DNA of 64,000 nucleotides from an uncultured Gemmatimonadales bacterium (GTDB lineage Bacteria; Gemmatimonadota; Gemmatimonadetes; Gemmatimonadales; GWC2-71-9). The translations under genes and the position numbers were made by a program. The stretch is taken from positions 128,001 through 192,000 of the forward strand of contig CAVSQW010000007.1 in assembly GCA_963730185.1 (NCBI GenBank). Direction: 5' to 3'. The notes under the pieces are model-generated. The model was not told where the DNA came from. It made no database searches and saw nothing but the letters and a program-made list of their open reading frames with translations. Each line of letters begins with the position of its first letter. Positions within the stretch are counted from its first letter, which is position 1. Below, piece by piece: positions 1-64,000 of this stretch.

Positions 1-1
1 C

Positions 2-76
2 GGCCTGGCACCCGGGCCCGCCGGCGGCCTGCTGGCCGTCGGGACCAACGAAACGGTGGTCCAGCTCACCCGCTGA
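2..76 (+). CDS. 3' end of a CDS entering the window (…GLAPGPAGGLLAVGTNETVVQLTR*)
   Basis: Open frame from position 2 to TGA at 74-76 with GC3-rich codons; function not assignable. Confidence 0.5.
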   Translation, partial: GLAPGPAGGLLAVGTNETVVQLTR

Positions 77-116
77 GGCAGTCAAGTCGGGGCCCGCCGG
101 GACCGATACTCTCGAG

Positions 117-1346
117 ATGCCCGTTTCGTCGGTTCCCCGGGCGGAGCGCCGGCTGGGCCTCGCGCTGTCGCTCTATGTCGGGCTCGTCATCGCCATCGTC
201 ACGTTGGTGCCCTTCCGATTCGACTGGCCGCCGGTCTGGCGCCTGGTCGGCTATCGGGGGCTTTCCGACGTGCTCGCCAACGTCGCCCTCTTCCTCCCCT
301 TCGGGTTCTTCGTCGCTTTCGGGGGGCGAGGCCGTCCCTGGTTGGCGGGCTGCGCCTTGAGCGTCGCGGTGGAGCTGCTCCAGCTCACCCTGCCGAGCCG
401 TTCGCCGTCGCTGATCGACGTCACCACCAATAGCCTGGGCGCCGCGCTGGGCGGGCTTGCCTTCCGGATCACGGCCTCGCGGCTGGAGCGCCGTCGGGAC
501 CAGAGTCGGGTGTTCGCGCTCGACCTGCCGCTGATGGGGCTGGTCTACCTGTTGGTGCCGCTCCTCTGGCTCTCCGGGCTCGCCGCCGGGAACGAGGCCG
601 GTCGGATCGGCCTCGCGGCCCTGGTGCTCGGGGCCGGGGCGCTCGGGCTCGGCGCCGTAGACCGGCACGCGTTCCGTCCCCGGGGCGCCCGACCCTGGAG
701 CGCGCCCCTCGCCGCGACCGTCGGCGCCCTGGTCGGGCTTGCCCCGGGGTGGCTGGGCCGCCCGGTCGTGCTGGTCGGCCTGGCCGTCGGGGCCGGCCTC
801 GCGACGGCCGGGGCGTCGCGATTTGGCTCGGGTCGGGAGGAGAGCGGCCAGCGATACGAGCTTCCGACCCTCGTCCGCATGGCCCTGCCGCTCGGGATCT
901 ACCTCGCGCTGGTGGCGCTCTGGCCGGTGGCGGCGCTCGGCTCGGCTTGGCACGGCACGCTGGCCCTGGCGGGCGAGATCGGCGCCGTGGGCCAGGTTGC
1001 CATCCTTCGGTTGCTGGAGCTGGTGGCCGGCGTGACGGTGGCGGGCTACGCCGCCGCCGAAGCCGGCGGGCGCCTGCAGGCCCGGCGGATGAGTGGCCTC
1101 GTGGGGATGATGCTGCCGGTCGGGCTCGCGCTGGGGCGCGGCTTTCACCCCGCCTATGGCACGAGTCTGGTCGAGGTCACCTTGCTGGCGGTCGGCTTCC
1201 TGCTGGGTGGGCGTCTCTATCACCTCCAGCGGCGCTACCTGCGGGCCCTGCTGGGTCGGGTCGAGCCGCGGGCTCGACCCGAACCCGGGCCGGCCTATCG
1301 CATTGGGCCGCCGGTTGCCGCGGAGGGAGCCCCGAAGTGGAGGTAG
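117..1346 (+). CDS. VanZ-family polytopic membrane protein
   Basis: N-terminal VanZ motifs (DVLANVALFLPFG; VELLQLTLPSRSPSLIDVTTNSLGA) followed by many hydrophobic helices. Confidence 0.8.
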   Translation: MPVSSVPRAERRLGLALSLYVGLVIAIVTLVPFRFDWPPVWRLVGYRGLSDVLANVALFLPFGFFVAFGGRGRPWLAGCALSVAVELLQLTLPSRSPSLIDVTTNSLGAALGGLAFRITASRLERRRDQSRVFALDLPLMGLVYLLVPLLWLSGLAAGNEAGRIGLAALVLGAGALGLGAVDRHAFRPRGARPWSAPLAATVGALVGLAPGWLGRPVVLVGLAVGAGLATAGASRFGSGREESGQRYELPTLVRMALPLGIYLALVALWPVAALGSAWHGTLALAGEIGAVGQVAILRLLELVAGVTVAGYAAAEAGGRLQARRMSGLVGMMLPVGLALGRGFHPAYGTSLVEVTLLAVGFLLGGRLYHLQRRYLRALLGRVEPRARPEPGPAYRIGPPVAAEGAPKWR

Positions 1347-1834
1347 AGGACGTCGTTGCCCGCGGGTGACAGGGTCGCGATGTAGAGCCGGTCGTAGTCG
1401 GCATCGGTCAGCTCGGTCACCGTCTGTCCCGTCAGCTTCTCGACGATCGCCGGGACCAGGTTGCTGTGGGTCACCACCAGGGCTCGGCTGCCGGGGGCCA
1501 AGCCCTTGAGCCGGGCGACCAGATCGTCCACCCGGGCCGCGTCCATCGGCTCCGGCGCCACATGGATCTCGCGGGCGAGGGGGAGCGCCGTTTCCTGGGT
1601 CCGCTTGAACTGGGACACCAGGATCGTGGTGATCCGAGCGTCCCGGAGCATGGTGGCCAGCGCCTCGGCCCGGGCCCGGCCCTCGCGGGTCAGCGAAGGG
1701 TCCGGCGTCTCGGGTCCCTTCTCGGCGTGCCTAACGATAAAGACGGTCACCGGCGCCGCGGTCTGGGCGGCGGCAATCGGCGGGACGACGAGCGCGGCCA
1801 CCAGGCCGAGGCGGGCGAGTCGGAATCGTCGCAT
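1295..1834 (-). CDS. Exported histidine phosphatase (phosphoglycerate mutase/SixA superfamily)
   Basis: Signal peptide MRRFRLARLGLVAALVV…AAA; VFIVRHAEK, LTREGRARA, SQFKRTQETA, LVVTHSN motifs; start chosen at ATG 1834. Confidence 0.85.
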   Translation of the reverse strand: MRRFRLARLGLVAALVVPPIAAAQTAAPVTVFIVRHAEKGPETPDPSLTREGRARAEALATMLRDARITTILVSQFKRTQETALPLAREIHVAPEPMDAARVDDLVARLKGLAPGSRALVVTHSNLVPAIVEKLTGQTVTELTDADYDRLYIATLSPAGNDVLYLHFGAPSAATGGPMR

Positions 1835-2061
1835 GGGGGGCTCCCGGGCCCGGGCGGGCCCTGCGTGGGGGTTCGGTTCGGCGGCCGACACCGCCGCAGA
1901 GGGCGAGAAGTTAACCGCCGACCGAGGCGCCTCCCACCCCCGGCCCCCTTTCCCGTCTGTGCGCACGTACCGGCCGGAAATCGTCCTGGGTATGTTGCAT
2001 CCGCCGCCCGATCGGAAAGGAACGCCCCGGGGGGGTGGCGTGACGGCGGCCGTTTCTCTGG

Positions 2062-3498
2062 ATGGGAGTGCGGATGAGACGACGGACGTGGTGGATCGCG
2101 GCGCTGGCCCTGGCGGGCTGCGCGACCAACCCGGTGACCGGCAAGCGGGAGCTCGCGCTGGTGTCGGAATCGCAGGAGATCGAGATGGGCCGGCAGGCGG
2201 CGGCCGATGTCCGGCAGCAGATGGGTCTGGTGCCGGACTCGTCGCTCCAGCGATACGTGCGCGGGATCGGGCTCGAGCTGGCCGCCAGCTCGGAGCGGCC
2301 GCAGCTGCCCTGGTCGTTCGACGTGATCGACGACGCCTCGGTCAACGCCTTCGCCTTGCCGGGCGGCTTCATCTTCGTGACCCGCGGGATCGTCACCAAC
2401 ATGACCAACGAGGCCGAGCTCGCCACGGTGCTCGGCCACGAGATCGGGCACGTGACCGCGCGGCATTCGGTCCAGCAGATGTCCCGGGCCCAGCTGGCCC
2501 AGTTGGGCCTCGGCGTCGGCAGTCTCCTGAGCGACCAGGTCGCCGCCCTGAGCGGCGTGTTGGGCCAGGGGCTCGGCCTTCTCTTCCTCAAGTACAGCCG
2601 CGACGACGAGACCCAGGCCGACCAGCTCGGATTCCGCTACGCCTTGAACGACGACTACGACGTCCGCGAGATGAAGAGCATGTTCGAGATGCTCCAGCGG
2701 GTCAGCGCGTCGGCGCAGGGCGGTGGGTCGTTGCCCCAGTGGCTGTCCACCCATCCCGATCCCGAGAACCGGATCGCCAAGACCGACCAGCGGCTGGCGA
2801 CGGTCACCCGCGATCTGAGCAAGGCCAAGGTGAACCGGAGCGGGTTCCTCCAGCACGTCGACGGCCTGGTCTACGGGACCAATCCCCGGCAGGGTTACTT
2901 CGACGGTACCCGGTTCAATCACCCGGACCTGGCGTTCAAGATCGACTTCCCGGCCGGCTGGCAGGTCGAGAACCAGGCCAGCGCCGTGGTCGGCGGCAGC
3001 CCCCAGCAGGACGCCATCTTCGCGCTCAGCATTCCGACCAAGGACGCGCCGACCCAGGCGCTCACCACCTTCGCCGCGCAGCAGGGAGTGCAGGTCTCGG
3101 GGCAGTCCAACGTCACGATCAACGGTCTGCCGGGGGTCTCGGCGGCCTTTCAGGCACAGGGCCAGAACGGCCAGGCGCTGGCGGGTGACGTGGTGTTCGT
3201 GGCCTACGGGGGGAGCACCTACCAGCTCCTGGGGTACGCCGCCGCCGCCAGTTACGCCGGCTACCGAAGCGTCATCCAGCAGAGCGTCCAAAGTTTCGGA
3301 CGGCTCACCGATCCGGCGGCGCTGGCCAAGCAGCCGGTCCGGATCAAGCTGGTCCGGCTCTCCCGGGACATGACCGTCGACGAGTTCGTCCGCCAGTACC
3401 CGAGCGCGGTCCCGGCGGCGACGATCGCGCTGATCAACGGCGTGGGCGCCACCACCGACGTGCTGAAGGCCGGCACCGACGCCAAGCGGGTGCAGTAG
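2062..3498 (+). CDS. M48-family zinc metalloprotease lipoprotein (BepA/YfgC-like) with C-terminal extension
   Basis: Lipobox LAGC; NAFALPGG, HEIGH, YSRDDETQAD and LSTHP motifs; alternative start ATG 2074. Confidence 0.9.
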   Translation: MGVRMRRRTWWIAALALAGCATNPVTGKRELALVSESQEIEMGRQAAADVRQQMGLVPDSSLQRYVRGIGLELAASSERPQLPWSFDVIDDASVNAFALPGGFIFVTRGIVTNMTNEAELATVLGHEIGHVTARHSVQQMSRAQLAQLGLGVGSLLSDQVAALSGVLGQGLGLLFLKYSRDDETQADQLGFRYALNDDYDVREMKSMFEMLQRVSASAQGGGSLPQWLSTHPDPENRIAKTDQRLATVTRDLSKAKVNRSGFLQHVDGLVYGTNPRQGYFDGTRFNHPDLAFKIDFPAGWQVENQASAVVGGSPQQDAIFALSIPTKDAPTQALTTFAAQQGVQVSGQSNVTINGLPGVSAAFQAQGQNGQALAGDVVFVAYGGSTYQLLGYAAAASYAGYRSVIQQSVQSFGRLTDPAALAKQPVRIKLVRLSRDMTVDEFVRQYPSAVPAATIALINGVGATTDVLKAGTDAKRVQ

Positions 3499-3537
3499 CC
3501 CGCTCGGGTGTAGCGGGTCGGACCCGGTACCCCGCGC

Positions 3538-5372
3538 TCAGGTCAGCGAGGCGATCTCCAGCCGGGCGGCGGTGCGGTAGGCCACCCGCTCGGCGAACTC
3601 CCGGGTCAGCTCCCCGATCATCGCCCCGGGGGCGGTGAAGGAGAGCGCCGACTCGGTCCGGGCCCGCCCCAGCGCGGCCACCAGCTCCAACAGCGATTGC
3701 GCCAGGCGGTCCCGGGCCTCCTCGGTCCGGGTCACGCCGGTCCACCAGCCGGCCGGCAAGGCGGGCTGGTAGGCCGAGTCGATCCGGAGCCGAGCCAGGT
3801 GGTGGTCCAGGGCGGCGAGCTCGGACGCCGTGTCCGCCGCCGCCAGGGCGAGGGGCTCGAGCTCTTCCAACAGGCGGCGGCGGGTGCGTTTGCCGGCCTC
3901 CCGGGCCACCAGCTCCCGGCTCAGCCGAGCGACGTCGGCCAGCAGATCGCGGGCGGAGCCCGGCGGGAGCTCCGCGAGCCGGTCGCGGAGCGCCGCCGGC
4001 AACTCGACCGCTTCCGAATCGCGGGTCCGGGTCAGGATCGCGGGTCGCTGGAGCTCCAACCGGGCGGCGGCCAGGAGGAGCCCGGCCATGGCCGGCCCGG
4101 TCCAGGCGAACCACGGCGCCGCGACCCGGCCCGCGACCAGTCCCGCCAGTGCCACCGCCGCCACCAGGAGATAGAAGCTCGACGGAATCGCCGTCCAGAA
4201 GCCCGCCTCCGTCCGGGTCGCGACCCGAACGTCCCGGTCGCGGAGCCACTGGGCCAGCGCGTCGGCGCGGGTGGCCGGCACCCGGATCAAGGGGCGATGT
4301 CCGGCCGCGGCGTCGGCCAGGGCCGCGGCTTCCGAGAGGCCGGGGTGGAGCGCTACCAGCTCGGCGATCGTGGGGTAGAAGGACGGGCCGGCGTGCTCCA
4401 CGAAGAGCAGCCGCTGCCCGTCGCGGTCGGCGGTCGGGTCGCAAGCCTCGCAGAGCGGCGATCCCGGCAGGGCGGCTGTGCCGCAGATCATGCAGCGCGC
4501 CTGGACCGGCCGGGCCGCCGGTTCCGGCGCGACGTCCGGCTCGGTGTCGGGTCCCCTCAGGCCGGCGATCAGCCCGTCCGCCGTGGTGAACCGATCCTGC
4601 GGGGCAGCCATCGTGGCGGCCGCCACCACCTCGTCCAGCCAGGCCGGGATCTCGGGGCGGACCTCCCGGGGATGGAACCCGCCGGCGAGCGGGGTCGGCG
4701 GGAGGTGCAAGGGGTGATCCGGCAGCCGCCCCGTCAGGGCCTCGAACAGGGTCATTCCCAGGGAGTAGAGGTCGCTCCGGCCGTCACCGCGAGCCCCCGC
4801 CAGGACCTCGGGCGCGGCGTACCCGAGGGTGCCCGCCAGGCGCCGGTGGCGGTGAGGGACGGCTGACCCTCGGCCCAGGCAGAGCCGAAGTCGGTGAGGA
4901 AGGCGGTGCCTCGCTGGTCGAGGAGCACGTTCTCGGGCTTCACGTCCCGGTGCAGGATCCCCTCGCGGTGCGCCGCGGCGAGCGCCGATGCGACCATGGT
5001 GGCGGCCGCCACCGCGTCGTCGATCGCGAGCGGTCCATCCCGGACCAGGCGCCGCGCCAGGTCGGTGCCCCGGATCAGGTCCATCACCACGAGCGACCGG
5101 CCCTCGTCGTCGAGGTAGTCATGTACCCCGACCAGATTCGCGTGGTGGAGGCCGCGAACCAGCTCCACCTCGCGGCGGAGCCGCTCGCGGGCCTCCCGGG
5201 CCCTGGCGGGCGGGGGAACCAGCAGCTTCAGCGCGATTTCCCGCCCCACCAGGGTGTCCCGCGCCGTGTAGACGATGGAGTGGGCGCCCCGGCCGATCTC
5301 GCCGATGATGACGTAACGCCGGGCCAGGATCACTCCGGCCGTCAAGCCGACGTCCGGATCGATCGCGGTCAT
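3538..5372 (-). pseudogene. Ser/Thr (Hanks) protein kinase with Cys-pair, TM and helical C-terminal region, split by a 1-nt frameshift near 4840 (pseudogene or assembly error)
   Basis: ORF 4752-5372 has GRGAHS, ALK, HRDVKPEN, DFG; adding one base at ~4840 gives TATGALAGTLGYAAPEV…DLYSLGMTLFEALTG, continuing in frame into ORF 3538-4755. Confidence 0.85.
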
Positions 5373-5956
5373 CGCTGGTCGATCCGGCTGAGCATGTCCC
5401 GGGCGCTCTCCCGCCAGCCATCCTCCACGTCGTAGGTCCTCAGGAACGCCTGGAGATGGGCGCGGGCCCGCTCGGTTTGTCCCAAATCGAACTCGGCCGC
5501 GCCGGCATGGTAGAGCGCCATGTAGTGGTTGGGCCAGAACTCCGCCACCAGCTCCATGATCCGCCCCGCCGATCGATCGTCACCCGCGTCCGCGATCGGG
5601 TGACCGATCTCGAACACGATTCCGGCCGCCCGCCAGCGGTGGGCGGGCTCGACCGCCTCCAGGAACTCGCGGGCCCGGTCGATCCGGCCCGCGATCGCGA
5701 AGCAGGCGGCCGCGTAGCCGGAGCCTTCCAGCGTGTGCGGGGCGGGCAGTCGGGCGGTGGCCGATTCCACCTCGAGCGCGTTGCAGAACGGCTTGACGAC
5801 CTGGAACCAGATGGCGCCGTCGGTCCCGCTCGCGAGGCCGCCGGCCGGCATCGGCGGTTCAGCCCTGGGGCGGTCGCTCCGGGGTTCGCGGAGCGACACC
5901 GCCGCCAGGGACAGTACCAGAAAGGCCAGGCCGGCGAGGTAGTGGAGCCGCAGCAT
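5369..5956 (-). CDS. Membrane-anchored/exported TPR-like protein with a CxxxE-type segment
   Basis: N-terminal hydrophobic helix; C-terminal TPR-like PNHYMALYHAGAAEFDLGQTERARAHLQAFL; 4-nt overlap with the kinase start. Confidence 0.65.
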   Translation of the reverse strand: MLRLHYLAGLAFLVLSLAAVSLREPRSDRPRAEPPMPAGGLASGTDGAIWFQVVKPFCNALEVESATARLPAPHTLEGSGYAAACFAIAGRIDRAREFLEAVEPAHRWRAAGIVFEIGHPIADAGDDRSAGRIMELVAEFWPNHYMALYHAGAAEFDLGQTERARAHLQAFLRTYDVEDGWRESARDMLSRIDQR

Positions 5957-6031
5957 GCCGGCGAGCGGTGCAAGCGGTGGGCCGGTGCTCCCGCGCTGCA
6001 AGATGCTGCAGGGCCCGGATCGGGCGGAGGG

Positions 6032-7324
6032 TCAGCCCCGGGTGGTCCGCCGGCGGAGGAAGTCCATCAGGATGAACTGGCCGAGGGTCATGGTGTTGGT
6101 GAAATACGCCTTGCCGCGGCACATCTCCGCCACCTTCATCACGAATTCCACCAGGCTCCGATCCCGGGCCAGCATGAAGGTGTTGACCATGATCCCGGCT
6201 CGCCGGCAGGCGGCCACCTCCTGGAACGTGCGCTTGAGGATCTCGGGGTCGAGGCCCATCGAGTTGAAGTACACCTTGCCGTTGGGCAGGGTCACCGCGG
6301 AGGGCTTACCGTCGGTGATCATGATGATCTGGCGCATGTCTTTCTTCTGCGCCAGCAGCAGCCGGCGGGCCAGCTTGAGCCCTTCGGCGGTGTTGGTGTG
6401 ATAGGGACCCACCTGCGCCGCGGCCAGGGTGGCCAGCGGGATCTCCTCGGCGGTGTCGTGGAAGAGCACCACTTTGAGGGAGTCGCCCGGGAACTGGCTC
6501 CGGATCAAATGGGTGAGTGCCAGGGCGACCTTTTTGGCCGGGGTAAATCGATCTTCGCCGTAGAGGATCATCGAGTGGGAGCAATCCAACATCAGCACGG
6601 TCGCGGCCGATGACCGGTACTCGGACTGGTGGACCATCAGGTCGCGATAGTCGAGGTCGATCGGCACGCCGAGGCCGTTCCGAGCGATCGCGTTCCCGAG
6701 CGTGGCGGGCACGTCGAGGTTGAGCGTGTCCCCGAACTGGTACGGCTTGCTGCCACCCTCGGCTTCGATGCCGGTGGCCAGGTACGCCGTCTCGTGGGCG
6801 CCCAGACTGGCCTTGCCGATGCTGCCCAGCAGGTTCTTGAGGGTGCGATACCCGAGGAAGTCGAGGCCTCGGTCGGTGAGGTCGAATTGCACCTGTTCGG
6901 CGGCCGCGCGGGCCTGGCCGCCCGGCCCGGTGACGGCGCTGTAGCCCGAGGGCATCTTGGGGGCGTCGCTCAGCTTGAGATAGCCCTCGTCCATCAACCG
7001 CTGCACGATCTGGTCGAGCAGCTGGGCCAGCTGGCGCTCGATCTCCCGGTCCCGCTCCTCGTCGCCGGTGCCCTCGCCCCGGAGGTAGCGGGTCATCTCG
7101 GGCGTGAGCTGGCCGGACTTGAGCAGGGCATCGAGGATCGCCTCGCGGAGCGCGTCGATCGAGCGATCGCCGCCTTCGGGCGGATCGGCCCACCAGGGCC
7201 AGTCGCCGGGGCCGCCGGCAAAGCCCGACTGGAGGAGAAAGTCGCCGAGCTGGTCGAGAAGCGCCTGCAGGTTGACCGCGTCGGCCAGCTGGGGCACGTA
7301 CCGGGAGTAGGTCGTGAACCGCAT
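6032..7324 (-). CDS. VWA-domain protein (partner type of ChlI/MoxR-like AAA+ ATPases)
   Basis: MIDAS motif [33 protein letters not shown] upstream. Confidence 0.85.
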
Positions 7325-7389
7325 ACTCCAACGTTGCCGATACTCGGGGCCGGGGGCAAGGGCGAGGTCCGGCCGTTCCGGGAGCTGCT

Positions 7390-8706
7390 ATGTTTCCCTC
7401 CGTGCCGCTTCCCATCCGTGCGACCGTGCGTCGGGCGCTGACCGTCGGGGCGCTCCGCCACCGGAACTTCCGGCTCTTCATCATCGGGCAGTTCGTGTCG
7501 CTCTGCGGCACCTGGATGCAGAACGTCGCCCTGGCGTGGCTGGTGCTCCAGCTCACCGACTCGACGCTCCAGACCGGTCTGGTGACCACCTTCAGCACCC
7601 TGCCGGTTCTGTTGTTCACGCTCTACGGCGGGGTGGTGGCCGACCGGGTCAACCGCCGGCGCTGGCTCATCTGGCTCCAGGGCCTGTTTCTGGTCGAGGC
7701 CGCCGTCCTGACCGGATTGACCGCGACCGGCCGGATCACCGTCCCGTGGATCTACGGGCTGTCGATCGTGGCCGGGGTGGTGACCGCCTTCGAGATCCCG
7801 ATCCGCCAGTCGTATCTGATGGAACTGGTGGGTCGGACCGACCTGATGAGCGCCATCGCGATGAACAGCACGTCGTTCAACCTCTCCCGGGTGGCGGGGC
7901 CGGCGGCGGCGGCGGCGGTGACCGCGGCCTTCGGTGCGGCGGCCGCCTTCGGCGTGAACGCCGTGAGTTTCGTTGCGGTGTTGATCGCGCTCTACTTGAT
8001 CAACCCGGCCGAGGCCGCGGGCCCGCCGCGGTCGCCCCACCGGGCCCGCTTCCGGGCCGGGCTGGAGCATGTCTTCGGTGATCGCCTGGCGCGGACCTTG
8101 ATCATCCTGGCGACCGTGTACACGCTCTTCGCGGCGTCGCTGGTGGCCATTCTCCCCGCCTATGCGGCCAAGGACGTCGGGGCCGGGGTCGGTGGGTACG
8201 GCGGCCTGATGTCGGCCTTCGGCGTCGGCGCGGCCTTCGGCGCGATCACTCTGGCAGCCATCGGGGGACGCTTCGCCCGCGAGCGCGTGGCGCTGGCGGC
8301 CGGGATCGGGCTCGGGGCCTCGGTCCTGCTCCTCGGCGTGGTACACCGGTACCCCGTTGCCCTGCTGCTCATTCTGGTGGCCGGGCTCTGCATGGCCTTG
8401 AGCGCGATCATGACCAACACGATTCTCCAGACGGGCGCGCCCGACCATCTCCGGGGACAGGTGGTGGGGCTCTATTCGTTCGTGGTCATCGGCCTGGCCC
8501 CGATCGGGTCGGCGGAGGCTGGCTGGGTCGGCGAGCAGTATCGTCCCGCCACGGCCATCGGCCTGGGTGGGGCGGTGTGTCTGGTGGCGGCGCTGATCGG
8601 CGCGTGGCGCCTGGGGCTCTTCGCCCGCCGGCGGCGCCCGCCGGTGGCGGCTCGGATCCCGGGGCCCGAGGCAGGTTCCACCGGCGGTGGGGGAGGGACG
8701 CCGTGA
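7390..8706 (+). CDS. MFS transporter (MFS_3/DHA3-like)
   Basis: ALRHRNFRLF…GQFVSLCGTWMQ; GGVVADRVNRRR motif A; about 12 TM segments. Confidence 0.9.
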   Translation: MFPSVPLPIRATVRRALTVGALRHRNFRLFIIGQFVSLCGTWMQNVALAWLVLQLTDSTLQTGLVTTFSTLPVLLFTLYGGVVADRVNRRRWLIWLQGLFLVEAAVLTGLTATGRITVPWIYGLSIVAGVVTAFEIPIRQSYLMELVGRTDLMSAIAMNSTSFNLSRVAGPAAAAAVTAAFGAAAAFGVNAVSFVAVLIALYLINPAEAAGPPRSPHRARFRAGLEHVFGDRLARTLIILATVYTLFAASLVAILPAYAAKDVGAGVGGYGGLMSAFGVGAAFGAITLAAIGGRFARERVALAAGIGLGASVLLLGVVHRYPVALLLILVAGLCMALSAIMTNTILQTGAPDHLRGQVVGLYSFVVIGLAPIGSAEAGWVGEQYRPATAIGLGGAVCLVAALIGAWRLGLFARRRRPPVAARIPGPEAGSTGGGGGTP

Positions 8707-9365
8707 TCATTACGGTTTCGCGGGAGATGGGCGCGGGCGGGGCCGAGGTCGCTCGACGGGTGGCGCACGAGCTCGGCTGGCGGGTGGTCGACAACGAGCT
8801 GGTCGACCGGGTGGCGGCCCGCTCGGGGTTGCCTCGGGAGGAAGTCGAGGAGCGCGAGGAGCGGGCGCCCGGATTTCTGGAGCGCTTGGTTCGGATGGCG
8901 AGCCGAGCCGTGCCCGAGGTCTTTCCCGCGGCGGAGGACGTGCCCGAACCCGAGCGCGACGAGGCGCGACTGGTGCAGTGCACCGAGGCGGTGGTGGCGG
9001 AGATGGCGGCCGAGGGGCGGGTCGTGCTGGTGGGCCGGGCCGCGCCGGCGGTCATCGGGCAGAACCGGGACGCGATTCACGTCCGGGTCGTGGCGCCCCG
9101 GCCGGACCGGGTGGCGGCCGTGGCGGCGGCGCGCGCCGTGCCCGAGGGCGAGGCCGAACGGCTGGTGGACGAGTCGGACCGGAACCGGGAGCGGTATCAC
9201 CGGCAACACTATCAGCGGGATTGGCGCGACGCGACCAACTACGACTTCGTCATCAACACCGGGGCGGTGGGGGTCGACGGCGCCGTGGCCGCCATCGTAG
9301 GCCGGGCCAAGACCCGGTGGCCCGACGCGACGCGGGAACGGCGGCGGGGTGGCAGCGCGGGTTAG
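8703..9365 (+). CDS. Cytidylate-kinase-like family protein
   Basis: VIITVSREMGAGG P-loop variant; VLVGRAA, DESDRNRERYHRQHY, YDFVINT; GTG start overlaps MFS stop. Confidence 0.85.
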   Translation: MIITVSREMGAGGAEVARRVAHELGWRVVDNELVDRVAARSGLPREEVEEREERAPGFLERLVRMASRAVPEVFPAAEDVPEPERDEARLVQCTEAVVAEMAAEGRVVLVGRAAPAVIGQNRDAIHVRVVAPRPDRVAAVAAARAVPEGEAERLVDESDRNRERYHRQHYQRDWRDATNYDFVINTGAVGVDGAVAAIVGRAKTRWPDATRERRRGGSAG

Positions 9366-10272
9366 GGGCGCCGTCCCGGTCGTGCTGGCGGCCGTCATCG
9401 GGGCCGGATGCCACCCGGGGCGGCCCGCGGTGACCGTTCCGCTCGACGACTGGAAACCGTTCCTCTGGGCCACCGTCGCCTCGGACACCACCCGCTTCGA
9501 CCGCGCGGCCATTCTGGTGCCCGACCCACGCGGGCAGACCGGGGCCGGTTTGCTGCAGCTGGATCTCGCGGGGAGCGGGGCGCTGCCCTACGGGTACCCG
9601 TCCGCCGTGGAGCCGGATCCGAGCTTGCTCGACGTCCGGCTCCACGGCCTGCTCACCGCTTGGCAACCGGTGGTGCCGACGAGGTCGGCCCCGGGTGCCC
9701 CTCCGCCGGCCCGCTTGGACCGGCTCGGCACCCTGGGCCTGCCGGCGTTCTCGGTCACCCTGCTCCTGATCGACTTCAAGCGCCAACGGTACGGGACCTT
9801 ACCCAGTCGGCGGGGCGACCCGCCGGCCTTCCTGACCGGCCGGCCAGCCGTGCCACTGGAGGGGGCGGGCGATCGACTCCTGGTGCCGCTGTCGGTCGGG
9901 ACGACCGGGCTCCACCGGGTCATGCTCGACACCGGCCTGAGTCCGTTTCCCCTCTGGGTCGACTGCCCCACCTGGAGCCGCCTGACCGGCCGCGATCGGG
10001 CTGCGCCGGGTCAGGCGCGCTATCGGATCGATCACCCCGAGGGCGAGTTGACCTTCGTGACGGGGGTGACCCGCGACCCGGTCCGGTTGGGGGAGCACTC
10101 GCTCGGGCGGCTGGAGGTCGTGTGCCTGACCGACGGGCCGGCCGAGGCGGCGTTCGACGCCTGGCCGTTCCGGGTGGGCGGGGTGCTGGGGGCCCGGGCC
10201 TTCGGCGACGGGACCCTGTTGGTGCTCGATCCGCGTAACGGTCGCCTCTGGGTCGAGTCGGCCGGGCAATAG
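9349..10272 (+). CDS. Putative exported protein with a retropepsin-like aspartyl protease motif
   Basis: Signal peptide ending AGC; VMLDTGLS and GGVLGARAF motifs of the pepsin/retropepsin fold. Confidence 0.55.
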   Translation: MAARVRGAVPVVLAAVIGAGCHPGRPAVTVPLDDWKPFLWATVASDTTRFDRAAILVPDPRGQTGAGLLQLDLAGSGALPYGYPSAVEPDPSLLDVRLHGLLTAWQPVVPTRSAPGAPPPARLDRLGTLGLPAFSVTLLLIDFKRQRYGTLPSRRGDPPAFLTGRPAVPLEGAGDRLLVPLSVGTTGLHRVMLDTGLSPFPLWVDCPTWSRLTGRDRAAPGQARYRIDHPEGELTFVTGVTRDPVRLGEHSLGRLEVVCLTDGPAEAAFDAWPFRVGGVLGARAFGDGTLLVLDPRNGRLWVESAGQ

Positions 10273-10276
10273 GCGC

Positions 10277-11737
10277 TCAGTCGTCGAACTCGCGCCGCTT
10301 CTCGCGGCCGGGCCGGAGGGCCGACCACCCGATCTCCTCGTTCCGGCTGATCCGCTTCTGCGCCGCCAGGGCCTCGAGCACCAGCTCGCAGCCGGCCACG
10401 GCGGTGCCGGGATCGGTGGCGTCGCCCAGGGCCAGGTCGCGAACCAGGGGGAGGAGGCCCGGCACCACCCCGAACGCCTTGACCGCGACGTCGCTCCGCT
10501 CGTCGCCCCCGACCTTGAGCGCCTGCCCCCCGTCGAACCAGGCCACGATCGCCTCGATCCGCTCGGCGTCCTCCTCGCGAGCCCGGTCCAGGAAGGTGTG
10601 GTTGGCGGCCCGGCGGATCAGCTCCCGGGCGATGGTGTCGCTCCCCTGGAGCTCGCCCTCGTACTCGAGCTCGAGCTTGCCGGTGATGGCGGGCAGCGCC
10701 GCGTAGAGATCGCTGACCCGGGGGACCGCCGGCGTCTCGGCGTGGGCCAGGCTCCGCCGCTCCGCGTTGGACACCACGTTCTCGATCAGGCTGATCGGCA
10801 ACCGCTGGCTCACCCCCGACCGCTTGTCGATCCGCCGGTCCACCCTGGCCTCGAACGCCACCCGCTCGATCGCCTCGCGGATGAACTCCGGGACTTCGAC
10901 CTGCGGGCCGGCCCGGTCCACCCAGGCCTCCTGCGCGGTGATCCGCATCCCCAGGTCCACGTCACGGGGATAATGGGTCAGGATCTCGGCGCCGATCCGG
11001 TCCTTGAGCGGCGTGATGATCTTGCCGCGGGCGGTATAGTCCTCCGGGTTGGCGGTGAACACCAGGAGGACGTCGAGCGGCAACCGAACCGGGTAGCCTT
11101 TGATCTGGACGTCGCCTTCCTGCATGATGTTGAAGAGGCCCACCTGGATCTTGCCCGAGAGGTCGGGGAGCTCGTTGATCGCGAAGATCCCGCGATTGGC
11201 CCGGGGCAGGAGCCCGAAGTGCATCGTCAGCTCGTCGCTCAGGAGATGCCCGCCGCGGGCCGCCTTGATCGGATCGAGATCGCCGATCAGATCGGCGACG
11301 GTGACGTCGGGGGTGGCCAGCTTTTCCACGTAGCGGGCGTCGCGCCCCACCCAGGCGATCGGCGTGGCGGAGCCCAGCTCCTGAATCGTCTCTTTGGCGA
11401 ACCGCGAGATCGGTGCGAAGGGATCGTCGTTCACTTCGCTGCCGGCGACGATCGGCATCCAGTCGTCCAGGAACCGGACCAGGCTCCGGAGGATCCGGCT
11501 CTTGGCTTGGCCCCGGAGGCCGAGGAGAATGAAGTCCTGGCGGGCCAGGAGGGCGTTGACGATCTGGGGAACGATGGTGTCATCGTACCCGTGGACGCCC
11601 GGAACGAGCGCCTCGCCGCGGCTGATCGCCGCCAGCAGGTTGTCTCGGATCTCGTCGCGGACGGTTCGGGCTCGTCGCTCGGCGGAGCCCCAGGGGCTCG
11701 ATCGAAGCTCCGCCAGCGTGGTTGGTCGGTCGGTCAT
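10277..11737 (-). CDS. ChlI/MoxR-like AAA+ ATPase (magnesium chelatase-like, non-photosynthetic)
   Basis: Walker A variant [42 protein letters not shown]. Confidence 0.85.
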
Positions 11738-11851
11738 GGAGTCGTCTCGTAGTCAGAGCCGGAAGCGGCCGTCTCTCCTTCGAAGGGTAATCGACGGGTG
11801 CCAGAGGGAACCAGCCAGGGCGAGCCAGGCACCGCTAAGTCGTTGTGGTAT

Positions 11852-11880
11852 TTGACAGAAAGGCCACGGGTCGGTAAGCT
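11852..11880 (+). promoter_or_regulatory. Sigma70-type promoter for the small lipoprotein gene
   Basis: TTGACA (11852-11857), 17-nt spacer, TAAGCT (11875-11880). Confidence 0.65.
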
Positions 11881-11954
11881 TCCAGTCTTCGCCCGGTCAG
11901 ACAACCGCCGGTCCGCTGGACCCCCCGGAACCCAACTGAATGAAGGAGTACCCA

Positions 11955-12131
11955 ATGAAGAAGCTCCTTGCCGTCGTTGCCCTCGTGACGCTCGCCGCGT
12001 GCGGTGAAAAGAAGGCCCCCATGCCGGCCGCCGATACCGCCGCGGCCGCCGCGCCGGCGCCTGCCGCCGCCGCTGACACGACCATGAGGGCCGACAGCGC
12101 GATGGCAGGCGACACCGCGCACAAGATGTAG
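11955..12131 (+). CDS. Small Ala-rich lipoprotein (58 aa)
   Basis: AAGGAG SD; MKKLLAVVALVTLAAC lipobox; own promoter and terminator hairpin. Confidence 0.85.
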   Translation: MKKLLAVVALVTLAACGEKKAPMPAADTAAAAAPAPAAAADTTMRADSAMAGDTAHKM

Positions 12132-12149
12132 GCTGGGCCGCTCGAATCT

Positions 12150-12180
12150 CGAAGCCCCGGCGGTCGTCGCCGGGGCTTCG
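12150..12180. terminator. GC-rich hairpin between convergent genes (likely terminator)
   Basis: Perfect 13-bp inverted repeat CGAAGCCCCGGCG-gtcgt-CGCCGGGGCTTCG; no clear U-tract. Confidence 0.65.
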
Positions 12181-12201
12181 CGCGTTCCAACCGGTGCACC
12201 C

Positions 12202-13179
12202 TCAGCCCGCCAGAGAATCGAACGGGAGGGCCACGACCTGGACCGTCCCCTCGCCTTGGCGGAGTTTCGTCCCGAGCTCGACCTCGTGCCGAAGCCGGGC
12301 CAAGGCCATGCGGGGCGTGCCATCGACTTCGAGCTGGGTGGTCACGCTGCCGACCGTCCGGTCCTCCAGCGCCAGCGCGTCGCCCGACGGGGCCCGCCCG
12401 TTGGTCGGTACCACGCCTCGCAGCAGCCAGTTCGGGTGGCCGCGGAAGTGAATCCGCGCCACGGTCTCCTGGCCTACGTAACATCCCTTGGTGTAGGACA
12501 CCCCGTCGATCTCGTCGAACCGGACCTCTTGCGGCAGCGTCTTGGAGCCGATGTCTACCCCCAATGTCGGGAAGCCGGCCAGCACCCGGGCGGCCCGAAG
12601 GTCGCTTCGCGTGCCGACTACCGCTCCCGCGTCCCGCAAGCTCTTCGCGATGCCCGCCAACGCCTCGGGCGGACCGGCCACCACCCACGCGAACGGCCCC
12701 GTGGCCTTCGCTCGGCCGACCCAGACGGCCCCCGGGCCGCACTCCACCAGGGCGGCCTGACCGGCGCCCAGATCCGGGACGCACCCGAGCGACTGGCCCA
12801 CCTCGGCCGCCCCGCCCCCGAGCAGCCAGATCGCCCCCCAGGCGTCGGTATGGTCCGTGACCCGGGCCAGTCGCGGCGGCAGCTGGCGACCGAACAGCTC
12901 CAGCGCGGGTACCCGTCCGAGCGGGTCGGCCAAGAGGAGAAAGGCGCCGCCGTGCCGCATGACCCAGAAGTCCACCGCGATCATGCCTTTGGGGGTGAGC
13001 AGCCCGGCGTAGATCAGGCTGCAGTCGCCCGGCTTCTCGACGTCGTTGGTCAGGAGACCTTGGAGGCAGGCCACGGCACCGGGACCCTCGATGCCGAGGA
13101 GCATCGGGTGGTCGGGCACGAGCACGGCGCCGGCTCGGAGCCGGGCGAGCTCTCCGACGGATAGGCGAATGGTCTCCAC
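12202..13179 (-). CDS. ygfZ: YgfZ/GcvT-family folate-binding Fe-S cluster repair protein
   Basis: LQGLLTNDV, LTPKG, and the signature SYTKGCYVGQE. Confidence 0.85.
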   Translation of the reverse strand: METIRLSVGELARLRAGAVLVPDHPMLLGIEGPGAVACLQGLLTNDVEKPGDCSLIYAGLLTPKGMIAVDFWVMRHGGAFLLLADPLGRVPALELFGRQLPPRLARVTDHTDAWGAIWLLGGGAAEVGQSLGCVPDLGAGQAALVECGPGAVWVGRAKATGPFAWVVAGPPEALAGIAKSLRDAGAVVGTRSDLRAARVLAGFPTLGVDIGSKTLPQEVRFDEIDGVSYTKGCYVGQETVARIHFRGHPNWLLRGVVPTNGRAPSGDALALEDRTVGSVTTQLEVDGTPRMALARLRHEVELGTKLRQGEGTVQVVALPFDSLAG

Positions 13180-13213
13180 AGTAGGGAAGGTAACCAGCCC
13201 TTCCCGACTGGGG

Positions 13214-16200
13214 TCAATCCGAGCGCATGACCGCCACCGGATCGACCCGGGTCGCCTGGCGGGCCGGCACCCAGGAGGCGATCAGGGCGGTCGCGAGCAC
13301 CCCGAGTGTTGCCAGACCGTAGGTCAGCGGATCGTGGGTATCGATGCCGAACAGCTGCGACTCGATCAGTCGGGAGCCGGCGACCGCGAGGCCGAGGCCG
13401 GCGACCGCCCCCAGCGCGACCGGGAGGATTCCCTGGATCACGACCTGGCGCCGAACCCCCCCGGGGCTGGCGCCGAGCGCGAGCCGGATCCCGATCTCCC
13501 GGTGGCGCTGCTCCACGGCGTGGCGGAGCACGCCATGCAGCCCGACACCGGTGAGTACCACCGTGGAGACCGCGAAGAGAACCAGCAGCGTCATCGTGAG
13601 TCGCTGCCGGGCGGTGCTCTCCCAGAGGAGTTGGCGGACCGGGTCGATCGAGACGGTCGGCACCGCGGCATCGATCCTGGTGAGTACCGTCCGGAGCGCC
13701 GGCGTCAGGGCGTCGGGCGCCAGCGACCCCCGGATCAGCAGCGTAGCCCGCGTGGTCTGGTCGTCGAAAGGGTGATAGAGCTGGAAGTCGTCGACGCCGA
13801 GCGCCCCGAGGCCGAGGCCGGCGGCGGTGCCTGCCACCCCGACGATTCGGAGCCAGCGTTTGCCGTCCAGCCGGATCCGGCCACCGACGGCACCTCCCCG
13901 GGGCCAGAACCGTCGAGCCAGGCGATCGTTGATGATGACGGCGTCGGGCTCTCCCTCTGGAAACGTGGGGTCGAACGAGCGCCCGGCCAGGATCGGAACG
14001 CCCAAGGTCCGGAAATAGCCGGGGTCCACCTGGTTGGAGGCGAAAACCCTCGGGGTGTCGCCTGGCGTCAGCGTCAGGCCGTCGACCTCGAGTGAGCCGA
14101 ACTCGATCCCGAGCTGAGGTGGCGAGTTGTCGGCCAGGGTGGTGCCCGTCACCCCCGGGATGGCCTCGGCCTGCTCGGTCAACGCCCGATAGAAAGGCGG
14201 CCGCGACGGGCCGTTCGGATACCGCCAGCTCGGGAGATCGATCGACACCGCCGTCAGCTGGTCGGCGGCAAAGCCGACGTCCGCCGTGGTGAGGTTCCAG
14301 ACCGTTCGGACCAGGAGGCCGGCCCCGACCAGGAGGGTGAGCGACAGTCCCGCTTCGAGCCCGATCACCAGCCGCCGCAGCCGAGGGGCCCGATCGGCGG
14401 ACCGTCCCCCGCTCCTGAGGAGCCCGGGCGTACCCATTCGGCTGGCGCGCCAGGCGGGGACCAGCCCGGCGATCAGCGCCACGATCAGCGTCAGGGCCAG
14501 CGCGGTGGCCAGCGAGCGGTGATCGAGTCGCACCGTCGCCAGCGCGGCGAGCCCGGGCCCCCGGGGAGGGTTGGCCGCCACGGCCCGGAGGAGCGAGGCC
14601 CCGAGAGCGAGGCCGGCGAGCCCCCCGAGCGCCGCCAGCACCAAGGACTCCACCAATCCCTGGGCCAGGAGGCGAAGCCGAGACGCGCCCAGTGCCGCCC
14701 GGGTCGCGAGCTCGCGGGAGCGCTCCACCGCCCGGGCCAGCAAGAGGTGGCTTACGTTAGCCGAGGCCACCAGCAGGAGGACGCCGACGGCGGCCAGGAG
14801 GGCATAGAGGCTCTGCACCGTCCCGCGCCCGATCAGGTCGGCCGGCGTCGCCACCGTCATCGTCCAGTCCTTGAAGTCCGGATCGTCGGCTGCAACCGCA
14901 GCCGAGATCACGGCCAGCTCGCGATTCGCCTGGACCGGCTCGACGCCGGGAGCGAGACGGGCCAGCATCTGGATCGAGCGGGACGGCGGGAGGCTCGACT
15001 CCGGCGGAATCGGGACCCAGAGGTCGATGGACCCGCTCAGCCCGGGGACGGTCCGGAGGGTCGCCGGTGCGATGCCGACAATCCGGTACGGCTCGCCGTC
15101 CAGCGTCATCGTCCGGCCCACCACGCTCGAGTCGCGCCCGAACCGGCGGACCCAGAGGTCACGGCTCAGGATGGCTACCCGGGTGCCCTCGACTCGCTCG
15201 GCCCGTGAGAAGGGCCTCCCTCGGAGGAGCGGCACCCGGAGAAAGTCGAAGAACCCGTCGGCGACGCGGACCGCCGTCAGCTGCTCGGGGTCGAGGGCGC
15301 CGCCCAGCACCATCGTCTGCCGGTCGTACGGCTCGACCCTGGTGCCGCTCCCGAGGCCTCGCCGGATCTCGGGCAGCAGCCGGGCCGGGGGGAACGATCG
15401 AATGGTGCTGGACGCCGTGAGCCGCTTGGTCTGGAAGATCGGAGTGAGCCGGTCGGCGTCCGGCAGCGGGTAAGGCTGGACCAGCATCCGGTCGACCACG
15501 GTTCCCATGGCGGTCGCCCCGCCGATCCCGAGCGCCAGGGTGAGCACCGCGGTGACGGCGAGGCCGGGTCGGCGGCGGAGCGAGCGAAACGAGATCTTGA
15601 GGTCGTCCCTGAGGGCGACGAGCTGATGCCGCACGGTCGAGACCTCCGGCTGGGTCGAGCGGACGGGCGCCTGCCGCGGGCTCCCGACCCGCCGCCAGGG
15701 CCACCGGCGCCGACCGCCGGCGGTCCGAAGCTCGGCGACCAGGGCCAGGGCGGAGCCGAAGCCCCCATCCTCGGCGCGGCGGAGCAGCGCTTGCTGCGCG
15801 GCGGTCGCGCCGGTCCCGAGCCACCCCGCGGCCAAGGCTGCCAGGGCCCGGCGGTCGGTCGCGGGGCCGGACTCGCCGGCGGGATCGGGGTCCAGGCCGC
15901 CCGCGAGGATCGTAACCCGGTCTCCCGTGAGCCGGATCGTCTCGGGGGAGAGGGCGCCGTGGACGGCGCCCCGCTCGTGGGCGAAGTCCAGGGCGGCTGC
16001 GACCGTCTCCAGCGTCGCCACCGCCCGAGCCGGGTCAAGCGGACCGGCCTCGGCGACGACCTCGTGGAGCGGGCGGCCCGGGGCGGGGGCCGCCGCCAGG
16101 TAGAGGCGGCCGGCCGCCTCACCGGCATCGACGATCGGCGCGATCGCGGGATGGTGCGGCAGCCGGATCCAGGCGCCGACCCGGCGGAAGAAGGCGCCGC

Positions 16201-16582
16201 CGTCGGCCGGGGCTACCCGCTCGGGATCGAAGAGGCGGAGCTCGGTGCTCCGTCCGAAGCGGCGTCCCCGGGCGGCGTACCACTCGCTCCCGCGGTCGCG
16301 ACGGACGATCCCGTCCACCAGATAGCGCTCGGCCAGCGCGGAGGCGACCCTTGGGTCGGGGACCGGCGGCCCGGGCTCGATCTGAAACAACTCGTCGAAC
16401 GAGACCTCGAACAGCGCCAGGAGCCGCTCCCGGGTCCGGGCCGACGGGCTCGGATAACGGCCCCTGAGCAGATTCGACCAGTGGCCGCGCGAGATCCCCA
16501 GCCGGATGGCCAGATGGTTCTGGCTCAGCGGGCTTCTGGCGACGAGGTCGCGGAGGCGGTCGAGTCGGACGGTGATCCGCAT
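13214..16582 (-). CDS. Fusion: XRE-type HTH + degenerate Ser/Thr kinase fold + duplicated MacB/FtsX (ADOP-type) permease
   Basis: Single 1122-aa frame: LSQNHLAIRLGISRGHWSNLLRG (HTH); HPAIAPIVDAGE…LDFAHERGAVHGALSPETI (kinase-like); DLKISFRSLRRRPG…LTLALGIG, RSRELATRAALGAS, RHREIGIRLALGAS, PARQATRVDPVAVMRSD (ADOP). Confidence 0.85.
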   Translation of the reverse strand: MRITVRLDRLRDLVARSPLSQNHLAIRLGISRGHWSNLLRGRYPSPSARTRERLLALFEVSFDELFQIEPGPPVPDPRVASALAERYLVDGIVRRDRGSEWYAARGRRFGRSTELRLFDPERVAPADGGAFFRRVGAWIRLPHHPAIAPIVDAGEAAGRLYLAAAPAPGRPLHEVVAEAGPLDPARAVATLETVAAALDFAHERGAVHGALSPETIRLTGDRVTILAGGLDPDPAGESGPATDRRALAALAAGWLGTGATAAQQALLRRAEDGGFGSALALVAELRTAGGRRRWPWRRVGSPRQAPVRSTQPEVSTVRHQLVALRDDLKISFRSLRRRPGLAVTAVLTLALGIGGATAMGTVVDRMLVQPYPLPDADRLTPIFQTKRLTASSTIRSFPPARLLPEIRRGLGSGTRVEPYDRQTMVLGGALDPEQLTAVRVADGFFDFLRVPLLRGRPFSRAERVEGTRVAILSRDLWVRRFGRDSSVVGRTMTLDGEPYRIVGIAPATLRTVPGLSGSIDLWVPIPPESSLPPSRSIQMLARLAPGVEPVQANRELAVISAAVAADDPDFKDWTMTVATPADLIGRGTVQSLYALLAAVGVLLLVASANVSHLLLARAVERSRELATRAALGASRLRLLAQGLVESLVLAALGGLAGLALGASLLRAVAANPPRGPGLAALATVRLDHRSLATALALTLIVALIAGLVPAWRASRMGTPGLLRSGGRSADRAPRLRRLVIGLEAGLSLTLLVGAGLLVRTVWNLTTADVGFAADQLTAVSIDLPSWRYPNGPSRPPFYRALTEQAEAIPGVTGTTLADNSPPQLGIEFGSLEVDGLTLTPGDTPRVFASNQVDPGYFRTLGVPILAGRSFDPTFPEGEPDAVIINDRLARRFWPRGGAVGGRIRLDGKRWLRIVGVAGTAAGLGLGALGVDDFQLYHPFDDQTTRATLLIRGSLAPDALTPALRTVLTRIDAAVPTVSIDPVRQLLWESTARQRLTMTLLVLFAVSTVVLTGVGLHGVLRHAVEQRHREIGIRLALGASPGGVRRQVVIQGILPVALGAVAGLGLAVAGSRLIESQLFGIDTHDPLTYGLATLGVLATALIASWVPARQATRVDPVAVMRSD

Positions 16583-16596
16583 GGGGCTCGCTGGCG

Positions 16597-16625
16597 ATGG
16601 TGGCACGCCGGCGCACCGGGGTCAA
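16597..16625 (-). promoter_or_regulatory. Possible sigma70 promoter of the HTH-pseudokinase-permease gene
   Basis: Minus strand TTGACC-17 nt-CACCAT, 14 nt before ATG 16582. Confidence 0.4.
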
Positions 16626-16749
16626 GGCCTTCGCGCCACCAGGTGTTTCGCAACGTTCGGTGAGGCCGTTCCGGCGGCCGGGCGGGGCGGCTTGCCCCCC
16701 CGAAACGGGCGGGCTTACCCTTCGACCGACCCATTCCGAATGGACTCCG

Positions 16750-17115
16750 ATGGCGCACACCCCGATCGACCTGGCGGAGAAGCTCAGCCGGATTCCCGAG
16801 CTCTGGAGCCCGCGGATCGTGGCCGAAGTCAACGGTCAGCACGTCAAGCTGGCCCGGATCCAGGGTGAGTTCGTCTGGCATCGGCACGACGACGAGGACG
16901 AGCTCTTCCTGGTGGTGAAGGGCCGGCTCCGCCTCGAGCTTCGCGACGGGGCGGTCGAGCTCGAGCCGGGCCAGTGCTACGTGGTGCCACGCGGCGTGGA
17001 GCACCGTCCGATCGCCCTCGAGGAGACCCACATCCTGATGTTCGAGCCGGCCGGAACGCTCAACACCGGCAACGTCCGGAGCGAGCGCACCGTGGCCGAC
17101 CCGGCCTGGCTCTGA
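16750..17115 (+). CDS. Cupin domain protein
   Basis: GEFVWHRHDDEDELFLV and VVPRGVEHRP cupin metal motifs. Confidence 0.9.
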   Translation: MAHTPIDLAEKLSRIPELWSPRIVAEVNGQHVKLARIQGEFVWHRHDDEDELFLVVKGRLRLELRDGAVELEPGQCYVVPRGVEHRPIALEETHILMFEPAGTLNTGNVRSERTVADPAWL

Positions 17116-17126
17116 ACGGAGCCTCC

Positions 17127-17489
17127 ATGCCGAGACTGATCGCCGGCCCGACCATCGTGGAAGCCGCCGGCAACCCGCCGAAGCGGATCGAGGAGTTCGT
17201 CGGCCGGGTCAACTCCGCCCACCAGGCCGTGAGCGTCGCCCGGATGGTGTCGCCCGGTGGCTGGCAGGAGCCGGGCCAGCGTCCCGGGTTCGAGGAGATC
17301 ACCGTCGTGCTCCGGGGGCTGCTCCAGGTGGAATACGAAGGCGGAACGATGCAGGTGCGGGCCGGCCAGGCGGTGGTGACCGCGGCGGGCGAGTGGGTTC
17401 GCTACAGCACGCCCGGTGAGGATGGCGCCGAGTACCTCGCCGTCTGCCTGCCCGCCTTCTCTCCCGCGACGGTTCATCGCGATTCCTAG
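17127..17489 (+). CDS. Cupin domain protein (EutQ-like)
   Basis: MPRLIAGPTIVEAAGNPPKRIEEFVGRVN…WQEPGQRPGFEEITVVLRG; GGAG SD. Confidence 0.85.
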   Translation: MPRLIAGPTIVEAAGNPPKRIEEFVGRVNSAHQAVSVARMVSPGGWQEPGQRPGFEEITVVLRGLLQVEYEGGTMQVRAGQAVVTAAGEWVRYSTPGEDGAEYLAVCLPAFSPATVHRDS

Positions 17490-17490
17490 C

Positions 17491-18774
17491 ATGGACCGGG
17501 AACGGTGGCGACGCCTCGAGGAGGTGTTCGACCGGGCCAGCCGGCTCACCGGCGACGACCGCTTGGCGTACCTGGACCGGTCCTGCGTTGGCGATCCCGA
17601 GCTCCGCCGCGAGGTGGAGACCTTGCTCGGGGCCGACGATCATCCCAGCGGCTTCATCCGCCGGCCGATCCTCGACGCCGCGGCGCTCCGGCTCCAGACC
17701 CCGGTGCCCCCCGGTACCCGCTTCGGCGCCTATCGGGTCCTCCGGCTGCTCGGTCGGGGCGGGATGGGGGTCGTGCTGCTGGCCGAACGGGCCGACCAGG
17801 AGTACCGGGCCAAGGTGGCGATCAAGGTGCTGGACGGGGCCATGGCCACCGCGCGCGATGCCCGCCGCTTCCGGGTCGAGCGCCAGATCCTGGCCGACCT
17901 GGACCACCCCAACATCGCCCGGCTGCTCGACGGCGGCACCACCGAGGACGATCTGCCCTACGTGGTGATGGAGTACGTCGACGGCGAGCCGATCGACGAA
18001 TACTGCGACCGTCACCAGCTCTCGGTCCGCCAGCGGGTGGATCTCTTCCTGGCCGTAGGCGACGCCGTGGACCACGCCCACAGCCGCCACGTGATCCACC
18101 GGGACATCAAGCCGGGCAACGTCCTGGTCACGAGCTACGGCGCCCCCAAGCTGCTCGACTTCGGGATCGCCAAGCTGACCGAGCCGGAGCCGGGCGCCGA
18201 CCTCCCCCGGACCACGACGACCGGCGCGATCCGGATGACCCCGCACTACGCCAGTCCCGAGCAGCTCCAGGGCGGCCCGGTCACGGTCGCCACCGACGTC
18301 TACTCGCTCGGGATCCTGCTCTATCGCTTGCTGGTGGGGCGGCTTCCCTACCGGTTCCGGAGCCCGACGCCGATCGACATCGCCGACGTGGTGCTCCGCT
18401 CGGAGCCGGAACGACCGAGCGACGCCCTGACCCGGAGTCACGATACCGAAACCACCGCCGGCGCCGCCGAGCTGGCGGCCCACCGGGGGCTGTCGGTCCG
18501 CCAACTCCGGAAGGAGCTCCGCGGCGACCTCGACGCGATTCTGCTGACCGCGCTGGCCAAGGATCCCGCCGCCCGCTACCCGGGGGTGGTGGACCTGGCG
18601 CGCGATCTCAGGCGCCACCTGACCGGCATGCCGATCGGGGTGGTGCCGAGCCGGACCGCCTACCGGACCGGCAAGTTCCTGCGTAGGAACGCGGCTCTGC
18701 TCGGCTGGATCGGCTTTGGGGTGGTGACGATCGTGATCCTGACCGTGGTGGTGACCCTGGCCTTGATCCGCTGA
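17491..18774 (+). CDS. Ser/Thr protein kinase with N-terminal 'ERWRRLEEVF' helix and a C-terminal TM anchor
   Basis: GRGGMG, VAIK, HRDIKPGN, DFG, YASPEQ, DVYSLG all intact; ends with a single hydrophobic helix. Confidence 0.92.
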   Translation: MDRERWRRLEEVFDRASRLTGDDRLAYLDRSCVGDPELRREVETLLGADDHPSGFIRRPILDAAALRLQTPVPPGTRFGAYRVLRLLGRGGMGVVLLAERADQEYRAKVAIKVLDGAMATARDARRFRVERQILADLDHPNIARLLDGGTTEDDLPYVVMEYVDGEPIDEYCDRHQLSVRQRVDLFLAVGDAVDHAHSRHVIHRDIKPGNVLVTSYGAPKLLDFGIAKLTEPEPGADLPRTTTTGAIRMTPHYASPEQLQGGPVTVATDVYSLGILLYRLLVGRLPYRFRSPTPIDIADVVLRSEPERPSDALTRSHDTETTAGAAELAAHRGLSVRQLRKELRGDLDAILLTALAKDPAARYPGVVDLARDLRRHLTGMPIGVVPSRTAYRTGKFLRRNAALLGWIGFGVVTIVILTVVVTLALIR

Positions 18775-18777
18775 CGG

Positions 18778-20175
18778 CTACGCCCCGCCGGGCCGGATGT
18801 TCTGGTTGACCCGGAACAGGTTCCGGGGATCGTACTTGGTCTTGATCGCGGCCAGCCGGTCGTAGTTCTCGCCGTAGCTGGCCCGGAGCCGGGCCTCGTC
18901 CGCTTCCATCATGAAATTCACGTACCCGCCGCCCGAGGAATGCGCCTTGGTGGCGTTCCAGTACTCGCGCGCCCACCCGGTGATCCGTTCGTCGTCCCCG
19001 GGGTCGGTGCCGACCCCGGCGATGACCTGCGAGAACCGGGCGTCGCGGCGGGCGAACGCGGTCGCCCCCGGCGACACCCGGTGGACGGCGCCGTCGATCG
19101 GGTAGAGGTGCATGGTGGAGAGCATCGAGGGCAGCCGGTCGCAGTAGTCCACGTTGGTCGCGATGGCCTCGTCGCTCAGTCCCCGGAGGAAGTGTCCCTT
19201 CCAGTACCAGCGCAGGCCGGGCGGGTAGAGGCCGTCGTGGAGGCCCTGCAAAGCGGGGTAGGGAACCGGCCCGACGTGCTCGAAGACCGGCTCCGCGAAG
19301 CGGTGGACTGCCCGGAGCACCCGGTCGCCGTGGGCCGGGGAGCCGGTGCAGCACCAGACCACCCCGCACATCCGGCGGCCGTGGATGTCCCGGGGAAACA
19401 TCGGGGCCGGCGGGACGGTCAGCGCCGCGAAAAAGCCGGTGATGTCGCGCGGCGCCCGGGCGATGAACCCGGCGTACCAGTCGAGCGCGTCGGCCATCCG
19501 ATCCAACGGCCAGAAGGTCGGGCCACCGGTCACCGTGTCGACCGGGTGGACCCGCAGCTCGAACGAGGTGACCACGCCGAAGTTGCCGCCGCCGCCCCGA
19601 ATGGCCCAGAAGAGGTCCGGGTGCTCGCGGGGGCTCGCGGTCACGAAGCGGCCGTCGGCCAGCACCAGGTCGGCCGAGCGGAGGTTGTCGATGGTGAGGC
19701 CGTAGCGCCGGGTCAGGTAGCCGTGGCCGCCGCCCAGGGTCAGTCCCCCCACCCCGGTGGTGGACACGATCCCGCTCGGCGTGGCGAGGCCGAAGGCGTG
19801 GGTGGCGTGGTCGACGTGGCCCCAGGTGGCCCCGGCCTCGACCCGGACCGTCTTCCGCCGGGGATCGACCCGGATACCACGCATCCGGGAAAGGTCGATG
19901 ACCAGACCCTCGTCGCAGAGCCCGAGCCCGGGCGCGCTGTGGCCCCCGCCCCGGACCGCGATCGGGAGGTCGTGGAGCCGCCCATAATTGACGCAGGCGA
20001 TCACGTCGGCCACGTCGACGCAATAGGCGATCGCCGCTGGGCGGCGGTCGATCATCCCGTTGTAAACCCGGCGGGCGTCGTCGTAGTGCTCGTCTTCCGG
20101 ACGGATCAACGGACCGCGCAGGGCGGTGTCGAGGCCGACGAGCGTGGATTGATCAAGGGTGGCTGGCAGGGACAC
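18778..20175 (-). CDS. FAD-linked oxidoreductase (VAO/BBE family)
   Basis: VRGGGHS covalent-FAD His motif, GLTLGGGHG, GGGGNFGVVT, C-terminal YVNF…KYDPRNLFRVNQNI. Confidence 0.92.
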   Translation of the reverse strand: MSLPATLDQSTLVGLDTALRGPLIRPEDEHYDDARRVYNGMIDRRPAAIAYCVDVADVIACVNYGRLHDLPIAVRGGGHSAPGLGLCDEGLVIDLSRMRGIRVDPRRKTVRVEAGATWGHVDHATHAFGLATPSGIVSTTGVGGLTLGGGHGYLTRRYGLTIDNLRSADLVLADGRFVTASPREHPDLFWAIRGGGGNFGVVTSFELRVHPVDTVTGGPTFWPLDRMADALDWYAGFIARAPRDITGFFAALTVPPAPMFPRDIHGRRMCGVVWCCTGSPAHGDRVLRAVHRFAEPVFEHVGPVPYPALQGLHDGLYPPGLRWYWKGHFLRGLSDEAIATNVDYCDRLPSMLSTMHLYPIDGAVHRVSPGATAFARRDARFSQVIAGVGTDPGDDERITGWAREYWNATKAHSSGGGYVNFMMEADEARLRASYGENYDRLAAIKTKYDPRNLFRVNQNIRPGGA

Positions 20176-20400
20176 GAGGCCTCCTCACGCGGGGAGTCGG
20201 ATGGGCTCGCCCAAGTGTCCGGGCGCCGGACGGCGCCTCGGGATCGACCCGGGCCAGCAGAGGCGGGAGGGATGCGGAACGACTCGAAGGCGGACGCCGG
20301 GGGGCGCGTCACCACGTCGCCGATCGGCGGAACCCGACCGGCGGCGCCCCGGCCGATCACGCGCGGCGAGGCGCTCAGAAATCGACTTCCCGGACTGCTC

Positions 20401-21681
20401 TCAACTTTGAGCGTGGGCCCGTTGGTCGGAGAAGTCAACCCGAGTGTCGTAAAATCCGGCGGCGGCGTACGACCGGTCTAGGATCTCGACCGGGTGCGCC
20501 ACCCTGGTCGGGAGGCCGCGTGCCCTGAGCCCCGCGCCGATCTGCATCAAGCAGCCCGGGTTCCCGGTCACGATCAGGTCGGGCGGCGGCGTCGCGTCGC
20601 GGATGACGTCCAGTTTGGCGTCGAGGACGTCGCGGGAGAGGGCCGGGTGGAGCACCCCGTAGATCCCGGCGCTGCCGCAGCACTGATCGGCGCCCGGCAG
20701 GAGGCGGACCCGAAGCCCGGGGATCGCCCGGAGCACGACGAGCGGCTCCGCCTGGACCCGCTGGGCGTGCTGGAGGTGGCAGGGGGCGTCGTAGGCCACG
20801 TCGAGGTCGAGCGGCGCGCCCGGTCGCGGACCCCGCTCGGCGAGGAGCTCGGTGACGTCCCTGACCCTGCCGGCCAGCTCGGCCGCTTCGGGGTCGTCCA
20901 GGAGGTGGCCCAGATCCTTGAGCAAGGCGCCGCATCCGGCGCTGTTCACCACGACCCGGTCGGCCCGGCCGGCGAACGCCTCGAGATTGGCGCCCGCCAG
21001 CCGGCGGGCGCCGGCCCGGTCGCCGGCGTGCTCGTGGAGCGCGCCGCAGCAAACCTGGTTCGGGACCTCGACGACCCGGTAGCCGTTGACCTCGAGGACC
21101 CGGCGGGTGGCGTCGTGGACGTGATCGAAGAGGCCCTCCATCACGCAGCCGCGAAAGAGCGCCACCGTGGGCCCGGTCGGCGAGGACGCGGGACCAGCGC
21201 GGCGGCGCGGCGGCGCGAAGGGCGTGGTGGCCTGGAGCATCCCGAAGAGGAAGCCGGTCCGCCCGTCGCTCGCCAGCCGGGCCGGCAGGCCGGTCTCCCG
21301 GACCAACCGCGCCGCGCCGAACGCCGCGCGCCAAGCCCAGCGGGCGCCGAACAGGGCGAGGACGGCCCGGGCCCGGGCCGGAATCCCGTTGGCCGCGGCC
21401 AGGCGCTCGCGAGCGGCCTCGAGCCCTCGGCCGTACCCCACGCCCGACGGGCAAACGGGCTCGCAGCCCCGGCACCCGAGGCAGGCGTCGAGATGCTGCC
21501 GCAGGGCCGGGTCGGTCGGGCGGAGCTCGCCCCGCTCGAGGGCCCGGATCAGCACGATCCGCCCCCGCGGGCTGTCGCTTTCGTCGCCGGTGGCGAGATA
21601 GGTGGGGCAGGCGCTCAGGCAGAACCCGCAATGGACGCAGGGATCGAGCGCCTCGAAGCCGTGGCGCCCGGCGTCAGCCAC
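20401..21681 (-). CDS. glcF: Glycolate oxidase iron-sulfur subunit
   Basis: CVHCGFCLSACPTY and CLGCRGCEPVCPSG ferredoxin motifs, two CCG domains. Confidence 0.88.
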   Translation of the reverse strand: MADAGRHGFEALDPCVHCGFCLSACPTYLATGDESDSPRGRIVLIRALERGELRPTDPALRQHLDACLGCRGCEPVCPSGVGYGRGLEAARERLAAANGIPARARAVLALFGARWAWRAAFGAARLVRETGLPARLASDGRTGFLFGMLQATTPFAPPRRRAGPASSPTGPTVALFRGCVMEGLFDHVHDATRRVLEVNGYRVVEVPNQVCCGALHEHAGDRAGARRLAGANLEAFAGRADRVVVNSAGCGALLKDLGHLLDDPEAAELAGRVRDVTELLAERGPRPGAPLDLDVAYDAPCHLQHAQRVQAEPLVVLRAIPGLRVRLLPGADQCCGSAGIYGVLHPALSRDVLDAKLDVIRDATPPPDLIVTGNPGCLMQIGAGLRARGLPTRVAHPVEILDRSYAAAGFYDTRVDFSDQRAHAQS

Positions 21682-22888
21682 GCTGGCTGCCCTCCGCGGG
21701 CACCATCAGGATTCCTCCGGGGTCGAACACCGCGCGAAGGCGGCCCGTGAGGGTGCCCACGCCTTCGCGGAAGGCGCCGAAATGGCCCACCTGACTCCGG
21801 AGCGGCCAGGGCGCCCGTTCCAGGGTGAGGGGGATCTCGCGCTCGGCCAGCCGCGAGCGGAGCGCGATCAGGCGATCGTGGGAGGCGGCGCCGGTCCATC
21901 GGACGCCACCCCGAATCAAGCCGGCGCTCACCCGCTCGGCCCCGAGCGACTCCGCCAACAGCTCCACCGTGTCCGCCATACTCTCGGGGAGGGCGCCCAG
22001 GCGGAGGGTGACCGGTCCTTCGAGCGCGGCGCGGGCCAGGCTCCGGACCGGGTCGGTCGTGCCGCTCCGGTCGAGGGTCGTGAATCCGATCGGCAGCCCC
22101 GCCGCGGTCAGGCCCGCCACGGCGGCGTCGACGCCGGCCCGGGTGCCGACGAACTGCGCCAGCAGGGTCCAGTCCCGCGCTCCCGTCAGGCCCGGCGAGG
22201 CCAGCTCGAGCCCGGCCGGCTCGATCCCCGCGGCGGTCAGCCGGGCGGCACCGTCGAGGAGCTGGTCCATGGTGCCCCGGGCCGCCAGGGCCACCCCGCG
22301 CTCCGGAGCGGCCCGGAGCCGGAGGTGGACCTCGGCGATCAGTCCGAACGTCCCGAAGCCGCCCACCTGCAGCTTGGTGAGATCATAACCCGCTACGTTC
22401 TTTACGACCGTCCCGCCGGCCCGCACCACCCGCCCGTCGCCCGCGACCACCGTGGCGCCGAGAACGTGATCGCGGACCGGCCCGAAGCGCTGGGCGAGCG
22501 AGCCCGCCGTGGCCGTGGCCAGGATCGAGCCCACGGTCCGCTCCCGGAGACCGGGCGCGTCGAGAGCCAGCCAGGCCCCGTGCGAGGCCAGGCTCGCTTC
22601 GAGCTCCGCCAGGGACAGGCCTGCTTGCACCGTCGCCACCAGGTCGGCGGCGCTCAGACTCACCACCCGTCGCATCCGGGTGGTGGTGAGGGCGAAGTCG
22701 GCCGGGGCGTCCGGCGGCATCCAGGTGCCGGCGCCCTCCAGCCGGACCCGCCAGCCCTGCTCGTGGGCCAGCCCGAGCAGCGCGGCGGCCTCGTCGGTGG
22801 ATCGCGGCGCCACCCGGGGCACGCCGTCGCTGGCCTGACCGGTCTCGCCGGCGATTCGCTTGAGTGACTCTCGCATATCCTGACTCAT
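21674..22888 (-). CDS. glcE: Glycolate oxidase FAD-binding subunit
   Basis: GGTVVKNVAGYDLTKL motif; located between glcD and glcF with overlapping stop/start codons. Confidence 0.82.
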   Translation of the reverse strand: MSQDMRESLKRIAGETGQASDGVPRVAPRSTDEAAALLGLAHEQGWRVRLEGAGTWMPPDAPADFALTTTRMRRVVSLSAADLVATVQAGLSLAELEASLASHGAWLALDAPGLRERTVGSILATATAGSLAQRFGPVRDHVLGATVVAGDGRVVRAGGTVVKNVAGYDLTKLQVGGFGTFGLIAEVHLRLRAAPERGVALAARGTMDQLLDGAARLTAAGIEPAGLELASPGLTGARDWTLLAQFVGTRAGVDAAVAGLTAAGLPIGFTTLDRSGTTDPVRSLARAALEGPVTLRLGALPESMADTVELLAESLGAERVSAGLIRGGVRWTGAASHDRLIALRSRLAEREIPLTLERAPWPLRSQVGHFGAFREGVGTLTGRLRAVFDPGGILMVPAEGSQRG

Positions 22889-24303
22889 GGCGCCCGTTCC
22901 TCGCGCCACTCGCGGCAGAAGTGGGTGGGAATGACCTTGCCCGGGTTGGCCCGTTGCTCGGGATCGAAGGCCCGGCGGACGTCGCACATGGCCGCCAGGC
23001 TCGGGGCGTCGAAGATGAGCGGCATGTAGTCCAGCTTGTCGGACCCGACGCCGTGCTCCCCGGTGATCGATCCTCCCGCCGCGATGCACGCGGTCATGAT
23101 CTCCCGGCTTGCGTCCCGCACCCGCCCGCTCAGCTCGGCGTCACGTCGATCGTAGCAGATGTTAGGGTGGAGATTGCCGTCGCCGGCGTGGAACACGTTG
23201 CAGATGGTCAGGTCGTACTTCCGTCCGATCGCGCCGATGGCGTCGAGGACGTCCGGTAAGGAGGACCGGGGCACCACGGCATCCTGCACCACCAGGTCCG
23301 GCGCCACCCGGCCCATCGCCCCGAACGCCTTCTTCCGTCCCTGCCAGAGGCGGGCGCGATCGTCGTCGGCGGTAGCCGAGCGAACGGTCCGGGCGCCATG
23401 CGCGTGGAGCAGACGCTCCACCAGCACGGTCTCCGCGGCCACGGCGGCCGGGGCGCCGTCGAGCTCCACCAGCAGGACCGCCGCCGCGTCGACCGGATAC
23501 CCCGCTGCGTAGATCGACGACTCCACCGCCTGAATGGTGCCCTGATCCATCATCTCCAGCGCGGCCGGGACCACGCCGGCCGCGATGATCGCGCTCACCG
23601 CCTCGCTCGCCGCCCGGACCGCGTCGAAGTCGGCAAGGAGGGTGCGGATCGCGGCGGGGCGCCGCTCCAGCCGCACCGTGATCTCGAGGGCGATCCCGAA
23701 CATCCCCTCCGAGCCCACGAAGAGCCCGACCAGATCGGGGCCCCACGGGTCGCCCTGGGGGCTCCCCAGCCGGGCCATCGAGCCGTCTGGCAACACCACC
23801 TCGATCTCCACCACGTGATTGGTCGTGACGCCGTACTTGAGACAGTGCGGGCCGCCCGCGTTCTCGGCCACGTTGCCGCCGATGGTGCAAGCGGCCTGGC
23901 TGGACGGATCCGGGCAGTACTGGAGTCCGAACGGCGCTACCGCCTCGCCCAACTTGGCGTTGACCACCCCGGGCTCGATCCGGGCCCGGCGGGTCCCCGG
24001 ATCGATCGCCAGGATGTGGTTGAGCCGGGTGAGCGGGATCAGCACCGTCTCGGGATCGGCGAGCGCGCCGCCGGAGAGACCGGTGCCGGCCCCCCGGGCC
24101 ACCCAGGTCACCCCGAGTCGGGCCAGGCGGCGAACGAGGGCCACCACTTCGTCCCGGGACCCGGGAAGGACGGCGAGCCGAGGGAGCGACGCATGGGTCG
24201 GCAGGCCGTCGGCCTCGTAGGTCCGCCGCTCGGCCTCGCGAATCCGAATCCAGCGGGGGCCCACGATGGCGGCCAGGTCCGCGGCCAGCGAGTCGGTGGT
24301 CAC
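22885..24303 (-). CDS. glcD: Glycolate oxidase FAD-linked subunit
   Basis: RGAGTGLSGG, PDPSSQAACTIGGNVAENAGGPHCLKYG, HAGDGNLHP, GEHGVG. Confidence 0.9.
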   Translation of the reverse strand: MTTDSLAADLAAIVGPRWIRIREAERRTYEADGLPTHASLPRLAVLPGSRDEVVALVRRLARLGVTWVARGAGTGLSGGALADPETVLIPLTRLNHILAIDPGTRRARIEPGVVNAKLGEAVAPFGLQYCPDPSSQAACTIGGNVAENAGGPHCLKYGVTTNHVVEIEVVLPDGSMARLGSPQGDPWGPDLVGLFVGSEGMFGIALEITVRLERRPAAIRTLLADFDAVRAASEAVSAIIAAGVVPAALEMMDQGTIQAVESSIYAAGYPVDAAAVLLVELDGAPAAVAAETVLVERLLHAHGARTVRSATADDDRARLWQGRKKAFGAMGRVAPDLVVQDAVVPRSSLPDVLDAIGAIGRKYDLTICNVFHAGDGNLHPNICYDRRDAELSGRVRDASREIMTACIAAGGSITGEHGVGSDKLDYMPLIFDAPSLAAMCDVRRAFDPEQRANPGKVIPTHFCREWREERAP

Positions 24304-24310
24304 CGGCGTC

Positions 24311-24958
24311 TCAGGAGTGCCGGGCCCCGCTTCCGTTGCGCGAAGCCCGCCGGTGTACCAGCACCCGCGCCTCGAGATCGGCCAAGAGGCCAGGCAGGGC
24401 GTGGAGCAGACGGGTGACCCGCTCGGTGGCGGAGCGAAGGGTGAGGAAATGCTGCTTGACCGGAAAGTCCCACTCGAGGAGCGAGGCGACCTGGAACGTC
24501 AGCTGGGAGGCCTCGTCGCTAAACTCGGCGTCGTGCCCGACGTCGGTCAGGGCCGCGAGGGCGCCGGCGTAGCGCTCGGCCAGGAGCCGGAGGGACTCCA
24601 GATCGGCCTGGCTCGGCACCTGAACGTCGGGGAGATCGTCGAATGGCGACGTCGCTCCGACGAGATAAGGCTTGGGGCCCGCCAGCAGCCGGTCGAGTCG
24701 AAAGCGGTCCTCGCCCGACACCACGATGTTGGAGCGGCCGTCGGGGAGGGGCTGGACCGCCCGGACCCGGGCGACGCAGCCCACGGCGCCTGGCGTGGGA
24801 AGGCCGCTGTCCGGACCCGGCGGCAGCAGGCCGAAGCGATGGTCGCCCTCGACCGCGTCGGTCAGCAGGGTCCGATAGCGTGGTTCGAAGATGTGAAGCG
24901 GCACCAGCGCGCCCGGAAAGAGGACCAACGGCAAGGGAAAGAGACCGAGGGACGCCAT
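24311..24958 (-). CDS. Stand-alone LON peptidase substrate-binding (N-terminal) domain protein
   Basis: LFPLPLVLFPGALVPLHIFEPRYR; DGRSNIVVSG. Confidence 0.88.
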   Translation of the reverse strand: MASLGLFPLPLVLFPGALVPLHIFEPRYRTLLTDAVEGDHRFGLLPPGPDSGLPTPGAVGCVARVRAVQPLPDGRSNIVVSGEDRFRLDRLLAGPKPYLVGATSPFDDLPDVQVPSQADLESLRLLAERYAGALAALTDVGHDAEFSDEASQLTFQVASLLEWDFPVKQHFLTLRSATERVTRLLHALPGLLADLEARVLVHRRASRNGSGARHS

Positions 24959-25064
24959 GCCGAAACCTAATGGCCTTGGCCGGTCGCGACAGACGGCTCG
25001 CGGTCGCATCGTCGGCCGCCATTCGACGCCCCGCCTGGATCGGAGCTGGGTCTGGCAACGACTC

Positions 25065-25096
25065 GGGGCGCTCTGGCGACCTGGCCGGAGCGCCCC
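25065..25096 (-). terminator. Hairpin downstream of the sigma factor gene
   Basis: GGGGCGCTCTGGC…GCCGGAGCGCCCC 13-bp stem with one imperfect pair, 23 nt after the stop; no U-tract on the minus strand. Confidence 0.5.
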
Positions 25097-25119
25097 TCTT
25101 CGGTGCGGCGGGCGCGGGG

Positions 25120-26013
25120 TCAGGCGGCGACGGTGGACTGCCGCAGGTACTTCACCTCGGGCGAGTTCCGGAGCTTTTCGAAGGCCCGCTCCCGGATCTG
25201 GCGGACCCGCTCGCGGGTCACCCCGAGGAGGGCGCCGATGCCTTCCAGCGTCAGGGCTTCGGAGCCCTCCTCGAGCCCGTAGTAGAGCGAGAGGATCCGG
25301 CGCTCGCGCGGCGTCAGATAGCGGTCGAACATCTGGACCAGGAACTCGCGCTGGAGCCCGGCATCGACCAGGTCCTCGATGTCGCCCCCGGCCGAGCCGG
25401 CCACCCGCTCGCCGAAGCTCGGCGCCGCCGAGTCGTGCCGCTCGACCGGCGCGTCCAGGGAGACCTCGACCGAGGATACCAGCCGCGCGGCGCGAATCGT
25501 GTCGACGGACTCGTTGAGGACCTGGGCGGTCTCGGCGTCGGTCGGCGAGCGGCCCAGCTCCTGGCTCAGGAGGGCCTCGATCTTGGCCATCCGGAGGAGG
25601 GCGGCGTTCTGGTTGAGCGGGATGCGGACGGTCCGGGTCTGCTCGGCGAGGGCCTTGAGGACGCACTGGCGGACCCACCAGACGGCATAGCTGATGAACT
25701 TCACGCCGTGGGCCGGGTCGAATTTCTTGACTGCCTTGAGCAGGCCCTCGTTCCCGATCGCCACCAGCTCGGCCAGGTCGAGGCCGTGGCCCTGGAACCG
25801 CTTCACGTAGGAAATCACGAACCGGAGGTTGGCGGTCACCAGGCGGTCCATCGCCTCCTGATCACCCTTCCGGGCGCGTTTGGCGAGCCGGACCTCTTCC
25901 TTGGGATCGGTGATCATCGGGAGCTTGCGGATGTCGAGCAGATACTGATCGAACGAACTGGACGGGGACGAGCGGCCCGGTGCGCGGCCCCGGCGATCGC
26001 GGACAGTGCGCAT
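25120..26013 (-). CDS. RNA polymerase sigma factor, RpoD/SigA family lacking region 1.1
   Basis: LVTANLRFVI, GNEGLLKAVKKFD, KFISYAVWWVRQ, SLDAP, TLEGIG…VTRERVRQI; GGAGGT upstream. Confidence 0.92.
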   Translation of the reverse strand: MRTVRDRRGRAPGRSSPSSSFDQYLLDIRKLPMITDPKEEVRLAKRARKGDQEAMDRLVTANLRFVISYVKRFQGHGLDLAELVAIGNEGLLKAVKKFDPAHGVKFISYAVWWVRQCVLKALAEQTRTVRIPLNQNAALLRMAKIEALLSQELGRSPTDAETAQVLNESVDTIRAARLVSSVEVSLDAPVERHDSAAPSFGERVAGSAGGDIEDLVDAGLQREFLVQMFDRYLTPRERRILSLYYGLEEGSEALTLEGIGALLGVTRERVRQIRERAFEKLRNSPEVKYLRQSTVAA

Positions 26014-26106
26014 ACCACCTCGGAGGTGCGGTGTGGTCCTGCGTTGTGCGAGAGACGGCCCGTGCGGGCCTCGAGATCCAGCGGATCCTGCCGTGCTGCG
26101 GAACCG

Positions 26107-26135
26107 AATATAGGAAATCGTTAGGTGCCGGTCAA
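26107..26135 (-). promoter_or_regulatory. Sigma70-type promoter for the sigma factor gene
   Basis: Minus strand TTGACC-17 nt-TATATT in an AT-richer intergenic region. Confidence 0.65.
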
Positions 26136-26267
26136 CGGCCGCGATTCGTCAACATTGCGAGTACGTTAGGCAGAAACAAGTTAGGCAGTTCATCGACACG
26201 GCGTGGACAACGGCGATGTGCACGGTGTCGACGAGCGCGGTAAGTGGTGGTCCCGCAATCAGTTGCG

Positions 26268-27386
26268 CTACTTTTCCGTGTGGACGCCGTGTGGATATCG
26301 GCCGGCGAAAAAATCTCGGGACATGCCTAACGCTTGCCTAACGTCGTCGTCCGTCGCCGTCACGGTCCACGGCCGCTCCCGCCCCGTGCCCGGGGCGCGG
26401 GGGAGGGCGAACCGGAGGACCTGGCCCTCCACCTTCTTGTCGCGCCGCATCAGCGCCAGCAGAGCGTCGTCGTCCACCCGGGCCGGGAGGCCGAGCCGGA
26501 GGCCGAGGTCGGCAAGGCGGCCGGCCAGCTCGGGGGCGAGGCTCGGATCGGCCTGGCCGAGGAGCGCGGCCAGGGCCGCCTCCACCACCAATCCGGTCGC
26601 CACGGCCTCGCCGTGGCTCACCTGGTAGCCGGTCCCTGCCTCGATCGCATGGCCCACCGTGTGGCCCAGGTTGAGGACCGCCCGGAGGCCGCTCTCCCGC
26701 TCGTCGGCCGCGACGATGTCCCGCTTGATCGCCACGCTGGTCCGGACCAGCCGGGTCAGGGCCGCCTGGTCGCGGCCCAGCAGGGCGACCCGCTCGGCGT
26801 GAATCCAGTCGAAGTAGGCCCGGTCGGCCAGGAGGCCGTGCTTGACCGCTTCGACCAGACCGCTCCGGATGTGGGCGGTGCGGAGCGTCAGGAGAGTGGC
26901 CGGATCGGCGAGCACGGCGGCCGGCGGATGGAAGGCGCCGACCAGGTTCTTGCCGTGCCGGGTGTTGACGGCGGTCTTGCCGCCCACCGACGCGTCGACC
27001 ATGGCGAGGAGCGAGGTGGGCACCTGCACGACCGGCACCCCGCGGAGATAGGTGGCGGCGACGAACCCGGCCAGATCGCCCACCACGCCCCCGCCGACGG
27101 CCAACACCACGGTGTCGCGCCCGTAGCCCAGATCGAGCATCCGGTCGGTGAGCCCCCGCCACCGGGTCCGGGTCTTGGAACCCTCGCCCGGGGGGACCAC
27201 CAGGGTCGGCGCCTTGAGCGGCACCTCGACGGCCCGGCCCACGTTGCGATCCGTGATTACCACCACCCGCCGGCGATCCGCGACTTCGGCCAGGAGGTCG
27301 GGCAGGGCGGCCAGCCCGCCGGGCCGAACGTCGACCGGATAGCGGCCCAGAGCGTGGGCGACCCAGAGTCGCTCGTCGTCGCTCAC
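26268..27386 (-). CDS. aroB: 3-dehydroquinate synthase
   Basis: GGGVVGDLAGFVAATYLRG, PTSLLAMVDASVGGKTAVN, LNLGHTVGHAIE. Confidence 0.95.
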   Translation of the reverse strand: MSDDERLWVAHALGRYPVDVRPGGLAALPDLLAEVADRRRVVVITDRNVGRAVEVPLKAPTLVVPPGEGSKTRTRWRGLTDRMLDLGYGRDTVVLAVGGGVVGDLAGFVAATYLRGVPVVQVPTSLLAMVDASVGGKTAVNTRHGKNLVGAFHPPAAVLADPATLLTLRTAHIRSGLVEAVKHGLLADRAYFDWIHAERVALLGRDQAALTRLVRTSVAIKRDIVAADERESGLRAVLNLGHTVGHAIEAGTGYQVSHGEAVATGLVVEAALAALLGQADPSLAPELAGRLADLGLRLGLPARVDDDALLALMRRDKKVEGQVLRFALPRAPGTGRERPWTVTATDDDVRQALGMSRDFFAGRYPHGVHTEK

Positions 27387-27928
27387 CAGGGGACGTCTCC
27401 CCGCCCCTCCCGGTGGTTGGCGACCCGGGCCAGGGTGAAGAGCAGGTCGGAGAGCCGATTGAGGTAGATCAGGAAGAGCTCGGGGACGGACTCGTCGGAG
27501 GCCAGCGACACCACGCTTCGCTCCGCCCGGCGGCAGACGGTCCGGGCCAGGTGAAGTGCGGCGGCCTTGGGGGTGCCGGCCGGCAGGATGAAGCGCGTGA
27601 GGGCCGGCAGCTCGCGATCGGCGGCGTCGATCAGGGCCTCGAAGGCCGTGACCCGCTCGGGGCCGAGAGCCGCCTTTTCGAGAGCCGCCCGGACCTTGTC
27701 CGGATCGGGCGTGGCCAGATGGCCGCCGATCGCGAAGAGGTCGCGCTGGATCTGCTCCAGCTCGGCGGCGAAGAGGTCGGTCGGCTGGGTGGCCCGGACC
27801 ACTCCCAGGGTGGAGTTGAGCTCGTCGACGTCGCCGTAGGCCGCGACCCGGGGGTGATGCTTGGAGACCCGACCGCCACCGAACAGGCCGGTCGAGCCTT
27901 CGTCTCCGGTTCTGGTATAGATCTTCAC
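27383..27928 (-). CDS. pduO: ATP:cob(I)alamin adenosyltransferase (PduO type)
   Basis: KIYTRTGDEG, YGDVDELNS, ARTVCRRAER, YLNRLSDLLF. Confidence 0.92.
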   Translation of the reverse strand: MKIYTRTGDEGSTGLFGGGRVSKHHPRVAAYGDVDELNSTLGVVRATQPTDLFAAELEQIQRDLFAIGGHLATPDPDKVRAALEKAALGPERVTAFEALIDAADRELPALTRFILPAGTPKAAALHLARTVCRRAERSVVSLASDESVPELFLIYLNRLSDLLFTLARVANHREGRGDVPW

Positions 27929-28007
27929 CGCCGCCTCTCGAGTCCAGGACACAGGGCCGCTCCGAGTCGGGAAGAATAGGGCGGCGGTCCGGCCGATGAC
28001 AGCGGGG

Positions 28008-29549
28008 CTAGCGCCGGCGGCGGACCTTGGCCGCCCGACCGATGTCCACCACCACGCTGTCGATCGCCCGGATCATGGCCCGGCCACCCAGCGTGTGGTG
28101 ATTCGCCTGGACGCTGAAGATCCGGATCGGCGCCCGGCCGAACGCGGTGGAGTCTTCGGTCGGCTCGAGGTAGCCCGACAGGGTGTTGACCTGGCCGATG
28201 CTCCCGGTCTTGGCCCGGACCAGTCCCTCGAGCGGGGTGTCGTGGAACCGGGTTCGGAGGGTGCCGATCTCGCCGGCCTGGGGAAGACCGGCGGCGAAGG
28301 TTCGGTAACCCGGACGGTTCCGGATGAAACGGAGGATCTTCGCGAAGGTCAGCGGGGTGACGAGGTCCTTGGCGGAGAGGCCGGACCCGTCGTGGACCAG
28401 GAACTGGGTCGAGTCGATGCCCATCGAGTCGACCAGAAAGCGGCGCTCGATCCGGAGTCCCTCGTCCCAGCTGCCGGCCTCTCCGAACGCCCGCCCCAGC
28501 TCTTTGCAGAGCGTCTCGGCGTACCAGTTCTGGCTCACGTTCAGGATCGCGAAGATCCAGTCGGCGAGCGGCCGGGAGGCGATCTCGGCCAAGGGCGTGG
28601 TGGCCCGGGCCGGCGCCGTCGCGGCGGAGTCGGCGGTGGCCCGCACGGTGCCGCGGACCGCGATCCCGGCCGCTTCGAGGGCCCGGCGGAAGGCGAGGGC
28701 GGTCCACCGGTTCCCGTCGGGGGCGGCCAGGGTCAGCTGGCGGGGCGACGAGCCCAGCCGGACGGTCCCGCTCACCGTGACCCGCCAGCTCCCGGGCTCG
28801 CGGGCCACCTCGAGGTCGGCGGTGGTGTCGTCGATGGTGGTGGTCCGATTGACCAGCTCGACCGCGCCCAGGTCGGGGTCGAGGGCCAGCCGCGCCGGCG
28901 CGCCGGGGCTCAGCGCGGGGGTGACCTCGAGCGTGAAGACGTTCTCGTGGAATCCCAGCGCGGTGACCGGCGCGGCGTAACCCCAGACCAGGTCGTCGTT
29001 CTCCCAGGTCGGGTGCACGGCGGTGGGCTCGAACCAGCTGCCGTCGCCGATCACGTCGCCCTCGACCACCCGAACTCCGCGCTCGCGAACCTGCGCGGCC
29101 AGGCGGTCGAGCGGGGCGCTGGCCACCGAGTCGCAGACCCCGACCGCGAGGGTGTCGAGCCCGAAGCACCGGGGGCCCCAGGTCGGATCGCCCCGGCCGT
29201 AGAGGACCAGGTCGCCCTCGAGGACGCCGTCGTGGATCGGGGCCGCGCCGTACACGGAGGTCCGGACCGTCCAGTCGGGGCCGAGCCGCGAGGTCGCGAC
29301 CGAGGTGACGATCAGTTTGGTGTTGCTGGCCGGCATGAAGAGCCGCTCGGCGTTCCGGCCGTACAGGAGCTTGCCGTGCCCGTCGAGCACCGCGATTCCC
29401 CAGAGGTTCCGGTCGAGCGGGGGGCGCTCGAGCCGGCGGGTCAGGCGTTTGGCCAGGGACTGGGCGGCGAGTGGCGGCGGAGTGGCGACGGTGTGGACGC
29501 CGCCGGTCAGCAACGTCATGACGAAGGCGACTGTCTTGGAGCTAGGCAC
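28008..29549 (-). CDS. dacB: D-alanyl-D-alanine carboxypeptidase/endopeptidase (PBP4, S13)
   Basis: PASNTK (SxxK), SQN (SxN), AKTG; GDPT and DGSGLS motifs; signal peptide. Confidence 0.92.
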   Translation of the reverse strand: MPSSKTVAFVMTLLTGGVHTVATPPPLAAQSLAKRLTRRLERPPLDRNLWGIAVLDGHGKLLYGRNAERLFMPASNTKLIVTSVATSRLGPDWTVRTSVYGAAPIHDGVLEGDLVLYGRGDPTWGPRCFGLDTLAVGVCDSVASAPLDRLAAQVRERGVRVVEGDVIGDGSWFEPTAVHPTWENDDLVWGYAAPVTALGFHENVFTLEVTPALSPGAPARLALDPDLGAVELVNRTTTIDDTTADLEVAREPGSWRVTVSGTVRLGSSPRQLTLAAPDGNRWTALAFRRALEAAGIAVRGTVRATADSAATAPARATTPLAEIASRPLADWIFAILNVSQNWYAETLCKELGRAFGEAGSWDEGLRIERRFLVDSMGIDSTQFLVHDGSGLSAKDLVTPLTFAKILRFIRNRPGYRTFAAGLPQAGEIGTLRTRFHDTPLEGLVRAKTGSIGQVNTLSGYLEPTEDSTAFGRAPIRIFSVQANHHTLGGRAMIRAIDSVVVDIGRAAKVRRRR

Positions 29550-29709
29550 TTGTGGGCTCGATCCCCAACTTTGGCGAGGTGCGTCGTCCAGCGCGGCGGA
29601 GCTGACAATGTGCTGGAATGAGGTGGCGTAACAGTTTCAGGCTACTACATTTAGGGGTTCCGGTCAATCGCCGGAAGGCCGCGCAACCGGAGGGGGTCAC
29701 GGCGAAGGG

Positions 29710-31857
29710 ATGTTGCGGAATTGGGCAGTGGGTCGAATTGCCGTCCGAATCGGGATTGGCGTCGCGCTCGGGATCGGTTTCGTTCCGGCGGCGGGGCCCG
29801 TGCGGCTGGCCGCGCAGGACACCGACCTGATCGTCCGCAAGCTGGACTTCGAAGGCAATCACTCGATCGACGATCAGTCGCTCAAGGCCGCGATCGCGAC
29901 CACCAAATCGAGCGACTTCGCGACCTTTCCGTTGGTGAGCTGGATGGGGCTGGGCGAGAAGCGCCGGTTCAACGAGCGTGACTTCCGGATCGACGCGGCC
30001 AGGATCCGGCTCTTCTATCAGCTGTCGGGGTTCCTCGACGCCCAGGTCGATACCTTGGTGCGCCGGACCGACGAGAACGTCTACATCACTTTCCGGATCC
30101 ACGAAGGGCAGCCGGTTCGGATCACCAAGTTTTCGATCGAGGGGCTGGACTCCCTCCCCGATCGTGCCGACGTGGTCCGGGATCTTCCGCTCGGACTCGG
30201 CGATCCCTATAACCGGTACCTGGTGCTCGCCACGGGCGACACCATCCAGTCCCGGCTCCTGGATCGGGGGTACCCCACCGCCACCGTCTACGTCGGCCGC
30301 CGCGAGGTGGACCGGGAGGCGCACTCCGCGAACCTCCAGCTCATCGTCGATCCGGGCCGCTCGGCCCGGATCGGCGCGATCCGGGTGGTTGGGACCAACG
30401 AGGTGGACTCGGTCTTCGTCCGGACGCTCCTCACCACCAGGCGAGGGCGCACGTTCCGGCAGAGCGATCTCTACCGGAGTCAGCTCAACCTCTACCAGTC
30501 GGGGCTCTTCCGGTTTGCCTCAGTCACCGTGGACACGCTGGCGTTCAGCATCGGCGACCCCTTGGTGCCGCTGCTGGTCCAGGTCGACGAGGGCCCGATG
30601 CACCGGGCCCAGGCCGGGGTGGGCTACGGCACCAACGATTGCTTCCGGGCCAACGTCGGGTGGACGGCGCGGAACGTCGGGGGCAACGGCCGGGTGTTCG
30701 ACGTGTCGGCCCGGCTCTCCAAGATCGGGGTGGCCGGCTTTCCACTCGGCCTCCACGCGGAGCGGTCGTGGGTGTGCGGGTCGCTCGACCGGGACACGAT
30801 CGGATCGCGGGAACCCAACTTCGGCACCACGGTCTCGTTCCGCCGGCCGGCCTTCCTGTCGCCGTCGAACGCGCTCACCGCGTCGGCCTTCGCGGAGCGG
30901 CGCTCGGAATACCTGGTGTACCAGCGGGAGGACATCGGCGCCAGTCTGACCTTCAATCGAGAGACGTTCAAGCGGATCCCGTTTGTGCTCACCTATCGGG
31001 TCTCGTACGGCTCTACCAAGGCGGACCCAGCCAGCTTCTGCAGCGTCTTCAACGCCTGTATCGCGTCCGACATCCAGGAGCTGGAGCGGCGCCGGGTGCT
31101 GGCGACCCTCACGGCGTCGATCAGCCGCGCCCGGGTGAACAGCGTGATCGACCCGAGCCGGGGCTCGATCTACAGTGCCGAGGTGACCCACAGCTCGCGG
31201 TTCATCGGCTCGTCCCGGCTGGCCCAGTTCACCCGGGTGGTCGGTGACGGCTCCTGGTATCGCGCGCTGGGGAGCGAGGTGGTGCTGGCGACTCACCTCC
31301 GGGGCGGCCTGATCTTCTCCCCCGGGGTCGAGCTGGGCGGCGCCAGCGGCAATTTCGTGCCGCCGGAGCAGCGATTCTATGCCGGCGGCGCCAACGACGT
31401 GCGGGGCTACGACCGGAACGAGCTGGGGCCGGTGGTCTACGTGGTGTCGTCCGACCTGGCCAACGGTGGCGACCCCAACCGGAACGACGTGCGGGTGGCC
31501 CCGATCGGCGGCAACACGGTAGTGGTGGGCAACGTGGAGCTCCGGCTGCCGTCGCCGGTGTTGCCAGGCCGGCTCCGATGGGCGGCGTTCGTCGATGCCG
31601 GGGGGGTGTGGGCGCGGGGCACCACGGTGCCGTCGACTCGCGCCATTCGCGTGACGCCGGGGCTCGGACTCCGGCTCGCCACGCCGCTCGGCCCGGCCCG
31701 CCTCGACGTGGCGTACAACGGCTACGATCTGCCGCGCGGCACGCTCTACGTACTCGATGCCGCGACCGGCGACCTCACCGCGCTGCGGGACGACTACCGC
31801 CGGCCGGGCTCGACGACCGGGCTCAACCTGCAGATCTCCGTGGGGCAGGCGTTCTGA
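29710..31857 (+). CDS. tamA: Omp85-family outer membrane protein (TamA/BamA-like)
   Basis: Signal peptide, POTRA-like repeats, RFYAGGANDVRGY, TPLGPARLD, C-terminal …VGQAF. Confidence 0.85.
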   Translation: MLRNWAVGRIAVRIGIGVALGIGFVPAAGPVRLAAQDTDLIVRKLDFEGNHSIDDQSLKAAIATTKSSDFATFPLVSWMGLGEKRRFNERDFRIDAARIRLFYQLSGFLDAQVDTLVRRTDENVYITFRIHEGQPVRITKFSIEGLDSLPDRADVVRDLPLGLGDPYNRYLVLATGDTIQSRLLDRGYPTATVYVGRREVDREAHSANLQLIVDPGRSARIGAIRVVGTNEVDSVFVRTLLTTRRGRTFRQSDLYRSQLNLYQSGLFRFASVTVDTLAFSIGDPLVPLLVQVDEGPMHRAQAGVGYGTNDCFRANVGWTARNVGGNGRVFDVSARLSKIGVAGFPLGLHAERSWVCGSLDRDTIGSREPNFGTTVSFRRPAFLSPSNALTASAFAERRSEYLVYQREDIGASLTFNRETFKRIPFVLTYRVSYGSTKADPASFCSVFNACIASDIQELERRRVLATLTASISRARVNSVIDPSRGSIYSAEVTHSSRFIGSSRLAQFTRVVGDGSWYRALGSEVVLATHLRGGLIFSPGVELGGASGNFVPPEQRFYAGGANDVRGYDRNELGPVVYVVSSDLANGGDPNRNDVRVAPIGGNTVVVGNVELRLPSPVLPGRLRWAAFVDAGGVWARGTTVPSTRAIRVTPGLGLRLATPLGPARLDVAYNGYDLPRGTLYVLDAATGDLTALRDDYRRPGSTTGLNLQISVGQAF

Positions 31858-34800
31858 TGCGCCGGGCCGTGGCGCGGGGCGTGTTCGTCGGGATCGCGAC
31901 CCTGATCGCGGCGATCCTGGGAGCCACCGGCGCGGTGATCCTGACCCGGCCGGGGCGCTCGCTCCTGGCTCGACTGGTCACCGAGGAGTCGAACCGGCTG
32001 GTCCGGGGCACGGTAACCATCGGCCGGCTGGAAGGGAATTTCATCTCCCGGCTCACGCTCGACTCGGTGGTGGTGCGCGATACGGCCGGGCAGCTGGTGG
32101 CCGACTTCCCCCGGCTCGAGCTGCACTTCTCCCTCCCGCTGCTTCTGGCCCGGCAGATCGTCCTCAGCGACGTCAGAGCCATCGATCCGCGGGTCGAGGT
32201 GGTAAAGCACCGCAGCGGCCGGATGAACTACGAGGAGGTGCTCCGGTTGGGCGAAGGGCCGAACAACGGCGGGCCGGGCACCCTGATCGAACTTCGCAAT
32301 CTGGAAATCGTCAACGGGCGAATGGAGATCAGCACGCCCTGGAATCCCGATGGTCGGTTGCGCACGGCGGCCCAGATCGACTCGGCCCTGGCCGCCGAGC
32401 GGGCCAAGCCGGGCCGGCGGATCGAGCCGGGCGCCCGGAGCTCGGACAGCCTGCTCCAGGTCCGGGTGATCGACCAGCTGGCCGCCCGATTCGCGACCAT
32501 GCGGCTCTCGACGCCCGATCACCAGCCCTTCGCCACCACGATCGACACCCTGGCGGCCCGGATCAGCGATCCGGAGCTCCGGATCCGCGATCTGTCCGCG
32601 TCGCTCACCCAGGGAGCCGACAGCTTGCTTTTCGAGGTGAAGCGGGGGGCCTTTCCCAACACGGTGGTGAGCGGGGCCGGCCGGATCGATTGGCCCCGCG
32701 ACACCGTGCTCTACGACTTCTCGCTCGACGCCCCGCGCCTCGATCTGGTGGACCTCCGTTGGATCTCACCGAACTTCCCGGCGCTGTCTGGCCGAGGCCA
32801 AGTGCGGGCCAGGTCGGTGGCGGGGAGCCGGGCCGAGTTCGACGTTCGGGATCTGCACTTGGCGGATCGAACCTCGCGGGTCGACGGCCGGCTGACCTCG
32901 ATCGTCGACGTGTACCGAGGCCTGGGCTTCCGGGGCCTCGATCTGAATCTCACCAACTTCGATCTGGAGAATGTCCGGCCCTTTCTCGACAGCTTGCCGC
33001 TGGCCGGCCGACTGACCGGACCGCTCACGGCCACGGGGTTCTTCGACGCCATGGACGTGACCTTCGACTGGCGCTTCGCGGACGCTCGGATCGAGGGGGA
33101 GCCCGAGAGCCAGGTCGCCCTCGAAGGGCGGGTGGAGCTGGGGGGCACCCAGGGCATCGTCTTCCAACAGGCGCGGCTTCCCCATGCCGATCTCGATCTT
33201 CGGACGGTCAAGCTGATCGCGCCGTCGGTCCAGTTGGACGGGCGGCTCCAGCTCGCCGGCTCGCTGGACGGCCCCTGGCACGACGTAACTTTCGACGGCA
33301 CCGCCCGCCACCAGGACGGCAGCCGCCCGGCGAGCCAGGTCCGGGGGCGGGCTCGGCTCGACACCGGGGGGCCGGTCTTCGCTGTGGACGCCAATCTGGT
33401 GCTCGACAGCCTCGCCTTCGACGGTATTCGCGGCACCTTCCCGTCGCTCACGGCGGACGGCGGGCTCCAGGGCCCGGTCCGGCTCCGGGGCAGCCTGGAC
33501 CGGATGGCGGTGGAGGCCGATGTGCGCGGTGCGATCGGTCGCTATCAGGTCACGGGGTGGGCCACGCTCCAACCGCCTCGCTGGGGGGCCGACTCCCTGA
33601 CCGTGAAATTCGCGAACGCCGATCTGGCCCGGCTCGCGCCCGGCGGAGTGGCCACCCGGCTCAACGGGACGCTCGATCTGTCCGGCGGGGTCGATTCGGC
33701 GGTGGCGCCCAGCGGGCGAGCCCGGCTCGATCTGGTCCGCTCCCGGATCCGTGAGGTGACGATCGACTCGGCCCGGATCAGCCTCGCGGTCCAGGACAGC
33801 GTGGTGACCGTCGACTCCTCCACCGCCTGGTGGGAAGGGGGCGAGGCCACGGCGGCCGGCACGCTGGGCTGGGCCGCCCCCCACCAGGGGACGCTCGCAG
33901 GCGACCTGGTGGCCCTGACCCTGGCACCGTTCGATTCGTTGGCGGTGGCGTTGGGCGGCGTGTCGCGGGAAGACCTGGCCGACGTGGGCGTGCTCGCCGG
34001 GCGGGGCCGGGGACACTACGCCCTGGACGGCTCGCTCGACGCCTGGCATCTCACGGCCACCGCCCGGGCCGACTCGGTCCGGTGGCTCGACTATCAGGCC
34101 CGGGGCGGCCGGATCGCGATCGACTGGCGGGGCGGGCGGCTCGACAGCACCCGTTTTGTCGTGAACGCGACGCTCGACACCACCAGCCTGGGGCAGTACG
34201 AGATCGCGGAGGTCGACGGGACGGTGACCGGCACGCCCTCGACGTTCGTGTGGCACGGGTCGGCGACGACCCGGGGCGCCACCCGGTTTCGTGCCGGGGG
34301 TTCGTCGCGACTGCGCGATGGGGAGCGGGTCGTCGAGGTCGATTCCCTCGCGGCCCGGGTGCTCGATCGCGACTGGCGGCTGGTGAGCCCGGTCCTGGTC
34401 CGAATCGTGGACTCGCTCACCACCTTCGATACGGTGCGGGTCGCGACCGCCGATGGCTCGGGCCTGGTCCGGGTCACCGGCGACTTCCCCGGTCGGGCCC
34501 CCGGGTCGCTCGGGCTCCACGCGATCGGGATCGGCCTCCGGGATCTCTACGCCCTGCTTCAGCGCGATACCGCCGGCGTGGCCGGTGATCTCGCACTGGA
34601 CCTCCGGCTGGCCGGTACCCGACAGGCGCCGACCTTCCGGGGCAGCGGGTCGCTCACCGGTCCGGTGCTGGGTGACTTTCGGGCGCCGTTGATCCGGGGG
34701 GTGTTCAACTACGAGGACCGGAGCCTCGAGAGCAATCTGACGCTCTGGCGGACCGGCCGCCCAGTGCTCGACGTCGACGTGGACCTCCCCCTCGATCTGG

Positions 34801-36284
34801 CCCTCACCTCGGTGAACCAGCGGCAGTTGCCGGGCACTCTCGTGGTTCGAGGGCACGCCGACAGCGTCGACTTGGCCGTGGTCGAGGCCTTTACCGACAA
34901 CTTGCGGCGGGTGCGGGGCGCGATCACCGCCGACGTTCAGGTCACCGGCACCTGGGACCGACCGGAGCTGGGCGGCGCCATCCAGATTCGCGGTGGGGCC
35001 GCCCGGGTCCCGGGCCTCGGCGTGGACTACGATCGCCTGAACGGAAACGTTCGACTGGCCGCGGATTCGATCGTGGCGGACTCGGTGACCGTCTACAGCG
35101 GCGACGAGGGGCACCTGATCGCGACCGGTGGGATCCGGCTGGAGCGGCTCACCCGGCCGGTGCTCGATCTGACCATCACGGTAGTCGACTTCCTCTTGAT
35201 GAACGCGCGGGACTACCTCACGCTCCGAGCCCGGGGCCAGGTCACCCTCACCGGCCCGGTCACCCGCCCGGTGTTGGCTGGTCAGGCCGTGGCGAACAAC
35301 AGCGTGCTGTACTTCTCGGACCTGATTACCAAGGACATCATCAACCTCGAGGACCCGCTCACCGCCGATCTGGTGGATACGACGGTGCTCCGGGCCCAGA
35401 ACCTCGGCGCCCAGTTCCAGAGCCGGTTTCTGGACTCGCTGGCGATTCGCGACCTGCAGTTCCGAGCCGGCGAAGGCGTGTGGCTTCGGTCCAACGAGGC
35501 CAACGTCCAGCTGGAGGGGCAGGTGACCGTCAACAAAGACCGGCGGAGCGGTCGGGGGCGCGAGTACCGCGTCAGCGGCGAGCTCCAGACGCCGCGCGGC
35601 ACCTATACGCTCCAACTCGGGATCGCCAAGCGCACCTTCACGGTCAACCGGGGTACGCTCCGCTATTTCAACACCTCGGACCTCAACGCGGCGCTGGATC
35701 TGGAGGCAGGGTACACGGTCCAGACGACATCCGACGAGATTCCGATCGTGGCCCGCATTACCGGTACCATGCTGGCCCCCAAGCTCGCCCTCAGTACGGC
35801 CGACACCCGGCTCCCGCTTTCCGAGCGCGAGTTGGTGTCGCTCTTGGCGTTTGGCACCACCAACACCCTGCCCGGCGGGGCCAACTGGGCCTTCCTGGGC
35901 TCTACCGTGCTGGTGGCCGAACTGCAGCGGGCGTTGATCTCGAGTCCCAACGCCCCGTTCGACCTGGTGGAGATCCGGCCGCCCGCCTTCGGACCGGGAG
36001 GGTCCGCGCTGGGTACCAGCGGGGGCGCGCTGACCTCGCTGGCGTTCGGCAAGCAGATCAGCAGCCGCCTCTTCGCCACCGTCAACGCCGGTGCCTGCGT
36101 CGGCGGCACGGAAGCGTTCTCCTATCGGTATCTTGGGGCAACGATCGAATACCGCTTGCATCCGACCCTCCGGCTCACGCTGGCCGCGGAGCCCCTGCAG
36201 ACTTGTCTCTCGCAGGTCGCGACCACCTTTTCGCAGGGTCGATACCAGTTCGCCGCGGACCTCCGTTGGGACCGGGACTATTGA
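31857..36284 (+). CDS. tamB: Translocation and assembly module TamB-like protein
   Basis: 1475 aa, N-terminal anchor helix, long beta-rich body, DUF490-like C-terminus; ATG overlaps the tamA stop. Confidence 0.85.
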   Translation: MRRAVARGVFVGIATLIAAILGATGAVILTRPGRSLLARLVTEESNRLVRGTVTIGRLEGNFISRLTLDSVVVRDTAGQLVADFPRLELHFSLPLLLARQIVLSDVRAIDPRVEVVKHRSGRMNYEEVLRLGEGPNNGGPGTLIELRNLEIVNGRMEISTPWNPDGRLRTAAQIDSALAAERAKPGRRIEPGARSSDSLLQVRVIDQLAARFATMRLSTPDHQPFATTIDTLAARISDPELRIRDLSASLTQGADSLLFEVKRGAFPNTVVSGAGRIDWPRDTVLYDFSLDAPRLDLVDLRWISPNFPALSGRGQVRARSVAGSRAEFDVRDLHLADRTSRVDGRLTSIVDVYRGLGFRGLDLNLTNFDLENVRPFLDSLPLAGRLTGPLTATGFFDAMDVTFDWRFADARIEGEPESQVALEGRVELGGTQGIVFQQARLPHADLDLRTVKLIAPSVQLDGRLQLAGSLDGPWHDVTFDGTARHQDGSRPASQVRGRARLDTGGPVFAVDANLVLDSLAFDGIRGTFPSLTADGGLQGPVRLRGSLDRMAVEADVRGAIGRYQVTGWATLQPPRWGADSLTVKFANADLARLAPGGVATRLNGTLDLSGGVDSAVAPSGRARLDLVRSRIREVTIDSARISLAVQDSVVTVDSSTAWWEGGEATAAGTLGWAAPHQGTLAGDLVALTLAPFDSLAVALGGVSREDLADVGVLAGRGRGHYALDGSLDAWHLTATARADSVRWLDYQARGGRIAIDWRGGRLDSTRFVVNATLDTTSLGQYEIAEVDGTVTGTPSTFVWHGSATTRGATRFRAGGSSRLRDGERVVEVDSLAARVLDRDWRLVSPVLVRIVDSLTTFDTVRVATADGSGLVRVTGDFPGRAPGSLGLHAIGIGLRDLYALLQRDTAGVAGDLALDLRLAGTRQAPTFRGSGSLTGPVLGDFRAPLIRGVFNYEDRSLESNLTLWRTGRPVLDVDVDLPLDLALTSVNQRQLPGTLVVRGHADSVDLAVVEAFTDNLRRVRGAITADVQVTGTWDRPELGGAIQIRGGAARVPGLGVDYDRLNGNVRLAADSIVADSVTVYSGDEGHLIATGGIRLERLTRPVLDLTITVVDFLLMNARDYLTLRARGQVTLTGPVTRPVLAGQAVANNSVLYFSDLITKDIINLEDPLTADLVDTTVLRAQNLGAQFQSRFLDSLAIRDLQFRAGEGVWLRSNEANVQLEGQVTVNKDRRSGRGREYRVSGELQTPRGTYTLQLGIAKRTFTVNRGTLRYFNTSDLNAALDLEAGYTVQTTSDEIPIVARITGTMLAPKLALSTADTRLPLSERELVSLLAFGTTNTLPGGANWAFLGSTVLVAELQRALISSPNAPFDLVEIRPPAFGPGGSALGTSGGALTSLAFGKQISSRLFATVNAGACVGGTEAFSYRYLGATIEYRLHPTLRLTLAAEPLQTCLSQVATTFSQGRYQFAADLRWDRDY

Positions 36285-37187
36285 ATGGCGCGTGCCCTGC
36301 TCATCACCAATCCGATCGCTGCCCGCAACAGCCCGGAGCGGACGGCGATCGTCCGGCGGACGCTGGTAGCGCGCGGATGGCACCTCGACGTCGAGGCCAC
36401 CGCGGCCCCGGGGCACGCCCGTCGTCTGGCCGCCGACGCCGTCACGGCGGGGCTCGACGCGGTCATCGTGCTCGGGGGCGACGGCACCACCACCCAGGCG
36501 GCGAGCGCCCTGGTCGGCACCGACGTCGCGTTGGGGTTGGTGCCGGGTGGGACGGGTAACCTGCTGGCGGGCAATCTCCGGATTCCGGCGGCGCCGGTGC
36601 CGGCGGCCGAGCTGATCGCCCTGGGTCGGAGCCGCCGGATCGACCTCGGGCGGCTCGACCGGCCGAACGGACCCCACTACTTCGCGGTGGGGTGCGGGGC
36701 GGGGGCCGACGCGAGGGTCATGGGCGAAACGGCCACGCACGCCAAGCGCCGGTTCGGGATGGGTGGCTACCTCGCCACCCTCTTCCGGGTGCTGCCCGAG
36801 GTCCGGTCGACGCCGGTGAGGATCACGATCGACGACACGCTCATCGAGCGGCCGGCGGCCTTGGTGCTGGCCCTGAACTGCGCCGAGATCATGCCTCGGG
36901 TGTTGCGGGTCCGCGAGGGCGCGGTGCTCGACGACGGCCTGCTCGATCTGATCGTGATCTCGGCCGATACGCCGTGGCAAGCGGTTCGAGGGGTCTGGCG
37001 GGTGTTCCAGAACGTGGTCGTCGGCGGGGGAGAGACGGCCTATCTGGCGTACGGTCGGGGCCAGCGGATCACGATCGAGGCGCTCGATCCGTTGCCGGTT
37101 CAGTACGACGGCGAGGCCGCCGGGTCGACGCCGGCGACGATTTCGGTGGTGCCCGGCGCGCTCCGGGTGATGGCGCCGACTCCGTGA
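36285..37187 (+). CDS. Diacylglycerol/lipid kinase family (YegS/BmrU)
   Basis: LITNP, GGDGT, PGGTGNLLA, DDGLLD, QYDGE. Confidence 0.9.
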   Translation: MARALLITNPIAARNSPERTAIVRRTLVARGWHLDVEATAAPGHARRLAADAVTAGLDAVIVLGGDGTTTQAASALVGTDVALGLVPGGTGNLLAGNLRIPAAPVPAAELIALGRSRRIDLGRLDRPNGPHYFAVGCGAGADARVMGETATHAKRRFGMGGYLATLFRVLPEVRSTPVRITIDDTLIERPAALVLALNCAEIMPRVLRVREGAVLDDGLLDLIVISADTPWQAVRGVWRVFQNVVVGGGETAYLAYGRGQRITIEALDPLPVQYDGEAAGSTPATISVVPGALRVMAPTP

Positions 37188-37290
37188 TGCTCGGGGCCGG
37201 CGGTGGTGCGTTGCGCTGGTGGTGCCCGGCGACGATCCTTCGACGAAAGGATCGACGCGGGGGCTCGGCTCACGTCGACTTCCAGGGGAG

Positions 37291-38631
37291 ATGATGACCG
37301 ACTCGATCTTGCTCGTTCATGACGATGCCGGTGTGCTCCGGGCGATCGGCGCCCGTTTCGAGGAAGCTGGGCACGAGGTGATTCGGGAGCTCAGTGTGGA
37401 GGCCGGGGTGGCGTCGCTGGGACGGCTCCGTCCCGACGCCGTGCTGCTGGCGCTGCCGCTGGCCAGCACGGAATCGATTGGGCTGCTCGGCGCCGGCGAG
37501 ACGCCGGTCGTCGTCTTCGGCGATCGTCCCGAGTCGCCGGCGGCTGCGGCCTGTCTCGAGGCGGGCGCGGCCCAGGTGGTCGACACCGCCACCGACCAGG
37601 GCGTGCTCCTCCGGGCTGCCGCGGCCGTCTCCGGCGGCACCCGGTGCCGGAGGCTGGCCGGAGCGCTCCTCGAGGCCAGCGCACCGCGTCGCGGGGTCGA
37701 CGCCCTGGGCAGCTCACCCGCGATGCGGCAGCTGGCCCAGCAGATCGGCCTGCTGGCCCAGAGCGATCGCACCACGCTGCTGCTCACCGGCGAGCTTGGG
37801 GTCGGCAAGGCCTGGACCGCTCGGGTCATCCATGACCTGGGGGCCCGAACCGGCCGGCCTTATCTCGAGGTGCGGTGCACCGGCGCGAACGCCACCTACC
37901 TGGAGTCGCTGCTCTTCGGCCACGAGAAAGGGGTCTTCGTCGAGGCGACCGAGCGTCGGCGGGGCCTGGTGGAGCTCGCCAACGGCGGGACCCTCGTGCT
38001 CCGGGAGGTGGGCGACCTGCCCGAGGAGATCCAGCCCAAGCTGCTCCGGGTCCTCGAGACCCGGAGCTTCCGGCGTCTGGGCGGCGGCGACGACCTGTCG
38101 GTCGACACCCGGTTGATCGTCACCACCCGGCGCAATCTCTCCGCCGACGTCGAGGCCGGCCGGTTCCGGGAGGATCTCTTCTATCGCCTGAGCGTGATGC
38201 CGCTTGCCCTCCCGCCGCTGCGGGAGCGGACCCAGGAAGACCGACTCGGCCTGATCAACGGCATCCACGACGATTTCAAGGCCGAGATCCCCGACGGCCC
38301 GCCGTCGCTCTCGGTCGAGGCGATCGAGCGGCTCCTGGCCTATCCCTGGCCCGGCAACGTGCGGGAGATGGAGAACGTGTTGGAGCGGTCCATGTTGGTG
38401 GGGCGGGGGCAGGTGACCGTCAACGTGGAGCACCTGCCCGGCGAGTTCCGCGCCCGCACCGGCCTGGGCGACCGGCGTCACACGCCGATGACGCTCGATG
38501 CCGTCGAGCATCAACACGTCGAGCGGGCGCTCCGCTATCACGGCGGCAACCGAACCCGCGCCGCCAAGGAGCTGGGGATTTCGCGGGCGACCTTGATCAA
38601 CAAGATCAAGCTCTACCAGATCACCGATTGA
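37291..38631 (+). CDS. NtrC-like regulator: pseudo-receiver + degenerate AAA+ + Fis HTH
   Basis: GELGVGK, QPKLLRVLE, FREDLFYRL, WPGNVRE, GNRTRAAKELGISRATL; GAFTGA replaced by GVFVEA. Confidence 0.88.
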   Translation: MMTDSILLVHDDAGVLRAIGARFEEAGHEVIRELSVEAGVASLGRLRPDAVLLALPLASTESIGLLGAGETPVVVFGDRPESPAAAACLEAGAAQVVDTATDQGVLLRAAAAVSGGTRCRRLAGALLEASAPRRGVDALGSSPAMRQLAQQIGLLAQSDRTTLLLTGELGVGKAWTARVIHDLGARTGRPYLEVRCTGANATYLESLLFGHEKGVFVEATERRRGLVELANGGTLVLREVGDLPEEIQPKLLRVLETRSFRRLGGGDDLSVDTRLIVTTRRNLSADVEAGRFREDLFYRLSVMPLALPPLRERTQEDRLGLINGIHDDFKAEIPDGPPSLSVEAIERLLAYPWPGNVREMENVLERSMLVGRGQVTVNVEHLPGEFRARTGLGDRRHTPMTLDAVEHQHVERALRYHGGNRTRAAKELGISRATLINKIKLYQITD

Positions 38632-38641
38632 GGAGGCCGCC

Positions 38642-38833
38642 ATGGATACCCCCAAGCAGCCCGCCGCCGACGCGATGATCTGTCGCGCCTGCGGGCGCGA
38701 GGAACGGGCCTCCGAGGGCTATCCCTGCGAGGAGTGCGGGACCTTCATCTGCCTGATCTGTACCTTTCGGGGCGTGACCCTCTGCCGGGATTGTGCCAGC
38801 CGTCACGAAGGCACCCCCCCCCCGTCCGCATGA
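38642..38833 (+). CDS. Small Cys-rich protein with four CxxC motifs (putative double Zn finger)
   Basis: AGGAGG SD; CRAC, CEEC, CLIC, CRDC; stop overlaps the next ATG. Confidence 0.8.
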   Translation: MDTPKQPAADAMICRACGREERASEGYPCEECGTFICLICTFRGVTLCRDCASRHEGTPPPSA

Positions 38834-39540
38834 CCCGGCGCCTGGTCCTGTTCGACATCGACGGTACGCTGCTTCTTTCCGGCGGGGCGGGGCGCCGGGC
38901 CATCATGGGCGCCATCGCAGACGAGATCGGGGTGTCGGCCGGGGCACTCGACCGGATCCGCTTCGACGGCAAGACCGATCCGCAGATCGTCACCGAGCTG
39001 CTGCTCGCCTCGGGCGAGCCGGAGCCGCCGGCGCCCGAGCGGATCGCCCGGGTGCTCGACCGCTATCTCCACCACCTCGAGGCCGATCTGGCCATCAATG
39101 CCCACCGAGCGGAGCTGATGCCGGGGGTACCGGCGCTGCTGGATCTGCTCGAGGGTGACACCCGAAGCGTGCTGGGTCTCCTGACCGGCAACATCTCCGG
39201 GGGTGCCGCGCTCAAGCTCCGGGCGGTGCGGCTCGAGCCGGCGCGCTTCCGGGTCGGCGCCTACGGATCGGATCACGCCGTCCGCGCCGAGCTCCCGGCC
39301 ATCGCCGCCGAGCGGGCCGCGGCCCACTTCGGGCGGCCCGTCGGCGGCCGCGAGGTGGTGATCATCGGCGACACCCCGGCCGACGTCACCTGCGGACGCG
39401 GGATCGGCGCCCGGTCCATCGCGGTGGCCACCGGGAGCTTCTCCGCGGGCGAGCTCCGAGCCGCGGGGGCCGATCTCGTCTTCGACGACTTCGCGGACGC
39501 CGCCCGCGCCTGCGCCGCCATCCTGGACGACGCCTCATGA
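38830..39540 (+). CDS. HAD-family hydrolase
   Basis: LFDIDGTLL, LLTGN, IIGDTPAD. Confidence 0.92.
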   Translation: MTRRLVLFDIDGTLLLSGGAGRRAIMGAIADEIGVSAGALDRIRFDGKTDPQIVTELLLASGEPEPPAPERIARVLDRYLHHLEADLAINAHRAELMPGVPALLDLLEGDTRSVLGLLTGNISGGAALKLRAVRLEPARFRVGAYGSDHAVRAELPAIAAERAAAHFGRPVGGREVVIIGDTPADVTCGRGIGARSIAVATGSFSAGELRAAGADLVFDDFADAARACAAILDDAS

Positions 39541-40124
39541 TCGAGCTCGAAGTCAAAGCGGTCGTGCCCGACCCGGATGCCCTCCGTGATCAGTTGCGGG
39601 CGGCCCGGGCCCTGCCGGGGTTCAGCGGGCTCATGGAGGACCGCCGGTTCGATCGGGACGGCGCGCTCCTGGCCCGAGACGAAGTGCTCCGGGTGCGTCG
39701 CTTCCGCACCCCCGAGGGCACCGTGCGGGCCCGGGTCAGCTGGAAGGGGCCGGTGTCGGTCGACCGGGGCTACAAGCGGCGGGCTGAGCTCGAGTACGCC
39801 GTCTCGGAGGGCGATCCGGCGGCCGTCTTCGAGGCCCTCGGCTACGACGTCACCGAAGGCATCGATCGGATGGTGGAGTACTACGAGCTGGCGGACGCGA
39901 CGCTCCGGATCGAGTGGTATCCGCGGATGGACGTGCTCCTCGAGGTCGAGGGGAGCCCCGAGGCGATCGAGACGGCGGTCGAGGCCACCGGGATTCCGCG
40001 CGCCGACTTCACCCCGGAGGCACTACCCGAATTCGTGGCCCGTTACGAGGCCAGGGTGGGCCGGCCCGCCGCCACCTCGGTGGCCGCCTTGGGCGACGAG
40101 CCACCGGCGTGGCCCGGCCGATGA
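39537..40124 (+). CDS. CYTH-domain protein (class IV adenylate cyclase/triphosphatase fold)
   Basis: N-terminal ELEVK (ExExK), LRVR, WKGP, LEVEG. Confidence 0.85.
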   Translation: MIELEVKAVVPDPDALRDQLRAARALPGFSGLMEDRRFDRDGALLARDEVLRVRRFRTPEGTVRARVSWKGPVSVDRGYKRRAELEYAVSEGDPAAVFEALGYDVTEGIDRMVEYYELADATLRIEWYPRMDVLLEVEGSPEAIETAVEATGIPRADFTPEALPEFVARYEARVGRPAATSVAALGDEPPAWPGR

Positions 40125-40834
40125 CACCCGGATCGGAGACGGCCCGGCCCGGCCTGCCCGAGTTGGGTCCCCTCCTGGGCCGTCTGACCGAGATGTCGCC
40201 TCGGGGGCCGAGCGCGGTGCCGGGGCTCGATTCCGTCCGCCTGGAGCTCGTCAGCGATCTGTTCGAGGTGGCAGCGGCAGCCCGGCGGGCCTTCGCCGCG
40301 GGCGACGAAGTCGGAGCCCGGGCTCGGTTGGACCGCGCCGCCTGGCTCGAGCTCTGGCATCGCGCCGTGACCGCCACGGCGGACCGGACCCTCGAGGCGA
40401 TCGACGCCCGGTTGGACCGGGCCGCGGCCCGGTCGGCCGCGCCGCGCCGCCGCCGCCGGTCGGTCGGTCCGGCGGACGAAGATCGGGCCGTGATTCGGGC
40501 CCGCCTCGACGCCGCCGGCATCGTGCTCGAACAGGTGCTATCCCGGCCGTTGGCCGGCCAGCGAGACTGGCCGGCGGCGATCCGGCGCGCCGCCGCCGCC
40601 CTCGAGGAGGCCTGGGACGAGTTGGAGCGCACCGCGAGCGTGCTCGGGGCGGAGTGGGACCCGGTGGTGGGCGAGTTGGAGCGGTGGCGGCCGCCGATGC
40701 TGCTCTACGCGATTCCGGCGGCGCTGCTGGTGCTCCTGGCTCTCGGTCTGGGGCTGGCCATCGGCGGCTATCTCCCGAGGCCGTCATGGCTGGACCCCGT
40801 GGCCGCCTGGTTCTGGACCCTGCCGTGGCCGTGA
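40121..40834 (+). CDS. Hypothetical helical protein with C-terminal TM anchor
   Basis: Coupled to neighbours by 4-nt overlaps; C-terminal hydrophobic helix. Confidence 0.7.
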   Translation: MTPGSETARPGLPELGPLLGRLTEMSPRGPSAVPGLDSVRLELVSDLFEVAAAARRAFAAGDEVGARARLDRAAWLELWHRAVTATADRTLEAIDARLDRAAARSAAPRRRRRSVGPADEDRAVIRARLDAAGIVLEQVLSRPLAGQRDWPAAIRRAAAALEEAWDELERTASVLGAEWDPVVGELERWRPPMLLYAIPAALLVLLALGLGLAIGGYLPRPSWLDPVAAWFWTLPWP

Positions 40835-41217
40835 TCGGCATCGGGGTGGACGTGGTCGACGTGGACCGCGCCGAGGCGATGCTCGCGCCGCATCGCCGGC
40901 GGGTCCTGACCCGGCTGCTCCGGGACGGCGAACGCGACTACATCTTCCGGATGCCGCACCCGGCTCGGCACCTGGCGGTCCGCCTGGCGGCCAAAGAAGC
41001 GGTGTACAAGGCCCTGCAGCCGCTCGAGGGGAGTCGTCGGATCGGGTGGCGCGATCTCGAGGTCCTCCGAGAACCCACCGGACTGCCGTCGATCCGGGTC
41101 CACGGGGTGGCGGCGGAGGTGCTGGAGGCCAACGGGGGGCCCACGATCCACCTCTCATTGACGCATTCCGACCGTTCGGCGGTGGCGATGGCGGTGGTGG
41201 AGAGCCGGGGCCCGTAG
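40831..41217 (+). CDS. acpS: Holo-[acyl-carrier-protein] synthase
   Basis: VIGIGVDVVDV, RLAAKEAVYKAL, HLSLTHS. Confidence 0.92.
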   Translation: MIGIGVDVVDVDRAEAMLAPHRRRVLTRLLRDGERDYIFRMPHPARHLAVRLAAKEAVYKALQPLEGSRRIGWRDLEVLREPTGLPSIRVHGVAAEVLEANGGPTIHLSLTHSDRSAVAMAVVESRGP

Positions 41218-41278
41218 GGCTGCCCTCTGGCAATCCCTATCGTCGCGGTCTAGTTTAGATCGCGATGATCAAAATCAC

Positions 41279-43183
41279 ATGACACTCATTCTCATTGGCC
41301 TTCTCGCCGCTGCTACGGTCGGCCGCCCGCCCGCGATCCAGGACTCCCTCGACGCCGCCCGCCGAATCGCGACGAGCTCCCGACTCGCCGCTTCCGAGTA
41401 TCGGCTCGGCGTCGCCGATGGCCGGGTCACGGCCACCGCCGAGGTCGAAGAGACGCGCCTCTTCCTGGCCGAGGCCCGCCGCTCGGCGGCGCGGCTGCCG
41501 GAACGGCTTCGGGATTCCATTCGGGTCGGTCTCGATGGCGTCGTCTCGCTGGTCGAGCGCACGGCGGCGCCGGACTCGGTCGCCGCGTCGGTCGAGTCCG
41601 TGCTCGCCGGGCTCGCCCGATCTCTCGGCACCGAGCTCGAGGACGTGCCGATCGCCACCCCCTCGCTCGCCCGCGGGGCGGTGGTGTACCGGGAGAGCTG
41701 CGCGGTGTGTCACGGCGTGATGGGGCGGGGCGACGGCCTGGGCGGCCGGGGCATCCTGCCGGCGCCCACGAACCTCACCGACGCCGAATTTCTTGCCCGC
41801 TCCACTCCGCTCGATTTCTATCGTCGCATCACCATCGGGGTCGCCGGAACGGCCATGCCGCCGTTCGAGCACCAGCTTACGGCCGACGATCGGTGGGCGG
41901 TGGCGCTCTTCAGCTCGACCCTCCGCCTGCCGCCGGCCCGCGGCACCGTGCCGGCCGGGCTCGCGAGCTTCTCCGTCACCGCCGCTCTCAGCGATGGGTC
42001 GATTCGCGACTCGCTCGGCGCCTCGGCGACGGCCGCTCAGGTCGCGGCGGTGCGAATCGGGGCGGAGTCAGGGCGCGACTATGCCGCGCTCTTCAGCGCC
42101 GTGCGGGCCCGGGTGGACTCGAGCTACGAGCTGGCCCGGGCGGGGCGCACCGGGGAAGCCCGGTCGGCGGCGATCGATGCCTACATGGTCTTTGAGGCGG
42201 TGGAGCGCGAACTCCGGGTCAAGGACCCCGCGCTCGCGACCGAGGCGGAGCAGGCCTTCGCGGCGGCCCGCGAGGGCGTGGCCGGCCCGTCCGAGACCCT
42301 GGCATCGGCCCGGTCGGAGCTCTTCCGGGTGCTGGAGAAGGTGGAGCGGACCATGGGGGCCGATCTCTCCGCCCCGGCCGTGGCGATGCAGTCGTTCGTG
42401 ATTCTGGTCCGCGAGGGGCTGGAAGCGATCCTGATCGTTGGCGCCTTGATGGCCTTCCTGGCCAAGCTCGGCGCCAGCGAGCGACGGCGCGACCTGCACC
42501 GGGGCGTGGCCGCGGCCATCGCCCTCAGCCTGGTGACCGCGGTCGTGATCGAGACCGTCTTTCGCCTGTCGCCGACCCATCAGGAGACGCTCGAAGCCGG
42601 GACCATGGTGGTCGCGACGGTCATGCTCTTCTGGGTGAGCTTCTGGCTCCTCTCGAAGGTCGAGGTCGCCAACTGGAATCGGTTCGTCCGGACCCGGCTT
42701 TCGGAGGCGGTCGGCAAGCGGTCGTCGCTGGCGCTCGCGTCGGTGGCTTTCCTGGCCGTCTACCGCGAGGGCTTCGAGACCGTGCTCTTCTACAAGGCGC
42801 TGGCCGTCTCGGGCGGGAGTCCGGCGGTTGCCCTGCCGATCGGGCTCGGCATCGCGGCCGGGGCGCTGGTCTTGGGGGTGGTGTACGTCGCCATCAACCG
42901 CTACGGCGTCCGGCTCCCGCTCCGGCCCTTCTTTGCAGTCACCAGCGCCTTCCTCTACGCGATGGCCTTCAACTTCGCCGGGACCGCGATTGCCGAACTC
43001 CAGGAGGGCGGTATCCTGCCGCTCACTCCGGTGGAGTGGCTGCCACGGGTGCCGGCTCTCGGGCTCTATCCCACGGTCGAGGCGGCCCTGGTGCAGGGGC
43101 TGTTGATCGCGCTGGCGGTGGGGGCGTTGGTCTGGACGTTCGTGGTCGCACCGAGAAGGAGCCGAGCGCCGGCCGTGGCGTGA
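41279..43183 (+). CDS. Cytochrome c / FTR1-family iron permease fusion
   Basis: Heme motif CAVCH with GTAMP; two RExxE motifs (REGLE, REGFE) in a polytopic C-terminal domain. Confidence 0.92.
   Translation: MTLILIGLLAAATVGRPPAIQDSLDAARRIATSSRLAASEYRLGVADGRVTATAEVEETRLFLAEARRSAARLPERLRDSIRVGLDGVVSLVERTAAPDSVAASVESVLAGLARSLGTELEDVPIATPSLARGAVVYRESCAVCHGVMGRGDGLGGRGILPAPTNLTDAEFLARSTPLDFYRRITIGVAGTAMPPFEHQLTADDRWAVALFSSTLRLPPARGTVPAGLASFSVTAALSDGSIRDSLGASATAAQVAAVRIGAESGRDYAALFSAVRARVDSSYELARAGRTGEARSAAIDAYMVFEAVERELRVKDPALATEAEQAFAAAREGVAGPSETLASARSELFRVLEKVERTMGADLSAPAVAMQSFVILVREGLEAILIVGALMAFLAKLGASERRRDLHRGVAAAIALSLVTAVVIETVFRLSPTHQETLEAGTMVVATVMLFWVSFWLLSKVEVANWNRFVRTRLSEAVGKRSSLALASVAFLAVYREGFETVLFYKALAVSGGSPAVALPIGLGIAAGALVLGVVYVAINRYGVRLPLRPFFAVTSAFLYAMAFNFAGTAIAELQEGGILPLTPVEWLPRVPALGLYPTVEAALVQGLLIALAVGALVWTFVVAPRRSRAPAVA
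41280..41294. promoter_or_regulatory. Fur-box-like inverted repeat overlapping the FTR1 start
   Basis: TGACACT-C-ATTCTCA matches 11 of 14 positions of the 7-1-7 TGATAAT-N-ATTATCA consensus, in an AT-rich patch at an iron uptake gene. Confidence 0.5.
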
Positions 43184-43193
43184 GGCGCCGCCG

Positions 43194-44030
43194 TTATCCG
43201 TCCGCCTTCAACAGGTATGCCCCCGGATCGGGGCTCCCCGCGTGGCTCAGCCGGCGGGTGACCACCGCGCCAATGATCACCACGATCACGCTGGTGAGCT
43301 GCGCCAGGGTGAAGGGGCCGAGGAAGCGGTCGTCCTTGGCTCGGAGGATCTCCACCAGGAAGCGCTCCGCCCCCGCGAACATCAGGTAGACCCCGAAGAG
43401 CCAGCCCAGCGGCTTGTCCCGGAGCCGCCACCGCCAGAGCAGCATGAACACGCCCAGCATGAGGGCGACTTCGTAGAGCTGGGTCGGGTGGACCGCGAGG
43501 ACGGTCGACGCCGCTTCGCCCGCGGGGACGCTGACCCCGAACTGGGCTGCGAGGTTGCCGGCGGTGGAGGGCGGGAGCCCCTGCGGGAACTTCACCCCCC
43601 AGGGCAGCGAGGTCGGGCGGCCGTAGTCGTCTCCCACCACGAAACAGCCGATCCGGCCGACCGCGTAGGCGGCGGCCAGCGCCGGGGCGGTGAGGTGCAT
43701 GGTGATCCGGATCGGGACCTTGTGCCGCCAGCCCGCGACGATCACGGCCGACACGCCCCCGATGAACCCTCCGTACCACACCAGCCCCCCCCGGGAGAAG
43801 AGGGCTCGCGGGTCGCCGGTCAGGGCCACGTACCAGAGCTTGGCGCCGATCACCCCGCCGATGACGGCGGCCACCACGACGTCGGCGCCGTACTCCTGGT
43901 ACCATCCCTTTCGTCGGAGCTCGAGGGTCACCAGCCATCCGCCCACCAGGAAAGCCAGCATCATCATGATGCCGAACCCGGTGACCTCGAACGAGCCGAT
44001 GCGGAAGACGAGGGGGTAGACGGTGGTCAT
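43194..44030 (-). CDS. lgt: Prolipoprotein diacylglyceryl transferase
   Basis: GGLVWYGG, GRIGCF, HPTQLYE, RFLVEILR. Confidence 0.93.
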   Translation of the reverse strand: MTTVYPLVFRIGSFEVTGFGIMMMLAFLVGGWLVTLELRRKGWYQEYGADVVVAAVIGGVIGAKLWYVALTGDPRALFSRGGLVWYGGFIGGVSAVIVAGWRHKVPIRITMHLTAPALAAAYAVGRIGCFVVGDDYGRPTSLPWGVKFPQGLPPSTAGNLAAQFGVSVPAGEAASTVLAVHPTQLYEVALMLGVFMLLWRWRLRDKPLGWLFGVYLMFAGAERFLVEILRAKDDRFLGPFTLAQLTSVIVVIIGAVVTRRLSHAGSPDPGAYLLKADG

Positions 44031-44040
44031 AGATCGGACT

Positions 44041-45093
44041 TCAAGGTAGGCCCGGGGCGGGCTTGAGGCCAGGCAAGGGGCGCCGGTCGAACGGTTCCAG
44101 ATCCAGCCCGTCGCGTTCGCCCCGGGCCAGCCGCCAGGCGCCGGCCGCGGCAATCATGGCCGCGTTGTCGGTGTTGAGCCGGGGCGAGGCGACGACCACC
44201 CGGGCCCGTCCCGCCAGTCGTTGGCGGACCGCCTCGGCCAGGGCCCGGTTGCAGGCCACCCCTCCGACCAGCACCGCGGCCGGCCGGTTCAGCTCCAAGG
44301 TGGCACGGGCGGTCTTGGCGGCCAGCACGTCGAGCGCCGCGTCCTGGAAGCCGCGGGCCAGGTCGGCCCGGTCGCGTTCGAGGTCGTCGCTGGCCCGGAC
44401 GGCGCGGAGCACGGCCGTCTTGAGGCCGCTGAAGGAGAAGGCGTATCGCTTGGGACCGGATTCCTCCAGCTCCTTGAGCATCGGGCGGGGGAACGCGAAC
44501 CGGGCCGGCCGGCCGTCCCGGGCCAGCCGCTCGACCAGGGCGCCGGCGGGGTAGGTGAGCCCGAGCAGGGTGCCCACCTTGTCGAAGGCCTCACCGGCGG
44601 CGTCGTCGAGGGTTTCGCCGAGGAGGGTATAGTCGCCCCAGTCGGCGACGTCGAGGAGCATGGTATGTCCGCCGCTGACCAGCAGGGCCACGAAGGGCGG
44701 CGCGAGGTCGGGCGTCTCGAGGGTGGGGGCGAAGAGGTGGCCCTCGTGGTGGTGGACGCCGATCAGCGGCCGGTCGAGTCCCAGGGCCAGGCCTTTGCCG
44801 TACATCACCCCGACGAGAAGCGCGCCGATCAGTCCCGGGCCGGCCGTGACCGCGATGGCGTCGAGCTCGGAGAAGGACGCGCCCGCTTCCGTCATCGCCC
44901 GGGCCACCACGGGCTCGATGGTGCGGACGTGCTCCCGGCTGGCCAGCTCGGGCACCACGCCGCCGAACACCTCGTGGACGTCCTGAGAGAGGATCACGAC
45001 GCTCCGAAGGGTCGGCCGCCCGGGCTCGGAGGTGAGCAGGGCGGCCGAGGTTTCGTCGCAACTGGTCTCGATCCCGAGGATCAGCTCAGCCAC
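44041..45093 (-). CDS. tsaD: tRNA N6-threonylcarbamoyltransferase
   Basis: LGIETSCDET, GGVVPELASREH, HHEGH, LVSGGHT, DDAAGEAFDK, TDNAAMI. Confidence 0.96.
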   Translation of the reverse strand: MAELILGIETSCDETSAALLTSEPGRPTLRSVVILSQDVHEVFGGVVPELASREHVRTIEPVVARAMTEAGASFSELDAIAVTAGPGLIGALLVGVMYGKGLALGLDRPLIGVHHHEGHLFAPTLETPDLAPPFVALLVSGGHTMLLDVADWGDYTLLGETLDDAAGEAFDKVGTLLGLTYPAGALVERLARDGRPARFAFPRPMLKELEESGPKRYAFSFSGLKTAVLRAVRASDDLERDRADLARGFQDAALDVLAAKTARATLELNRPAAVLVGGVACNRALAEAVRQRLAGRARVVVASPRLNTDNAAMIAAAGAWRLARGERDGLDLEPFDRRPLPGLKPAPGLP

Positions 45094-45664
45094 CGGGCGT
45101 CGGGACGACGGGGCCCTCGTCCCGGACTTCGGCCGGGACGCCGAGGAGCTGGGCGACGATCCGTCGGTTGGCGTCTGAGCTCCAGGGATGGGCTCCGATC
45201 GCCTTCTTGACGATGGTCCCGTCCTTGTCGAGCAGGAAGCTCTCGGGATAGCCGGTCGTCTGGTACAGGCGCTCGATGCTGTGGTCGCCGTCGTGGAGGA
45301 TGTCGAAGGTGAGTCCCAGCTCCTTGGCGAAGGCGAGCACGTCCTTGGGGTTGCCGTCGTCGATGCTCACCGCGGCGATCTTGAAGCCCTTGGGGCCGAA
45401 CTCCTGGTAGAGCTTCTCCATCGCCGGCATCTCCTCCCGGCAGGGCACGCACCAGGTGGCCCAGATGTTTACCAGGACGACCTGTCCTTTGTAGGCGTCC
45501 TTGAAGGCCAAACTGTCGCCGGTGGAGAGGTTCACCGCCCGGAAGTCGGGCGCCCGCCGGCCCACTTCCACCGGCTCGATCCGTTTGCCGGCTCGGATCA
45601 GGAACGCCGCGCCGAGGGCGAGGCCGGCGATGATTCCGAGCACGGCGGTCCACTGCTTGTTCAT
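45086..45664 (-). CDS. TlpA/ResA-family thiol-disulfide oxidoreductase
   Basis: N-terminal anchor; VNIWATWCVPCREEMP; YPESF. Confidence 0.92.
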   Translation of the reverse strand: MNKQWTAVLGIIAGLALGAAFLIRAGKRIEPVEVGRRAPDFRAVNLSTGDSLAFKDAYKGQVVLVNIWATWCVPCREEMPAMEKLYQEFGPKGFKIAAVSIDDGNPKDVLAFAKELGLTFDILHDGDHSIERLYQTTGYPESFLLDKDGTIVKKAIGAHPWSSDANRRIVAQLLGVPAEVRDEGPVVPTPGG

Positions 45665-45722
45665 GGGGGAAAGGTAGTGGGGGGTAGGGAGGGATGGGGA
45701 GAGACGGGGTGGGGGGAGGCTC

Positions 45723-46397
45723 TCACACCTCCGTTCCCCTCCGGCACCCCGCCCGCAAGGCCCTCACCGCCGCGGCCGGGTCGGGCTCCTTGAACACCGC
45801 GGTGCCGGCCACGAAGGTGTCGGCACCGGCCCGCCAGGCGGTCTCGATCGTGTCGGGGGCGATGCCACCGTCGACTTCCAGGGCGGCGCCCGAGGCCCGG
45901 GCGTCGAGCAGGGCCCGAATCCGCTGGATCTTGGCGGTGGTGGCGGGGATGTAGCTCTGGCCCCCGAAGCCGGGATTGACGGACATGGCGAGCACCAGGT
46001 CGACGTCGGCCACCACTTCGTCGAGGAGCGCGGTGGGGGTGCCCGGGTTCAGGGCCAGCCCGGCTCGCATCCCGCGCTCCCGCACGTGACTCAGGTGTCG
46101 CTGCACGTGGTAGGTGGCCTCGGGGTGGAAGGTGAAGACCTGGACCCCGAGGTCCGCGTACTCGGCGATGTAGCACTCCGGCTCCACCACCATGAGGTGG
46201 ACGTCGAGCGGGAGCCGGGTCAGCCGGGCCACGGCCCGGATGATCGGCGCCCCGAAGGTGAGGTTGGGGACGAAGCGCCCGTCCATCACGTCGATGTGGA
46301 TCCAGTCGGCGCCCCCGTCTTCGACTCGGGCGATGGCCTCGGCTAGCCGGCCGAGGTCGGCACTCAGGATGGAGGGGGCGATCCGGACGGGACGCAT
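45723..46397 (-). CDS. rpe: Ribulose-phosphate 3-epimerase
   Basis: APSILSAD, HIDVMDG, DVHLMV, MSVNPGFGGQ, EVDGG. Confidence 0.96.
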   Translation of the reverse strand: MRPVRIAPSILSADLGRLAEAIARVEDGGADWIHIDVMDGRFVPNLTFGAPIIRAVARLTRLPLDVHLMVVEPECYIAEYADLGVQVFTFHPEATYHVQRHLSHVRERGMRAGLALNPGTPTALLDEVVADVDLVLAMSVNPGFGGQSYIPATTAKIQRIRALLDARASGAALEVDGGIAPDTIETAWRAGADTFVAGTAVFKEPDPAAAVRALRAGCRRGTEV

Positions 46398-47159
46398 CTA
46401 GTTCACCTCCGTGACGACCAGGTCGATCCGGGCGCCGTGGGCGCGGAGCCCCCCCGCCGCCGGCCGCTGCTCCACCACGGTGTCGGGCGGGCCGGCCCTC
46501 GTAACCCGGGTAACCTGGCCGGGGGTGAGCCCCGCGTCGGCCAGCCGCTGGCGGGCCTCGGTCAGGGGCAGGCCGATGAGGTTAGGCACTCTGATGGTGG
46601 CGGGGCCGCGGCTCACCACCAGGTCGATGGTGGTGCCGGGCGGGCGGCCGGTGCCGGCCGTAGGCCGGGTGGCCACGACCACACCGGGGTCGACCTCGTT
46701 GGGAACCGAGTCGACCGCCCCGACCTTGAGCCCGGCGGCGTTGATCACTCGGGTGGCCTGGGCGGCGTCGAACTGGGTGACGTCGGGGACCGCCACCGGA
46801 GCGGGCCCGCTCGATCGGGTGAGCGTGACGATCGTGCCGCCTGGGGCCACCAGGTCGGGCGGAGGATCTTGCCAGACCACGTGTCCCTCGGGAATGTCGG
46901 GGTCGGCGGCCTCGCCCGCGATCCTCACCTTGAAGCCCAGCCCGGTCAGGGTGGCTTCGGCGTCGGCCACGGGCTGTCCGATCACCCGGGCGACCACGTG
47001 ATCCTGGTCGAACATCGGGTTCGGATAGATCACGCAGGTGGTCAGGTAGCCCGCCGCCCCGGCCAAGAGGAGCACCACGACCGCCGTGAGCCGGCGTCGG
47101 CCCGCGACGGTGCGGGGCATCGGCAGCCGGAAGCGGCGTCGCGCTCGGGCTCCGCTCAC
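46398..47159 (-). CDS. PASTA-domain membrane protein (three PASTA repeats)
   Basis: TM helix then V(P)xxxG…A…L…G…V..Q.P repeats. Confidence 0.88.
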   Translation of the reverse strand: MSGARARRRFRLPMPRTVAGRRRLTAVVVLLLAGAAGYLTTCVIYPNPMFDQDHVVARVIGQPVADAEATLTGLGFKVRIAGEAADPDIPEGHVVWQDPPPDLVAPGGTIVTLTRSSGPAPVAVPDVTQFDAAQATRVINAAGLKVGAVDSVPNEVDPGVVVATRPTAGTGRPPGTTIDLVVSRGPATIRVPNLIGLPLTEARQRLADAGLTPGQVTRVTRAGPPDTVVEQRPAAGGLRAHGARIDLVVTEVN

Positions 47160-48469
47160 GCGGCCACCCGGCGCAGCCGAGCGGCGAATGCGCCGTCGGT
47201 GCCGTGGATGTGGGGGAGGATCATCAGATCACCCTGGGCGGTCAGCGTGTCGGGTGGCGCGTCGCTCCATGGTTCCCGACGGAAGCGACGGTCGTGGGCG
47301 AGGAACCGATCGACCTGCTGCTCGTTTTCCTCGGATTCGAGGGAACAGGTAGCAAATAATAACAGGCCCCCCGGCTCGACGATGTCGGCGGCCGTTTCGA
47401 GGAACCCGGCGGCCTGGGTGACGAGATGCTCCAGGGCCCGCTCGGTGATCCGCCAGCGGGCGTCGGGATTCCGGGCCAGAGTGCCGGTCCCGAGGCAGGG
47501 GACGTCGAGCACCACCGCCGGCGCCGAGCGGAGCGGCGGTCGGGTGGCGTCGGCCACGATCACCCCGGCGGGTCCGGTCCCGGCCCGTGCGAGGTTTTCC
47601 CGGAGTCGCCGGGCGCGGAGCCGTTGGCGGTCGGCGGCCACCAGGAATCGAGCCGTTCGAGCCAGGGCGAGGCTCTTGCCCCCGGGGGCCGCGCAGGCGT
47701 CGTAGATCAGCTGATCGGGCGGAAGGTCGAAAAAGCGGGTCACCTGCCGTTGGGCCGGATCCTGGACGTAGAACGCGCCCTCGGGGAAGCCGGGCAGGTC
47801 GACGGGGCGCCGACCCCGGACCACGAGGCCGGCGTCCCACCGGGCGGGCTCGAACCCGATGCCGCGTTCCGTCAGCGCCGCTTCGAGTCGGGCCTGGGGC
47901 CAGCGGGCCGGCTGGATCACCAGCGAGGGCGTCGCGTTGTTCCAGGCAAGGAGCCGCTCGGTGGCCTCGGCGCCGAACCGAGCGAGCCAGCGTCCGACCA
48001 GCCACTCGGGGTGCGAGTGGGTCACCGCGAGGGTGGCCACCGGGTCCGCTCCGTCGGTCGGCGGCTCGGACCGAGGCGCCGCGTCCGCGACCCGGCGGAG
48101 CACCGCATTGACGAAGCCCGCCACCCGTCGGCCGCCGAGCCGCCGAGCGACCGCGACCGAGGTCTGCACGGCGGCATGCACCGGCACCCGATCGAGCTGG
48201 ATCACCTGGAAGGCGCCCAGACGGAGCACGTCCAGGGTGTCGGCCCGGACGCTGCCGAGTCCACGTTCCACCGCGGGCTTGAGGGCCAGATCGAGGGCGG
48301 AGCGGCTCCGGAACACCCCGGCGGCGAGCTCGTGCGCCAGCCGCTTGTCGTCGGGTTCGAGGTCTCGGATGGCGCGCCGGAGCGCGAGATCGAACGGGAC
48401 CCCGTGCCGCACGTCGTGGAGAATCCGCCAGGCGGCGAACCGCGGGCCGAGTCCCGGGGTTCGCGTCAT
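47156..48469 (-). CDS. rsmB: 16S rRNA m5C967 methyltransferase RsmB/Sun (NusB-like N-domain)
   Basis: GFVNAVLR, SHPEWL, DACAAPGGK, LDVPCLGTG, ATCSLESEENE. Confidence 0.9.
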   Translation of the reverse strand: MTRTPGLGPRFAAWRILHDVRHGVPFDLALRRAIRDLEPDDKRLAHELAAGVFRSRSALDLALKPAVERGLGSVRADTLDVLRLGAFQVIQLDRVPVHAAVQTSVAVARRLGGRRVAGFVNAVLRRVADAAPRSEPPTDGADPVATLAVTHSHPEWLVGRWLARFGAEATERLLAWNNATPSLVIQPARWPQARLEAALTERGIGFEPARWDAGLVVRGRRPVDLPGFPEGAFYVQDPAQRQVTRFFDLPPDQLIYDACAAPGGKSLALARTARFLVAADRQRLRARRLRENLARAGTGPAGVIVADATRPPLRSAPAVVLDVPCLGTGTLARNPDARWRITERALEHLVTQAAGFLETAADIVEPGGLLLFATCSLESEENEQQVDRFLAHDRRFRREPWSDAPPDTLTAQGDLMILPHIHGTDGAFAARLRRVAA

Positions 48470-48485
48470 CCGCACGCGGGGACCG

Positions 48486-49259
48486 TCAGCTGAGCATCCC
48501 CGTGGTGGGCGACGACGGCACCGCGATCTCGCGCCGCGGCATCCGCCCGGCCAGATAGGCGTCGCGTCCAGCCAGCACCGCATGCCGCATCGCCCTCGCC
48601 ATCAGGATCGGGTCGAGCGCCTCGGCCAGGGCCGTGTTCATCAGGATCCCATCCACGCCCTGCTCCATCACCAGGCAGGCGTCGGACGCGGTGCCGACCC
48701 CGGCGTCGACGATCACCGGCACGGTGAGCCGGCGCTTGATGGTCCGGATCGAGTATGGATTGATCAGGCCCAGGCCCGACCCGATCGGCGAGGCGAGCGG
48801 CATCACGGCGGCGCAGCCCGCGTCCTCCAGCCGGAGCGCGGTGATCAGGTCGTCGTTGGTGTAGGCCAGCACCTGGAAGCCCTCCTTGACCAGCGTCCGG
48901 GCGGCCGCCAGGAGGCCGTCCACGTCGGGCAGCAGGGTCTCCCGGTCGCCGATCACCTCGAGCTTGACGAACTCGTTGAAGCCGGCCTCGCGGCCCAGTC
49001 GGGCATAGCGCACCGCCTCGTCGGCGCTGTAGCAGCCGGCCGTGTTGGCGAGCAGGAAGAACCGCTCCGGCGAGAGATGATGCAGGATGCCTTCCTGGTT
49101 GGCCCGGTCGAGATCGACCCGGCGGACGGCCACGGTGACGACCTCGGCGCCGGCGGCGTCGATCGCGGCCACCATCTCCTCGTTGGACCGGTACTTCCCG
49201 GTGCCGACGAAGAGGCGGGAGTGGAAGGGGTGGTTGGCGATCGTGAAGAAGTCGGACAT
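48486..49259 (-). CDS. thiG: Thiazole synthase
   Basis: SRLFVGTGKY, NTAGC, VKLEVIGD, MPLASPIGSGLG, VDAGVG. Confidence 0.96.
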   Translation of the reverse strand: MSDFFTIANHPFHSRLFVGTGKYRSNEEMVAAIDAAGAEVVTVAVRRVDLDRANQEGILHHLSPERFFLLANTAGCYSADEAVRYARLGREAGFNEFVKLEVIGDRETLLPDVDGLLAAARTLVKEGFQVLAYTNDDLITALRLEDAGCAAVMPLASPIGSGLGLINPYSIRTIKRRLTVPVIVDAGVGTASDACLVMEQGVDGILMNTALAEALDPILMARAMRHAVLAGRDAYLAGRMPRREIAVPSSPTTGMLS

Positions 49260-49273
49260 GTCGCGCAGCTCCA

Positions 49274-49305
49274 GACGGACGGACTGACTGACAGACGGAC
49301 GGACG
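49274..49305. repeat. Degenerate tetranucleotide tandem repeat (GACN)x8 in the thiS-thiG spacer
   Basis: gacg gacg gact gact gaca gacg gacg gacg. Confidence 0.75.
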
Positions 49306-49311
49306 ACGAGC

Positions 49312-49524
49312 TCAGCCGCCGCCGACGAAATGTACGATCTCGATGGTGTCGCCGTCGGCAACCGGCGCGCCGGGGAGATCGGCCCGGCGGACGATGGCTC
49401 GGTTCCGCTCGACGACCACGGCGCGGGGGTCGAGGCCGAGATGCGCGAGAAGCTCCACCAGCGTGGCGAGGGTCGGGACGGTGCGGGCCTCGCCATTGAT
49501 GGTCAGGATCATCGAGTCACTCAT
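49312..49524 (-). CDS. thiS: Sulfur carrier protein ThiS
   Basis: LTINGE…VVVERN…EIVHFVGGG C-terminal GG. Confidence 0.95.
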   Translation of the reverse strand: MSDSMILTINGEARTVPTLATLVELLAHLGLDPRAVVVERNRAIVRRADLPGAPVADGDTIEIVHFVGGG

Positions 49525-50138
49525 CCTGCCAACGCCTCCAGAAACGCCATCGTCTCCCGCGCCGGGTCGGCCGCCTGCCAGAGGGCCGAGATCGCGGCCA
49601 CGCCCCACACGCCGGTCGCGAGGAGCTCCGGCACCCGGGCGGCCGTGATCCCTCCGATGGCGACGACCCGGGGCACGGCGGCCGTGATCTGGGCGAGCCA
49701 GTCGATCCCTTGGGCGGGCCGGCCCGGATGGCTGCCGGTCTGGTAGACGTTCCCCGCCACCACGAAGTCGGCTCCCTCGGCCGCGGCCCGAGCTGCCTCC
49801 CCGGCGGTATGCACCGAGACGCCGATCCAGGCGTCGGGCGCCACCAGGCGGGCGTCGCCGGGCGACAGGTCGTCGAGCCGGAGCTGCACTCCGGCCGCCC
49901 CCGCCATCCGGGCCAGGGCCGGGTCGCCATGGGCGAAGAGCGCCGCTTCGGCCGGCCGGGCGAGCGCGCCGGCCCGATCGGTGAACCGGAGCCGCTCGGC
50001 GGCGGCGGCGTCGGGGGCCCGCACCACGAGGGCCACGCTCGAGCCGCCCGACGCGATCGCGGCCGCCCGGGCCCCGAAGTCGTCGGCCCGGCAGATGGCC
50101 GAGTCGGTCCAGGCGAACACCCGGGGGAGCGGTCTCAT
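49521..50138 (-). CDS. thiE: Thiamine phosphate synthase (ThiE/TenI family)
   Basis: IGVSVH, GADFV, TGSHP, VVAIGGIT, GVAAIS; divergent, could be TenI-like. Confidence 0.75.
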   Translation of the reverse strand: MRPLPRVFAWTDSAICRADDFGARAAAIASGGSSVALVVRAPDAAAAERLRFTDRAGALARPAEAALFAHGDPALARMAGAAGVQLRLDDLSPGDARLVAPDAWIGVSVHTAGEAARAAAEGADFVVAGNVYQTGSHPGRPAQGIDWLAQITAAVPRVVAIGGITAARVPELLATGVWGVAAISALWQAADPARETMAFLEALAG

Positions 50139-51076
50139 CCGAGTCGGGCCTCGGCCGGCAGAGGGTGGCCCCGGAGCCACTCGTCGGCCGGCATCCTGGT
50201 CCGCCCGGCCGGCTGGACCTCCCCGATCCGGACCGCCCCCGTTCCGGCGGCGACGACCAGGGCGCCGTCGGCGGCGACCAGGGTGCCGCCGACGGTGATC
50301 GGCCCGCCGGGCGTCCCGGCGCCGGCCACGACCCGGGGGCGGAAACACTTGAGCTCGAGCCCGCCTAACGAGGTCCACGCGCCCGGTACCGGATCGAAGG
50401 CCCTGATCCGGCGGGCCACCTCGTCGCCCGACCGGGTCCAGTCGATCCGAGCCGTCTCCCGACCGATCTTCGGGGCCAAGGTGGCCAGCGACGGATCCTG
50501 GGGCGTCGCCTCGGCAGCATCGTCGAACCGGTCCAGGACGTCGACCAGGGCGCCGGCGCCGAGCCGGGCGAGCCGCTCGGTGAGGTCGCCGCCGGTCTCA
50601 TCCGGGCCGATCGGGGTCGCCTCCCGGCCCAGCATCGGCCCGCTGTCCATTCCCGCGTCCATCCGCATGATGGTGACCCCCGTCTCCCGGTCTCCCGCCG
50701 CGATCGCCCACTGGATCGGGGCGGCGCCGCGATGGCGGGGCAGGAGGCTCGCGTGGACGTTGATCATCCCGTGCCGGGGGATGGCCAGGATCTCCGGCCG
50801 AAGGATGTGCCCGTAGGCGACGACCACGCCCAGGTCCGGGGTCAGGTCCCGGAGCCAGCCGGCGAACGGGTCGCCGCGGGGCCGCTCCGGTTGGGACACG
50901 GGGACGCCGGCAGTCTGGGCGCGGACCTTCACGGGGGGAGCGACGAGGGTGGAGCGGGAGCGTCCTCGGGGGCGGTCCGGCTGGGTGACCGCCGCCACGA
51001 CCGGGTGGCCGCGTTCGAGCAGGGCCTCGAGGCTCGGCACGGCGAACGCAGGCGTGCCGAAGAACACGATCCGCAT
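50135..51076 (-). CDS. fmt: Methionyl-tRNA formyltransferase
   Basis: FFGTPAFA, TQPDRPRGR, NVHASLLPRHRGAAPI, MDAGMDSG. Confidence 0.96.
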   Translation of the reverse strand: MRIVFFGTPAFAVPSLEALLERGHPVVAAVTQPDRPRGRSRSTLVAPPVKVRAQTAGVPVSQPERPRGDPFAGWLRDLTPDLGVVVAYGHILRPEILAIPRHGMINVHASLLPRHRGAAPIQWAIAAGDRETGVTIMRMDAGMDSGPMLGREATPIGPDETGGDLTERLARLGAGALVDVLDRFDDAAEATPQDPSLATLAPKIGRETARIDWTRSGDEVARRIRAFDPVPGAWTSLGGLELKCFRPRVVAGAGTPGGPITVGGTLVAADGALVVAAGTGAVRIGEVQPAGRTRMPADEWLRGHPLPAEARLG

Positions 51077-51608
51077 CAGGATCGGGCGCCGTCCTCCGGC
51101 ACGACCTTCTTCACCACCGCCTCGCCTCGATGCTCCTTCTTCCAGCGCTTGAGCAGCATCTGGCGCTTGAGCATGCTCACGTGGTCGAGGAAGAGAATCC
51201 CGTCCAGGTGGTCGATCTCGTGCTGGACCGCCCGCGCCACGTGACCGTCGAGCTCGCGCCGATACGGCTCGCCCTCGCGATCCAGGGCCTCCACCACGAT
51301 CCGGGCGGGCCGGGTCACCTCGGCGTAGAGCTCGGGAATCGAGAGGCAGCCCTCTTCGCCCCGGGAGCTGCCCTCGGCGCTGAGGATCACGGGGTTCACC
51401 ATGGCGAACCGGTCGCCGTCGATGCCCACCACCGCCACCCGCCGGGTCACCCCGACCTGATTGGCCGCGAGCCCGACGCCCTTGGCGGCGTCCATGGTCT
51501 CGAAGAGATCGTCGATGAACTGCTTGACCTCGTCATCCACCTCCGCGACGTCGTCGCTCCGGGTCCGGAGCACGGACGACCCCAGGAGGTGCAGGTCCAA
51601 CAACGACA

Positions 51609-51609
<1 letters not shown>
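51076..51609 (-). CDS. def: Peptide deformylase
   Basis: GVGLAANQVG, EGCLS, QHEIDHLDG. Confidence 0.96.
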
Positions 51610-53966
<2,357 letters not shown>

Positions 53967-54000
53967 GTCTGCCTTTCCGTGAGGCGTCCCTAAGAGGTAC

Positions 54001-54120
54001 CGTCCCTCGCTCTCCGCGTCCATCCGTCCCCGCGGTCCCGCCCCCTTCGGCCTCCCCCTCAGCCCCCGCGTCCCCCGTCGCCCCCGCTTCCATCGTCCTC
54101 GTTCCCCCGTTCCTCCGGGT
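54001..54120. repeat. Strand-asymmetric C-rich low-complexity tract with ~8-9-nt periodicity
   Basis: Repeated CCCCC runs on + strand (G5 runs on the transcribed minus strand), almost no A. Confidence 0.55.
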
Positions 54121-54130
54121 CCACCAACCG

Positions 54131-55624
54131 TCACGCGGCCGTATGGCGATACAGGTGGCGTACGCCCGGGTCACCCAGCCCGGCGTGATTGAAGGGCGCG
54201 ATCAAGCGGGCGATCTCGGCCTCGAACCCCGCGTCGTCGTCCGGGCGGCCGGCCAGCCGGGCGTCGAGCGCGGCCCCGGCCTGCCGCGCCAGCAGTCGAA
54301 CCGCGGGATCGTCCGCCAGGAAGAGCGCTCCGGTCCGGTCGCCGCCGGTCGTCCGTCGCTTCTCCCAGGTGGTGACGGCGGCGAAGAACACCAGACTGAA
54401 GGCCCGGAAGAGCGGGAACCGGCCCATCGCGCGGTAGCATCCGCCCACCAGCTCGTCGATCAGGGCCAGCTCCGCCTGGACGAGGCTCTCATAACCCGTC
54501 ATGGCTCGATCCAGGGAGGAACGCCCCCAGTGCTCGCCCAGGTCCGTGGCCAGCCGCTCGACGCCGTGCATCGTCTGGGCGATCCCCGTGCTGTGGAGCG
54601 GATCGACGAATCCGGCCGAATGGGGAAGGAGCGCCCAGGTGGGGCCGGCGGCGGGGCGGAGCCGGCGCTGGAGGCGCCCGGTCCGGCGGAGGCCCCCGGC
54701 CGGCGCTACCAGCTCCGCGCCGGCGAACTGCCGGGCGACCGACGGCAGGCGGCTGAGCAGGGCACCCCATTCCTCGCCGGGTGGCCGCCCGGGATCCAGG
54801 GGATGGCGTCGGAAGTCGAGCGCGAATCCCGCGCTGGTCACCCCGTCGTCGAACCGGAGCGTCCACATCCAGCCGCCGTCGAACACGTGGTGCAACGCCG
54901 CGCGGTCGCAGGGGAAAGGATGGTCGTCGATCCGGCCGCCGCCTCGCTCCAGCACCTCGGCCCAGGGCGGGACGCCCCGGAAGTGCCCGAACAGGGCCCG
55001 CGAGGCGGTGGTCATGGTCGCGCGCTGGTCGGCGAGCGAGAGCGGCTCCCGGAGCAGCCCGGCGTCGCCGGTGGCGTCGACCAGGAACCGGGCCGCGATC
55101 GTCACCGGCCGGTCCAGCCGGGCGCCCTCGAGACGCCAGCCGTTCGGGGCGGTCCGGGCCGCGACCTCGGTCCGGTCCAGGAACTCGACGCCCGCGTCGC
55201 GGGCTTCGTCCACCAGAAAGGCGTCCACGGCCGACCGGAGCCAGTGGGTGTCGGCCTGGTCCTCGCCGACGCTCGCGGCCACCAGCAGCTCGTTGCCGTG
55301 GGCTGGGTCGGGGACGAAGGCAGCCCCGGCCTGGTGCCCGAAGTAGCTGAACCCCCGCTTCGGGCCGCGGGTGAGGTCGGGATAGGCCCGACACCAGCTT
55401 CCGTAGCGGGTCAGCGGGGCCAGGCGGGGCAGGTCGTAGCGCCGGGCCAGGTCGCCGAGGATCAGGTCGGCGGCGGGGGTGGACGACTCACCGATGGCGA
55501 AGCGGGGGTGGTGTGCCCGGTCCAGGAGCACCACTCGTCTCCCGAGCCGGGTCAGGATCAGGGCGAGCAGGCTCCCCCCGAACCCCGAGCCGGCGATCGC
55601 GACGTCGCAGTCCAGGACCCTCAC
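54131..55624 (-). CDS. Flavin-dependent halogenase-like protein, PrnC/CtcP type
   Basis: GSGFGG FAD motif; HPRFAIGESS; GPKRGF (conserved Lys position); ALHHVFDGGWMWTLRF (WxW); HSAGFVDPLHSTG; GTG start overlaps rSAM stop. Confidence 0.85.
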   Translation of the reverse strand: MRVLDCDVAIAGSGFGGSLLALILTRLGRRVVLLDRAHHPRFAIGESSTPAADLILGDLARRYDLPRLAPLTRYGSWCRAYPDLTRGPKRGFSYFGHQAGAAFVPDPAHGNELLVAASVGEDQADTHWLRSAVDAFLVDEARDAGVEFLDRTEVAARTAPNGWRLEGARLDRPVTIAARFLVDATGDAGLLREPLSLADQRATMTTASRALFGHFRGVPPWAEVLERGGGRIDDHPFPCDRAALHHVFDGGWMWTLRFDDGVTSAGFALDFRRHPLDPGRPPGEEWGALLSRLPSVARQFAGAELVAPAGGLRRTGRLQRRLRPAAGPTWALLPHSAGFVDPLHSTGIAQTMHGVERLATDLGEHWGRSSLDRAMTGYESLVQAELALIDELVGGCYRAMGRFPLFRAFSLVFFAAVTTWEKRRTTGGDRTGALFLADDPAVRLLARQAGAALDARLAGRPDDDAGFEAEIARLIAPFNHAGLGDPGVRHLYRHTAA

Positions 55625-56568
55625 GCGCCGCAGGGCTCGCAGCGAACCGCCGGGAGGATCCGCTGGTCGAGGTTCATCCGGTGGAGCCGCTCGCGGCGGT
55701 CGGCGCGGCAGTGGGGGCAGGCGGCGACCTGCTCGAAATCCCAGAGATCCATGAAGACCCGCCCCCGGCCGAGCCCGATCCCGGCCGCCAGGGCGCGCTC
55801 GATGGCGCCGAGCGAAGGCGGCCCGGCTCGGCCCTCGCGCGCGAGCTTGGCCAGCAGTCCGCCGTCGGTCCGAGTGGGCACCATCGCGACGCACCCGACC
55901 CCCCGCTCGAACGCCCACTGGGCCGATCGAATCGCCCAGTCGACCCCTTCCTCGTCGCCGAGGAAGGGCGGGCGAAGCAGGACGAAGGCCCGAACCGCGA
56001 TGTCGCTCCGGAGCAGCCGGTCCACGGCCCGCGCGAAATCGTCCAGCGTCATCCGCTTGTTGAGGGCGGGGAGGACCTCCGGGTGGACCGTCTCGAGTCC
56101 CAGCGCCACCTCGAGGCCGGTCCCGAGCCGATCCCGAAAGGCGTCACACCGCTCGTCGGTCAATCGGGGGTGGTTCTCGACGATGACGGTCTCGAACCCG
56201 CCAACCCGCTCGACGATCGCGACGTGGTCGGCGGGCGGAATCGCGCGAGGGTCGAAGAAGTTGCCGGCGTTGTAGAGCTTGATCTGACGGGCGGGTGGCA
56301 GCACCGCGAGTGCCCGATCGAGCTGCGCCGGGATCGCGCCGACCGGCACGGTCTCGTTCGTGGTTCCGGCCCAGAGGTCGCACATCAGACAGCGGAAGGG
56401 GCACTCGCGGTTGGTGAGCAGCACCGTCGCGACGCTCACCACTTCGCCTGAGGCGGAGCGCTCCGGCTCGACGAAGAAGCCTTGGGGTCGGGTCGGGTCG
56501 ACCGGCCGCTTGGGGCCCCGGGCCGCGAGGATCTCGCGATCGGTGGCCCGGGCGACTCCCTCAGGCAT
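55621..56568 (-). CDS. Radical SAM enzyme resembling archaeal RaSEA (TIGR01210-like)
   Basis: CPFRCLMC (CxxxCxxC); IKLYNAGNFFD, IVENHP, EVALGLET, LNKRMT, AFVLLRPPFL; extra C-terminal CPHC and CEPC. Confidence 0.85.
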   Translation of the reverse strand: MPEGVARATDREILAARGPKRPVDPTRPQGFFVEPERSASGEVVSVATVLLTNRECPFRCLMCDLWAGTTNETVPVGAIPAQLDRALAVLPPARQIKLYNAGNFFDPRAIPPADHVAIVERVGGFETVIVENHPRLTDERCDAFRDRLGTGLEVALGLETVHPEVLPALNKRMTLDDFARAVDRLLRSDIAVRAFVLLRPPFLGDEEGVDWAIRSAQWAFERGVGCVAMVPTRTDGGLLAKLAREGRAGPPSLGAIERALAAGIGLGRGRVFMDLWDFEQVAACPHCRADRRERLHRMNLDQRILPAVRCEPCGA

Positions 56569-57886
56569 GGAGCGCCGCGAACGCCTTTCGGTAGCCGGAC
56601 TCGTCGGCCGGAAACAGCGCATCGAAGCCGCTCCGCCGGACGGCGCCGTGCTGGAAGCGGCGCTTCTCGAAGGCCGGCATGGCCAGACCGGTGACCGCCC
56701 GGACGCCCCGGGTGACGATCTCACCCTTGAGGGCGTAGAGCTTGTCGGGGTCGAACCCGGTGAGCTCGACGAACGGGATCCCCTCGGCCACTTCGATGAC
56801 GTTGGGCACGGCGTAGGGGCTGAACCCCTCGAACCCGAGGGCCCGGGCCGGCGCCCAGGACCGGACCTGGCCGCGGCTCTGGCCGCCCGAGTAGGTGAGC
56901 GAGTGCTTGACGGCCTCGACTCCCCAGCCCTCCTGGTAGAGCATCAAGTTGTTGAGCACGCTCCGAATGGTGAGCTCCGAGTTCTCCTCGATCGGGTAGT
57001 CCTTGAGGTTCTCGTCGCCGCCGTCCCCATCCACCAGATACCGCCAGTCGGGATACCGGGCCCGAATGCCCCGGCAGAGCGCCAGCGCCATGGTGGCGGA
57101 CTGGACGTCGAGCGGCTTGTAGTCTTCGATGACCCGGATGGCCTCGCGATAGTCGAGCGCGTCAGGCGAGACCTCGATCGGTTCCAGGAACATGCCGAGG
57201 CCCAGCGCGTCGAGAAACCGGCGGGCCTGGTCGAGGTCGGGGCCGCCGCCGTCGACGGCGAGCGTGAACGCCTTGAGCCGGGCCGGCGACTGTCCCCGGC
57301 GGAGGAGGCGGTGATAGAGGGCCAGAAAGACGGAGCCGCTGTCGATCCCGCCGGAAAAGGGCACCCCGATCGGCGCGTCGGGCTCGACGTGATCGAGCCA
57401 GCGGTCGAGCTCCCGCGCGAGCGTCGCGACGTAGGTCCAGCCGATTTCGTCGAGATCGGTGCCGAGGCGGTTCCGTTCCGGCGTGAAGTACCGGACCGGC
57501 GTGGGATTGGGGTCCGGGCACCCCACCAGGGCCAGCTCCACCACGTAGTGGGCCGGCACCATTCTGGTGTAGGACGGGTGGAACTGTCCGGCCAGCCCTT
57601 CGCTCTCCAGGAAGGCCCGGATCTCGTCGATCCGCTCGGCGATCACGAGACACGGCCCCTCCGCCCGCTTGGCGAGGAAGAAACGCATCGGGCGCCCGAT
57701 CGAGCGGGCCATCCGGACTGTGATCCCCTGCTTGTGGACCAGGGCGAAGACGCCGTCGATCTCGCGGACCTGGGTCGGGTCGCCGGAGCCGACCCGGGCG
57801 GTCGCTTCGTCCACCGACATGTTGAAGAGCGTGTTCGCAGAGGGGTCCAGCAGATTGACGAGACGTTCGACGGTCGTGGTATGCAT
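56561..57886 (-). CDS. Asparagine-synthetase-like ATP pyrophosphatase with truncated glutaminase domain
   Basis: PP-loop FSGGIDS; DGDGGDE (cf. SGEGADE); KRRFQ; N-domain keeps IDGVFALV…MARSIGRPMRF but has no N-terminal Cys. Confidence 0.85.
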   Translation of the reverse strand: MHTTTVERLVNLLDPSANTLFNMSVDEATARVGSGDPTQVREIDGVFALVHKQGITVRMARSIGRPMRFFLAKRAEGPCLVIAERIDEIRAFLESEGLAGQFHPSYTRMVPAHYVVELALVGCPDPNPTPVRYFTPERNRLGTDLDEIGWTYVATLARELDRWLDHVEPDAPIGVPFSGGIDSGSVFLALYHRLLRRGQSPARLKAFTLAVDGGGPDLDQARRFLDALGLGMFLEPIEVSPDALDYREAIRVIEDYKPLDVQSATMALALCRGIRARYPDWRYLVDGDGGDENLKDYPIEENSELTIRSVLNNLMLYQEGWGVEAVKHSLTYSGGQSRGQVRSWAPARALGFEGFSPYAVPNVIEVAEGIPFVELTGFDPDKLYALKGEIVTRGVRAVTGLAMPAFEKRRFQHGAVRRSGFDALFPADESGYRKAFAALHA

Positions 57887-57944
57887 CGATCCGGTCGGTG
57901 AGGCGTGGCTGGGGGCGGAGTCGACGAAGGTCGTGGAAAGATAG

Positions 57945-58493
57945 TCAGGGCTCCCGATCCACCGCCTGCCGCAGGAAGGCCGGCCGGACGACGGGCTCGC
58001 GGGCGACGCGAATCACGATCTCGATCTGCTCGAGCAACTCGGCCTGTTCGTGGTGGTCGCCGGGAGCAGTCGCCACCTCACTCCTGAGCGCGAGGAGATC
58101 GGACTCGCGGCGAGCCCGGTCGCCGGGGCCGGCCGGCGTACCGCGGAGGCGCTCCAGCCGACGGCGGAAGGCGGCGAAGCGGTACGACGTGCCGCCGACG
58201 GGGCTGATCAACGTCAGACCACCGGCGACGAAGGTGCCCAGGCCCACGCCGGCGAGCACGGCCCGGGTCGTGGTGAAGCCGGCGATCCCGGATCCAAACG
58301 CGGAGCCGAGCAGGCCCAGCAAGCTCACGGCGCCCGTGGCGACCAGACCGATCCCGACCAGGCCCCGCCGCTGACGGAGCCGCTCCTTCCAGCCGCCGAG
58401 CTGGCCCGCCGCCGCGATCATGCCGACCGACGATGCGAGGAGCGTCAGCCCCACGCCGATCAGCTGGCCGACCGAGCCGGTGGAGCTCGCCAT
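57945..58493 (-). CDS. Hypothetical membrane protein (about 3 TM plus a cytoplasmic helical tail)
   Basis: Three Gly-rich hydrophobic segments; fills the gap between the S9 peptidase and the Asn-synthetase-like gene. Confidence 0.6.
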   Translation of the reverse strand: MASSTGSVGQLIGVGLTLLASSVGMIAAAGQLGGWKERLRQRRGLVGIGLVATGAVSLLGLLGSAFGSGIAGFTTTRAVLAGVGLGTFVAGGLTLISPVGGTSYRFAAFRRRLERLRGTPAGPGDRARRESDLLALRSEVATAPGDHHEQAELLEQIEIVIRVAREPVVRPAFLRQAVDREP

Positions 58494-58512
58494 TGTCGGG
58501 GACGGCGGCGAC

Positions 58513-60432
58513 TCAGTGGAGCCAACGGTCGAACCAGGCGACGAACCGCCGGGTCCGGTCCAGGAGGTGCTTCTCTTCGCGGAGTCCGTGGCCTTCCCGG
58601 GGATAGACCACCAGCTCGGCCGGCACGTCGTAGCGCTTGAGCGCCCGGTAGAGCATCTGGCTCTGGGCCAGCGGGTCGGTGGTATCGTCCTCGCCCTGGA
58701 GGATCAGCGTCGGGGTGTGGGCCCGGGTGATGTAGGTCAGCGGGGAGCTCTTCCGGAACCCGTCGGGTCGCTCGTACGGGGTGCCGTAGAACCACTCGTC
58801 GTACGCCGGGCCGGCCTCGGTGCCGAACTCGGTCGCGAGGTCGCTCATCCCGGCGCCGGTCACCGCCGCCTTGAAGCGGTCGGTCTGGGTGATGGCCCAG
58901 GAGGCCATGTAGCCGCCGTAGGACCAGCCCCCGATCCCCAGCCGGCTGGGGTCGGCGACACCCCGGCGAACCAGCTCGTCCACGCCGGCCATGATGTCCT
59001 GGAAGTCGCGGCCGCCCCAGTCGGCCCGATTGGCCGCCAGGAAGGCAAACCCATAACCCGTCGACCCCCGAGGGTTCGGGTAGAACACGGCGTAGCCCTT
59101 GGCGGCGAGCAGCTGCCCCCAGCCCTCGAAGCGATCGCCCCACGCCCCGGTCGGCCCCCCGTGGACCAGCACCACCAGCGGGAGTCGGGCGTTCGGCGCC
59201 CGGTCGGCCGGCAGGAGGAGGGCGCCCTCGATCGCCTGGCCGTCGACGCTTCGGTAGCGCACGATCTCGGGCGCGATCACCGGGAGCGAATCCCAGCGGG
59301 CGTTGAGCATGGTGATCCGCCGGGCCGCGCCCGGTCCGCTCTGGCGCCAGAGCTCCGGCGCCCGGGTCGCGGTCTGTCCCACGAAGAGGAGCGACCCGTC
59401 GGCGAGCGTCACCGCGTCCGAGGGATGGGGCGACGGGGTCGGGAGCGCCGTCGAGCGGCCGCCGGTCGTCAGCCGGGCTCGCCGAACCTCGAACCCGTCG
59501 GGGTAGAGCAGGTCGAGCGTCCCGTCCTGCTCCCAGCGATAGTCCTGGACCGGCCGGTCGATCGTCCCCGCGGTGAGGTTCCGGGCCGGTCCGCCGGCGA
59601 GCGGCAGCAGGTAGAGGTCGTGCGGGACCGGACCGTCCACCCTCGCTCCCTGGTAGGAGAGCAGGGCGCCGTCGGGCGAGACCTCGAGTCCGCCGATCGG
59701 CCCGGTTGGCGCCGCCACCAGCCGGGGGATCGAATCCCGAACCCCGATCGTGTAGAGCGCCTCGGTCCAGCGGTCGCTCTCGGGATGGTCGGTGGCGATC
59801 AGGGCCAGCCGGTCGCCGCTCGGGAGCCAGACCAGGTCGCGGACGGTCCAGGGGGCCGCCGTCATCCGGTGGACCTCGCCCGAGGGCAGGTCGAGCAGCC
59901 AGAGGCTCGCGGGCCGGTCGTCCCGGTCCACCACCCGGGCGTCGTCCTTGTCCTTTCGGCGCTGCTCCTCTTCGTCGGTCGGCGGCGGGGCCGCCACGAA
60001 GGCGATCCGCCGCCCATCCGGCGCCCAGGCGAACTGCCGCACCGCCGACTTGCCCTTGGTCAGCGGTCGGGCTTCGCCGCCGTCGAGCGGCAGCAGCCAG
60101 ATCTGGGGCCGGTCCACCCGGTCCGAAAGGAACGCCAGGGAGCGCCCATCGGGCGCGAACCGGGGCGACCACTCGCTCCGGCTCGAGCTGGTGAGCTGCC
60201 TCGCGCTGTCGGCGCCCAGCTGGAAGAGGAACACGTGCTGGGGCTGATCGGTACCGGAGACCGGCTCCTGGACCACGAACGCGGCCGCCCGGCGGTCCGG
60301 CGCCAGCTCGAGGTCGCGGAGCGAGCGGCGGTCGAGGGTGATCTCGGGCGTGATCTGGGCCGACGCCGGCGCGGCGAAGACGAGGACGAGCAGCGTCTGA
60401 ACCGGGAGGAGCCGGCGGAGAGTTCGGATCAT
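58513..60432 (-). CDS. Exported S9-family (acylaminoacyl/dipeptidyl) peptidase
   Basis: Signal peptide; TolB-like WAPDG propeller repeats; HGGP, GWSYGG, GEDD, EGHG catalytic motifs. Confidence 0.93.
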   Translation of the reverse strand: MIRTLRRLLPVQTLLVLVFAAPASAQITPEITLDRRSLRDLELAPDRRAAAFVVQEPVSGTDQPQHVFLFQLGADSARQLTSSSRSEWSPRFAPDGRSLAFLSDRVDRPQIWLLPLDGGEARPLTKGKSAVRQFAWAPDGRRIAFVAAPPPTDEEEQRRKDKDDARVVDRDDRPASLWLLDLPSGEVHRMTAAPWTVRDLVWLPSGDRLALIATDHPESDRWTEALYTIGVRDSIPRLVAAPTGPIGGLEVSPDGALLSYQGARVDGPVPHDLYLLPLAGGPARNLTAGTIDRPVQDYRWEQDGTLDLLYPDGFEVRRARLTTGGRSTALPTPSPHPSDAVTLADGSLLFVGQTATRAPELWRQSGPGAARRITMLNARWDSLPVIAPEIVRYRSVDGQAIEGALLLPADRAPNARLPLVVLVHGGPTGAWGDRFEGWGQLLAAKGYAVFYPNPRGSTGYGFAFLAANRADWGGRDFQDIMAGVDELVRRGVADPSRLGIGGWSYGGYMASWAITQTDRFKAAVTGAGMSDLATEFGTEAGPAYDEWFYGTPYERPDGFRKSSPLTYITRAHTPTLILQGEDDTTDPLAQSQMLYRALKRYDVPAELVVYPREGHGLREEKHLLDRTRRFVAWFDRWLH

Positions 60433-60684
60433 GAGAGGACCATCACGCCCGCCGGGCTCGACGGGTCAGAAGGAGGTGGAGACGCCCAGGCTTCCGCGAT
60501 TCCCGACGTGAACCGGTCGGGACCGGGCCTCGGCCAAGCCGGGGGCCGTGCCGCCGGCCGGAACCCGAAGCCGAGGGCGACCGCCAGGAGCGCCAACCCG
60601 ATCAGCCGCTTCGACGGGAGCTCCCCGGAATGGGGAGCAAGGTCGAAGGTAGGGCGCCGGCGCGCCGCGGGCCAGAGGCGCGGG

Positions 60685-61151
60685 CTAGGGCGGGGACCGA
60701 TCGGTCGAGTTGGGAGCGTCGAGTCGGTAGCAGGGGTGCCGGAGTCCGGTCGGCGGATAGAGCTCGTCGTGGGTGGGGCGGAATCCCAGCCGTTCGAGCC
60801 GCCGCTTCGACGGAGCGTTGTCGGGGTGATGGCCGGCGAAGAGGAACCGGGCCCCGAGGGTCTCGAAGGCGTGGGCGATCGTGGCCCCCGCGGGCGGAGT
60901 CCGGCCGCCCCGACGAGGTCGCCGGTGGGTCGGAGGAAGACGGGCCAGTACTGCACCCCGTGAGACGTCGCCATCGCGATCTCGGCGGCGAGCCGCGCCG
61001 CGACCTCGGCCGCCGACCATGGGCCGCCGATCAGCCGGGCGACCTCGGGGTCGCCCCAGAGCGCCAGCGCCAGGTCGAGGTCGGTTCTCCGCCAGCGGCC
61101 GAAGCCGAGCCGGGGTGTGGTGAGCCACCAGTCGGACACCGCTCCGCTCAA
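60685..61151 (-). pseudogene. RimJ/RimL-type GNAT acetyltransferase disrupted by an internal deletion and frameshift near 60890
   Basis: N-half LTTPRLGFGRW…LWGDPEV…GAAGLRP in one frame; C-half ATIAHAFETLG…AGHHPDNAPSKRRLERLGF in another; the intervening E.G…WG.G.ATE segment is absent. Confidence 0.75.
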
Positions 61152-62674
61152 GCGACCCGGAAGACGCCGACTCTCCCGGCCCGGCCCCGGAGCTCCAGGT
61201 CGCCGACCCGGGCCAGCGGGGGTGGGGCGGTCAGCGCCGCCGCCAGGGTCTCCGACACCAGAATCTCGCCCGGGTCGGCCCGTCCGCAGAGCCGGGAGGC
61301 GACGTTGACGGTGTCGCCTAACACGCTGTACTCGAGCCGGCGCTCGCTCCCGAGGTAGCCGGCGAAGACGTCGCCGGTGGCGAGCCCGATCCCAATCGCG
61401 ATCGGGGGCCGGGTCCCGGTCCAGCGCCGGTTGAGCTCCCCGACCCGCGCCTGCATCTGCTGCGCGGCCGCCAGGGCGCGGTCGGCGTCGTCGGGCTCGG
61501 TCAGGGGCGCGCCCCAGACCGCCATCAGGGCGTCGCCGATGAACTTGTCGAGCGTGCCGCCGTGGTCGAAGACCAGATCCACCATCTCGGTGAAGTAGTC
61601 GGTCAGGAGCGCGGCGACCTCTTCGGGGCGGAGCCGCTCGGCCAGGGGCGTGAAGCCCCGGATGTCGGCGAAGAGCACTGTGGCCACCCGCCGCTCACCG
61701 CCCAGGGCCACCGCGTCGGTCTGGCGGGCGATCCGCTCGGCCACGTTGGGGGCGAAGAACCGCTCGAAGTTCGCCCTCACCTGGGCCTCGCGATGCATCG
61801 CCTCGGCGTAGCGGATCTTGCCGATCGCCACGGCCGCGATCCCGCCGAAGGCGAAGAGCAGGGTCGCCTCCTCCTCGGTGAAGCCCCGGGTGGCGGTCAG
61901 CGAGTCGGCGTAGAGCACGCCGAGGACCTGGTCTTCGGACCCAAGGAGAGGGGTCGCGATCGCGCTCCGGACGCTCTGGAGCATCACCGAGCCGCTTCGG
62001 AGCCGCTCGTCCGCGGCCGCGTTGTCGGTGATGATCGGGGCCCGGTCGTCCACCGTGCGCTGGGCGATCGAGCGGGGCACCCGCATCCCGGCCGGATCGC
62101 TGACCCGGCTCCGGGAGAGCGCCGGGACCAGCTCGCCGGAGCGGGCGTCGAGCAGGAGGAGGGACACCCGGTCGACGGGCAGGAGGTCGAAGGTGCCCTC
62201 CACCACGGCGGCGATCAGCGAGTCGAGCTCGAACTCGCCCGAGAGGCGCTTGGCCAGATCGAGGAGCCGAGCCAACCGCTCGGCGTGCGGTCCCGGCGGC
62301 GCGGTCGCCGTCCCGACCGGCGCGAAGCCGCGACCCACGGACACGGCCCGGACCACGGTCTCCGCGGTGCCCGGGTCCAAAGGCGCGGGGGTGCCGCCCT
62401 CGACCCGGTAGCTCACCTTCCCGAAGGTCACCGTGTCGGTCGGAGTCAGGAGGCCCTCCACGATCCGGGCGCCGTTGATCGCGGTCCCGTTGGAGCTCTC
62501 CAGGTCGCGGACCCGGACCCCGGCCGGGGTAACCCGGAGCTCGGCGTGCCGGCGGGAGACGGTGACGTCGGGGACGCTCAGGTCGCTGGCGGCCGAGCGT
62601 CCGACCACCACCGCCCGATCGTCGGGGAGGATCAGCTCGTGCTCATGGCCGAGACCGTGGAGTCGCCAGGACAT
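61148..62674 (-). CDS. FHA-GAF-class III adenylate/guanylate cyclase
   Basis: FHA (VGR, VSRRHA, DLESSNGT); GAF (RSAIATPL…GVLYADS); cyclase (LFADIRGFT, DKFIGDALMA, GDTVNVASRL). Confidence 0.93.
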   Translation of the reverse strand: MSWRLHGLGHEHELILPDDRAVVVGRSAASDLSVPDVTVSRRHAELRVTPAGVRVRDLESSNGTAINGARIVEGLLTPTDTVTFGKVSYRVEGGTPAPLDPGTAETVVRAVSVGRGFAPVGTATAPPGPHAERLARLLDLAKRLSGEFELDSLIAAVVEGTFDLLPVDRVSLLLLDARSGELVPALSRSRVSDPAGMRVPRSIAQRTVDDRAPIITDNAAADERLRSGSVMLQSVRSAIATPLLGSEDQVLGVLYADSLTATRGFTEEEATLLFAFGGIAAVAIGKIRYAEAMHREAQVRANFERFFAPNVAERIARQTDAVALGGERRVATVLFADIRGFTPLAERLRPEEVAALLTDYFTEMVDLVFDHGGTLDKFIGDALMAVWGAPLTEPDDADRALAAAQQMQARVGELNRRWTGTRPPIAIGIGLATGDVFAGYLGSERRLEYSVLGDTVNVASRLCGRADPGEILVSETLAAALTAPPPLARVGDLELRGRAGRVGVFRVA

Positions 62675-62684
62675 CGGGCCGGAC

Positions 62685-63281
62685 CTAGCGGGGGGCCGCC
62701 ACGACGTACGCGCCGGGGCCCGGCACGGCGGCCTCGAGGAGGTCCGAGCCGGGGCGCTGGCTGGGAAGGAAGACCACCCGGCCGTCGGGGTCGACCCGCC
62801 CGATCAGGAGCACCTGCTCGAAGGCCAGGTCGCTGCCGTAGCGCTTGCGGGCGCCTTCGGAGGCCGCGAAATGGAAGCCGTAGCTGAAGGTTACCGTCGC
62901 GCCGGCGGCCAGCTGCCCGTCGGTCTCGAGCGTGACGCCGTAGACTCCGGGGCGGGGGCGGACCGCCACGTGGGTCGAATCGCGTCCGGGCGGTGGGGTC
63001 AGGCTGGCGGCCGGGATGGTCACCTTGGCGAAGAGGCTGTTGTCGGGCGCGCCGCGCCGCATGATGATCGTCCGGCCTTCCCCGGCGGGCACCGCCACCA
63101 CCGTGTCCTCGGGCAGGACTCCGCTCGACTCCAGGATGAACACCCCCGCGAGGTCGGTCGGCGGCGGCAGCCGGGTGCCCGGGGTCCCCGCGCCGGCCGC
63201 GGCGGCCCCACCGCCACCACCGCACCCCGCGAGCGTCGCGGCGAACAGCAGGGCAGCCAGCACGGGCGCGCGCTCTGACAT
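62685..63281 (-). CDS. Hypothetical lipoprotein
   Basis: MSERAPVLAALLFAATLAGC lipobox followed by a beta-rich domain. Confidence 0.75.
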   Translation of the reverse strand: MSERAPVLAALLFAATLAGCGGGGGAAAAGAGTPGTRLPPPTDLAGVFILESSGVLPEDTVVAVPAGEGRTIIMRRGAPDNSLFAKVTIPAASLTPPPGRDSTHVAVRPRPGVYGVTLETDGQLAAGATVTFSYGFHFAASEGARKRYGSDLAFEQVLLIGRVDPDGRVVFLPSQRPGSDLLEAAVPGPGAYVVAAPR

Positions 63282-63422
63282 CGGCTCCGTCTCGTCGGGC
63301 GAAGGTGGGCCGGCTCCCGGAGCCGGCATGGCGGACGTCCAAGTTTCGACCGTTCCGGCGGCGGAGCGCAATGGCGCGGCCGGCCGGCCGGGCGCGCGGT
63401 CGGCCGGTGTAGTTTCCGGACG

Positions 63423-64000
63423 ATGCGTTCGCGCTGGCTTGCCCTTGCTCCGCTGGTGGTGCCCGCCGCCCTGGCGGGCCTCCAGCCGGCCGCCTTGGCG
63501 GCCCAGCAGCCGCCCGCCCTGCCGGCGCGGTCGCTGGCCACCGACTCCGCGCCGCCGGCCATCGTCACCCTCGCGATCGCCCGGCGCCAGGTCGAGACGG
63601 ACTCCTCCTTGCGGGCCTGGCGGGCCCGAGCCCGCGGGGTGGTGACCTTTCTGGCCGAATACGGGACTGGTCCCAGCATGACCACCCGGCTGGTCAAGGC
63701 CGACGAGCTCGATGTCGACGTCTACTGGGAAGGCCGGGGCCGGAGTCGCCAGGTGATCCGCGCCTGGCGCGACACCACCTTCCTCCCCACCGGGATGGGC
63801 TATCACCGCGACCACCTGGCCATCGTCACCGACGACTTCGGCCCCGTGATCCGGGTCGGCGAGGGCGACGAGGTCGCGGACGCCATCCATCCGCTCGCGC
63901 CCGCGGGCCCCGCGCACTACACCTACGCCGTTCGCGACACCACCACGGTCCGCACCTCGACCGGAGTGCTGGAGGTGGTCGCGGTCGACGTGCGCCCCCG
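63423..64000 (+). CDS. 5' part of an exported/outer-membrane protein running off the window
   Basis: MRSRWLALAPLVVPAALAG… signal peptide; frame open to the window end (…YHRDHLAIVTDDFGPVIRVGEGDEV…HPLAP…); absent from the ORF track because it has no stop. Confidence 0.75.
   Translation, partial: MRSRWLALAPLVVPAALAGLQPAALAAQQPPALPARSLATDSAPPAIVTLAIARRQVETDSSLRAWRARARGVVTFLAEYGTGPSMTTRLVKADELDVDVYWEGRGRSRQVIRAWRDTTFLPTGMGYHRDHLAIVTDDFGPVIRVGEGDEVADAIHPLAPAGPAHYTYAVRDTTTVRTSTGVLEVVAVDVRP

What the first reader, a model, noticed from the sequence alone, without database searches (positions are those of the whole stretch)
55621..57886. Possible lysine-as-nitrogen-donor amidation relay, analogous to ArcS/RaSEA
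Seen: the Asn-synthetase-like protein starts MHTTT…, lacks the N-terminal nucleophilic Cys and keeps only the distal part of the class II glutaminase domain, so it should not use glutamine. Its neighbour matches RaSEA block by block (KLYNAGNFFD, IVENHP, EVALGLET, LNK, LLRPPFL). Established: ArcS attaches Lys and RaSEA removes its carbon skeleton, leaving the nitrogen. Inference: the ligase may couple an amine such as Lys to a carboxylate and the radical SAM enzyme may then trim it, giving a glutamine-independent amidation route in bacteria.
Basis: inference. Interest (0 to 1): 0.72.

Follow-up and report, generated by a model that had tools for sequence, protein, structure and literature searches.

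The report
Bacterial ligase–radical SAM nitrogen relay
Two enzymes of unknown function, an ATP-dependent amide ligase that cannot split glutamine and a radical SAM enzyme related to ones that cut carbon-nitrogen bonds, are almost always inherited together in several bacterial phyla, usually with a halogenase, and probably attach an amino acid and then trim it to leave a nitrogen on an unknown small molecule.

Summary
Observation confirmed. The ligase (57886-56561) has the AsnB/beta-lactam-synthetase fold, no Cys1 and an intact adenylation site. The radical SAM enzyme (56568-55621) is a full-length RaSEA homologue, but it scores 89 bits against a 212 cut-off and forms its own clade. Most of the quoted blocks are also found in QueL or MnmL/YhcC, so they do not point to lysine. 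Ligase and rSAM occur in the same 17 of 201 and the same 3 of 301 genomes, and 76 of 80 ligase genomes carry the rSAM, often unlinked. The halogenase is frequent but optional. UnbV/UnbU-like envelope genes are a further optional partner, forming a six-gene operon in one relative. RaSEA, MnmL/YhcC and QueL all strip a carbon group from a nitrogen, so an attach-then-trim relay is my best reading (0.45). Lysine as donor is about 0.2. The substrate is unknown and probably not tRNA. Nine relevant literature searches returned no description.

The parts
56561..57886 (-). Cys1-less asparagine-synthetase-fold ATP-dependent ligase, 441 aa (core partner 1)
   Evidence: PF00733 E 9e-13; TIGR01536 39 bits vs cut-off 267; fold matches beta-lactam synthetase, AsnB and CarA; invariant adenylation motifs
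57338..57358 (-). PP-loop FSGGIDS (residues 177-183) of the ligase
   Evidence: 99-100% conserved in 85 sequences, except I/V at 181; aligns to the SGGLDS of AsnB and ASNS
55621..56568 (-). RaSEA/QueL-like radical SAM enzyme, 315 aa, with a C-terminal CxxC...CxxC motif (core partner 2); ATG overlaps the ligase stop by 8 nt
   Evidence: PF04055; TIGR01210 89 bits, below 212; hhalign to RaSEA probability 100; nearest solved structure QueL 6P78; own clade
56380..56403 (-). CxxxCxxC [4Fe-4S] motif, C56/C60/C63
   Evidence: invariant in 77 family members
54131..55624 (-). PltM/CtcP-type flavin-dependent phenol halogenase, 497 aa; frequent but optional third gene; GTG overlaps the rSAM stop by 4 nt
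   Evidence: family profile hits PltM E 6e-81 and CtcP E 2e-78, next hit 1e-40; K89 invariant and aligned to PltM K87, whose Ala mutant is inactive; adjacent in 39 of 80 loci

Best explanation
The ligase and the radical SAM enzyme are consecutive steps on one small-molecule intermediate. Step 1 (fold and motifs shown, reaction inferred): the ligase adenylates a carboxylate, or an amide/carbonyl oxygen, and couples it to an organic amine, most likely an amino acid, since it has no glutaminase cysteine. Step 2 (inferred from relatives): the rSAM abstracts a hydrogen from the attached group and cleaves the C-N bond, leaving the nitrogen on the acceptor as an amide, amidine or amine. Step 3 (optional; enzyme type shown, substrate inferred): a PltM-type halogenase halogenates an electron-rich aromatic ring of the product or its precursor. 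This works like ArcS/RaSEA and MnmEG/MnmL, but with an unrelated ATP-dependent first enzyme and probably not on tRNA. Lysine is one candidate donor (about 0.2 overall). In some lineages the product may serve the UnbV/UnbU-like envelope proteins encoded alongside (speculative).
For: Coupling: the same 17 of 201 genomes of the own phylum carry ligase and rSAM, and the same 3 of 301 Verrucomicrobiota, one being the chosen centre. The rSAM is adjacent in 51 of 80 ligase loci and elsewhere in 25 of the other 29 genomes. Pairwise identities of the two proteins correlate even when the genes are unlinked (rho 0.53, 23 genomes). Ligase: no Cys2 in 119 of 119 homologues; PP-loop, GDGGDE and K408 are conserved at 98-100%; beta-lactam synthetase is the top Foldseek hit. 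rSAM: nearest families are RaSEA (77 of 77 members) and MnmL (57 of 77); the only significant PDB profile hit is QueL. RaSEA converts preQ0-Lys to G+ (PMC11298593, passages); YhcC/MnmL converts cmnm5s2U to nm5s2U in vitro (bioRxiv 10.64898/2026.05.18.725915, passages); queuine lyase forms preQ1 from queuine (PMC7694415, passage). K97 is 100% conserved in this family and in RaSEA but not in the actinobacterial, Firmicute or TIGR01212 groups or QueL; it could hold an amino-acid carboxylate (untested inference).
Against: No substrate, donor or order of steps is shown. Family-invariant N100, H133, R233, D274 and W276 differ from RaSEA, and N100 and H133 match QueL instead. Elp3, which does different chemistry, ranks first by Foldseek E-value and is tied with QueL by Z (16.7 vs 17.6), so the functional bracket is not closed. 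AS-like enzymes can take free ammonia (PesC; PMC13060819), which would make a relay unnecessary. A carboxamide is a poorer leaving group than RaSEA's amidine (my chemical reasoning). No conserved transporter or enzyme points to lysine. In 4 of 29 draft genomes the rSAM was not found. The identity correlation has no housekeeping control and may reflect shared descent.
Confidence: 0.45

Rival explanations
1. Same pathway, but the ligase uses free ammonia (amide, or nitrile as PesC/QueC do) and the rSAM does other radical chemistry, such as C-C formation or rearrangement, on the halogenated aromatic product.
For: PesC accepts ammonia and makes a nitrile. Elp3 is as close in fold as QueL. Pocket residues differ from RaSEA. 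Other bacterial RaSEA-like genes sit in varied biosynthetic clusters.
Against: It does not explain why the ligase travels so strictly with this one rSAM clade. Sequence profiles rank RaSEA, MnmL and QueL far above Elp3.
Confidence: 0.2
2. Reverse order: the rSAM first unmasks an amine, as QueL does, and the ligase then acylates it or closes a lactam, as beta-lactam synthetase or CarA do.
For: QueL is the closest solved structure (Z 17.6, rmsd 3.2, 217 aligned) and shares N100 and H133. The best-known Cys1-less AS-fold enzymes close rings internally (top hits; functions recalled).
Against: The rSAM is far closer to RaSEA over its whole length, including the four C-terminal cysteines that lie beyond the region aligned to QueL. 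No conserved importer of a precursor: the ABC transporter genes are in 5-9 of 81 loci.
Confidence: 0.17
3. The enzymes modify a peptide or protein, or build a cofactor on the CRTAC1/UnbV propeller or the UnbU-like membrane protein.
For: Six-gene operon in G017. CRTAC1/UnbV lies within 20 of 80 loci and UnbU-like within 11 of 80. UnbU-like is in 14 of 17 ligase-positive and 12 of 184 ligase-negative genomes. One predicted protein fuses the rSAM to a CRTAC1/UnbV protein (P0364). AS-like enzymes act on short peptides that annotation misses.
Against: UnbU-like was found in only 15 of 50 genomes from other phyla. It was not found, nor was the close UnbV orthologue, in the single-contig genome G171, which has the trio. 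No conserved small ORF among 2707 screened near 80 loci. PltM acts on free phenols.
Confidence: 0.12
4. A bacterial tRNA or 7-deazaguanine modification, as for RaSEA, QueL and MnmL.
For: All three characterised relatives act on tRNA bases. tgt lies about 1 kb past the halogenase, with one gene between. QueC is present in 5 of 5 module genomes tested.
Against: tgt is in none of 80 related loci. There is no ArcS. The module is patchy (8% and 1% of genomes in the two panels). Both proteins are acidic (median pI 5.8 and 6.2), though RaSEA is too. The ligase fold is closer to beta-lactam synthetase than to TilS/TtcA-type enzymes (Z 25 vs 10). QueC is also in most control genomes.
Confidence: 0.06

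Closest known systems
ArcS-RaSEA, archaeosine synthesis in Euryarchaeota (RaSEA = TIGR01210)
   Same: The rSAM is collinear with RaSEA over 293 columns and shares CxxxCxxC, Q82, K97, F104, D106, E131, GLE, K171, P251 and four C-terminal cysteines. It has an obligate partner gene.
   Different: 20-28% identity to 29 verified RaSEA. Below the cut-off, own clade. The partner is an ATP-dependent AS-fold ligase rather than TGT-fold ArcS, and no ArcS is in the genome. RaSEA's W254 and RGxHN are absent (the second was my retrieval motif, so its conservation in my set is circular). Usually accompanied by a halogenase.
Queuine lyase QueL (PDB 6P78) and MnmL/YtqA/YhcC (TIGR01212)
   Same: Radical SAM enzymes of the same wider group that strip a carbon group from a nitrogen. 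QueL shares NSGSFF, EAH, GIET and LNK.
   Different: QueL is 251 aa and aligns only to model residues 27-278. TIGR01212 is 17-18% identical. Both act on queuine or tRNA, and neither is paired with an AS-fold ligase in the papers read.
Beta-lactam synthetase, CarA, AsnB and other AS-like ligases (PesC, FzmA, lasso cyclases)
   Same: Same two-domain fold (Z 20-25) and adenylation motifs. Beta-lactam synthetase, CarA and lasso cyclases also lack the glutaminase cysteine (recalled).
   Different: 13-19% identity. The N-terminal ~40 residues are physically missing. No precursor peptide was found. Strictly tied to an rSAM.
PltM (phloroglucinol halogenase) and CtcP (tetracycline 7-halogenase)
   Same: Best PDB hits of the third gene by about 40 orders of magnitude; catalytic Lys, P48 and F90 equivalents are kept.
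   Different: The significant match covers profile positions 3-422 of 497; the substrate-defining C-terminal region was not matched. No polyketide genes are among the recurrent neighbours.

Membership tests
RaSEA (TIGR01210) | Score above the curated cut-off (212 bits) | tested here: not met
   89.1 bits. Best of 77 family members E 1.5e-36, against 263-455 bits and E 4e-78 or better for 42 of 42 motif-retrieved RaSEA.
RaSEA (TIGR01210) | Full-length homology with CxxxCxxC and C-terminal four-cysteine motif | tested here: met
   hhalign probability 100 over 293 columns; C284/C287/C310/C313 conserved at 83-88% in the family and 97-100% in RaSEA.
RaSEA (TIGR01210) | Falls inside the RaSEA clade | tested here: inconclusive
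   The family is one clade (99; 100/100). It lies outside RaSEA in the quick tree. In the careful tree it joins an actinobacterial group (98/98) among weakly supported RaSEA branches, with a long outgroup branch. AU tests reject neither arrangement. No QueL sequence was available for the tree.
RaSEA (TIGR01210) | ArcS partner in the genome | tested here: not met
   NF040592 hits only Tgt, 29.7 bits vs 440; the genome is 82% complete.
RaSEA (TIGR01210) | Cleaves a lysyl adduct on tRNA and forms a complex with the lysine-transferring enzyme | not testable with these tools
   Needs an anaerobic assay and co-purification.
Asparagine synthetase B (glutamine-hydrolysing) | N-terminal nucleophile Cys1 and whole class II glutaminase domain | tested here: not met
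   0 of 119 homologues have Cys at position 2; the model aligns only from AsnB residue ~39; TIGR01536 39 vs 267 bits.
AS-like adenylating ligases (beta-lactam synthetase/CarA type) | AS fold with PP-loop SGGxDS, the GxGxDE acidic motif and the late catalytic Lys | tested here: met
   K408 as the equivalent of AsnB K449 / beta-LS K443 is recalled numbering and was not mapped here.
AS-like RiPP enzymes (lasso cyclase, PesC, FzmA) | Conserved precursor peptide nearby | tested here: inconclusive
   No conserved small ORF within 1.2 kb of the module in 80 loci; a distant or very short precursor would be missed.
Queuine lyase QueL | Orthology to 6P78 and action on queuine | tested here: inconclusive
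   E 3e-8 over 140 profile positions; Z 17.6 at 15% identity; RaSEA hits QueL more strongly (E 5e-15).
PltM/CtcP-type flavin-dependent halogenases | GxGxxG, catalytic Lys, WxW(x)xP-type and FxxPxxSxG motifs | tested here: met
   K89, W252, S345 and G347 invariant, W254 in 90% or more of 38 sequences; the Pro of WxWxIP is Arg here. Motif names are recalled.
PltM/CtcP-type flavin-dependent halogenases | Halogenates a free phenol | not testable with these tools
   Needs an assay; hydroxylase activity (QhpG-like) is not excluded.

The most novel reading that the evidence does not exclude
An ATP-driven counterpart of ArcS/RaSEA built from an unrelated ligase: the AS-fold enzyme adenylates an amide or ring carbonyl oxygen, lysine or another amino acid attacks to give an N-alkyl amidine, and the rSAM removes the carbon skeleton. 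This would be the first such nitrogen relay outside tRNA. Its halogenated aromatic product would be a cofactor or signal for the orphan UnbV/UnbU envelope proteins, homologues of two unexplained genes of the enediyne cassette.
Probability: 0.12. Interest if true: 0.9.

Novelty: new variant of a known kind. Interest (0 to 1): 0.6.

Why it matters
All characterised members of this radical SAM group that I could check work on tRNA bases. A widespread bacterial branch tied to an ATP-dependent ligase would move 'attach an amino acid, trim it, keep the nitrogen' into small-molecule biosynthesis with an unrelated first enzyme. It is often mislabelled as glutamine-hydrolysing asparagine synthase, and its partner as archaeosine synthase beta. 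The unit is two or three soluble genes, with copies in cultured strains (Novipirellula rosea L074, Maioricimonas L053, Acidobacteriaceae KBS 96 L065), so it is directly testable. The link to UnbV/UnbU-like genes offers a handle on proteins still of unknown function in enediyne clusters.

Tried and rejected
Complex prediction of ligase with rSAM: score 0.00, verdict 'no answer'; not used either way. tgt, the cupredoxin-like lipoprotein, the upstream membrane protein and the S9 peptidase of the window as members: none is in any of 80 related loci. Iodotyrosine deiodinase as a member: it lies beside the CRTAC1 genes in G000 and G010 but is in 2 of 5 module-positive and 4 of 5 module-negative genomes and 0 of 80 loci. 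UnbV/UnbU as obligate partners: rejected. Halogenase as obligate: not found in 14 of 41 genomes lacking it nearby, and a family profile found only distant halogenases or none in 5 of 5 ligase+rSAM genomes retested; all are drafts of unstated completeness. Precursor peptide: none conserved. Rfam: no match in 50000-64000. Phage collection: no rSAM match. ESM Atlas: only the family's own unnamed clusters and other AS-like clusters. The 50%-representative search returned family members only in its top 150. The QueL paper is not held; I did not look up the original RaSEA paper, so the 1-piperideine-6-carboxylate product is unchecked. Literature searches that returned no description of the pair: (one search was on PltM). 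The library lacks most subscription journals, and preprint supplements, such as the AS-family network of PMC13060819 that may include this ligase cluster, were not seen.
Full report
What is there. Three genes lie on the minus strand with overlapping stops and starts: a 441-aa protein at 57886-56561, a 315-aa protein at 56568-55621 (8-nt overlap) and a 497-aa protein at 55624-54131 (4-nt overlap). The finding covers the first two. Pfam calls them Asn_synthase, Radical_SAM and Trp_halogenase. None has a close paralogue in the genome.

The ligase. It starts MHTTT, and none of 119 close homologues has Cys at position 2 (median length 442). The model (pLDDT 87) matches beta-lactam synthetase, AsnB, human ASNS and CarA over its whole length (Foldseek E 1e-11; Z 20-25). 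The alignment begins at about residue 37-44 of those proteins, so the strand carrying Cys1 is physically absent. The synthetase site is intact: FSGGxDS, EDYK, GDGGDEN and K408 are 98-100% conserved in 85 sequences. So it is very likely an ATP-dependent adenylating ligase that does not hydrolyse glutamine by the Cys1 route. That leaves ammonia, an external amine or an internal amine. AS-like enzymes are known to do amidation, lactam closure, hydrazine and hydroxylamine transfer and nitrile formation (PMC13622209 and PMC13060819, passages).

The radical SAM enzyme. TIGR01210 (RaSEA) is the best family for the window protein, at 89 bits against a cut-off of 212, and all 77 family members match it, the best at E 1.5e-36. 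I retrieved RaSEA candidates from metagenomes with a recalled motif; 68 of 119 were long enough to use, and 42 of the 42 that I scanned passed the cut-off. The family profile aligns to a profile of 29 of them over 293 columns with probability 100 and 26% identity, including four C-terminal cysteines. The resemblance is real. But the only significant PDB hit of the family profile is queuine lyase QueL, which shares NSGSFF, EAH, GIET and LNK and is the top structural match, tied with Elp3. GL[EQ], N[KR] and the proline of LLRPP also occur in TIGR01212. From general knowledge of radical SAM barrels, these are largely SAM-binding motifs (recalled). At family-invariant positions the picture is mixed: N100 and H133 agree with QueL, not RaSEA (T, R); K97 agrees with RaSEA only; R233, D274 and W276 differ from RaSEA.

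Phylogeny. In a 93-sequence quick tree rooted on three TIGR01212 proteins, the family is one clade (99), beside RaSEA (98, with two long Firmicute branches) and an actinobacterial RaSEA-like group (100). In a careful tree of 52 of those rows, without the two Firmicute rows, the family is again one clade (100/100) and joins the actinobacterial group (98/98), while the outgroup falls inside RaSEA with weak support. AU tests reject neither RaSEA alone nor RaSEA plus this family as a clade (p 0.27, 0.28). So it is a separate branch of the RaSEA-like group; sister to RaSEA or derived from it cannot be told. It is not a RaSEA by score, partner or motif: the only ArcS-model hit in the genome is Tgt.

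Coupling. Of 80 ligase loci from five or more phyla, 39 have rSAM and halogenase next, 12 have the rSAM only, and 29 have neither nearby, 4 of these cut short. Of those 29 genomes 25 carry the rSAM elsewhere at 36-59% identity, often among unrelated housekeeping genes. In 201 genomes drawn from the window's phylum, ligase and rSAM occur in exactly the same 17, and the halogenase in 16 of them; the seventeenth has its contig end inside the rSAM. In 301 Verrucomicrobiota both occur in the same 3, one being the centre I chose. Among 41 near relatives the same 6 carry both; this panel overlaps the first. Relatives are not independent, so I give no p-value, but no genome in these panels had one gene without the other. 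This argues against a ligase working independently.

The third gene. Its profile hits PltM (E 6e-81) and CtcP (E 2e-78) far ahead of other halogenases. Invariant K89 aligns with PltM K87, which is required for activity; PltM chlorinates, brominates and iodinates phenols and anilines (PMC6424973, passages). It was found in 27 of the 41 genomes where it is not adjacent (some matches are partial), so in 66 of 80, and was not found in five retested genomes. It is a common tailoring step and points to an aromatic small molecule.

A further partner. CRTAC1/ASPIC-UnbV propeller genes lie within 20 of 80 loci, and an RnfD-like (UnbU-like) membrane protein within 11, ten of them Acidobacteriota. Relative G017 has one run of TPR-CRTAC1, CRTAC1/UnbV, UnbU-like, ligase, rSAM and halogenase, and G200 has the last five in order. 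In the window's genome those genes are on another contig (C9, about 366-372 kb). UnbU-like occurs in 14 of 17 ligase-positive and 12 of 184 ligase-negative genomes of the phylum, but in only 15 of 50 genomes from the wider set (50 of the 80 were searched), and not in single-contig G171. The link is real but optional. That UnbV and UnbU are two of the three unexplained genes of the enediyne cassette is recalled and echoed by earlier notes; PMC9992847 (passages) confirms three conserved genes of unknown function but does not use those names.

How it most likely works. RaSEA removes lysine's carbon skeleton from preQ0-Lys, and the T. kodakarensis ArcS does not use ammonia, Asn or Gln (PMC11298593). 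YhcC/MnmL removes the carboxymethyl group that MnmEG installs from glycine. Queuine lyase gives preQ1 from queuine. Three neighbours, one outcome: a carbon group is stripped and the nitrogen stays. A member of this group that is bound to a glutaminase-less ligase is most simply read as the trimming half of an attach-then-trim relay (0.45). Shown here: folds, motifs, coupling, family placement. Inferred: every reaction, the order and the donor. The donor differs among the relatives, so lysine is only a candidate (about 0.2), helped slightly by K97 and by RaSEA being the nearest characterised family. An amidine, reached through an AMP-imidate as in PesC or QueC, would suit radical elimination better than a plain amide; that is my reasoning, not a result. 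Rivals: ammonia ligase plus other radical chemistry (0.20), reverse order (0.17), peptide or protein maturation (0.12), tRNA modification (0.06).

Novelty. Nine searches of the held library returned no description of the pair; most subscription journals are outside it. This scan reported the pair or trio three times on other DNA, and the UnbV/UnbU genes three times separately; the short notes shown do not join the two, and a word search for both found nothing. I rate it a new variant of a known kind, interest 0.6: the pathway is real, widespread and easy to test, but its chemistry is still inference.

Noticed in passing
L112:9905-16563 (Streptomyces sp. F8 plasmid pFRL5) and P0392-P0512: A second, mainly actinobacterial RaSEA-like family, closer to TIGR01210 than the window's (159-212 bits), followed in this plasmid by a P450, SHMT-like, GT9 and carbamoyltransferase genes; no AS-fold ligase is annotated in the stretch read.
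   Followed up: partly
L254:19-21123 (Bacillus cereus plasmid; similar hits on B. thuringiensis plasmids): A RaSEA-like rSAM inside a fatty-acid/type II PKS-like cluster with a QueC-like enzyme, two adenylate-forming enzymes, ACPs and a glutamine-hydrolysing AsnB.
   Followed up: no
L253:8872-10023 (Clostridium acetobutylicum pSOL1): A stand-alone RaSEA-like rSAM about 5 kb from the sol operon.
   Followed up: no
window 53130-54020 (-): Probable lipoprotein with two repeats that look like type-1 copper cupredoxin domains (His...Cys-x-His-x-Met pattern, judged by eye); no convincing Pfam or NCBIfam hit; not conserved beside the module.
   Followed up: partly
L113:14275-14967 (G000 C9): Iodotyrosine deiodinase (E 4e-74 to 5KO7) next to the CRTAC1/UnbU genes here and in G010; does not track the module.
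   Followed up: yes
P0364: 896-aa predicted protein: family rSAM fused to a signal-peptide-like stretch and a CRTAC1/UnbV domain; may be a true fusion or a lost stop codon.
   Followed up: partly
L033, L038, L051, L057, L065 (Acidobacteriota): An NMT1/SsuA-type ABC transporter and a CopZ-like metal-binding protein sit next to the module in five loci.
   Followed up: partly
   Followed up: no
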